DNA of 63,694 nucleotides, counting the filler, from Octopus bimaculoides (taxonomy: Eukaryota): assembly GCF_001194135.2 (NCBI RefSeq). It is 5 parts of 5 records of this genome, joined end to end, with 100 filler letters (N's around TTAATTAATTAA, not from the genome) between each part and the next. Parts side by side here need not be neighbours in the genome. Positions count along the whole stretch, not along the records: positions 18,975 to 34,756 come from NC_069001.1; 4 more parts are not named here. One strand, given 5' to 3'. Below, piece after piece: positions 1-63,694 of the stretch (the stretch's first letter is position 1; each line of letters begins with the position of its first letter). Position numbers and translations under genes: made by a program. The notes under the pieces are model-generated. The model was not told the DNA's origin. It did no database searches and saw only the letters and a list, made by a program, of their open reading frames with translations.

Positions 1-1111
1 ATACATATATAAATATGTATATATACACATATATATATATATATATATGTGTGTGTTTGTGTGTGTGTATACACACACACAGGTACCTGTATACATACGC
101 TTGCATTCGTACGTTTATGAATGTTTCTGGGCGTCTTTATGCTTGAACAAGTGAGTATTTGTGTATTTCTACCTGAACTTATGCTTGCGTGACGATGGCA
201 ATTTGCATACGTATTTGCAGTTGTGTGCTTTTCTGTAGTGAAGTGATTAGATTCACTGTAGGTATATTTTCTTCATTTATTTTTTCGGGGTGATGGTGGT
301 AGTGTTGTGGTTTGCGGCAAACGAGACGGGTACGTTTATAATTCAATGATAGGGTAGTAGAAGAATGCCACTTATGCGCTAGTTTATATATTATATATCT
401 GCAATCAAATATAATGCTAGATTCATTTTAATGGTAATCTGCCTATCGTGCAAAGGATTATTGAATGCTTTCATGCATAATTTAGAAAAATTTGAAGATA
501 ATAGGTTATAATATTTAAATATATATTATTTAATATTGATTATAGCCGCCATATGACTACGTGAATATTTACTTGTCTCTGGAGGCACCATTTTGGAATT
601 GTCTGGAAATATTCCTGTATGATGCTTAAATATGCTAGATTGATTAAGAAATCAATTTTCATCAATTAAAATTAATCAATAATAATGCATAAGCGTTCCA
701 TTGTTCTGAGTCATAAACTTCGCTCAAATTCATCTATTACATTGTTGCTCTCCCTTTGGACAATATTTGAACCTCATTTTACATCTAAAACACTTTCCAT
801 TGATTTAATAGGAGAAATGACACAATTTTTTACGGCATATTGCCTATCACGCGAAGGCATATGTTTGTCGATAGGTAGCTGACATTGCAACCAGGTGATT
901 TTAGGTTAAGACCTACTGAGCGGTATTTGGGCAAGAGTCTTCTACCATTAACTCTATGACCGACGAATAACATGATTTTCGTAGACGTAATTATGCGAAA
1001 GACCGTTGTGTGTGTATACGAACGCACGCACGCACGCACGCACGCTCACACACACATACACACATAACAATAATGATTTTGATAGTAGTAGTAGTAGTAG
1101 TAGTAGTAATT

Positions 1112-1655
1112 TTGGACACTTTGCAACAGATATGGTCTTGACTGAACAAAACTTTGTTACGAACATAAACACGAAGGCATCATCGAAAATAATAGTGCAA
1201 AGATTCTATGGGATTTTATGATTCAGTGCGACCATGAGATAGGAAATAGGAAGATAGACATAGTCTTAATTGAGAAAGAAAGCAAACGATACTGGGCCAT
1301 AATGTAGCATGCCCAGCTGACAACAAGTTATGCGACAAGGAAGAAAGAAAAGTTGATAGATATGACAGGTTGGTTTGGGAGTTTAAGCAGTTGTGGTCGC
1401 CGAAATATGTGGTAGAAGTACCAATAATTGTCGGATCCCTGGAAACAATGTGTAAAAATCTTGAGAAGTACATGGAACAAATAGGGAAAACAGTATTTGC
1501 AGGAACCGCTCGAATACTCCGGATGGTGCAAGAAAAATAAGGGGTGTTACCTTTGTTCACTGGTAGTGAACAGCTGACACCGTAGTTCATCTCCAGCGTT
1601 AGACATTGTGCAAAGATAACAACAACAACAATAATAGTAATAGTAATAATAATTT
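1112..1655 (+). mobile_element. 3' end of a restriction-like-endonuclease non-LTR retrotransposon (R4/Dong-like), decayed
   Basis: Translation with one stop and one frameshift: WTLCNRYGLD*TKLCYEHKHEGIIENNSAKILWDFMIQCDHEIGNRKIDIVLIEKESKRYWAI/..CPADNKLCDKEERKVDRYDRLVWEFKQLWSPKYVVEVPIIVGSLETMCKNLEKYMEQIGKTVFAGTARILRMVQEK*. ILWDF, R(P)DIV and ARILR motifs are typical of the R4-clade C-terminus. Short 3' UTR followed by an (AAC/AAT)n tail. Confidence 0.85.
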
Positions 1656-1884
1656 CATTTGGCTATTAACACTAAAGTTTACACTATTAATTTCATACAG
1701 GGAAGTATGCTTTGAGACAACAGAAAAAATCTCTTTCGAGATTGGTTGCTTTATTAAACACCTCTATCAAACTAATCTTTAAATATACGTAGAGATTTTC
1801 CAATTACATGCAAAATAATGAAAATCATACACGCCGAACCAGATTTATCAGGATTGCGTATGCCATTTATTCGTCCAGACACAC

Positions 1885-1924
<40 letters not shown>

Positions 1925-2137
1925 CAATGTGTGTGTGTGTTGCTTTGTGTGTATGTGTGTGTGTATGTGTGTCTGTGCGTGTTTAAATGAGGTGTATAGT
2001 TGTAATAATGGTATTAGGGAAAATAGTAATATTTTGAAGCCATTTAATACGCAAGTCTCACGATAGCATAATATATAGTAAGGAACAATGCTAACGATTC
2101 TGCCAGTTCGCCGCCTTATGGGGTCGATGATAATAAT

Positions 2138-2349
2138 CCTTTCCATTATAGGCGCAATAGCTGAAATTTTGAGGGAAGGCGCAAGTTGATTACATCCAGC
2201 CCAGTACTCAGCTGGTACTTAATTTATTGACCCCGAAAGGATGAAAGGCAAAGTCGATCCCGGCGAAATTTCAACTCAGAATTTAGCGGCAGACGAAATA
2301 ACGCTAAGCATTTCGCCCAGCGTGCTGACGATTCTGCCTGCTCGCTGCC
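2138..2349 (-). mobile_element. SINE family B copy (tail type 2)
   Basis: Reverse complement of the family B body (..gagttgaaatttcgccgggatcgactttgcctttcatcctttcggggtcaataaattaagtaccag..). Flanked by a 22-bp direct repeat ttatggggtcgatgataataat at 2116-2137 and 2350-2371. Confidence 0.85.
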
Positions 2350-2450
2350 TTATGGGGTCGATGATAATAATGACAACGATTAATATGATATTAAATACGA
2401 TATTAATAACAACAATAATTAACACATTTGATTTAAGCGGAATGACGTAA

Positions 2451-3010
2451 TTTTTAAGGGAAGGTTTAAGTTTATTACATCGATCACTGTACTTCATCCA
2501 CACTTTGTTTTATTCACCCCATAAGGGAAGAAAGCAAAGTTGAACCCGGCGGAATTAGATCTTACCCCTTAATGACCCAGGTGTAATGCAGCTAATCATC
2601 TTACCCTACACACTAACGTTTCCACTACACTTTCGCTGTTGTTATCGGTGTTAATGATTTCATATTGTTGCAGAAAGCCAATTAGTTTAGGGAAAGGAAG
2701 GAAGTCGCTTATATCGATGCCAGTGCTAAGCTGGCATTATTTATTGATACCAACGTCGGTAGTATTGATCTCGGTGAAATCTGAACTCAGAACGCAAAGA
2801 ATCTTGTTTCTCATGCTAACGATTCTTCCCAGCTCGGCTAACGATTCTTCCAAGGGTAACGATTCTTCTCATGCTAACGATTCTTCCCAGCTCAGCAAAA
2901 GTAGTTTTAAGAGGAGAGAGAAAGTTGATTACATGGACTCAGTATTTGGCTCGTACCTTATTTTATCAATCCTAAGATGAAGAAAGGCAAGGTTCGTACT
3001 TAGAAATAAT
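2451..3010 (-). mobile_element. Cluster of degenerate SINE family B fragments
   Basis: Repeated gcaaagttgaacccggcggaatt, gatctcggtgaaatctgaactcagaac and gaaaggcaagg segments, plus four copies of the head motif (c)taacgattcttc at 2816-2886. Confidence 0.6.
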
Positions 3011-3794
3011 GTGTCTGAAAAAATATAATGACTCGTTAAAGAGTTTGTCATGTTGCTGCTTTTAGTCTTAGTTCTAATAATAATTCCTCTGACTAACTGC
3101 GCTGTATGGACATGAGCCTCGATGAGAAGTAAATTTCCTCCGAAATATCTGGAATATCATGAAATCAGTATCCCAGTTAACGAAACATTTAAGTTAAGTA
3201 CGTCATAAGGCCCACTTGGAATCGAAAACTGAATCGATTCTTATATATTAGTTGCGCAAAGTTGACCGAAATAAATTGGTGAAAGAAAATACAGTAACTG
3301 CGTAAATGGCGAGCATGTAAGGCAAAACATAAAGCGCAGGATAAACAAATCAGTGTTGTACCTAATATTCTAAAATAAGCAAAACAAACGTGCAATAGCA
3401 TTTGATATACATTGTACTCGCGATAATTTGTTCTTTATGATTATTACACAGAGATTATTATTTAAATAGCATATATAAACACGAAATTTGAAAGAACTAT
3501 ACATTCAGAACAAACGAAATAAACCAGAATGGAACTTATTGTGAATAGAAACAAAAGATAAACAAACGGAATTTTCTATAGAAAGAAATCAAATCAATAT
3601 GAGCATAAAAGGAAACTAATACAGTTGTGAAACAAATAACGTATGATCATTGATACATCAAACAGTAACAAAACGATGACCGGCCGTGTCAGCATATGTA
3701 ATGAATTTTGAGGCACAGCCAATTGTAAAAACGGTATGAAAGTAATTTAATGGGTTTAGAAGTGATGACTTAACAAATAGTGATTTTGAATTTT

Positions 3795-3945
3795 TTGGCA
3801 CAATGCCAGCAATTTCAAAGGAGGAGATAAATCGATTAGAACGACCACATTTCACAAATTATACACCCACGAAAGGATGAAAAGCAAAGTCGATCTCGAT
3901 GGAGTGTGAACTGAGAACTAAAACGATTAAGGCAGCGTGCCGCAT
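3795..3945 (-). mobile_element. Degenerate SINE family B copy (tail type 3)
   Basis: tttggcacaatgccagcaatttc ... gaaaggatgaaaagcaaagtcgatc ... gaactgagaac. Confidence 0.6.
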
Positions 3946-5016
3946 CAATAAAAACAATAATGATGAGTAGGAGTGAGAGGAGAAAGTGGAGGAGGGGAAG
4001 AGGAGGCGGAAGAGGACGATGATTACGACGGCAAGAAGAAGAAGAAAAAATATATAGATCTCTAAATTTAAGATCATAAAACGCGTAGTCAGAATACACA
4101 TTGAAAGTAAAACACATCCAACAACATAAAACGTAGGACCCCAAACCAGCCAATGAAAACAGCATTTGAGAAAAAAGAAACTAGAGAAAGTGTATAACAT
4201 CTCGAAAACTGAAGAATACCACGCGACACTGGTTACTACAAAATTAGTAATTAATCAGTTACGACACAGTGACAATGCTCGAGAACTCAATTCTAGAAAA
4301 TTCAATGAAATATAGTAAATAAAAATATCAATATATCAAATTTTAAACCAAGATAAATGTTGTTTAAAGATTAAAGACAAGGGCAAGCTTAAGATTAAGC
4401 AAGATTAAGCACAAGCTTATTTATTTCCGGAACAAAATTTTACCTTCGACTTCATAATTAACAGAAGCTGAAATAAAATACGCTTCAAAATAGATGAAAA
4501 TGTTTTATAGTGATGATGATTACGGAAAAAAAAGTCTTCAAATTGAATATGACTTATAGAAAATGATATGAAGTTAAAATTGTTTATCTAGTCGTGGGTA
4601 ATGAGTTGGACATTCGTATCATCCAAATTCTTTAGCCTGTAAAATAAGAGAAAAATGTTATTTCTATCTAATTAAATGCGAGAAGTCTAATGTGCTACCT
4701 GCATTCATTCGCAAACAACATCGAGGCAAAGAAGGATAACGATGGCAGCAGCAGCTACAGAGAATGTTCGACAGCAACAACAATACTGACATCAGCAATA
4801 GATTGCATTGCTTTTGTCATGGAGACCCATTGATGCATACAATGATAATGCATTCAAATATGTTGCAAACGAAGTTTTAAACAATTCAGTTATATCAAAA
4901 TGAAGGACATATCTAATGCGCAAGATATTAATATGCCTCTAATTTAAGTATTTAGAAATGAGTAAAATACAATATCTAGTATGAACTACCAACAATGTGA
5001 CCATCCAACATTCATT

Positions 5017-5140
5017 ATGCCGGGGTGAGGACTAATCGATTACATTGATCCCGTTCTCGGCTGATTCTAATCTTGTCGATCTCTGAAGAGGAATGGCAAA
5101 GTCGACCTCGGTGGAATTTGAACTAAGAATGTTAAATTGT
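5017..5140 (-). mobile_element. SINE family B fragment
   Basis: ggactaatcgattacattgatccc ... ggcaaagtcgacctcggtggaatttgaactaagaatgt. Confidence 0.7.
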
Positions 5141-5386
5141 TCAGAAATGCCCGTGGAGATGTTTTAGGCCTACCCAAGAACACCCCACAACATTTGCTGT
5201 TACATCTAACAATTAGCTGGACACTCACGCATGTCTATGCTTCTCTATATGCTTTATATAAATAAATGTTGTCAAGACCTAAAACAATGCAATGAGTTAT
5301 ATTAAATCTTTAGCGTATATATTTGCATGCATGCACATATAATATGCACATGCACACATATATACGAAGAGATTAGATGAATGCAC

Positions 5387-5526
5387 CTTGCGGACAAGAA
5401 ATTCTTTCGGCTTGTTTATTAAAGTCTCTCAATTTTAAAGGTCCGTTTGAGCATTTCGGTTCTTCGTAAATCAAGAAGTGACAAGCATCAACTTTGTAAT
5501 CTTGATATAGATGGTTATAGATAGCT
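5387..5526 (-). CDS. Candidate internal exon, 140 nt (AIYNHLYQDYKVDACHFLIYEEPKCSNGPLKLRDFNKQAERISCPQ)
   Basis: Acceptor aaaatattctacag, 46 open codons in AT-rich DNA, weak donor caag|gtgcat. Its phase does not join directly to the 6338-6460 candidate exon. Confidence 0.2.
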
Positions 5527-5579
5527 CTGTAGAATATTTTATGGATGTATATTACTTATATTTTTTTTATTTATTCTGG

Positions 5580-6430
5580 CCCCCGTCATCCGAATTGTTG
5601 CGACAGAAAACAGACGTCATATTTGCCCCAAGATAGACACTGTGTGATTTCTTCTTGCGTCTACAATTATTCATTCACATCTACTTCTGTTCCTTCTGAC
5701 TCTGATCTTTTGTTATTTTTAGTGCTATCTTCTTACCGCTTCTGCACACTATTTATTCTTCTACACATGACATAAAGTCAAGCATAAAAGCTGCATTTCC
5801 GAGAGAAAATTGTGGTCATTAGAAGCCACAGGGAGGGAAATGAACAATCAGATCAATCAAACGTGATGTTGCTGCATACAAGCTTAGTAGCATACAATAT
5901 TTTATACTCATGATAAAATACATACATCAGCAACCGCAGTAATGTCTTTGGTTTTGAGAAATGTGCTTTTTTAAGTTTATACTTTGCAGCATCGTCAATG
6001 ACAAATATTTTTGTTTCGTTTTAGCAATCTATTACAAAGTTCTTCCCACTGTTTCTCAAACAGTAGATCCCACAATATTTTATGACTGTGGGATGTATCG
6101 AGAGCTGTCTCAATCTCTCTCTAGATACACCTCCCACATCTTCTCCATGTCGTCATACTTATGGCCGCTTCCGATTACCCTGTAATGTTAACTGTTATTA
6201 TGTCTAATAATTATATTTTGCTTTGGTTTATAGAATGTGCAATAGCGGCTTATTTTCTTTGAAACTACAAATGTGCATGGACCTTCGTCTGTCACTTTGA
6301 TTTTTATTCTGATGGAGGAAATACTAGTTCATAATACCTCCATGATTAGATTCCCTGGAGTGGGCCATTCTAAATCAGCATAACAATCCCATTTCAACGG
6401 ACATAAGAAAGTTAATAGTAGCGTTGTCGA
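5580..6430 (-). pseudogene. Possible decayed actin-family (actin-like/ARP) sequence
   Basis: Motifs on the minus strand, in actin order but in different frames: LVLLDN (~6430), LVFPP (~6320), DDMEKMW (6154-6134), LRQLSIHP (~6110-6090), LLSLYAA (~5890), SVYLGANM (~5635). Stops, frameshifts and inconsistent spacing occur in the distal part. Confidence 0.3.
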
Positions 6431-6460
6431 GTAAAACCAGGGAAATAAGCATCTCTTCAT
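6338..6460 (-). CDS. Candidate first coding exon encoding a signal-peptide-like N-terminus (MKRCLFPWFYSTTLLLTFLCPLKWDCYADLEWPTPGNLIME)
   Basis: Strong acceptor (T-rich tract ending aaatttctgtcag, exon edge 6488), ATG at 6460, basic start followed by a hydrophobic core, donor gag|gtatta at 6337. No in-phase next exon found. Confidence 0.3.
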
Positions 6461-7386
6461 TGAAATGGTAGACGCATCGTACAAAGAACTGACAGAAATT
6501 TTAAAAATTGAAGATGTTGGAAAAAAAAAAAAAAATTTGTACTGAAAACGGAATTATTTCTGAAATCTCTTGCGTTGTATATGTAGAAACACGCGATCGA
6601 ATGCATAATGGAAATTATTTGACCTGCATATATGCAAACTCTACAGAAAGTAGCATTATTACACACCCGCATATTTAAGAAAATTATGACCGTTGCAACA
6701 GAAAATATTTAAAGCATACAACGAGTTCACAGTATGTATTAGTATTCAAGGCACCTCAGAAATAACAATATGAGTGAGCAACATATTAGTTCTATTTGTT
6801 CAAATGTTTGTTAAAAAAGAAAGCACGACACATAGGGGATCACATACCTTGTAGAAAAGGGATACATAACAGACATTGCTTCAGAAAAAAGTACACAATC
6901 AGACGCAACGCAAATATGTTTATACCGAAGAAAAGTAAATCAGAAAAAAAAAAAATCAGAAAATTAATTACCATCTTTATTACTTGTGAAACCAATTAGG
7001 ATGCATTACTTGTTTTTCTATATTCTCAGATATCTAAGATGCAGGCCATAGAAATGCTTTTTCTATGGCCTAAAATTACCCACATAACTGATCTCCCGTT
7101 TTTAGACCACTGTTAGTGGTCTAAGAACGGAGAATGTCGTAAAAAATTTGGAAATTGTGCCACCACTGGAGATTCCAGAACTAAGTTGAATTGCGCTCGA
7201 TTGAAGAGATACATCTACAAGTTTGATGCGGTCGTATTTTAGACAAACTTCTGGTAGAATCGATCGTCTGTGAAAAAAGAACCTTCACAAACTAGACGAA
7301 ATAATCCAAAATGTTTTGTTGGACGCTTTGGTAATTCGAAACCTCATTGATTCGAGGAAGACATTATAACACATATTAAACAGGAA

Positions 7387-7620
7387 GGCGTCGAGCTGGC
7401 AGAAACGTTAGCACGCCGGGCGAAATGCTTAGCGGTATTTCGTCTGCCGCTACGTTCTGAGTTCAAATTCCGCTGAGGTCGACTTTGCCTTTCATCCTTT
7501 CGGGGTCGATTAAATAAGTACCAGTTACGCACTGGGGTCGGTGTAATCGATTTAATCCGCTTGTCTGTCCTTGTTTGTCCCCCTTGTGTGTATCCCCTTG
7601 TGGGTAGTAAAGAAATGACC
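7387..7620 (+). mobile_element. Full-length SINE family B (tail type 1) with 15-bp target-site duplication
   Basis: Head ggcgtcgagctggcagaaacgttagc, B-box-like gagttcaaattcc, central gcctttcatcctttcggggtcgat, tail ccccttgtgggtagtaaagaaat. TSD catattaaacaggaa at 7372-7386 and 7621-7635. Confidence 0.92.
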
Positions 7621-8073
7621 CATATTAAACAGGAAAATAAACAATGCACAATAGGAAGCCTTGTATTATAGAATAGATTTCATTACTAAAGCATAAACAA
7701 AAGATGAATACAATATATTTTTTGAAATACAAAATATGTTTTTGTTCTTTATTATGTGCTTGTACCATTTTAATCATTGTGTATGTATGTACTTTAAAAA
7801 TGCTGGCATATATATGTTTCATTGAAATTTAATTAGCTATTTCAATAAAATCAGGTAAAACGAAATCGAATCTATATGAAGTGAAATATGAATTACATTT
7901 TACTTACATCTTTCTTTGAAACTTAGCAACGTTATGGGTATTGCTGCAATGTCAGATAACGGAGATCCAGATGCGTTTGTTTCCAATTTTATATTGTCTT
8001 TTTTTTCACACCACTTCACTATTTACTGACGCTTTGTTCCGCTTTTTTCAATTACACATATTTTCTGAAGCTA

Positions 8074-8074
<1 letters not shown>

Positions 8075-8128
<54 letters not shown>

Positions 8129-8154
8129 ATGCCTGTCTGTCTATCTATCAATAT
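8075..8154. repeat. (TCTA)n microsatellite running into a gap
   Basis: Visible tandem tcta units. Confidence 0.95.
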
Positions 8155-8287
8155 NNNNNNNNNNNNNNNNNNNNNNNNNNNNNNNNNNNNNNNNNNNNNN
8201 NNNNNNNNNNNNNNNNNNNNNNNNNNNNNNNNNNNNNNNNNNNNNNNNNNNNNNNNNNNNNNNNNNNNNNNNNNNNNNNNNNCAGAC

Positions 8288-8318
<31 letters not shown>

Positions 8319-9660
8319 CGCATATACACACGCATTATACATATATGTATGTGTGTATTTTCATAGACATATTTACACGTATACTTACCCATGCACACAT
8401 ACGCCTACACACACACTCATATGTATATGTGTGTTGTGCGTGAGCGGGGGCGCATGTATGTGTGTACATATCTAAATATGTACATCTACGTAATTTTAAG
8501 TATATACACGCCTGTAAATATTAACATTTTTTTATGGCGATATCTTAGGATTTTATATGTGCTAATGCTTTAATAAAAATATATTCAACTAAAATTTAGA
8601 AGTAACATTTTATAAACTTTATAAATTTTGATTTCCATTTTAATATATTTCGTAGGTGCGAAATATGTTGAAATAAAATGTTATTAATATTGCTTTAGGG
8701 ATATACGTATGCATTACATCGCACTATATTGTTATAGAGTATATAGTTTTACTTACAAAATATATGATCTTATAAGTTTATAAATATTAGCATCTGCGTT
8801 GCAGGTCAGCAAATTGTGATATTACAAGAGCAGAAGTGCCATTATAACGTTACATGAGGTTATGTATTTGAGTGTGTTAATGATGCTGAATTGTTTTCCG
8901 TTACCATTATATATTTTCTTCTGTACGAGTGATTCAATAAGTATTGTGCACACTCTTGTACATGGCAAGAAATCAAGTGTACACTGAATGGGAAGACTTG
9001 GTAATTCTTAAGTATTTTGAAATGGCTTTAAATGTAAGATGCACGTAAGGCTTCGTGGGGAAACTTGTTCTTTATTTTCACACTAGTGTTTTGATAAAAA
9101 GCAAGAAAACCATCGGGAAGCTATATAAAAGCTATATAAATCTTTCTATTGTTGCAGGTAGAGAACTCAGAGCTGTGATATTAACTTTCTGCTATTGTTA
9201 TGATAATCTACTAAAGTTGCAAAATTTATTTGATGGAGCAGGTCCTAATGTACTGAAAATTTGAAGTTAAATTTCTCGTAAATTTAAAGACTGTCACTTG
9301 TGGTGAAATTTTGAAGTAAATTTTGAAAACATAAAAAAGAGTGTCACGCTGATAAAATACTGTAATACCTGTAGTCTAATGGTTCGGTAAAACCGCTTTT
9401 TATCCGTATGCATTGACATAAATCTAGTTCATTGTTCTAGAACTGAGATAATTTAAAAGTATAAAATGAAAATTCCTAGATTTAGATACTCGTAAGTATT
9501 TTTTACATGCCTCGATTACCGAGAATGTTATATGAACATGAACGCTTTTCAAAAATTAAAATAGGCAATCTATGATCCAGAAATACCAGTCGATGTTATC
9601 TAAATGCATGTGCACATTTAAAACTGCGTGTGAAATATTAAATACTAATTACTCTTTACC

Positions 9661-10070
9661 CTTTTACTCTTTTATTTGTTTCAGTCATTTGACTGCGGCC
9701 ATGCTAGAGCACCGCCTTTATTCGAGCAAATCGACTCCAGGATTTATTCTTTGTAAACATAGTACTTATTCTATCGGTCTCTTTTGCCGAACCGCTAGGT
9801 TACGGGGACATAAACACACCACCATCGGTTGTCAAGCGATGTTGGGGGACACACACAGCACACAAACATATATACACGCATACACACATACCCATACCCA
9901 TATATATATATACGACGGGCTTCTTTTAGTTTCCGTCTACCAAATCCACTCACAAGGCTTTGGTCGGCCCGAGGCTATAGTAGAAGACACTTGCACAAAG
10001 TGATACGCAGTGGGAATGAACCCGAAACTATGTGGTTGGTAATCAGGCTAATTACAACACAGCCACTCCT
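9661..10070 (-). mobile_element. Full-length SINE family A (tRNA head, CORE-like domain, TA/CA linker, LINE-like tail)
   Basis: Reverse complement of the 62179-62594 copy: head aggagtggctgtgttgtaattagc, gcaagtgtcttctactatagcc, gacggaaactaaaagaagcccgtcg, tail catggccgcagtcaaatgactgaaacaaataaaagagtaaaag. Confidence 0.9.
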
Positions 10071-12145
10071 AATAATCGATACATATTATTAAAGTATATA
10101 CAGAGAGAACATTCATATCATGTAAAATTGCAAAGTATGTGTGATAGGATAGCGAATTAATGACGAACAGTAAACAGATATATTTGAGAAATATTTCAAT
10201 CTGTAAAAAGCTTTTCGGTGCATTTTGTTACTTACACGGAGTTGCTAAAATGTTCCTAGCTTTAAGAGTTCGCAAAGGCTTGGTTGAGGTTCAAACGTTC
10301 GAGTTCTTATACAGAGCTTAGAAAAACTGAAGGACAGTTGCAAATAAATGTGATGAATAAAGACATATTGAACTGATCCTTCTTCATTTTATTTTAATCA
10401 AATCCATGAAATTTTAGCACTCCCTCATCAGTGGAAAATTTGTCGAGACACCATACCACACTTTAATGAAAAGCATTTTTTTCCAAGTTATTTTACTAGG
10501 ATTAAATTCGAAATGAATTTTACAATAGTACGGCAGAATACATCAAGGTATCCGTAACTGGGAAGATTTCGTCTGAAATAAAAAGGAACAACCGTCCATA
10601 GAATAGCAGTCATTGAAAAAAAATCAAGAATTTGTGATTGAGAGAAAATTGATGATGGATTACACGATGTGAATTCGAAGGAAAGTAAGGCACTTCATAA
10701 GCATATTTAGCTTTATGAATAACCGATGTATTATAGTTATTCACGTTTGCCTATTTCAGGATTGTATTGCCGAAATAACTTTTAATAAATTAATACAGTA
10801 CAAGCATATTTATGCTTAGAGATCTATACATTATTATAGAGAAATATAAACGTATTTTGCGATGTGATTATCACTTTATTCTCCTGTACAACATAAGCGT
10901 CGAACTTGCACCAAATCCTCCAACTACGTTACAATAAAGTTCATTGGAAAGAGGATTTATCCTAATGAAAAAGAATGTAGCAAAATTCCATTGTAATGCA
11001 TGAGAAATTTTAATCAATGCATTTCGATTAAATCAACAATCTCTATAATTTTGACCATTTAATAAGAACTAAGTGGTTTACATTAATATCTCTACAGCTA
11101 CAAGCCATTCGTCCATTAAATTTGCGCAATCAAATAGCTTTTAAGATTGAGCGAACATCCACATTGTAGCTCATGGTGAATGCATTGAGACCTAATGTTC
11201 AGAATTTTACAGAATAATCATTTCAGAAGTTAAATTGCTCTATAGGTTATGAATTTATTAATGTACTCGTTAATACATTCCGACAAATCAATTAATATAT
11301 TTGCTTCATTATAACGAATTAATGTATGATTCATATTGGGTACTTGAGAACGTAGTATTTTGATTAAAATACTATCTTTTACACAAGTTTCTTTACACTG
11401 ATTCCATGTCTGTTATAAAAAGACAATGAAGATACCACAATGGTATCTTCATGAAATATATAAGCAATCTCATTGGAGGTCGTACTAGACAAGACAATTT
11501 TGTGTCTATTTACAAAGAAAGGTGGTTTCAAGAAGCCTGAACATTTAATCATTATTGAATCATATTACATATTAATGCATATCAATGAATTTGTATAAAT
11601 ACCCTCGAAAATACTCTGAGACCATTTACTGTGGAATTGGAAGATTAAATGTTCCTCAATATTTAGGCAGAATCTGAAACATATTGATAAGTAATGATAA
11701 TGATAAAATGATAATGAAAAAAGAAGAAATAGTATAGGAAATTTGAGCTACAAAATGCTTGACGGCAGAGGATATATTTTAACTTTTACTTATTACATTC
11801 AAATGCATCCATAATGGGACACCACATTCCGTATTTTGGTCAAAAGCATCAAACCAGATAATTACTTTTTCAGTAAGGTTTTCATGACCTTTCTACAAAC
11901 TGCTTGCTGATGGGCACGGGAAAAAGTCCAGCACTGATTGACAACCTGTGAGGAGACAAATAGACGCAGACATGCACACACGTATTAAATATATATATAT
12001 ATATAGAGAGAGAGAGGGAGAAAGAGAGAATGATACATATATATATATATATTTATAGAAATAGTTAAGATTCTGTTGAATTAGGTACTTAAATTGAGGT
12101 AATGAGTCAGTCCGGTATGGTCCGCACAGCCCGAAATAAGGTGAA

Positions 12146-12705
12146 TATAAAGCAAATACATAACAAGGATGTCAAGATATCAGTGCGTTAAAGCCATTTC
12201 AAGAGGCTCCAAATCACTCATCAATGAAAATATTACGTCAATTTGAAATAAACTGCTCTCTTCGGGTGCATACGACCATATTCATTTCTAACATACTGGA
12301 TACACCATTATGAATGTTTATCAATTTTTTCATCAGTACTACAGACTAAAATAATTACATTGTTTCTCTTGGCTATTTTTGTGGCAGAATGAATTTCGGG
12401 AAAAACTTAAAGCCTTCTGCAACGCTAAATTATAGTAGGCTGTAAGTAATTTCCTGAAATTCTTCCTGCCACGAAAGTTGCAAATTAAAGCAATGTAATT
12501 ATTTTAGGCTCTAGTACTGATGAAAAATTTGCAAAAAAATTATACTGGTGTAACCTGTTTGCTGGAAATTTATATGGTCGTATGCACCCGTAGAGAGCGG
12601 TTTATTTCAAATTGATGTAATGTTTCCATTGATCGAGTAAATGGTGCCGTTTGAAACGACCGTAATGCATTGATATCTGGACAGAGATCGTTGTTATTTC
12701 TTTGC

Positions 12706-12712
<7 letters not shown>
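12146..12712. mobile_element. Fold-back (whole-length palindromic) non-autonomous DNA element, MITE-like, about 570 bp
   Basis: The left half is an imperfect reverse complement of the right half throughout, e.g. caatttgaaataaactgctctcttcgggtgcatacgaccatat vs atatggtcgtatgcacccgtagagagcggtttatttcaaattg. Loop about 12416-12436; TA at both ends. Confidence 0.85.
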
Positions 12713-12750
<38 letters not shown>

Positions 12751-13429
12751 TTATATCAAAATATATACATATGTATATCGAAATAAGCAACAGGACATCA
12801 AGTAGTGATACAGACGGCTCCATTTCATTGAATAATGCAATCATTACATCAATTTAAATCCACTGCTATCATCAGCTGCACAAATAAATCTTGTCCTTTA
12901 TCCTGAACAGACACAGTCCTCTAGTCTTAGATTTAGAAGTTAATAAAGAACTAAATGAATTAGAAATGAACCACAATCCTTTACAAGCTATGACTACAAT
13001 GGGCTTCATGTGATTCTTGGAAGTGTAGTCTATTCTTAGCTACAAGAGCGACAACATGGATTTTCCCATCTTGTTGCTTTGTTAAAGTATTTGGGAAAAA
13101 TTATATTAATGTGTCCAACTGTTCAAAATTCTTTTTACTTTTCTGTGCAGCTGATAATGGCACTACTTGATATCCTGTTGCTCCTTTTCATTTTATTCAC
13201 CTTACTTCGAGCTGTTCGAATAATATGGGATTGACTTGGTGCTTCACATTAAGTGCCTAATTCAACTAAATCTCAATTATTTCTTTTATATTTGACCAAA
13301 TTATACGCTGTTGTTATACATCGATGGTCACATTGCACTTGGCATAGTTTTAGCCTTTGAATGAAGGCACCGCACTGGCCAACATTCCTCCTGATATCGG
13401 AAGACAATTCTGTTGCAGCATTAACATTT

Positions 13430-13538
13430 AACAACTGAATAGATTGAAATGAAAGGCACAACTTGTCATACGGTTCGGGAATCGAACCCGAAATCTAGCA
13501 GTCGTAAGTACAACAACCTATTCACTACGCCACGCGCC
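13430..13538 (-). mobile_element. tRNA-derived SINE head (family C-like)
   Basis: Minus strand ggcgcgtggcgtagtgaatagg...gggttcgattcccgaacc shows A-box and B-box; no tRNA 3' end. Confidence 0.7.
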
Positions 13539-14180
13539 TTCACGAGCACACATATATACACATATATGTGTGTGTGTATGTGTAAATGTATATATATATA
13601 TATATATNNNNNNNNNNNNNNNNNNNNNNNNNNNNNNNNNNNNNNNNNNNNNNNNNNNNNNNNNNNNNNNNNNNNNNNNNNNNNNNNNNNNNNNNNNNNN
13701 NNNNNNNNNNNNNNNNNNNNNNNNNNNNNNNNNNNNNNNNNNNNNNNNNNNNNNNNNNNNNNNNNNNNNNNNNNNNNNNNNNNNNNNNNNNNNNNNNNNN
13801 NNNNNNNNNNNNNNNNNNNNNNNNNNNNNNNNNNNNNNNNNNNNNNNNNNNNNNNNNNNNNNNNNNNNNNNNNNNNNNNNNNNNNNNNNNNNNNNNNNNN
13901 NNNNNNNNNNNNNNNNNNNNNNNNNNNNNNNNNNNNNNNNNNNNNNNNNNNNNNNNNNNNNNNNNNNNNNNNNNNNNNNNNNNNNNNNNNNNNNNNNNNN
14001 NNNNNNNNNNNNNNNNNNNNNNNNNNNNNNNNNNNNNNNNNNNNNNNNNNNNNNNNNNNNNNNNNNNNNNNNNNNNNNNNNNNNNNNNNNNNNNNNNNNN
14101 NNNNNNNNNNNNNNNNNNNNNNNNNNNNNNNNNNNNNNNNNNNNNNNNNNNNNNNNNNNNNNNNNNNNNNNNNNNNNNNN

Positions 14181-14214
<34 letters not shown>

Positions 14215-15234
14215 CGAGAGTTGGAGATAGAGAAAGAGAGAAATCTTGTGAGAGACAGAAAGAGAGAGACAAAGTAATATATACAACCATAAGGAATGTT
14301 TCAGAAAAGTTCCCATCTACAAAAAAATGGACAACACACGAGGTACACCAAGAAAAATACTCACACATGATTTACACGGATTCGAATTTGCAACGATGTA
14401 GTCACAAGCTACCTTCATCTACACTCATCCATAACGATATCGACATTTATGCCCCATTTTCAGTGTATAATCATAAAAATCCGCTGTGTATGATTTAGTA
14501 TCATTGATCATTCATGGCTTTGTTGCTTGAGGAGCAAATGCTTAGCAGAAGAAATCATGATTACCGCTGCTCTGTCATTAGTATTTAATTCCGATGCTGT
14601 TATTGCTTTGATGTTATTCCCGATTAGACTTACATTTTTACTGTAATATATAATCTCTTCTGTCTGATTTAGCACAGTATTATATTAGATAATGGCATAT
14701 TAATAATTTTTGAATTATCATGAATGTCATTTTTTTCTACTGTACACATTCTTAGTGTTCGGTAGTTGAAAGTGATGTGCACAACATTATTACGAATCTG
14801 TTGAACCTATTATGATGATTGCATTTTTAAAATATCAATTTTGACTCAGGTGTTTCTTATTTTCGCAAATGTGATCTCATTTTTTCTCTTCAGATACACT
14901 TCGAAGACATGTATGACATGTTTCTGACAGCCTACCATCAATTTGTAACAGTTTCGAATCTTTAATCACTGTTTTTCTAAATCAGTAGAGGTTAAATTTG
15001 TTTAAGTATCAGGTTGTTAGAGGTTGCTTGTTACTGTTGATGCGCAAATACGCAGAAATCCAGATTTAGCAATTCCACCATCACTACTGTATAATTTTCA
15101 CCACTGGATGGTTTTGCTGCTGATATTATCCTATGCTTTTTAGGATCCTACGTCTATGTCAGACGTATGCCATGGCCGTGTGCTGCTCTAAAGTAGTACT
15201 ACATTAGGAAGGATAAAGAGAATACTATTCTTGG

Positions 15235-15415
15235 TGCATACTAGATAGAGCTATACGTAAAACTCGACAGAAACCTAAATCTAAAGATAAATTATTTCGA
15301 TTGTTGCATGAAAAGTGGGCAGAAATTCCGCAAGAGACGATCACAATACTCATCAGTTCAACGCTAAATAGAGTTTCTGAATTAAATACTGCAAAGGGAA
15401 TATCAACTAAATAAT
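15235..15415 (+). mobile_element. Tc1 transposase C-terminal relic
   Basis: LDRAIRKTRQKPKSKDKLFRLLHEKWAEIPQETITILISSTLNRVSELNTAKGISTK* matches the Tc1 ending (W..IP..TI..L..SM..R..AVI.AKG..TKY). Confidence 0.75.
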
Positions 15416-16189
15416 AAATTATGTAGTCCTACATATCGATTACATTTGAATTGTTCGCTTTGCGTATTAAATAAACGATTTTGAAAATTATTTATTTCCA
15501 GCATGTCTGTGTATATTCATTGCTAGAAATAATTAAAATGTAAATCTATCAGGTTGTTGAAACTATTAAAAATGTGTTACATATTATGAAAGAGTAAATT
15601 GAACATATACGAAAGGAAAGAAATAGTATTTGAACAATATTTGGTGATGTGTAATAACAAGAACATCCTTTCTTGGTGTGCATCCATAATTTAAAATAAA
15701 TAACTTTACTTGCATGTCGTGTTCAGGCTTTCAAGATTCAAAATAATGCAAAAACGAACTAGTGTCAATACGTAACAAAATTATACCAAAACAATCCAGT
15801 TTTGGTAAGTACCGAAAGAAATATGATAATTAGAAAAAGCCCAAAGTGACTTTGCATAGAGTTATATTATTCTTCATAGAAAATGAAATTATATTTAAAC
15901 AATAATAATGATTTCAAAAGTAATTGTAATGCTAAATTTGGAGATTTCTTATGCGCATGTTCACGTGAATGGTTGAAATCTCAGTACAACTAACTGAAAA
16001 TTTGACTAATCATAATATATTTTACCAGTCACATGAGTGGACGCTGAAATAATTAACCATTATAACAGTCACTATTTATATTATTTACATTGGCGGATAA
16101 TTTTCCTCATCTTGTTTGATGTTAACACAACGTTTTGGACCGGGGTTCTCATTCCTAAGGTATTTTTCGATGCTATTTTCCTTCTTATT

Positions 16190-16270
16190 ATACAGATCAC
16201 TGCCTGGAATCGAACTTCGAATCTTGGGGTTAGTAGCCCGCGCTCTTAAACACTACGCCATATACCAGTG
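16190..16270 (-). mobile_element. tRNA-like SINE head adjoining Penelope sequence
   Basis: Minus strand tggcgtagtgtttaagagcgcgggctactaaccccaagattcgaagttcgattccaggcagtgatc contains A and B boxes. Confidence 0.65.
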
Positions 16271-16392
16271 GGCAATTAGAGAGTGAATTTTAGGGCTTAT
16301 AAACCTAATATTTTCCTATCCTTCCTTAAAACCAGTTCCCATATGCTACACATATATTCACTGTGTCTGCTTAGAGCGTATTAATAATACGC

Positions 16393-16715
16393 ACCAAGTA
16401 TGGATTCCTTACATCCGTATACCGCAAGCCGACCTTTACTGGACGATACCTCAATGTCAATTCCCACCATCCATACAGTGTAAAGAGAGGGATTTCTCAG
16501 TGCCTAAAACATCGGGCAAAGAATATAAGCAGCAATCCTGAGATACACCACGAAGAAATGATCAAGCTCAATAATGATCTATTAAGCAACAACCACCCCC
16601 AAAACATACTGTTCACTCCAATATGAAGAAAAGAGAGTATGGAACCAATAAACTGTCCATAGTCTGTCTACTCTATGTGAAAAGTCTCTCCGAAAAGATA
16701 TAAAAGATATGCTTT
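16393..16715 (+). mobile_element. Penelope-like element, RT thumb/linker fragment
   Basis: TKYGFLTSVYRKPTFTGRYLNVNSHHPYSVKRGISQCLKHRAKNISSNPEIHHEEMIKLNNDLLSNNHP. VYRKPT..G.YLN..SHHP is characteristic of Penelope RTs. Confidence 0.85.
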
Positions 16716-17249
16716 TGTTCCTATTGCTCTATGTTACAGTGATTTCAATCATCCTGATATTAACATCACCTTCCATCCCTCTGGCATTTATGGAATATTG
16801 GATTGGTCAAATACTGTATCAAAGTAATCGTCTCATTCCGTCGCACTCGAAACCTTCTTGTCTTGCACATGAACGAAAATCCTTTGAATATTGTTTTACA
16901 TTTGATAATCATTATTACCGAATAGGATCTCAAGTATCAAATTCGTGAAAGGAATTTTTCTACCACTTTCAAGAAGTGGGCCTTATTTGATTTATACCCT
17001 GCACTTAGAAATTAAGTATTAAATAAATCGTTTCAAGTAAATTACAAATTCTGTCTCTCACGCTTGTACAGAAGTCATAATTTGCAGTGAACCCTAATTT
17101 ATTTAACCATCCCGCTACACTTTCACCCATTTAATTATTCTCCGTTATTTATACATCATGTGGAATTTATTATCATTAAAATTGCATGGGTAGAAATGGT
17201 AGAGCAACATAGAAAACTATATTATATTTTTTATTATTGGCTTTTAAAT

Positions 17250-17400
17250 TTTAATCCTATTCACATTGATTTTTGCCTTTCAGCTTTCGGGGTTGAGTAC
17301 AAAAAAGTGCAAGTCAACCCGTAGATCAATTCAATTAATTTTCCTCCCCTAAAATATGTGGCATTCGGCCTGCATTAAAAATCAATTTTTTTTTTATGTC
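17250..17400 (+). mobile_element. Highly degenerate SINE family B copy
   Basis: tttgcctttcagctttcggggttgagtac ... cctcccctaaaatatgtggcatt. Confidence 0.5.
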
Positions 17401-18987
17401 ATTAATAATTTATGTCTATAACACTTTGCATTTCCGATGACATCAGTTTTAAAGAAAGATAATTGTTGTATTTATTATGACATTAAGTACACTAAATAAT
17501 GAAGCGGACAAGTTTGGTGTTCATCAATACTCCGAAGAAAAACAAATCATAAGATGTACGCTGTTTCTTCTCTATATTTGTCCTATCATATCACTTTTAT
17601 TTTATCTGTAACTTTCCAAGCTACTATGATAAATGGTCTGGCAATGTTAATGAAGACAACCGATACAAAAATGGAATATTCAAGACATGAGCAGTCACCA
17701 TTTCCATTAAAGTACACACTATTGGAATTTATAACATTTAGAATATGTAATACACTATCTGTCATTAATGAATGCTCTAAAATCTAGAAAGTGGTTAATA
17801 TGTGAAATTAAAGCAAAAGGCCAAGGTTATTAATGTTCAAGCCGCAACATTGTTCACGTTCGACACTACGTAACATTGAATAAATTTAATTATTTTCAAT
17901 GCATTAAAATATGTAAACGCTTCAGTTATCACGTCACTGATGCTCTAGACATAATTATAGATTTCACACGTTCCGAATGACCTGACACGAACAATATAAT
18001 ATTCGTCTAGATAATTTATAACTCTAGTTCCACACCTCCGATTCAGAATAAGGTCGAAATTGTGTAGTCTGCAGTTTGTCATCAAACACGATATTTTTGA
18101 TAGAGTGATGCAGTAATCATAAAAATATTAAAAGTTATTATTCTCTATATAATAATATCATAAAGAAATATTGTGGAGTACAATGATTATGATTTTTGTA
18201 ATATTCAGTTTCTGTTGAAAATTTACTATGGGTTTGTATTAGAATGGAGTGTACAGACAATACAAGCACCCTATTTGATTTTTCTCACCTTCCACATGAA
18301 CGAATCAGTAACCTCTAATATACTGCCAGTATTAAGTGAGTGCTGGTATATTCGAGTGATTTCATATATTTAGTAAAGGGTAAACTATGAGATATGTTAC
18401 CAGCAAATTTAATTCATTGACTGCAAACAAAGTTAGGTGAAAATTTAGTAGAACTTGCATAATTCACGGCCTGCAGTTAAAGAAGACGAAATTAATTACT
18501 CAATGTACGACTTAAAGACCAAATAAAAATGCGTTAATGGCTTTATCTTGTGTTCTTTCAATTTTGAAAATTTAGCTTACAATCAAAGCCTTAGGAAAGA
18601 GATCAAAGCCATATAAATTATCGACGAAGTCTACGTTGTACTGAAATCGTTTGATTGCTTTGTATTGGAATTTGTGAATACGAGAGGAGGCAAAAAATGT
18701 TGAGAAGGTAAACGTCTACCCAAATAATATGAATAGAATGGTTCATGCTTATATCATATTAAATTAAATTATTTCTCACCGGATCTACTAAATCGAAATA
18801 CAGCCGAGGTTTAACAATGTTCTAATTTCGAGAAAGTTTATTAGAATATTATCGAAATTCTGCATACGACTATANNNNNNNNNNNNNNNNNNNNNNNNNN
18901 NNNNNNNNNNNNNNNNNNTTAATTAATTAANNNNNNNNNNNNNNNNNNNNNNNNNNNNNNNNNNNNNNNNNNNNTATATATATATCC

Positions 18988-19132
18988 TTTTATTCTTTTA
19001 TTTGTTTCAGTCATTAGACTGCGGCCATGCCGTGAGACCGCCTAACAGAAATTTTTAGTCAAATGACTCGGCCCCCGTACTTATTTTGCAAAGTCTGATA
19101 CTTATTCTATTACCTCTTTTGCCAAACCGCTA
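18988..19132 (-). mobile_element. SINE family A 3' fragment
   Basis: tttgtttcagtcattagactgcggccatgc ... cttttgccaaaccgctaa. Confidence 0.75.
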
Positions 19133-19135
<3 letters not shown>

Positions 19136-19194
<59 letters not shown>

Positions 19195-19197
19195 ATG

Positions 19198-19252
<55 letters not shown>

Positions 19253-19267
19253 GTCTGTCTATCTATC
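19136..19267. repeat. (TCTA)n microsatellite
   Basis: Visible tandem tcta units. Confidence 0.95.
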
Positions 19268-20550
19268 TGTTATATCCTTAAGTCTCCAGCATCATAGTAT
19301 GGTTGACGTTTGATAAAGAATAAACTGTAACAGTGTTACAAGAATACAAAATTGAAACAGCAGCAGTAACAAACATGCAACGAACCAACAATCTTTTACG
19401 AACCAACAATCAACATTTCCAACACACTAACTCGAACTGTAAAATGGACTTCGAAGACCAAACTATGAACTGTTGGCTATGTCAGACCACTACTATTTAC
19501 ATGTGGTAGCCCCATCTATTCCCGTCAGAGCGTGTCGTACGCGCGCCAAAACATCCCCGCTATTGAGATTTCGATTTCCAAAGGAATAAAGAAATTTATC
19601 AATGATATTAATATGCCACTTTGTTCTTTTTGTACGTACCTGTCGTATGTATCACACTTACCTGAAAGAAGAATTGAGTGGCAAAGAGAGAGAGAGGAGC
19701 ATAGAGAGGAAGTAAGAGAGAAAGAGAGAGTGATAAAAAGAGAGAGCGAAAGAGACAGTGAGTGGTAACGGCGCTTGTTTTGTTTTTAAATGAAAAGTAG
19801 ATACATAGATACATACACACATCGTTAAATTAAAAGCGGGAGAGAGGAGGGACACGCAGGAAGTGAAAGAGAAAGAGAAGGTGACAGAGACAGTAGATAC
19901 ATGAATCCAAAGAAAAGTTGATACATAGATATATAGAGACACAAATATTGGATGCCACTTTCACTTTTCATTACCCCACGAGGATATAGTTAACTCGAAG
20001 TGGTTGAATACTTCATGGACTTGCATATCATTAACAGAGTTCTCAGAGAGATTCAGCCTCACATAGCTCTCCGTTCTTCGGTATGTCTCTTCAGTAGGTG
20101 ATTTATCTGAGTCTTATGTTCCCAGCGTTTTTGTTGTAATATCTGCTTCTGCAACTCCTGTAGTTGTTCCTGTTGCTGTATTACTGCAGCTGATAGGTTC
20201 TCGATAATTTAATATGTGGTCTGGCGCACAAATTGTCAAATAACCTACGTGAGCTTCGAAAACTCCTCGTCGCCAGATGTTATATCCTTACGCCTCCAAT
20301 ATCGGTTGGTATTGTCGACGATAGATAAAGAATACACTGTAATAGTGTAATAAGAATACAAAATAGAAGAAGCAGCAGTAACAAACATACAACGAACCAA
20401 CAATGAATATGTTTTATGAACCAACAATGAATATTTCCAACACACTAACTCGAACTGTGCCTGAACTTCGAAGACGAAACTATGAACTGCCGACTACGTC
20501 AGACCGCTATCCCGTCTATTCTCGTCAGAAAGCGTCGTACTCAAGCGACA
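19268..20550 (-). mobile_element. Miniature or internally deleted LTR retrotransposon (Gypsy-like): 5' LTR 20550-20278, 3' LTR 19553-19268
   Basis: Two diverged direct repeats of 273 and 286 bp, each TGT...ACA on the minus strand. PBS TGGCGACGAGG at 20275-20265, 2 nt after the 5' LTR. Gag-like coiled coil IIENLSAAVIQQQEQLQELQKQILQQK downstream of the PBS. Short purine tract agcgggga directly before the 3' LTR. No TSD visible because both flanks are microsatellites. Confidence 0.72.
19656..19790 (-). promoter_or_regulatory. Perfect splice donor (CAG|GTAAGT) preceded by a long AG-free pyrimidine tract
   Basis: Minus strand ...ctctctctctttgccactcaattcttctttcag|gtaagtgtg, junction 19662/19661. 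No AG for about 110 nt upstream. Confidence 0.5.
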
Positions 20551-20604
20551 ACACACACACACATAGTCTGCCCCCCTCTCTCTCAATGTATATATATTAT
20601 ACTA

Positions 20605-20750
20605 TAGGCTTAGTTCAGTTTCCGTCTACCAAATCCATTCTCAGGCTTTTGTCGACCCGAGGCTGTAGTAGAAGACATTTGGTCTAGGTTCCTCGCAGTG
20701 TGACTGAACCTGGAACCATGTGGTTGGGAAGCAAGCTTCTTGCCACAATC
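20605..20750 (-). mobile_element. SINE family A 5' half
   Basis: cagtttccgtctaccaaatcc ... tagtagaagac ... gactgaacctggaaccatgtggttgggaagcaagc. Confidence 0.8.
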
Positions 20751-22181
20751 CACGTTCATACGGAGATTACACCTTTCACTGGTTCCTCTGCGTCTAAATG
20801 TTTTGTGGTACTCATTAGATTTCACATAATTATGTCTTTCAGTGGCCCAATAGCCTAAGGACAATTAAGCCAGTCTCTAATATATACCTAAATCGCTGTA
20901 TAGATCCGTCTATCAAATCTATATTCAATATCATTATGAAAAGCCGTTGAATGTAATGTACTACTATGTACACTTAACGTCATTGGTATACCTACCATGA
21001 CATCTCCATTTCTTTGAGTTCATTATACAGTTTTATTAATCGATTGATTAATCAACTGAAATGATAGGGAACCACGCTCACGGTGTTATCTTCATCAGAG
21101 CCAAAATAAATCAACTGCCAAAGAAAAAGAAGAAAAGAAAACAAAGAGGATGGTATTTCTTCAGTGTGCCATTTCTATTTCTATAGAACTAAGTCGCCTT
21201 TTTTTAATCATAGTGTTCTCTCTTAGCACGGGTTAATAGTATTGACATCCAGTACAGAAATTTGATACCCCACACCCGTGTAATGGCCAGTGGTAGGTTT
21301 TCGGTGTGTACTTCCATATTTGGTGTGTACTTATACGCACACACACACACACNNNNNNNNNNNNNNNNNNNNNNNNNNNNNNNNNNNNNNNNNNNNNNNN
21401 NNNNNNNNNNNNNNNNNNNNNNNNNNNNNNNNNNNNNNNNNNNNNNNNNNNNNNNNNNNNNNNNNNNNNNNNNNNNNNNNNNNNNNNNNNNNNNNNNNNN
21501 NNNNNNNNNNNNNNNNNNNNNNNNNNNNNNNNNNNNNNNNNNNNNNNNNNNNNNNNNNNNNNNNNNNNNNNNNNNNNNNNNNNNNNNNNNNNNNNNNNNN
21601 NNNNNNNNNNNNNNNNNNNNNNNNNNNNNNNNNNNNNNNNNNNNNNNNNNNNNNNNNNNNNNNNNNNNNNNNNNNNNNNNNNNNNNNNNNNNNNNNNNNN
21701 NNNNNNNNNNNNNNNNNNNNNNNNNNNNNNNNNNNNNNNNNNNNNNNNNNNNNNNNNNNNNNNNNNNNNNNNNNNNNNNNNNNNNNNNNNNNNNNNNNNN
21801 NNNNNNNNNNNNNNNNNNNNNNNNNNNNNNNNNNNNNNNNNNNNNNNNNNNNNNNNNNNNNNNNNNNNNNNNNNNNNNNNNNNNNNNNNNNNNNNNNNNN
21901 NNNNNNNNNNNNNNNNNNNNNNNNNNNNNNNNNNNNNNNNNNNNNNNNNNNNNNNNNNNNNNNNNNNNNNNNNNNNNNNNNNNNNCCTTCTTCAGCGTAC
22001 GACAATCGCCGACCTTCGATGCAAAAGGCATCCCTTGGCAAATATATATAAGTTTTTCCAGTGAAATTATTCACTGATATCGAAAAACTGAAAACAAGCA
22101 ATGTTAAATCTCTGAACGAGGTATTAACAGTAACTGCACGATAAAGTGAAGTATATTTGCCACTTAAATGTGGCTGACCCC

Positions 22182-22264
22182 GAGGGGTGGATGTTACTGT
22201 TGCTTTTAGCCCCAGGAGGACATCTCCTCCAGCTGGCTATCGACACACTTCTGTGTCCTGTCTG
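22182..22264 (-). repeat. Interspersed repeat family D (also at 58861 and 59211), probably a LINE/SINE 3' end
   Basis: ggggtggatgttactgttgcttttagccccaggaggacatctcctccagctggc shared by three loci; orientation inferred from the (GAG)n tail next to the 58861 copy. Confidence 0.7.
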
Positions 22265-22318
<54 letters not shown>

Positions 22319-24441
22319 CGTATCACTTGAATGCTGAAATGTTCGGTGGTTCCCCCGCGTCTAAATGTCTTGTGATATCATGATATTTTACCCAACTAAG
22401 TCATTCAAAATCAAATCGTGCAGAAAGTATTGGGATTTGTGAATTACTGAAGATACACAATGTTCAGGAGGTATGCTCGATTATAGTGTTCGTAATATAA
22501 CATTCGATCGAAATTGTTTTTCAGCTTGAAATTTTGATGAACGCAACTTCCCGAGAAGGTGTGCTAGTTACGTGATTGTTAAACTTTTGAGATATTGCTC
22601 AATGTCTTCTAATGTGAGTTATTTTATCTTGTTGACACAATGTAACAATTTGAACTCAACTGTATAACCCAACGGATGTGTCTGTCACTTAGATATTAAT
22701 AACATTGCTGTTGTTATTGATGTAACTGTAATTGTAGTTGTTTCGTCTTAGGCTGATCTATTTCAGAATCATTTCAGCTACATTCATACAGTTTTTTCTT
22801 CCAGGCATACTGAAACGTAGATTGCATGAGATTATTACATTTTTATGAAGGTAAGGTTTGATTTGAAAAAAATGTGGCTGCTGTTTCAAGCTGGTCATGA
22901 GGCCATATATTGATTCTGTCATTGGTTTGTGAGCTAACGTTGTTATTAATCAGGCAGAGCCTCCTCAATGCTGTCAATATTTTGAGCTAAGTAGAAGAAG
23001 CCGAAGCAAATATTATAGTTGTACTGAAAGAGTTGGAACTGCTTGCAAAAAGTCAGTTATTTCGATATTTCACCGATTATGGTTTCCATTTCGTTATGGA
23101 ATATTAAAAAAAAAACCCGTTCGACACATCGCTTAACAGCCTAAACATTTTTTCTCAAGAATTTAAATTCGTTTATTTTTTGTTGACTTTTTTAATGACG
23201 CCCATTTTCTACTGTTTGGCGCCTAAAATCTGATGAAAAAAAAACCAATGCACAAAGCCAACGTACAAAGAATACTGGGTTATGAGATATAAAAGAATTC
23301 AAGTATTTATTTTGTTTTATCATCGAACTGTTTATTTTTTAAACTTCGTTATTTTTTTTTAATCGTTTATTTTATATTTCTGTTATTACTTAGAACCCAA
23401 CAACATACCAACAATTGCTGAACGCAAACAGCACCACATCTACCCCATCTCCACCGTGTAATAGTATCGATCAAAATCTCTTTTAATGTAGAAAATAATT
23501 AATGAAAAAAATAAACAAACAAAAAAGAAACAAAACATATTTTGCACTGCTGGATATAATCTGCTTTCAAACGATTAAAAACTATGATTTTTAATTACTA
23601 AAAAAGATAAAGAAGAGAAGGTTAAAAATCTGTATCATCATTATCATCGACGTAGGCATCATCATCATCAGTATCATCATGATTATTATAGACACATTAA
23701 AAACATCTTCGATAATATCATTAACATCATCATTATCGTTAATGATCTTCTAACCTTATACGGTATATTCGTTCATTCTCATGTTTATACATATATACTC
23801 ACATCCATACTCACACGCGCATCCACACATATATACTTGCATGTATGCGTGCTTTTGTGTACAAGTGTGTTTCTTTATGTGCGTATATATTTGTATACAT
23901 ATGCATATGCGTGTAGTTCTGTGTGAATATACCTACATATTAACATGTATGTGTGTGTGTATGTCTGTATGTATGTGTGCGTGTGTGTGCATGTATGTAT
24001 GTAAGTATATGATGGTGAACAAATCTCCTACATCACAATGGATGGCCTCAGCAAAAAAAAAATATCGTATACGCTCAAACGAAACCGATAAGAAAAATCA
24101 CTTTTATCTTATGCATTAATAAACAATGCGTAGGCTATTAATTGTAATAAACAATGAAAAGCATTGTATGTCTAGCTGATGTTGATCGTCTATTGAAGGA
24201 TAGGTCACAAGATCAAACCGCCTGGTATTCATTGAGATTTAAGTAGGTCATATTAATAAAACTTTATAAATCTTAACTGATTTATTAAGTGTAGAGTCGG
24301 TTTCTCTAGATCATGATTCCCCAGATTTCCATTTAAATGTGATTTTAGAAAAAAAATATGCCTTTACTAATATGGGCTTTTCAATTACAGCTTTGCATGC
24401 CTGTGTATGCATGTGTTGGTGTGTGTGAGTGAGAGAAAGAC

Positions 24442-24444
<3 letters not shown>

Positions 24445-24492
<48 letters not shown>
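24445..24492. repeat. (GA)n microsatellite
   Basis: Visible tandem ga units. Confidence 0.95.
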
Positions 24493-24495
<3 letters not shown>

Positions 24496-24961
24496 TAAGT
24501 AAACTGAGAGAGGGAAAGGGGTGTGAGAGAGACAAATGTTGAGTGTACAAAAGAGGACAAACAAATGCGGATGCATGAAATTTACGCTCTTTTCAAATTT
24601 GAAGCTCAAGCTTCATGGCTTTACATTTCAAAGAACCGACTAGTGAACCCACATCTTCGAATATATCAATATATATATTTACATGCACATACGTGTATAA
24701 GATTGTATTTATAATCTGATCTATTTAACCTACCCCACTGTGATAGGTTAAATATACTCTCTCTCACACACACATAACAATATACTCTCCCACACACATA
24801 CTTAACACGTTTTAAGAAGAATCAGGTTTTAAGGGTGCTTTTCGTCACCATGTTGACCAAGACTGGATTTCTTACTCCCATTAGCAAAGAGGTTATATGC
24901 CTCCGACCATTAGCTCTGTCGAGTTGCCTATATTGCTAAGCGCAATAATAGATGTATATAC

Positions 24962-25004
<43 letters not shown>

Positions 25005-27501
25005 NNNNNNNNNNNNNNNNNNNNNNNNNNNNNNNNNNNNNNNNNNNNNNNNNNNNNNNNNNNNNNNNNNNNNNNNNNNNNNNNNNNNNNNNNNNNNNNN
25101 NNNNNNNNNNACATATATATAATATGAATATGTACATGTGCGTGGCTATATACACATTTGTATAGTGCAAATTCGACTTACGTTTAATATGACTCTACAC
25201 GACATTTATGTATATATGTAAGTATCCATATATCTATCAATATATTTATCTTGTGTGTGTATGTGTTTGTGAATGTGTGTGCCTGTGTGCGTGTGGGTGT
25301 GCGTGCGTGTCTATGCATGCGTGACTATGTGAGTTTTATGTCATTAAGATCATATCATTAATGCGATAAACGTCTTTTATGATATTTACAGTTTTGCAAT
25401 TTATATTTCAACTTGGATGGATTTTAATTTCTTACAGCGAGCAAATTGTCAATTAATTGGTTACGCTTGATATTGAGGGATTTCATTTAGAAATGGTGAC
25501 ATATTGTTCATAATCATTAAATAAATTATCTTAATTTTAATTCTTATATGCAACAAGACAAAGAGTTTTGTTATGATTCAAGTAGCAAGCGCGATGTGTT
25601 GTCTAGTTTACAATTTGCTTTAACTCACTCTTATTCCATTTTAATTTAATTTACGTTAATGTAAACTGCCGTCAGTTTCTATATTTCTATTCTGCATACA
25701 TATAGAGCAACATTAGTAAATCATATACATATTTCGATAATATATAATGTACTGATGATATTCTTCTTAAATTCTATACAATGTATCTCAAACTTCATAT
25801 TATTAAACAATGAACAATTGTTGTCAGGTCTCTTACACGAGATGAGATGCCATGTTTTAGAATGAGGTTTTTTAAATCACGTGCTATTAATATAATTTAA
25901 AGGGAAAACGAAATAAAGAAGACTGCAATAAAATAAAATACCTCCGATATTTTGAGATAAACCTTAGAGCTGGGACCTCACTCTGAATTTACGGATGATG
26001 TATATTTATTTAAGGTAGGCAATCTATCAAAAATCATATTCGCATATGAACTGCATACAAAAAGCAACATGTTATGCATTCATAGTGTTTGAACTCGCAC
26101 ACTGGTTGCTTGTAGGACAATATTCACTCTCAAAACATTGCTTCCTCTAAAACACATCTTTGAATGATTTCAATTTCAATTTTAAATTACTAAAAACAAA
26201 CAAAATTATGTAATAACACCACTCTGTTACGATTCGATAAGTCAATTTGAAATAAAACTTTGCTTGTAAATATTTTTCCTTTGATACTTTTGCTTTTTCT
26301 TTCAATAAATTTTACATTTCAGTAATATTTTGGCGTTTGTTTTATGCAGCTTTAAATGGTTCAACACACTTTGATAGGAAAAAGTAAAATACAAATGAAT
26401 ATGTAAAATAATCTGTTTATGGAAGTCGATCATAGTTTAGCATTTATATTTTGCTGCTTAACTATTGGCTACTACACCGTTTCATTCCGGTTAAGTATTC
26501 TGTTAACTAATAGCCTTGAAGGATTATTGATTGGTTTCTACTTGCAGAGGACCAACTATGGAATAGGATGGGCGCAATAATTTGCATCAATCAAATAATT
26601 GTGTTATGACAAGTTAATCGATGACTAAATGAGGAAAAGCGAATTCAAATCCTTTGGGACCTCCAAGGCGTAACTAAAAAGAATGTTACAAATATTTTTT
26701 TTGTCTATATCACCATTTGTCGGCAATTTGTGCAGCACATTAGTGTTGTTTATGGTACCATGTATAACAACATTGCGACTATGGCACCTCTCTCATCATT
26801 TATTCTTCTCACACATAAAACATATGGTGATGTATCTTCATTTCCTTAATTACATTTTCTTTATTGAGTATAATTGACGTAATAATTAGATTTATCTCAA
26901 TTTTGTTACCCGTAAACATTCCGCAATAGAAAGGAAGAAATTAATTTTGATAATTCTGGCTACTGATTTTTGATGATATTTCAAGTGGATTACTGCACAG
27001 TTTAATAATTTACAAGTATAATTACAGCTTGCCAAATTGGTAAAATGTTTTCATAGTAATTGGAGGTCTGTGGTTGATTGCCTCATCTAAGAAAGCACTT
27101 GCAATTCACTGTGGTAATACATCCAGTTGAATGATATACAATGTTTGGAGGTCCAGTACACATATATTCGGAACTATAGGACAATTAAGTTTACTGAAGA
27201 TTTGCTACACTGACGTTCTAATTCCCAAATCTCCCATTTTTCTATTGTAAGAAAATAACGGCTCCGCTGTGATTACATACAACAGGTTTACAAATGTCTT
27301 ATATCAGAATCCGTTAATTTGAACATGAAGTATAACTTGTTTCGTTGCTAGACATTATACAATTACAGAAAATGTTTCTACCCACACACAGATTTTAATG
27401 TGCTATCCTCATCTAGGTACAAGACATTATATACCTCCTCCTTCTCTTCTTAATGCGGCTGTTTTCTTCTTACACTTTCCGAAATGTCTTCAGTAATACT
27501 A

Positions 27502-28209
27502 CGAGGGGGTACCCAAAAGAAACCGGAATTTTGCAATGTTTACACCTTTATCGCCTTCCAAGTATTCTTCATTTGAAGCAATGCGTTGGTCCAGACGCGT
27601 TCTCCCCTGTTCAACGCAGTGCTGGAACTGTTGCGATGGGATGCCTTTTAACACTTCAATCTTTTCTTTCTTCACGTCTTCCACATCTGCAAATTCCGTA
27701 GCACCACCCTTCCTCACTAATGACCTTCAAAAAAAAAAAAGTCCGGATCAACTTCCAATTGTTCTTTCAGTTCACGACCCACATTCTGTTGTGACAGTTT
27801 TTGATCTTCCGTGAGCAAGCGAGGCACAAATTTTGCTGTAACTCTTTTCATTTTCATCGCTCAAACTTCGTTGGCAGGAATGCTGGTAAACTTGTGTTTT
27901 GCTCATGGCAACGTCTTTATAAGCTTTTTGAAGCATAACAACAGTATTGGCCGCTGTTTTCCCCCAACAGAAAACAGAATTTCACGGAAGCACGCAGTTC
28001 CTTCGTTTCGGTCATCGCAAAAATCGATGAAGAGGAGAGAAGCACTATAAAACAGGGATGCACCACGTGGCAGTACGACTACAGCTGATGTCGCGAGTTG
28101 GCAGACTGATGCCTGGAGTTGAATCAAGTGGCTTCTAGCGGTGGACACCCAAACTACAACGGGCTTGTCCCACAGAGAACTTTTCCGGTTGCTTTTGGGT
28201 ACCTCCTAC
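27502..28209 (-). mobile_element. Internally deleted mariner element with both TIRs and TA TSD
   Basis: TIRs cgagggggtacccaaaagaaaccggaa (27502) and ttccggttgcttttgggtacctcctac (to 28209), TA on both sides. Minus-strand peptide pieces: MTETKELRASVKFCFLLGKTAANTVVMLQKAYKDVAMSKTQVY, MKRVTAKFVPRLLTEDQK..DPDF..KVISEEGWCYG, FADVEDVKKEKIEVLKGIPSQQFQHCVEQGRTRLDQRIASNEEYLEGDK. Confidence 0.9.
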
Positions 28210-29084
28210 TATATTTGAAGCTTGTTTTAAATTTTCTCTCAGTCTAATAATCTGCAATAATTATTATTCTGCTTTAAAAGGATACTAATATAGTAGTTAA
28301 TTAAAAATACATAGATGGGAAAGCGCAGAATATCATCACCGGAGTCCGTCATCAAGCGGCATCCACAACAGCATTTTGACTGAGAGGACAACATGCCCCT
28401 CCGGTCACCAGAAGAAGAAGAAGGAAAAGGAAGAGGAGAAGAAGAGGAGTAGGAAGAGGGAAAAGAGGCGGAAGTGAAAGAAGAGCAGAAGAATAAAAAT
28501 GAGAATAATAATAACAATAAAAAGAAGAATATAATACACACTTCATATTCTCGATGTAGTTATTGCCCCCCTACGCGCACTGGCACACAAGTGTGTAGAC
28601 AGACTAATGAAGTAAAGCACACAGCACATTTGACTGGAGATACATGTATCAAATAACATATCTACATATCCAAAAGGACAGAGATAATAGAAAGAATTTA
28701 AAAGAAATTTAAAATAATTTCTTTTTGGGGATAATGAGGTTTTATCGGTCAATTCAAGTCACATGATTGTTCTGCTATGGTAGCAATTTCAGTGATTTCA
28801 TTGATAAGTCCATCAGGTTGAACATACACGATTTGCTCGGCATTCTCTAAGGTTTCAACGGCATCAAAACTTTAGATGTAAGGCTATATGTGGTACGGTA
28901 AACAAGAGGTTAGTGCCAGTTAGTTCTCATTTGATACGATGAATTATCTCACCGACAATCATAACTTGGGATAGTAACCGATCTGATGACGTCAGTTTAG
29001 ATATGACTTTTGATGAATAATCTGTAGAAGATTTTACATAACCTGTCATGCTATGTGAGTTAGTTGATTCTGATTTAACACAGC

Positions 29085-29520
29085 CGGATTAAAAGTATCC
29101 AATGATTAAAGCTAGTCGACTGGGGTTCCTTTTGTAGCAAAAGTGTTAGCCCTATTGGACAGTTTTTCTCGGAGTCAAAGTTGGCAATTACTAGCTGCAG
29201 GTGAGTGAAGAGGGATCCTGTGACCAACGAAAATTCCGTGACATGTTGCAGATATGATGCTTCATTAGTCACTAAGTATTCGTATAAAGGGAGACATGCA
29301 GGTAGAACTTCCATTGTCTTTATATCTGGAGGGGTGTATATATTGCTTATATATTCCCTTAAAATCTTCAGTAGTCAAGCTTCTTTCGGCGATACCATCG
29401 GACGTCATTTCGTGTGATGCCTTATAGTCCATAAGATTTGGGATGGAAGATCCTCCTGGTGGGCAATTATAAACATTCAGCATTTTCAAACTGGAGTTTA
29501 GGGCGGAGACTGTGCAGATA
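29085..29520 (-). mobile_element. Possible decayed apurinic-endonuclease domain of a LINE
   Basis: In order: LNVYNCPP (cf. VYRPP), EDFKG (cf. GDFN), HLQLVIAN (cf. LDLV..N), FNHWIL (cf. SDH), across frameshifts. Confidence 0.4.
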
Positions 29521-31423
29521 CGTGTTTCTATATTTTATAGTGAGCAGTTTGAAAACCGTATTATTTAAGTATGTGTAGCTAACATTAACGTTATGAGAAT
29601 TAAAAAAATTATGATAAATAGGTGTTCTTGGGGAGTATTTTATAAATTACGTCAGGAAGCTCAAAGGTCTACAAATGAAAAGATTGGACACCATTATATA
29701 TTTCACTTCTCTTCTAACTCAATTTCGATGACTATATATGGTGGTGCATTTTTAGAACTTGGAAGATAAGCTTTTGCCTAAAGCTCGAGTGTATAAGTTT
29801 AGTTAAAGTAAATTTTAAGTTCAATTGAAGTTGCATGAGAACCACATATTATGCAGAATCACAAGTACATCTGAAGGTACCTCATTTTAAAAATTCAGTA
29901 TCACTCTCTGCGCTGATAATCTGACATGCAAGCCGTCATTTCCTAAGTATAGTTGAATGAGGTAAACACAGAAAAATTAATTAAGTGGCATAGACGAATG
30001 ACAGAAGGTCAATGGAATACACGATTTCTTAATTATCTGTCTAACGTCAAAAACACCAAAGGCCAGCACTAGACAACTCCCCTGCTATCTCTAGTTACTG
30101 AAACTGGAAGTCACTAATTAGTGTGTAACATGGAAACTACTAGAGTATCGTCACCATACATGAGCGGAAGTAATATTTATTTATAGAGTGCTAAAACTAA
30201 TATTGAATCAATCTAGTTAACGAAATCTCTCACCTAATTGAAAATCTGCAGAATAAAAATCATAGAAGCTTGTCAAAATGCACTCTATGACCTCGTTGCA
30301 GCTGCCCCTGAGGGTACTGCTGAACTGAGTAGTAAACCATGACATCTACAAAACCTAAATACTTTAAGACAAATACCATAATTGATGGTAGAGACCTTCT
30401 CTCCATATATTGCAGGCTAGAGTGGCACGTAAAACTTACTGGGAGCCTAACGAAAGAAAAATATATGCAAGATTTTACAATCGAAAATTACTTATTTAAA
30501 CATATACATAATAGTGGATGCCACACATTCAAAGAACAGAATTAAATAAGAAATTTATCGAAAAGGGAAACCCCCAAATAGAACGGGACAGGTAAAAGGG
30601 ACAAAGGGAAAATCCTTAGAGCAGAGATTGCGATAATTGCAGGGGATATAGAAAATGCTTTTTTTCGGATCTAAGGACCGCTACCATCAACAAACCGAAC
30701 ATGTACATGAACACATATATTTTGATTCTTATTAGGATCTTTTCATGTTTATTATAATATTTTCCCTCCATCCGCTTCTGTCACCCTTGTCTCACAATTT
30801 GTTTCAATTCTCAAATTCTACTTCCCTCCACAATCTTATTGTTTACCACTTGATGACGTGCAAAAAAATATTCATATCTACATGTATACAAACGTGCGCG
30901 CGCACACAAAAACACACACATACCTATGTAACTACACCCATGTTGTTTGCGATTTCTTTTCCTTCTTTGGACTTTTCTCTTTCCCCTCTCCGACGAAGAG
31001 CTATGTTTGAAACGTCAAAATCTCTCTTCTTACCGAGTGTTAATACATTCCTTGTGCGCACATCCTCTTAATGTCCGTTAGTTTTATTATTCGTCTATTT
31101 GATTTTATTATTTGAACTGACTATATATATATATATATATATNNNNNNNNNNNNNNNNNNNNNNNNNNNNNNNNNNNNNNNNNNNNNNNNNNNNNNNNNN
31201 NNNNNNNNNNNNNNNNNNNNNNNNNNNNNNNNNNNNNNNNNNNNNNNNNNNNNNNNNNNNNNNNNNNNNNNNNNNNNNNNNNNNNNNNNNNNNNNNNNNN
31301 NNNNNNNNNNNNNNNNNNNNNNNNNNNNNNNNNNNNNNNNNNNNNNNNNNNNNNNNNNNNNNNNNNNNNNNNNNNNNNNNNNNNNNNNNNNNNNNNNNNN
31401 NNNNNNNNNNNNNNNNNNNNNNN

Positions 31424-31461
<38 letters not shown>

Positions 31462-32293
31462 GAGGGAATTTTATGTATTTTTTGTATCTTATTTGTTCTT
31501 CGATTTAGGACAACAGAAAAGATTATCTGCATTTTCTCATTCCTGAAATTAAAACTTGAGAGGCGAAATGAAGATAATTCGCACTTACTATGAATTATTA
31601 GTCTTAACGGAAATAACCGCGTTTATACATATATCTTTCATGTCTTTAGAATATGCTTTTCTGCCATATTTTCTTAAAAGTTATATTTATTTTCACAGCC
31701 AACATCTGACAACAATCGTGTATGCCACATTGTCTTAACTCGTTTTCACGCATTTATCTTTTTCTCTATTATCTTCATTTAATGGAATATTTATTAGGGT
31801 CTTGTTTAACTGAATTTTCTGACTGATTTCGCTTTTAAGGTCAATAAATTATATCTAATAGTTGAAATGACCTTGTAATAAGTTTTATGAAATTTGCACA
31901 AGCAATTTGGTCAAATTCTATTACAATTAACCAAACAATCCCGAGACCTAATCCTACTGGAAATAAGCTACAAAGCGAAGAAATAAAAAAAAAACGGTGT
32001 TACCAGCAAAAACAATGAAACACTGGGGAAAAAAGCGATTTTCAGGATTTAATTCCGTAAATTGAAAGGCGTTGAATTTGCATATCACGTTTTATCTGTT
32101 CGATAAAAATAGTGCAGTCATATTCTCGTATCGATTCAATATCCTATAGTGATTACATCCTATCAAGCGAATGGCTTTATGCCAAAGCAAGAACCACTTA
32201 AAAGCAGCAAGTTTAGTAATAGTTCAGATAGTAATAGTAGTTATGGTGGTGGTAGTAGTAATAGGAGTGGTTAGGGAGGAATAGCAGCAGTCA

Positions 32294-32508
32294 GATTGGT
32301 TTCAAATTTTCGGGCACAAAGCTAGCAATCTCGGAAAGGATGTAAGTCGATTATACCGAACCAGGATTCAACTGGTACTTATTTTATCGACGCCGAGGGA
32401 TGAAAGGGAAAGTCGACCTCTGCGGAATTTGAACTAAGAACGTAAGAATAGAAGAAATGTCACTATGCATTTTGCTCAGCGTGCTAACGATTCTGCTAAT
32501 TCACCGCC
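32294..32508 (-). mobile_element. SINE family B (tail type 3)
   Basis: gattggtttcaaattttcgggcacaaagctagcaat ... gaaagtcgacctctgcggaatttgaactaagaacg ... gctaacgattctgctaattcaccgcc. Confidence 0.85.
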
Positions 32509-32940
32509 TTAATAGTAGCAGTCATTTTAATGTCTGTAGCAGCGGCATTAACAGTAGCAGCAGCAGCAGCGGCGGCGGCGGCAGAGGCAGCAGCAACAGT
32601 GGTAACAGCAGTAGCAGCTACAGCAGCAGAAGTGTGTAGTAGTAGCAGCAGAAGTAGTAGTAGCAGCAATAGTTTTAATAATGGATCTCTATAATTTTTT
32701 TCTTGCTACTTAAAATATTTCACCAGATTAAAATTTTTACCAGATTGGAGGCTTATGATTGGCTCAAATTACATAACTTTCAATTCTTGTAATTTCTTTA
32801 TACTTAATTTCTAAAGATGAAATAATAAGAAAAAAATGAACGTTATTTTCGTCATCGGCATGCAAAACTGCATCAGAACTACATCTTTTGAAACTAATAT
32901 GGTAAAAGCTTGAAATACTTCAAGTAGCTGGCAGAAATTT

Positions 32941-33013
<73 letters not shown>

Positions 33014-33030
33014 TGTTGTTGTTGTTGTTG
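32941..33030. repeat. (TAG)n then (GTT)n microsatellite
   Basis: Visible tandem units. Confidence 0.95.
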
Positions 33031-33384
33031 TGCTATTCAATGTTGTCACAAAATTCCATTCAATTTGCTTTGTTTCTTGTAAAAATCTCATCTTATTAAA
33101 CACATTATCGTTCTTACCTCATGTACGTATTATTATTCTTTCATTCAAGTCATTCGATAGCAGCTATACTAACACATCAGTTTCAAGTGTGGTCCTAACA
33201 AATTCTGTTTTAGTGTATCCATTTATATTTATCGACTGATTTACTTCCGGCAAGGAATAATAATGACCACAAGGAGCTTGTCCAAAGCAACGATTTATTG
33301 GCATTTCATTGTGATATATGCATATGCAACCGTACATAAGCACAAACTCATGCGCATATGCACACACAAACACATTGATGCACA

Positions 33385-33395
33385 CAACACCCACA

Positions 33396-33478
<83 letters not shown>
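33385..33478. repeat. (CA)n microsatellite
   Basis: Visible tandem ca units. Confidence 0.95.
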
Positions 33479-33481
<3 letters not shown>

Positions 33482-33482
<1 letters not shown>

Positions 33483-33690
33483 TGGTTTAAAATTTTGGCT
33501 CAATGCTAGCAATTTCGCGGGAAAGCTAAGTCGAGTACATCGACTCCAGTGTTCAACTGGTAGTTATCATATTGACTACAAAAGGATGAAAAGCAAAGTC
33601 TACATGGGTGGAATTTGATCTCCGACCGTAAAGCGATTCGAAATGCCACTGATAATTTTGCCCGGCATGCTAACCATTTTGGCAAATCAC
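33482..33690 (-). mobile_element. SINE family B (tail type 3)
   Basis: gtggtttaaaattttggctcaatgctagcaatttcgcggg ... aaaggatgaaaagcaaagtc ... cccggcatgctaac. Confidence 0.8.
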
Positions 33691-33978
33691 TGCCATACAT
33701 ATACATACACATACACACCATGGATTCTTCCGTCGTTAGACGACGCATGAGGGTTCTGCAATTTCTTACTGAACAATCACACAGATGACTTGTTCATAGT
33801 GATGAAATGTTTCTCTTCATATAATCTCACTTCCTCCATCAAATCGACATTACATGTGCACGTGCATTACGTGCTACATGTCATATGAAGAAATAATCGT
33901 AGAGAAATGAGAACATCACGTAACGCCCAACCTGTATATACATGCACACCCACACATACACACACACACGCACACACA

Positions 33979-34034
<56 letters not shown>

Positions 34035-34712
34035 CACGAATGTATTTATAAAATAAAATCATTAAAATTAATTTTATCAATGGCCAGCATATAAAAATCT
34101 TTTAGGTAAAATACATGTATAGAGACATATAACTGTATAGGGTACAATTATATTTAATGATATAAAAGTGACAGGACGTATTCGGTGCGTTCTTTCAGCA
34201 TATAGGTATAATAGCTTTTATGCCAGTTATCTCTTTCTTTCTCTCTTTTCTCTCTCTAACTCTCTCTCTCTCTCTCTCNNNNNNNNNNNNNNNNNNNNNN
34301 NNNNNNNNNNNNNNNNNNNNNNNNNNNNNNNNNNNNNNNNNNNNNNNNNNNNNNNNNNNNNNNNNNNNNNNNNNNNNNNNNNNNNNNNNNNNNNNNNNNN
34401 NNNNNNNNNNNNNNNNNNNNNNNNNNNNNNNNNNNNNNNNNNNNNNNNNNNNNNNNNNNNNNNNNNNNNNNNNNNNNNNNNNNNNNNNNNNNNNNNNNNN
34501 NNNNNNNNNNNTCTCTCCTCTCTCTCTCTCTCTAACGTATATACATACATATACATATATATGCATATACTCATATATTGTTTGTATCACGACAGAACGC
34601 ACGCGTTACCTTTACACAGTCAGTTTTTAACTATTTTTCTAACGCGGCTCTCTCTATTTCTATCTCCCCCTCTCATTCTTCCCTCTACTGTTCTTCGCCT
34701 CTACCTGTCACT

Positions 34713-34756
<44 letters not shown>

Positions 34757-34869
34757 NNNNNNNNNNNNNNNNNNNNNNNNNNNNNNNNNNNNNNNNNNNN
34801 TTAATTAATTAANNNNNNNNNNNNNNNNNNNNNNNNNNNNNNNNNNNNNNNNNNNNTATATATATATAT

Positions 34870-34932
34870 AAGGCGGTGCTCCAGTATGGCCAGTCATATG
34901 ACTTAAACAAATAAAAGAATAAAAGACTAAAA
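34870..34932 (+). mobile_element. SINE family A tail fragment
   Basis: aaggcggtgctccagtatggccagtcatatgacttaaacaaataaaagaataaaag. Confidence 0.7.
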
Positions 34933-35242
34933 GAATATATATATATATGCACATACATACATACGTAGATAAACACATACGTATAACAATATACGTACAA
35001 AATATATTGACGCATACATCCAACTATATATGAACGCTTTTGTTAACTTCAGTAGACGAGCTGCATCAATGCTGAGTACCACCTTCATGCATTTTATTAA
35101 TATCATGGACTCCAGGACATATATAATGAGTTTCATACATGTGTCAATTCTGGTAAAACCGAAAAAGTATATTATAGATGAAATATGAAATATAAAAACA
35201 TGGTTATATATATATAACTGTGTGGTGTGTTTGTGTGTGCGC

Positions 35243-35294
<52 letters not shown>

Positions 35295-35454
35295 GTAAGT
35301 TTGTATGTATGTATGCGTGTATGTATGTATACACAAACACACGCACGCACATATATGTGGGTGGTCGACAAACGAAAGAGATATTCATCACATTTAGTAG
35401 GAGCTACATGCCAGCTTACACGCATGCACACCTCCGCCACACACATATACATAC

Positions 35455-35485
<31 letters not shown>

Positions 35486-35701
35486 GTAAGAAAGATAGAG
35501 AGAGACAGACAGATTGGGAGGGGGGACAAACGAAAGAGAGAGTCATCAAATTTGGTAGGAATTACAACTATTATTTAATAAAAGTTTGACTCAGCTGCAT
35601 GCAGCTAAGCTCGTAGAATGACCCCAACTCGTCAAACATTTGAAGTAGTTCTGGCGGTCACAGGGTGTCCAGATAAAACGGAACATGGAAGTGTAGTTTC
35701 T

Positions 35702-36105
35702 CATGTTATTGCGTCTGAAAGAGTACATATGCTGTCTATACCATCCCTTCAAGTTATTGGCTACCATAGGCGTGTCGTATCTTGTAATACCATCGGACGG
35801 TGTGATGGCTGGCTCTATAGAGTTTATAGTATAGAATACAGCCTCTGATAGACAGTATCCACTCAGTGAGCAGTTGGTAAGATTTTGGAAGCTGCAGGGT
35901 GGGGGTGTGTATTGGAGGCTGTGTACGTTTTGCGTTTATCGTGGTGTTAGAAGCAATATTGTCTAAATAAGAGTAAGTGACCTTGGCGTTACAGGGGGTT
36001 GAAATGTTTATTATACTATAGGTTCTAGGAAGGTATTTCTTAATAAGCATCAAAATGCTGGTAGATATGTTGATTGAAACTTCTAGGATAAATGGGGGAT
36101 CGAAC
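35702..36105 (-). mobile_element. Penelope-like element (Neptune-type) linker and GIY-YIG endonuclease relic
   Basis: FDPPFILEVSINISTSILMLIKKYLPRTY...NAKVTYSYLDNIAS followed by CSLSGYCLSEAVFY...ANNLKGWYRQHMYSFR, resembling the FNPP..F / KVSYSC..N / CPL.G.CL / F..RW..H..SF motif series. Confidence 0.7.
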
Positions 36106-37861
36106 CTCTCTGTCCCCTTTTATCAGGAGATTCCATGACCACCGGAATGATTTCCCCAACATGGAATACAGTAACATTTAACAGTCCCCATCCTGTAGTC
36201 AACTAGAGCTCACAATTACCACCTCTGCCACCGCGAGAGATTACACATACTCCACCAACAGGTGGAGTATCCATCAACAGGGGGTATGCCCTATTGATGA
36301 ACTTCATGCCACCAACACCTGACACTCCAGATACACCATATTAGGCATGCCTTCTCCACACTAAAAAAACATAGCACTTAACCCCTGTCATCCGTATAGA
36401 CTTCTGCCCAACAAATGTTGGCAGTCCAAACTGACAAATTTTTATATCACCACCTAATCTAGTTACCCCTACAGAATAGCTGTTGCCGTTATAGTGCTAG
36501 TCTTCCTCTTACTCGTAGCAACACCCCGCTCTAACATGTCTAGCAACAAGTGCAATGAACTGATATCGCTAAATAAACAATACCGTAGACTCAAGACATT
36601 GCAGCAACTCTTCCTACTAACTTCTAGATCACGTGACCTGAGAATAAAAATAAGAATGCCGTTTCGTAATCTGAGTTGACGGATAGAGACCAAACATCTA
36701 GAAGCCATCTTGAATGTGTTCATTTCCTNNNNNNNNNNNNNNNNNNNNNNNNNNNNNNNNNNNNNNNNNNNNNNNNNNNNNNNNNNNNNNNNNNNNNNNN
36801 NNNNNNNNNNNNNNNNNNNNNNNNNNNNNNNNNNNNNNNNNNNNNNNNNNNNNNNNNNNNNNNNNNNNNNNNNNNNNNNNNNNNNNNNNNNNNNNNNNNN
36901 NNNNNNNNNNNNNNNNNNNNNNNNNNNNNNNNNNNNNNNNNNNNNNGCGTGCGTGCGTGCGTACGTGCGTGTGTGTGTGTGTGTGTGTGTGTAGACCTTA
37001 TGATCGAGGAGAACCATCACCGCCCATTGCCGTTGAAAATGTCAGCAATGCCTGTGCTTAAGGCTTTTGCTCCTGCGGTTGTCTACTGCAGCTTTCTTGC
37101 TCGCCGCGGCTACTTCCGACTCGATGTGGCATCGGTAAGTAGTCTCACCGGCGATCACACAAGCAAAAATCTTAAGTACAATAAGGCTTGCACACCTCAC
37201 AGACCTTCTCTACCTTATTGACATCATCCAGAGACAAGTCAGGGCAAGATATCCAGTGACAGTATGGGTCACAGACTCAGGAGTGTAGGAGAAAAGACGC
37301 TCAAAATATCCAATGCTATTCTCTCTATATCCGATTTTATATCGGGGTCACTTTCTTTAAGAGACATTCTTTAGCTAAAGTTGAGAGGTGCTTCACTTTC
37401 AGTGGTTTTCCAGAACACCGGACACCAACCTGGTTATAATTCTGAGGGCTTGAACTATTGCTAGATAGTCGTTGAACGCGTACTGGATTCATCTGTTGTT
37501 TTGTCAAGTATTATTTTCAATCATGCTGAGTTTTTAGCAACCCTCCTCACCTACCAAACTTAGTGGGGGTGCCAGTTTAGTAGCCGACCACCCGACCATG
37601 CAACATATTGTTCTGCATTCTCTGTTACCAGGTGTACTCATCTGAGACCTCACAAGTGACCTAAAATACACACTTACATATATTGTCAAAATTTGCTACA
37701 CATCTCCATTATACAATACACTTTTGAAAATCTAATATGAAACCGGTAAGGTTTATTCCTATATTTTAAAATGTATTTGAATTCTAATTATATCCTCTGT
37801 TCATTTTCAACTTCATTTTTTCTATTCCTCTAATTGTTCGAATTTTGGGATTAATAGCAAT

Positions 37862-37893
<32 letters not shown>

Positions 37894-38124
37894 AAATACA
37901 GTCTATAAGAAGGAAATTCAATCAGTACGGCACTCACTGAAATGCAGAGCGGAGAAGGGATCTCGAACCTAGGTCTTATGATTATCTATTGAGCCTCCTT
38001 CCAGAAACTAAAATAAATAGTTGAGCACTACTCATGTTTGAGTGCAATACCCCTAATCCTGCAACCATCAAGTAATTTTTCTTTTTAGCTTACCTCTGTA
38101 TGTGTGCGTGTATGTACTTATCTT

Positions 38125-38232
38125 TTAAAATCTAGTATTTATTCTATCGATCTCTTGCCGAACCGTTAAGTAACGACGATGCAAACGTACCAACACCAGT
38201 TGCCAAGCGGTGGTGGGGGACAGACACAGACA
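38125..38232 (-). mobile_element. SINE family A 3'-half fragment
   Basis: tagtatttattctatcgatctcttgccgaaccgttaagtaac ... gtggtgggggacagacac. Confidence 0.75.
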
Positions 38233-38254
38233 CCCATTCTGGTTTTGTTACATG

Positions 38255-38580
38255 TTTCATTCATTTGACTGCGGCCATGCTGGAGCACCGCCTTAAAGGG
38301 TTTTTAGTCGAATGAACCAGCCTCAGTACTTGTTTTTTTAAAGTCATGTACTTATTCTATCAATCTTTGGCCAAACCGTTAAGTTACTGGGACGTAAACA
38401 CACCAACACCAATTATCAAACGGTGATGGGGATCGAACACAATGACACACACACATTTATATACACGACGGTCCTCTGGCTTCTTTCAGTTTCCATTTAC
38501 AAAATTCACTCACATGGCTTTAGTAGAAGGTCTCACGCATTCGGACTGAACCCGGAACAATGTGGTTGGGACGCAAGCTT
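38255..38580 (-). mobile_element. SINE family A copy, head interrupted by a family B copy
   Basis: catttgactgcggccatgctggagcaccgcc ... ggcttctttcagtttcc ... gactgaacccggaacaatgtggttgggacgcaagcttc, then the B tail begins. Confidence 0.8.
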
Positions 38581-38724
38581 CTTATTTATTTATTGCCCAC
38601 AAGGGGCTAAACATAGAGGGGGGCAAACAAGGACAGACAAAGGGATTAAGTCGATTACATCGACTCCAGTGCGCAACTGGTACTTAATTTATCGATCCCG
38701 GAAGGATGAAAGGCAAAGTCGACC
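38581..38724 (-). mobile_element. 5'-truncated SINE family B (tail type 1)
   Basis: ttattgcccacaaggggctaaacatagag ... gaaggatgaaaggcaaagtcgacc. Confidence 0.85.
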
Positions 38725-38747
38725 ATACTGCCAAACCTGCACCTACA

Positions 38748-38879
<132 letters not shown>

Positions 38880-39100
38880 CACACATATACAATTTGTCGT
38901 TCTATCATTGCATTGCTTTCGTAACGAGAAAATACTAACAATTTCTTACGATGACCTTTACTATATAACAGCTTAAAATGACTGCGGTAGGTTCAAATTA
39001 CGTAATAATAATGAATAATGTAAATATCCGCATTAGCAATTAAACTAATTTTTCTGTATTGAAACATTGCTATTTCATTATCATTTTCAATAGATTTAAG

Positions 39101-39205
39101 TGAGACAGCTTGGTATATTGATACAGCAATTACAGCGTGAAAGAGGAAGCTACCTATTAACCATTCAAAAAGACGAAACTACTGTTAATTTAACTTATGC
39201 ATTTA
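39101..39205 (+). CDS. Candidate exon resembling the start of a NIT (nitrate/nitrite-sensing) domain
   Basis: After tcattttcaatagatttaag the frame reads (x)RQLGILIQQLQRERGSYLLTIQKDETTVNLTYAF, resembling the NIT-domain motif L..LVH.LQ.ERG. No convincing donor and no further NIT or cyclase exons recognised. Confidence 0.35.
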
Positions 39206-39257
39206 TTGTTTGGCTTCAAAATTGTGGCCTGGTCACTGACACGATTCCACTACAACT

Positions 39258-39296
<39 letters not shown>

Positions 39297-39851
39297 CATA
39301 CGGAGGATGGATGAAGTAAGGAAAGAGAGATGAAACGCTGTAAACAAATAGTGTGCTCAATTAAATTGGTTGTGACCGTAGGCTTACAGGGAGATTTTGC
39401 ATAGTTTCACATTTTTGTTCTTTTCCCCAGATAATTGTCATGGTGGAACAAAGCAATAACAGTCATGCATGAATAACGGAAGAAAGTGATGCGTTACATA
39501 ACAGACTTACTAATGGAGAAGCAAGTTGTTTAGCCTGAGAGTATTTAACACGATGCCGTATTTTCAGTTACATCTTAACGCGTGGGTACACTGAACAGTT
39601 GAGTAGGGGTCTCGTGGGTTTTAGGGACCCAACTATAATCTATTATGCTGTTGCTTGCTGTCAATGAATTCATAGTGTAGGGTACAGTGGAATGTTTTGT
39701 CCAGGAGCCTGTAATGCTACTAAGTGTTACATAATGTTACACGATATTACTAGACGCTGCAAGAACGAATTTATATTTGATGCAAGGAAAGCCATCAAAA
39801 TCTTGAATATTCACGCTATAAGCACGAGCGCTAATATAACTTTCACGTAAT

Positions 39852-40182
39852 ATTGGTTCTAAATTTTAGCACAAGGTCAGCAAATTCAGGGAATGGGACT
39901 AATCGATTACATCAACCCAAGTGATCAATAGGTACTTATTTTGCCATGTCGAAAAGATGGACGAAATACTTTTTCTATTGGAAGCACAAGGCCTAAAATT
40001 TGGGGGAAGGGATTAAGTCGATTAAACCGAGCCCAGTGCGTAACTGGTGCTAATTTTATCGACTCCGAAAGGATGAAAGGCAAAGTCGACCTCGGCGGAA
40101 TTTGAACTCAGAACGTAACGGCAGACGAAAATACCGCTAAGTATTTCGCCCAGCGTGGTAACGATTTTACCAGCTCACCACC
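39852..40182 (-). mobile_element. Two adjacent SINE family B copies (type-3 tail fragment 39852-39955; type-2 copy 39966-40182)
   Basis: attggttctaaattttagcacaaggtcagc... then ttttctattggaagcacaaggcctaaaatttgggggaaggg ... gaaaggatgaaaggcaaagtcgacctcggcggaatttgaactcagaacg ... cagctcaccacc. Confidence 0.85.
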
Positions 40183-40456
40183 TTCCTCTTTGGGGTAATA
40201 TTGGTCATGAGGATGAAGTTTCAGAGGGGGGCTTACCACAGTTGTGAGCTTATTTGGTTTAGTTGAAGTCTGCGAAGTTGTCATTAAAATCACACAGGTT
40301 GCCCTTTATTTGTATCTAGAATGCTAGATTCTATGTTCACAAATATCAAAATAAGCGGAAACATTTTACAGAAAAGTTCTACAGAAATTTTTCAAAAATA
40401 CAAGTTATCTGTAGTTTTTTTGTGGATATTTTCTAATAACTTTTTATTTTCATTTA

Positions 40457-40621
40457 GGCGCTGGAGTGGCTGTGTGGTAAGTAGCTTGCTTACGAACCAC
40501 ATGGTTCCGGGTTCATTCCCACTGCGTGGCATCTTGGGCAAGTGTCTTCTACTATAGCCTCGGTCGACCAAAGCCTTGTGAGTGGATTTGGTAGACGGAA
40601 ACTGAAAGAAGCCTGTCGTAT
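40457..40621 (+). mobile_element. SINE family A 5' half
   Basis: ggcgctggagtggctgtgtggtaagtagcttgc ... ggttcattccc ... gggcaagtgtcttctactatagcc ... gacggaaactgaaagaagcctgtcg. Confidence 0.9.
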
Positions 40622-40937
40622 ATATGTATATATATATATATATCATAAATATATAGGGATTGACAGAAACCTGCTTCTCCAACATACTGAGAATTCAGAA
40701 ATAGCAGTCAAAGAACTACTGANNNNNNNNNNAATTTGTAGTTTTGAAATCAGTAGTTCTTTGACTGCTATTTCTGAATTCTCAGTATGTTGGAGAAGCA
40801 GGTTACTGTCAATCCCTATATATTTATGATTATAAATGTTTTTTACCGAAAAGGTTTTTTCATACTGAGCTACCCGGCAAAATTGTTAATTATTAATTTT
40901 ATTACTAATTGACGATTCCCTGCCCTGCATATCTATC

Positions 40938-40975
<38 letters not shown>

Positions 40976-41004
40976 CGTATGTGTGTGTGTGTGTATGTGT
41001 GTAT

Positions 41005-41218
41005 ATGTTTGTGTGTCTGTGTAGTCCCCCCAACATCGCTTGACAACCGATGCTGGTGTGTTTTCGTCCCCGTAACTTAGCGGTTCGGCAAAAGAGACCG
41101 GTAGAATAAGTACTAGGCTTACAAAGAATAAGTCCAGGGGACGATTTGCTTGACTAAAGGCGGTGCTCCAGTATGGCCGCAGTCAAATGACTGAAACAAG
41201 TAAAAGAGTGAAAGAGAG
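41005..41218 (+). mobile_element. SINE family A 3' half (probably the same insertion as 40457-40621)
   Basis: gtcccccaacatcgcttgacaaccgatgctgg ... ggcggtgctccagtatggccgcagtcaaatgactgaaacaagtaaaagag. Confidence 0.9.
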
Positions 41219-41376
41219 TAATGTACAACCATGAAACTTAAAATTTCAGCAAGATGCGATACACCTCAGCTAGGGTGAATATAAACAAACTTTATACATC
41301 TTTTCAGTAAGCTAAAGACCACGAGCTAGAAACACCGTGTAACGATTAACATTGTCTAATCTTTGGATTAAATATT

Positions 41377-41804
41377 CTTTTCTACTCTAGGCATATGGCT
41401 CGAAATTTGGGGGGAGGGAGCCAGTCGATTACATCGGCCCCATTGCGCAACTGGTACTTAATTTATCGAACCTGAACAGATGAAAGGTAAAGTCAACCTC
41501 GGCGGAATCTAAATTCAGAACGTAAAGACAGACGAAATACCGCTAAGCATTTCGCCCGGCATGCTAACGTTTCTTATTTCTTTATTGCCCACAAGGGGCT
41601 AAACATAGAGGGAACAAACAAGGACAGACAAGGGAATTAAGTCGATCACATCGACCCAATGTGTAACTGGTACTTAATTTATCGACCCCGAAAGGGTGAA
41701 AGGCAAAGTCGACCTCGGCGGAATTTGAACTCAGAACGTAACGGCAGACGAAATACCGCTAAGCATTTCGCCCGGTGTGTTAACGTTTCTGCCAGCTCGC
41801 CGCC
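41377..41804 (-). mobile_element. Nested SINE family B pair: type-1 copy (41574-41780) inserted in the head of a type-2 copy
   Basis: Outer TSD tttggattaaatatt at 41362-41376 and 41805-41819; taacgtttc present on both sides of the inner copy (41565-41573 and 41781-41789). Confidence 0.85.
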
Positions 41805-41842
41805 TTTGGATTAAATATTACAATCATTCGCCACTGTGATAT

Positions 41843-42220
41843 TACTACATTATATATAAATTGGAAAATATACCAAATTCCTAAGTGAATGGCAGGTGCA
41901 GAGTACCAAAGATCCCGCATTCCCCAACTAGAAATAAGGACCCAGTACTGTAACAGCTATAGTTTCAAGGGCCTACAATCTTTCAGCATTTTGCCAACCT
42001 CAGCGAGATGTACATGCGGAGGTTTTCAAGGAACGTCTGCACAAATTTCTATCTGAGAAATCAGATGAACCCACATCGCCGCAGGAGACATAAAGAAGAG
42101 CAGCTCCGTCCAACCCGCTACTTCGCCAGAGACAATACAGGAAAGAAAACCGATTGCATTAAAAGGCAGTGCCCCAGCATGGCCTCTGTCTCTGACTGAA
42201 ACCAGTAAGAGATGAAAGAT
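41843..42220 (+). mobile_element. 3' end of a CR1/L2-group LINE, decayed
   Basis: NGRCRVPKIP..RTQYCNSYSFKGLQSFSILP..DVHAEVFKERLHKFLSEKSDEP..RRAAPSNPLL, then 3' UTR aaggcagtgccccagcatggcc..tgactgaaaccagtaagag. Confidence 0.75.
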
Positions 42221-42262
42221 AAGGACAGTCACACACAGACATACACACGCACACATAGATAT

Positions 42263-42341
<79 letters not shown>

Positions 42342-43699
42342 TGTGCGTGTGCATGTATGTATATATATGTGTGTGTGTGTATATATGTATATATAACCAT
42401 ACACATGTACAACTCCAAACACGTGTATATGTGTGTGTATATAGATATGCATACAAGCAGTCATATGTGTATGCATATATACATATATGTTTATTTATAT
42501 ATATATATATATATGAATGTGTGTGTGTGTATGCATATTTATATTAAATGTACATAGATACAACACTTACGCATAAAATAAACACTCACATACATGTGTG
42601 CATATATAAAGATATTTAACCCATACTATACGCATCATGTGTTCTCTGGTGATCTAATTTGGCAACTACGAATAAAAGGTTATTCCTAACTAGAATGTAA
42701 TATGTTAATCGGGTGTAAACATGCCCGACCATTCCACTTGGATTTTGCTGTCTCCAAAACCCAGTTGCATCCTTTAATAGAATTATTTTATCCAATGGCT
42801 TGAAAATTGTTGAATCAGTATGCAGACTTCCTGTCTGTAGAATATTTTAAAAGGACCACTAATTCAAGACACGCTTGCGTTGAGTCACATTTTATCTGAA
42901 TAATACTTGAAGTCAAGCCAAAGAATGAGAGAGAGAGTAATTTATACAGACGATCGACCAGCTAGAAACGTCAGCCAAGTCTCTCTAAATACACACACAA
43001 ACACACACACACACAAACACACACAAACACACACACACACATGCACATACGTATATGTGTGTGTGCTAATGTTTGTTTCTATTTCAAATTATGATAACAA
43101 TTTTACACTAAGCTGAAGGATTACTTGATATTATTTCTTGAGTATGTATTTATTATTCTTTAGCAAAGATAGAACAGTCCGATGGTAGCTTAGCATGCTG
43201 AAACTTCGAAATCACTGCCAACACTATTCCCGCTAAAGAATTAGACATGCATAGACATATGTATACTTGTATATGTGTATGTTTGTTTGTACTCATATCA
43301 TGTATAAAAAATTTACATTTTCTCAGGAAAAAAAAAAAAAAAAACGTGGTCAAGTTTGCAATAGTTTTAAGTAAAAGTTCGCATCTGGATTTAGGAACGA
43401 ACTCATCTTAACCGTCAACAAGAACTTGCGCTTCTATGAAACTATAAATGAATCTCTCGGCGGTCATTCGACCTTCTTTACATGACGAACACGCAGCTCT
43501 ACAGGTTGGTACTCTTAGGTGACGAAGCATTTCCTCATCTATTTTTGAAATTTATTTCTGAAACTGGGCCTAAATATATTTCTTTTGTTATCCCCAGTTT
43601 TGACAGATGGTACTCTGAAAACTGGAATTTGTTGTTCTTTTTTGTTGCTGCTGTTGTTGAGTTTCATTTTTTCACTTTTATTGTTTTTGCTTTATATTT

Positions 43700-44400
43700 T
43701 CAGTTCTTCGTGGAATCCAGGTCTAAAGTGCGTTTTACTCCAACTAATATACCAGCTAGGCTTTCTGTCCTGTATCATCAACCCCGAGTCTTTTGTTTTG
43801 GTGCCTTCTTCTGAGCATAGTTCTGATATGTCCCTATGGCCATCGGGCATCATTAGGAATTGCAGGTCCATTTTGACATCCTCTGATCACATGTTAACCA
43901 TCGTTAAGTCTGCTTTGATTACTTTCCTATACTGCGACACAAAAATCGCTACTAACCATTGGAGGTCCACGTCATTCAATATCTCTTAATGTGAATCGTC
44001 AAAGTATTAGCTGCTCTCTGACAGATTTGTGGTCGAACCTGTTGTAGTGGAGATCTCCAGCGTTATTGGCCCTCGAACTACATCCCTCTCACTGCTATCG
44101 GTGCAGACATAGTTATCTGCAAGTGCGAGCACCGATTGCCAGAGTGGTTATTCCAGCGCGTCTCTATCTCCATCCTACGAGAAACGCCTTTTCCATTTTG
44201 TCTGCCGGTACATAAGGCAGACTGACAAGTCTTATGTTTCTTGAATATAATAATGTCTATTAGCACAGCTATTAATGCGTCATTATCTATTGAATCTATT
44301 TTTTGTGCCATATATTGGGGTACGAATATAAAGTCAGAGGTATGTTTGAGAATTTCAGCATGTAGTTTCCCCGCGTTTCCAGTTTTAATGGTTCAGCAGA
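43700..44400 (-). mobile_element. Possible decayed LINE ORF1 (Tx1/L1-like) with an eroded zinc knuckle
   Basis: EILNDVDLQWLVAIFVSQY...LMIQDRKPSWYISWSKTHFRPG resembles (V)EGR.P.C..C....H....C; many stops. Confidence 0.4.
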
Positions 44401-44799
44401 GAGTAAGTACCATTCACAACTTTTGCATTTTTCAGTTAAGATAATGTTAATTTCTCTATATGTCCTGGAGGGTTTGTTGTCGGAGTTGATGCGAGGGAAA
44501 AATGTTATCCATTTCCGTCTTATGGTAAGCAGAGATACGGAATTTGTCTCTTCGCCTTTTTCTGGTTTATCTCCAGTGGCAAAGGAATGCCGATGTTTTA
44601 TACAAAATATTTCCAACAACATTTATTCCTTCTGGCTGTCTATCTGCTCATTTTGCACTGAAGGAAGTTTTATCTTCGCACAGCTGCTATTTGAAGGAAC
44701 CGCAAGTATTTGAAATCGTCTAAGAGTTGCTACTGCTATTGTAATGATGTTGTGAGGTGGTGGTGTGACTAATTGTGTTGATGGTGGTGGTGATTGCTT

Positions 44800-44831
<32 letters not shown>

Positions 44832-45262
44832 GGTGGTGGTTTTGTTACTCACGCTATCTTTCAGATTACTTGAGTGTTTGAGACATCTTCTTCTAATAAT
44901 TGTTCTGTATATTGTTCATTTATTCTTCCTCGTGTACATTTCTGTTGTATGTTTTTGATTTTGTGTTCCTTATTTAGCTATCGTAGTGTTTTGTCGTCTG
45001 TCATAATTATGTGTAGTAGCTATTTTAGACATGGAAATGTAATGTGTGGAAATAGAATTTTTAAAAAGTTTGCGGAGTACCTTGTTTACTGTTATCCTCT
45101 CCCGAGTATCCGATGGTTGATCCTGTTTTGTGGGTCATGAGGGCTCCAAAGAAAATTTCATTTGATAATGCTGGAACAAAATATGTTTTGAAAGAAGAAT
45201 CAAAATGACATCTTCACATTACGTGAGTCAAATAATAATAATAATAATGAAGATGATGATGA

Positions 45263-45304
<42 letters not shown>

Positions 45305-45339
45305 TGATGATGATGATGATGATGATGATGATACTACTA

Positions 45340-45420
45340 AAAAAAATCAGAACTTAACGACGAGTGAAAAACCGCTAGGCATTTCGTCCTGCGTGCTAAC
45401 GATTCAACCAGCTCGCCGCT
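45340..45420 (-). mobile_element. SINE family B head fragment
   Basis: aaccgctaggcatttcgtcctgcgtgctaacgattcaaccagctcgccgc. Confidence 0.75.
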
Positions 45421-45423
45421 TAA

Positions 45424-45438
45424 ATAATGATGATGATG

Positions 45439-45502
<64 letters not shown>

Positions 45503-45510
45503 TAATAATA
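45424..45510. repeat. (AAT)n microsatellite; (GAT/GAC)n tract nearby at 45250-45333
   Basis: Visible tandem units. Confidence 0.95.
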
Positions 45511-45712
45511 ATCCAGTCTATAAGCACAAGGCCTGAAATTTTGGTTGGGGTGAAGGTAATAGTCGATTACATCGACCCCAATGCTCAACTGGTACTATTT
45601 TATCGACCTTTGAAAGCAAAGTCAATCTCAGCCGAATTTGAACTCAGAACGTAAAAACAGACGAAATGCCGTTAAACATTTTGTCCGGTGTGCTGATGTT
45701 CCTGCCACCTCC
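45511..45712 (-). mobile_element. SINE family B (tail type 2)
   Basis: ctataagcacaaggcctgaaattttgg ... gtcgattacatcgaccccaatg ... gaatttgaactcagaacgtaaaaacagacgaaatgcc. Confidence 0.85.
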
Positions 45713-46904
45713 CTGCCTCAACAGCCAGAACAACGACATCAACAATAATACTATCTTTATTTAGACTAGTGAGGATCATTACATATCCTTTAAACATATA
45801 ACATACGAAACATTAAAACAAAGGGCTTACAAAAATGGGTGGAGTAGGGCAAAGAACGAAGACGAAAATGCAACGATGCGTGAAAGACGTTATACAATAA
45901 GAGTGGGGACAAGTTTTAAGATTTATAAAAATAGCAGAAATAATGACACTGATTAAAAGAACATGGAGTGGGGACATAATAATTAAAACAAATATCAAAA
46001 TTAAAATTTGTTAAGGGGGTAACTTTTTCTTATCTAAAAAAGAGGATAAATTCCAAGTAGAACCCTTTGGTTAAAGTAGCAAGTAAGGGCCAACGTCATA
46101 CATTTGATTAATGTGTAGCAATAGGTGAACTTTAAAAGAGCATCTTATCAATAACAAACTAATTTTGCTTTTAAATGTTGTTATTAGAGACAGAAAGAAT
46201 ATTAATTAAAAACAGCAGTCTGTGTGTCGTACTTAAAGCAGATAAATCGCTGAAAGCCTTGCAAAAATGTGATATCTACTTTGAGTATGATACAGAGATT
46301 GCTATTTTGAACTAATATTGTTTTTATTGTTCATAATGAATCTTAATTCAGCATACTGGCTAATTGCGTTATTAGTGATTCTTCAATCACTATTTTCCTC
46401 TATCAGTAGTGGCTGATTTTATCTTAGCATGCTAGTACTAATGGATAATTACTATTGACGAAGCCCATGAACACAAAAATAACAATTCCACTACTGCTGC
46501 TGGCAGATTTTACATTTTAAAAACTATACGTCTAAACGAGATGCTTTCTTGATACGAAAACTGCATTTCATAAGGCTTTCAACGACGCATCTGTTTTAAG
46601 TATGATACGCGGATTGCTTTTTTTTTGTTTTGTCAGATACCCTCACTCTCTTAAATAAGAAACTCTTGAAACTCCTTATGCGTTTTATATGCGTCATTAA
46701 TCAGTTATTTGTTAACTATGCAAAAGACAATAAGCTTAATATAAATTTTCCTGCTAAGAGAAAGCTTTCTTTTCAAAAGATATGGATACCTCGCACGTCT
46801 TGATTGTCCTTTACGTTTCTTTCTATCATCCGTTGGTAAGAGATCGTTTCGCATTTTATTTTATTTCTTACCATCTCTCAGTTTCCATCTAGCCTCACAA
46901 ATTG

Positions 46905-47610
46905 ATGGGGTGGTACTATGGTGGAGGCTTCGGCACAGACAGACAAAAAAATTTCGCAATTGATCGGTCAGCCTCTAACAACCTCATTAACCACCAAATC
47001 CTCCAAATGCTGAGGCAACTCACATCGCCTTTTGAGTCTCTCTCCAACCAACCAGTTATTTCTAATAAGTTCGGTGATTTGTTGACTAAGTATATGCCAC
47101 ATACCTTAGTCGTCAGCACGTCTAGCTCATCACGAAGATCCTCTGTACAACTGGATATCAATTTGCTTGCTGCCACAAATGATGAAGCTGCAACATATTT
47201 GCCTGGGATTTCATTCATGAGAGAATTTACTCAAATAGGACAAAGAGAACATAAAGTCTGCTGACAAAATGAAATACACTACTTATCCAAAACATTGTAT
47301 AGTAAATTATGATATACACTGGCAGCTTCAATACATTAGACAAGATTTTCAGCCCACTAGTCGTATATCTTTTCCTTCCTGTATAGAAGAGGAAAACGCC
47401 GTCACACTTATATCGGCAACTTCATTACTGACACTGGCCTGGAATGTATCCAGGACCTCCTCGAGGCAGTAGTGATGGACGAGAAGTGTGGCGGGCGGAC
47501 CGCGTTGCTGCGGCCCAGGTTGGAACTAAGAAGAAATACTGGTGCACAGTGTACCGATCACGAATGCAATTGTTGCAGTATGGCGAAAATTTCTGCAATC
47601 ATCACATCTT
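46905..47610 (-). mobile_element. Decayed hAT-superfamily transposase fragment (ZMYM1-like)
   Basis: In order: SVHCAP..L.SNL (cf. HC..H.LNL), then DFMFSLSYLSKFSHE/NEIPGKYVAASSFVAASKLISSCTEDLRD (cf. F.F.L....L..TN.LS..LQ....D...A..LI.....L..LR); stops and frameshifts. Confidence 0.45.
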
Positions 47611-48361
47611 TTTTATATTTACTTTATTTTATTTTTTTCAGTCAGCTATTACCAGGTTGAGTCGATACGAAAGGCAGCGAGCATAAACTGAAATTAGGAC
47701 GTACAGAACTAATTTGACTATACTCAGATGAATAGCCAAAGTACTCAATAGCATACTTCCGATAACAAAAGCCTTTATTTAAATGTCTAGTCAATGTGTT
47801 CGTTCTCTGTTGTCCGGAAAATGCCGACAGAGAAAGAAAATCAATAACATTTTCAGATATGCTGCACTCTACCTATGGATGTAAATAATGAAGCTCCGGA
47901 TTGAAACTCGATAATATGAGTCAAAGTGTTTATGAAAATTCTTTTGGCTATGATTGAGGGTATTCATCGATATGAATGGTGTTAATACCTACGCAATAAG
48001 AACACTGAATCTGCTGAGCAGTAAATTGTTTCAGAAATATTAACTTGTCCACTGAAGGACGCTTTTCCAAGTGTAAGGTTTTCCAATTCCTGACTACAGT
48101 GCGACTTGGCTACTTGTCCTTGAGTGTCTACCACAACTCGATCATCATTGACTTCCGGTGTTTACTACAATGCAATCGTTATGTCACTACTTGTAAATGT
48201 ATTCAATCAGAAACCTTATCAAACTTATCAGATCTTTCAGAAGTTGATACATGAAGAACGTTGGAATTGGAAAATTTTCAGCATTTTCCTTACCAACAGC
48301 AAACCTGTTTCTAATGAATTTTTGCGTTTATATTATACATTGCTTAGTAAAAATAATAATA

Positions 48362-48570
48362 ACAGTTCCAAATTTTGGGAACAAGGACAACAATTTTGGT
48401 GAGGGGTTTAGTTGATTACATTGACTCCAGTGCTCATCTGGTATTTATTTTATCATCCCTGAGGGAATGAAAGTCCACGTCAGCAGAATTTGAACTGAGA
48501 ACATAAAGATAGAGGAAATGCCGCTAAACATTTTGTCCGGCATGCTAGCGATTCGGCCAGCTCGCCGCCT
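48362..48570 (-). mobile_element. SINE family B (tail type 3)
   Basis: gttccaaattttgggaacaagg ... gaatttgaactgagaac ... ccggcatgctagcgattcggccagctcgccgcc. Confidence 0.85.
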
Positions 48571-49374
48571 TAAAGGTAATAATAATTTATTTGATACATT
48601 CATAACGAAAACTAACTTTTCTATTTTACCTTAAAACAGTTTTATAAAATATTTTTACATTGGATTTTGTTTTTCTATTTTAAAAATGCTTGAAGTCAGT
48701 TCAGCTTAAAATAGGAGATGGAAAAGTGGTTAGCAAGAACTAAGTAAGTTTCAGGCGATCTCTGTACATTCAATATAATATTCAAACTTAACGAGTAAAA
48801 TGGAGTTCGAAGGGAAGGAAAGAATAGGCAAAAAGATTTCTAAGCACACATCATGTCCGGAGTAAATTTTGGGGAGGTGCTGAGAAAGAACTTCAAATTT
48901 TTTCGCCAAAAACTTTGTAAATCACCTGAAAATTCAAAACATCATAGAACAAGATCAATAAATTACTTCATAGAGTTATATGACTGCTTTAACAATGAAA
49001 TCAGGCGAAGACAAAGATATTGGAAAGGTTTTATTTTCCTTCTATTGTATAATGATAATATTTGATAACGTTCTCGATATTTGCACATCACTGCCACATC
49101 AGAGAAGAATGCCGAACAGGAACTCAGAGCAGATTCTTTCTAAAACCAAATATGTTGATAATTTTGGCATCAAATCAGAACCAAATGATTCTGGCGGCTT
49201 AGTCCCACAGTAGTGGATTCACCTGTTGTAAACGACAGTTAAGAGTTCCTGTTGAACAGTGATTTGTTTATTGCGACCAAATGTTTGTGTTGTACATAAG
49301 CACACTCTCTCCGGCAAATCAACATTGCCTGTACAAGTGTACCGTGTGCAACATGTTAGATGTCGCAGTGATTG

Positions 49375-49489
49375 CAGAGCAACGTGAACTGAAGTGTTTT
49401 GTTCAAGAACAACGGACTGTCCAGTCCAGGAATCGAAACCACGATCTAGCGATCATTAGTGCAACACCCTAACCGCTAGGCCACGCGCC
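49375..49489 (-). mobile_element. tRNA-derived SINE family C 5' part
   Basis: Minus strand ggcgcgtggcctagcggttagggtgttgcac...gtggtttcgattcctggactgg..gttgttcttgaacaaaacacttcagttcacgtt; homologous to 61030-61130. Confidence 0.8.
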
Positions 49490-50478
49490 CCAGCACATGG
49501 TGCTGCACAGATAACCCACCAATCTTCTGACGATAACGCTATATGAGAGAAATCATTGGTAAAATTTGAACTACTATTTTAACAAGTATCGAATTTTGGA
49601 AAGGTAGCCGCTTCTATCTCACAGCAATCATTTAAGCAATCAAACAATCTTTATCCATGGCTTTTATTTTTAATTCTTGCTCGAATTTCCTCCGGAATCT
49701 GTTGTGGGAGTGTTGGGGACTGCAGCACACCCGGCTTCTGCTCCCTGCGCAAATAGTACTGCACTAAAGTAAAATATAAGAATAAAATTAGGCAACAATG
49801 TAAATCAGAGAGATAAAAGGAAGAAAGCTCAACCAGTAAAGCAAAGAAGGGCAATGTTAGCCATATTTGTTTACAATCAGCGAACAAAAGTATGGAAGAA
49901 TCGCCCTATTAATAAGACGAATATCAGTCAAGTCATGGATGTACTACTAGATAATAACTGCGGTAAAATGAGAAGGTAACACACAAGGCAGCAAAATACT
50001 TACACGTAGCTAATAACAATGGCGAATATGAGCCAGAGAAGAATGGTAGGGTAATTAACGTCTAAGGAGCTGAAGTGGTAGGGTAACTAAGCGCTAATCG
50101 GAGTTGAGCGATGGATCACTACAACGTAATGTATCTTGTTCAGTGCTCAGTTTAGAAAAAAGAATGGTTGATTCTAATCATTTGTATATAGAAAACGAAA
50201 GAATGCGAAAACTGCGGAAAATTTCAAAAGGTGTTATCAAATTAAAAGAAGGGATAAACAACCTACAATCTCAAGAAAGATATTTATTAAAGGCACTTTT
50301 CTCTTAATTCTTGTATAGCAAAGAGAGTAAAACAAATGCAAAGTCTACCATGGAAATATTTCGATATAAGAATGTCTTGTGCGAATATAAAATCACAAAC
50401 ACGAAATGAATGAGATATGAACTGGTACACGAATAGATTAAACCCTGTTAGCCCTGGCAAAGATTGAAGAAGACTCAC

Positions 50479-50547
50479 AGAAGTCAAGACAGAGTCCGTT
50501 TAGTTTAGTTTTGCACCAACAGAGAAGCTGCGTAATAGAATCGAAAT
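50479..50547 (-). other. Candidate 69-nt exon (coding status unknown; open frame DFDSITQLLCWCKTKLNGLCLDF)
   Basis: Acceptor gtgaatcttacgtttcag and donor t|gtgagt; symmetric phase 1-1. Confidence 0.3.
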
Positions 50548-50839
50548 CTGAAACGTAAGATTCACAATACAAATTTTAAATCGCAACATAACGCCTATGT
50601 TGTTTATTTTTTCTCCCTCTAATGTATAAATAATTGCGTGCTTTCATAGATTCACAGAAAGTATATTAAACACGCTAATTAGATAAAATAAGCAATTAGT
50701 AATTATTGGTATTAATTTAGCTAAACATTCATGCAAAATCCTAAGAATATATAATTTTCATTCTTGGGTATAAAAAAAAATATTCCTTACTCAGCATTTT
50801 ACATATATATCTGTATGGACACATACGTGTTAGTACTTG

Positions 50840-50889
50840 TGTGTGTATGTGTGTGTGTGTGTACACATCGCAACACACACAAACACACG

Positions 50890-50921
<32 letters not shown>

Positions 50922-51415
50922 CACACACACGTATATATATATATATATATATATAACATTATATATATATATAATGTTATCATAAACTTTGCGTAGATAT
51001 AAATATTTATTGATATACGTGTATATATATATGTATATATATGTGTGTGTATATGTATATATGTATCTATGTATGTATATATANNNNNNNNNNNNNNNNN
51101 NNNNNNNNNATATATACATACACATACGCATATATATACATATATATATACATATATATATACATATATATATATGTATATGCATATATGTAAATATACA
51201 TATATACATATATTCGAATATGCGAGTATACAAACATGTACATAAATATATACGCGCATATATATATGTATATATATAATATATGATATATATATGTGTA
51301 TATGTATATATATTATGTATGATATATATTATATATATATATATATGTGTGTATATTATATATATATATGTACATATATATATATATATATACATATATA
51401 TATGTACATGCATAT
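50840..51415. repeat. Complex (CA)/(TA)-rich low-complexity block
   Basis: Degenerate dinucleotide repeats that generate the YIYI/HTHT ORFs. Confidence 0.9.
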
Positions 51416-63447: not shown

Positions 63448-63694
63448 ATCATCATCATCATCATTTAACGTCCGCCTTCCATGCTAGCATGGGTTGGACG
63501 ATTTGACTGAGGACTGGTGAAACCGGATGGCAACACCAGGCTCCAATCTAATTTGGCAGAGTTTCTACAGCTGGATGCCCTTCCTAACGCCAATCACTCA
63601 GAGAGTGTAGTGGGTGCTTTTACGTGTCACCCGCACGAAAACGGCCACGCTCGAAATGGTGTCTTTTATGTGCCACCCGCACAAGAGCCAGTCC
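63448..63694 (-). mobile_element. Second copy of the RTE-tailed retroposon (runs off the window)
   Basis: catcatcatttaacgtccgccttccatgctagcatgggttgg ... cagctggatgcccttcctaacgccaa. Confidence 0.8.

What the first reader, a model, noticed from the sequence alone, without database searches (positions are those of the whole stretch)
19656..19790. Textbook recursive-splicing (ratchet) motif on the minus strand
A ~110-nt AG-free, pyrimidine-rich tract with yTnAy branch candidates (cttac at ~19712, ctcac at ~19760) ends in ttcttctttCAG and is followed immediately by GTAAGT. This zero-length-exon AG|GT architecture defines recursive splice sites in long Drosophila and vertebrate introns. It is the strongest such junction I found on either strand. 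Weaker minus-strand AG|GT junctions occur at ~54962, ~36638, ~30232 and ~6848, and could form a stepwise series through a very long intron. I am not aware of recursive splicing being characterised in cephalopods.
Basis: partly seen in the sequence, partly recalled or inferred. Interest (0 to 1): 0.7.

Follow-up and report, generated by a model that had tools for sequence, protein, structure and literature searches.

The report
Splice-site look-alike beside a decayed microsatellite
A perfect back-to-back splice acceptor/donor motif is really there, but it sits at the end of a decayed CT microsatellite in repeat-rich non-coding DNA. Nothing available shows it is transcribed, conserved or used, so it is more likely a chance look-alike than a recursive splice site.

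Summary
On the minus strand, a 110-nt AG-free tract (80-89% pyrimidine) ends in ttcttctttCAG and abuts GTAAGT, with the junction between 19662 and 19661. It is the best of 72 AG|GT junctions in the piece and is rarer than shuffles predict (1 observed, 0.03 expected).

The interpretation cannot be established. The pyrimidine tract is a degenerate (CT)n microsatellite and part of a locally duplicated low-complexity unit. It lies among interspersed repeats, other (GA)n/(TC)n arrays and assembly gaps. Consensus branch points lie only at -52, -73 and -98. No exon homolog was found on either strand of the 15.8-kb piece, so neither a host gene, its strand nor a long intron can be shown. No orthologous DNA or RNA data were reachable.

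Extrapolating this piece's statistics gives roughly 60-400 equally good chance motifs in a 2.7-Gb genome. In human, under 1% of motif-plus-conservation candidates had junction reads in that study's own data.

Best reading: an unselected, chance splice-site look-alike (about 0.6). A genuine recursive site stays possible (about 0.13).

The parts
19656..19664 (-). CAG|GTAAGT: acceptor AG at 19663-19662 directly abutting donor GTAAGT at 19661-19656. The 9-mer is fully complementary to the U1 snRNA 5' end (established knowledge).
   Evidence: Read. It is the only AGGTAAGT in the piece. CAGGTRAGT occurs twice against 0.12 expected.
19664..19773 (-). 110-nt AG-free tract, 85% pyrimidine (46% T, 38% C), ending ...aattcttctttc before the AG.
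19685..19755 (+). Degenerate (AG)n / (AGAGAAAGAGAG)n microsatellite. It is the purine-strand view of the core of the pyrimidine tract.
   Evidence: TRF reports 64-68% matches. Its only similarities elsewhere in the piece are to (GA)n/(TC)n arrays at 24427-24518, 31424-31467, 34230-34275 and 34715-34756.
19712..19716 (-). CTTAC, the nearest yTnAy branch-point candidate (A at 19713, position -52).
19758..19762 (-). CTCAC branch-point candidate (A at 19759, position -98). A third candidate, TTTAT, has its A at 19734 (-73).
19634..19642 (-). Second AG|GT junction, CAG|GTACGT, 22 nt downstream. It could serve as the weaker donor of a 22-nt cryptic 'RS-exon' (19661-19640).
   Evidence: Other donor-like sites lie at +122 and +162.
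19833..19884 (.). Local paralogue of the tract core (77% identity to 19683-19733). Together with 19909-19941 versus 19789-19821 (85%), it shows a tandem duplication of a low-complexity unit of about 120-150 nt. The upstream copy does not end in AG|GT.
19268..19552 (.). Interspersed-repeat copy 1; copy 2 lies at 20280-20540. Homology ends about 110 nt downstream (in minus-strand sense) of the junction, so the junction itself is not inside the shared repeat.

Best explanation
The motif is an unselected splice-site look-alike.

Proposed origin: a (CT)n microsatellite decayed into a 110-nt CT-rich tract. Such a tract is AG-free simply because it contains almost no purines. It abuts a GT/AT-rich low-complexity segment (gtaagtgtgatacatac...). 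That segment resembles the head of the neighbouring duplicated unit (gatgtgtgtatgtatctatgtatc). A few substitutions at this boundary would give CAG|GTAAGT.

Consequence: the element has no evolved role. If the minus strand happens to be transcribed as part of an intron, the spliceosome could use it occasionally as a cryptic or noise-level acceptor/donor. That would be a by-product, not a ratchet mechanism.

Shown: the motif, its microsatellite nature, the local duplication, the repeat-rich setting, and the absence of detectable exons.
Inferred: the mutational origin and the lack of function.
For: - TRF calls the tract a degenerate (AG)n array.
- Its only similarities in the piece are to other (GA)n/(TC)n arrays and to its own local duplicate.
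- The piece has six further GA/TC arrays, and 12.8% of its non-N bases lie in tandem repeats.
- 4 of the 9 pyrimidine-rich AG-free contexts in the piece end in CAG, for example the (GA)n array at 24505 with cctctctcag.
- GTRAGT hexamers recur inside GT/AT-rich low-complexity DNA, for example at 24001, 24425, 25218, 23802 and 23814.
- No yTnAy lies between -18 and -50, whereas branch points map to -21..-36 in flies (10.1101/006163) and 20-50 nt in human (PMC6110456).
- No exon homolog was found on either strand, and there is no Rfam family or tRNA.
- Extrapolation gives about 60-400 equally good chance motifs per 2.7 Gb.
- Human base rate: 36,870 putative sites, 342 with junction reads, 16 with a sawtooth (PMC6110456).
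- Simple repeats make up 14.7% of an octopus genome (PMC6279123).
Against: - Within this piece the full motif is unexpected: 0.03 expected by shuffles and about 0.002 from real-context counting.
- CAGGTRAGT occurs twice against 0.12 expected, and 0 of 100 shuffles reached 2. That hints at least one may be a real splice donor.
- TT at -5/-6, present in 99.5% of fly ratchet points (10.1101/006163), is present here.
- A weaker donor follows 22 nt downstream, as the RS-exon model requires.
- A 110-nt AG-exclusion zone would in principle permit the distal branch points at -52, -73 and -98.
- The junction and its downstream 100 nt are unique within the piece.
Confidence: 0.62

Rival explanations
1. 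It is a genuine recursive splice site (ratchet point) in a long intron of a minus-strand gene. The upstream exon is first spliced to the AG at 19662. That regenerates exon|GTAAGT, which then serves as the donor for removing the rest of the intron. Recognition may be helped by a cryptic RS-exon ending at the weaker donor 22 nt (or 121 or 161 nt) downstream.
For: - All motif-level hallmarks are present: AG|GT, a long pyrimidine tract, TT at -5/-6, a perfect regenerated donor, and a weaker downstream donor.
- The motif is rarer than chance for this piece.
- No exon was detected within 15.8 kb, which is compatible with a long intron.
- Recursive splicing occurs in both flies and vertebrates (10.1101/006163, PMC8605326), so it could be ancestral to bilaterians.
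Against: - There is no evidence of a host gene, of minus-strand transcription or of intron length.
- Conservation is a hallmark of known sites: 'ultraconserved' in PMC8605326, and about twice control AGGT sites in PMC6110457. It could not be tested, and a decaying, locally duplicated microsatellite is not the usual setting.
- Consensus branch points lie outside the usual window.
- The tract is CT-rich (38% C) rather than U-rich. From general knowledge, such tracts bind PTB-type repressors at least as well as U2AF.
- A 22-nt RS-exon is well under the ~50 nt typical in flies (PMC8605326).
- The expected chance background is about 60-400 per genome.
- A possible plus-strand exon at 29138-29200 would make this motif antisense.
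Confidence: 0.13
2. It is an ordinary 5' splice site. The CT-rich tract would be the 3' end of an unannotated non-coding or UTR exon, perhaps a first exon, on the minus strand. The intron would begin at GTAAGT (19661).
For: - CAG|GTAAGT is the optimal donor.
- CAGGTRAGT is enriched in the piece, 2 observed against 0.12 expected.
- From composition, about 19,000 chance CAGGTAAGT are expected per 2.7 Gb. That is the same order as my rough estimate of several thousand real perfect donors, so any single instance has a non-trivial prior.
Against: - The 110 nt upstream is low-complexity and would encode only L/S/F repeats.
- ORFs across it have no homolog and no record in the collections.
- An internal exon would need an acceptor at or beyond 19775, where the local context is A-rich (aaaacaag|c).
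- There is no CpG- or GC-rich promoter-like signature upstream.
- Exons ending in 110 nt of AG-free, 85% pyrimidine sequence should be rare (inference).
Confidence: 0.08
3. It is an ordinary or alternative 3' splice site of an expressed exon that happens to begin with GTAAGT. Examples would be a 22-nt microexon ending at CAG|GTACGT, or an expressed RS-exon of the vertebrate type.
For: - The acceptor context is strong.
- A donor-like CAG|GTACGT lies 22 nt downstream, and further donor-like sites lie at +122 and +162.
- Mammals may have thousands of expressed RS-exons (PMC8605326).
Against: - No coding homolog exists for any downstream frame; the segments covering 19496-19651 were included in the search.
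- The chance that a real exon starts with GTAAGT is about 2-3e-4.
- A 22-nt exon is atypical.
Confidence: 0.03

Closest known systems
Drosophila intronic ratchet points (zero-nucleotide-exon recursive splice sites; Hatton 1998, Burnette 2005, Duff 2014/2015, Pai 2018, Joseph 2018/2021)
   Same: Juxtaposed acceptor and donor. A prominent pyrimidine tract with TT at -5/-6. A strong regenerated GTAAGT donor. A weaker donor a short distance downstream.
   Different: Fly sites lie in introns of 11 kb or more in expressed genes. They are strongly conserved, have branch points at -21..-36, and are backed by junction, sawtooth and lariat reads (10.1101/006163, PMC6110457, PMC8605326). Here none of the context or RNA features is known. 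Branch-point consensus matches lie at -52 or further. The tract is a decayed, locally duplicated (CT)n microsatellite.
Vertebrate recursive splice sites and RS-exons (Sibley 2015; Zhang 2018, PMC6110456)
   Same: An AGGT core, a strong 3' splice site, and a donor-competition architecture with a downstream 5' splice site.
   Different: Vertebrate sites are defined by conservation plus junction reads in very long introns (median 329 kb for sawtooth sites). Only 342 of 36,870 motif-plus-conservation candidates had junction reads in the study's own data. None of these criteria could be applied here.
Cryptic splice sites and pseudoexons arising from repeats or low-complexity DNA in long introns (for example DMD pseudoexons, PMC7175933; Alu exonization, from general knowledge)
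   Same: Consensus-like splice signals generated by neutral sequence in non-coding, repeat-rich DNA. They would be usable only at noise level, if at all.
   Different: Those cases are documented by transcripts. Here usage is unknown.
Compound or degenerate dinucleotide microsatellites ((CT)n adjoining GT/AT-rich arrays)
   Same: Detected by TRF. Similar only to other GA/TC arrays in the piece. Locally duplicated. Assembly gaps and piece ends abut such arrays.
   Different: The 9-nt CAGGTAAGT at the boundary is not itself repetitive.

Membership tests
Recursive splice site / ratchet point | Juxtaposed 3' splice-site AG and 5' splice-site GT (AG|GT) | tested here: met
   AG at 19663-19662 and GT at 19661-19660 on the minus strand.
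Recursive splice site / ratchet point | Strong acceptor: a prominent pyrimidine tract, with TT at -5/-6 (99.5% of fly sites) | tested here: met
   80-89% Y over 20-100 nt, AG-free for 110 nt, and TT at -5/-6 (criterion from 10.1101/006163). Caveat: the tract is 38% C.
Recursive splice site / ratchet point | A strong regenerated 5' splice site immediately after the AG | tested here: met
   GTAAGT matches 6 of 6 positions and is the best of 72 AG|GT junctions.
Recursive splice site / ratchet point | Branch point at the usual distance (-21..-36 in flies; 20-50 nt in human) | tested here: inconclusive
   A consensus scan finds yTnAy only at -52, -73 and -98. Branch points are degenerate and a long AG-exclusion zone allows distal ones, so this weakens the case without excluding it.
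Recursive splice site / ratchet point | A downstream cryptic RS-exon with a weaker competing donor (about 50 nt in flies) | tested here: inconclusive
   CAG|GTACGT lies at +23, giving a 22-nt exon. Weaker donor-like sites lie at +122 and +162. This is compatible but short, and could be chance in GT/AT-rich sequence.
Recursive splice site / ratchet point | Lies on the sense strand inside a long intron (at least 5-11 kb) of a transcribed gene | not testable with these tools
   No annotation or RNA data were available. No exon homolog was found on either strand of the 15.8-kb piece. That fits an intron or intergenic DNA equally well. Exons shorter than about 30 aa would have been missed.
Recursive splice site / ratchet point | Evolutionary conservation of the motif relative to flanking intron | not testable with these tools
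   No cephalopod DNA was reachable: ORF look-ups, a protein search and exact-match metagenome scans all returned nothing. Indirectly, the tract is a duplicated, decaying microsatellite.
Recursive splice site / ratchet point | RNA evidence: exon-to-site junction reads, sawtooth coverage, lariats | not testable with these tools
   No transcriptome data are accessible.
Ordinary 5' splice site of an exon | Consensus MAG|GTRAGT donor | tested here: met
   CAG|GTAAGT.
Ordinary 5' splice site of an exon | An upstream exon with coding potential, a plausible acceptor or promoter, or transcript support | tested here: inconclusive
   The upstream 110 nt is low-complexity. ORFs across it have no homologs. 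The nearest upstream AG (19775) has an A-rich context. There is no CpG signature. A non-coding exon cannot be excluded.
Degenerate microsatellite / low-complexity tandem duplication | Detected as a tandem array, similar to other simple repeats of the same motif, with local duplication | tested here: met
   TRF array 19685-19755. Blastn hits fall only on GA/TC arrays and on the tract's own duplicate at 19833-19884.

The most novel reading that the evidence does not exclude
The site is a bona fide zero-nucleotide recursive splice site in a long intron of a cephalopod gene. It would be the first described in Lophotrochozoa, and it would have been built from a decayed (CT)n microsatellite. That would suggest recursive splicing is ancestral to bilaterians, and that simple repeats can seed new ratchet points in expanding introns.
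Probability: 0.12. Interest if true: 0.45.

Novelty: not a real feature. Interest (0 to 1): 0.12.

Why it matters
If it were real, it would extend recursive splicing from flies and vertebrates to a mollusc. Coleoid genomes and neural genes are large, so it would also offer a case of a ratchet point born from a microsatellite. No paper in the searched library links recursive splicing with cephalopods.

A single motif match cannot carry that claim. The mechanism is already well described elsewhere. Hundreds of equally good chance motifs are expected per genome. The decisive data (RNA-seq, annotation, orthologous alignment) are public but outside the reach of these tools.

The practical value of this check is to show that long AG-free pyrimidine tracts in such genomes are mostly decayed (CT)n repeats. 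Motif-only calls of recursive sites there need a sense-versus-antisense control.

Tried and rejected
1. Exact look-ups of the three ORFs spanning the motif (94 aa and 70 aa on minus, 78 aa on plus) in the assembly/Logan gene index: none on record.
2. Homology search with the 78-aa plus-strand ORF: no hit.
3. Exon hunt. All stop-free, non-low-complexity segments of at least 30 aa were concatenated per strand. The mariner-like and SINE-like regions were excluded.
   - Minus strand, 2,973 aa: no hit at E<=1e-3.
   - Plus strand, 3,808 aa: no hit.
   - Caveat: exons under about 30 aa and non-coding exons are invisible to this test.
4. Rfam at permissive E-values: only sub-threshold hits of (TG)n arrays to mir-297/mir-3149. 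ARAGORN: no tRNA.
5. Exact-match scans of JGI metagenome contigs for the junction 25-mer and for a 26-mer conserved between the two interspersed-repeat copies: 0 matches each. No orthologues or paralogues were obtained.
6. Whether the junction lies inside the interspersed repeat: rejected, because homology between the copies ends about 110 nt away.
7. CpG observed/expected and GC profile, looking for a promoter upstream of a possible first exon: nothing distinctive; the piece-wide CpG o/e is 0.82.
8. Strand skews as a hint of transcription direction: no consistent sign across the piece.
9. The idea of a U1 snRNA gene (the plus strand reads ACTTACCTG): rejected. This is simply the complement of the donor consensus, and Rfam finds no U1.
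10. Only 30233 is in this piece and it is weak. The others belong to unrelated pieces.

Full report
**What is there.** The minus strand reads ...tctcttacttcctctctatgctcctctctctctctttgccactcaattcttctttCAG|GTAAGTgtgatacatacgacag|gtacgtac.... The acceptor AG is at 19663-19662 and GTAAGT at 19661-19656.
- The next AG upstream is at 19775-19774, so 110 nt are AG-free.
- Pyrimidines make up 80% of the last 20 nt, 85% of 40 nt, 89% of 80 nt and 85% of 110 nt.
- Positions -5 and -6 are TT.
- yTnAy pentamers place their A at -52 (CTTAC, A19713), -73 (TTTAT) and -98 (CTCAC, A19759). None lies between -18 and -50.
- AGGTAAGT occurs once in the piece on either strand.
- Among 72 scorable AG|GT junctions this one is first on every descriptor.

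**Is it more than chance?** For this piece, yes; for a genome, no.
- The tool's dinucleotide shuffles give 0.03 expected matches to YYYYYYYYNYAGGTRAGT (up to 1 mismatch) against 1 observed.
- Shuffles destroy microsatellites, so I also counted real contexts. The piece holds 9 AGs preceded by at least 40 nt of AG-free sequence with at least 75% Y. Three of them are as long and as pyrimidine-rich as this one, and four end in CAG.
- GTAAGT occurs at 2.4e-4 per position and GTRAGT at 5.5e-4. That gives about 0.002-0.005 expected per piece.
- Scaled to 2.7 Gb this is about 60-400 equally good motifs by chance. This is a crude extrapolation from one piece.
- The first-stage scan picked the best junction after the fact, from an unknown number of windows.

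**What the tract is.**
- TRF calls 19685-19755 a degenerate (AG)n / 12-mer array with 64-68% matches.
- Blastn of 19553-19990 against the piece finds similarity only to the (GA)n/(TC)n arrays at 24427-24518, 31424-31467, 34230-34275 and 34715-34756, and to a local duplicate.
- The duplicate pairs are 19683-19733 with 19833-19884 (77%) and 19789-19821 with 19909-19941 (85%).
- The pyrimidine tract therefore belongs to a tandemly duplicated low-complexity unit of about 120-150 nt. On the minus strand each unit has a (TATG/TATC)-like head followed by a CT-rich body.
- The upstream copy's tract ends in ...cccgcttttaatttaacgatgtgtg, not in AG|GT.
- Directly after the junction comes gtaagtgtgatacatacgacaggtacgtac. 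This looks like a further, decayed head segment. GTRAGT hexamers recur in such GT/AT-rich low-complexity DNA elsewhere in the piece, at 24001, 24425, 25218, 23802 and 23814.
- A plausible origin is thus a compound (CT)n / (GT·AT)n boundary that drifted into CAG|GTAAGT. This is inference.

**Surroundings.**
- The piece is a draft scaffold fragment with four N gaps, each abutting a microsatellite. 12.8% of its non-N bases lie in tandem repeats.
- An interspersed repeat at 19268-19552 has a second copy at 20280-20540. Homology stops about 110 nt from the junction, so the junction is not part of that shared element.
- A decayed mariner/Mos1-like remnant lies at about 27500-28080 on the minus strand. 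Pfam HTH_48 scores E=2.6e-4, which is below the curated cutoff.
- There is no Rfam family above threshold and no tRNA.
- No stop-free segment of at least 30 aa on either strand has any homolog among 5.8 billion proteins. ORFs across the motif have none either.
- No coding exon is therefore detectable in 15.8 kb. That fits a long intron and intergenic DNA equally well. Short or non-coding exons would have been missed.

**Comparison with known recursive sites.**
- Fly ratchet points have AG|GT, an unusually prominent pyrimidine tract, TT at -5/-6 in 99.5% of cases, and branch points at -21..-36. They lie in introns of at least 11 kb, are conserved, and are supported by junction, sawtooth and lariat reads (10.1101/006163; PMC6110457).
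- They also need a short cryptic RS-exon (about 50 nt) with a weaker downstream donor, and the acceptor|donor motif is described as ultraconserved (PMC8605326).
- Human sites are defined the same way. In that work, 36,870 candidates (AGGT in a long intron, strong acceptor, conserved) yielded 342 with junction reads in the study's data and 16 with a sawtooth. The branch-point motif was enriched 20-50 nt upstream (PMC6110456).
- Here the motif-level criteria are met. The branch-point and RS-exon criteria are inconclusive: the nearest consensus branch point is at -52, and the nearest donor gives a 22-nt exon.
- The defining contextual criteria (sense strand of a long intron, conservation, RNA evidence) cannot be tested with these tools. 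Exact scans of metagenome contigs for the junction and for the nearby repeat found nothing.

**Weighing.** These figures are inference.
- The chance background is about 60-400 per genome.
- If octopus had a fly-like complement of about 500 ratchet points, perhaps 15-30 would combine an exact CAG|GTAAGT with so long a tract. With a mammal-like complement of fully suppressed sites, there would be only a few.
- The microsatellite and duplication context and the distal branch points favour chance. TT at -5/-6 and the nearby weaker donor favour function. These roughly cancel.
- I therefore put a selected recursive site at about 0.13, an ordinary donor of an unannotated non-coding or first exon at about 0.08, an ordinary acceptor or expressed RS-exon at about 0.03, and an unselected look-alike at about 0.6.
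- The look-alike might still be used at noise level if it lies in a sense-transcribed intron. In human, 60% of putative sites had at least some junction reads in 70 billion ENCODE reads (PMC6110456).

**One observation cuts both ways.** CAGGTRAGT occurs twice in the piece (19656-19664 on minus, 29198-29206 on plus) against 0.12 expected, and 0 of 100 shuffles reached two.
- The plus-strand copy closes a 63-nt exon-like interval, ttccttttgtag|CAAAAG...GCTGCAG|GTGAGT, at 29138-29200.
- If that is a real exon of a plus-strand gene, the minus-strand motif is antisense and cannot be a ratchet point for it.
- If neither is real, the pair is a roughly 1-in-100 coincidence.

**The 'stepwise series'.** The junctions at ~54962, ~36638 and ~6848 therefore cannot belong to the same intron. 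The single in-piece partner (30233) is weak.

**Novelty and verdict.** The evidence is a single motif match in low-complexity DNA. I rate it as most likely not a real functional feature, with low interest. It is easily settled by public RNA-seq, annotation and cross-species alignment. A genome-wide count of such motifs on the sense versus antisense strand of long introns would settle whether recursive sites exist as a class.

Noticed in passing
window 29138-29206 (+): A 63-nt exon-like interval bounded by an acceptor-like ttccttttgtag| and a perfect donor ctgCAG|GTGAGT. This is the second CAGGTRAGT in the piece (2 observed, 0.12 expected). Two frames are open, and no homolog was found, although 21 aa is too short to detect. 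If it is a real exon it implies a plus-strand gene here.
   Followed up: partly
window ~27500-28080 (-): A decayed mariner/Mos1-type transposon remnant. Frame-shifted pieces resemble the N-terminal HTH and the C-terminal end of a mariner transposase. The stitched translation hits Pfam HTH_48 at E=2.6e-4 and 21.5 bits, below the 24.1 cutoff. There is no PDB sequence hit. The region is the most GC-rich in the piece (0.43-0.47).
   Followed up: partly
window 19268-19552 and 20280-20540; also 19005-19131 and 20600-20770: Two copies, about 1 kb apart, of an interspersed repeat with 85-92% identity in its blocks. They are flanked by sequences that I recognise from memory as resembling the two halves of the abundant octopus SINE; this was not tested. 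A 34-copy (ATCT)n array at 19133-19268 lies between the first half and copy 1.
   Followed up: partly
window 21338-21353, 24955-25005, 31122-31143, 31423-31464, 34230-34279, 34511-34533, 34716-34756: Every assembly gap (N run) and the right end of the piece abuts a microsatellite: (CA)n, (TATA)n, (TA)n, (GA)n or (TC)n. The assembly therefore breaks at simple repeats, and the true array lengths are unknown.
   Followed up: no
window 32552-33031: A cluster of trinucleotide arrays: a degenerate (CAG)26 at 32552-32629, a perfect (AGT)24 at 32942-33013, and (GTT)6.7 directly after it.
   Followed up: no
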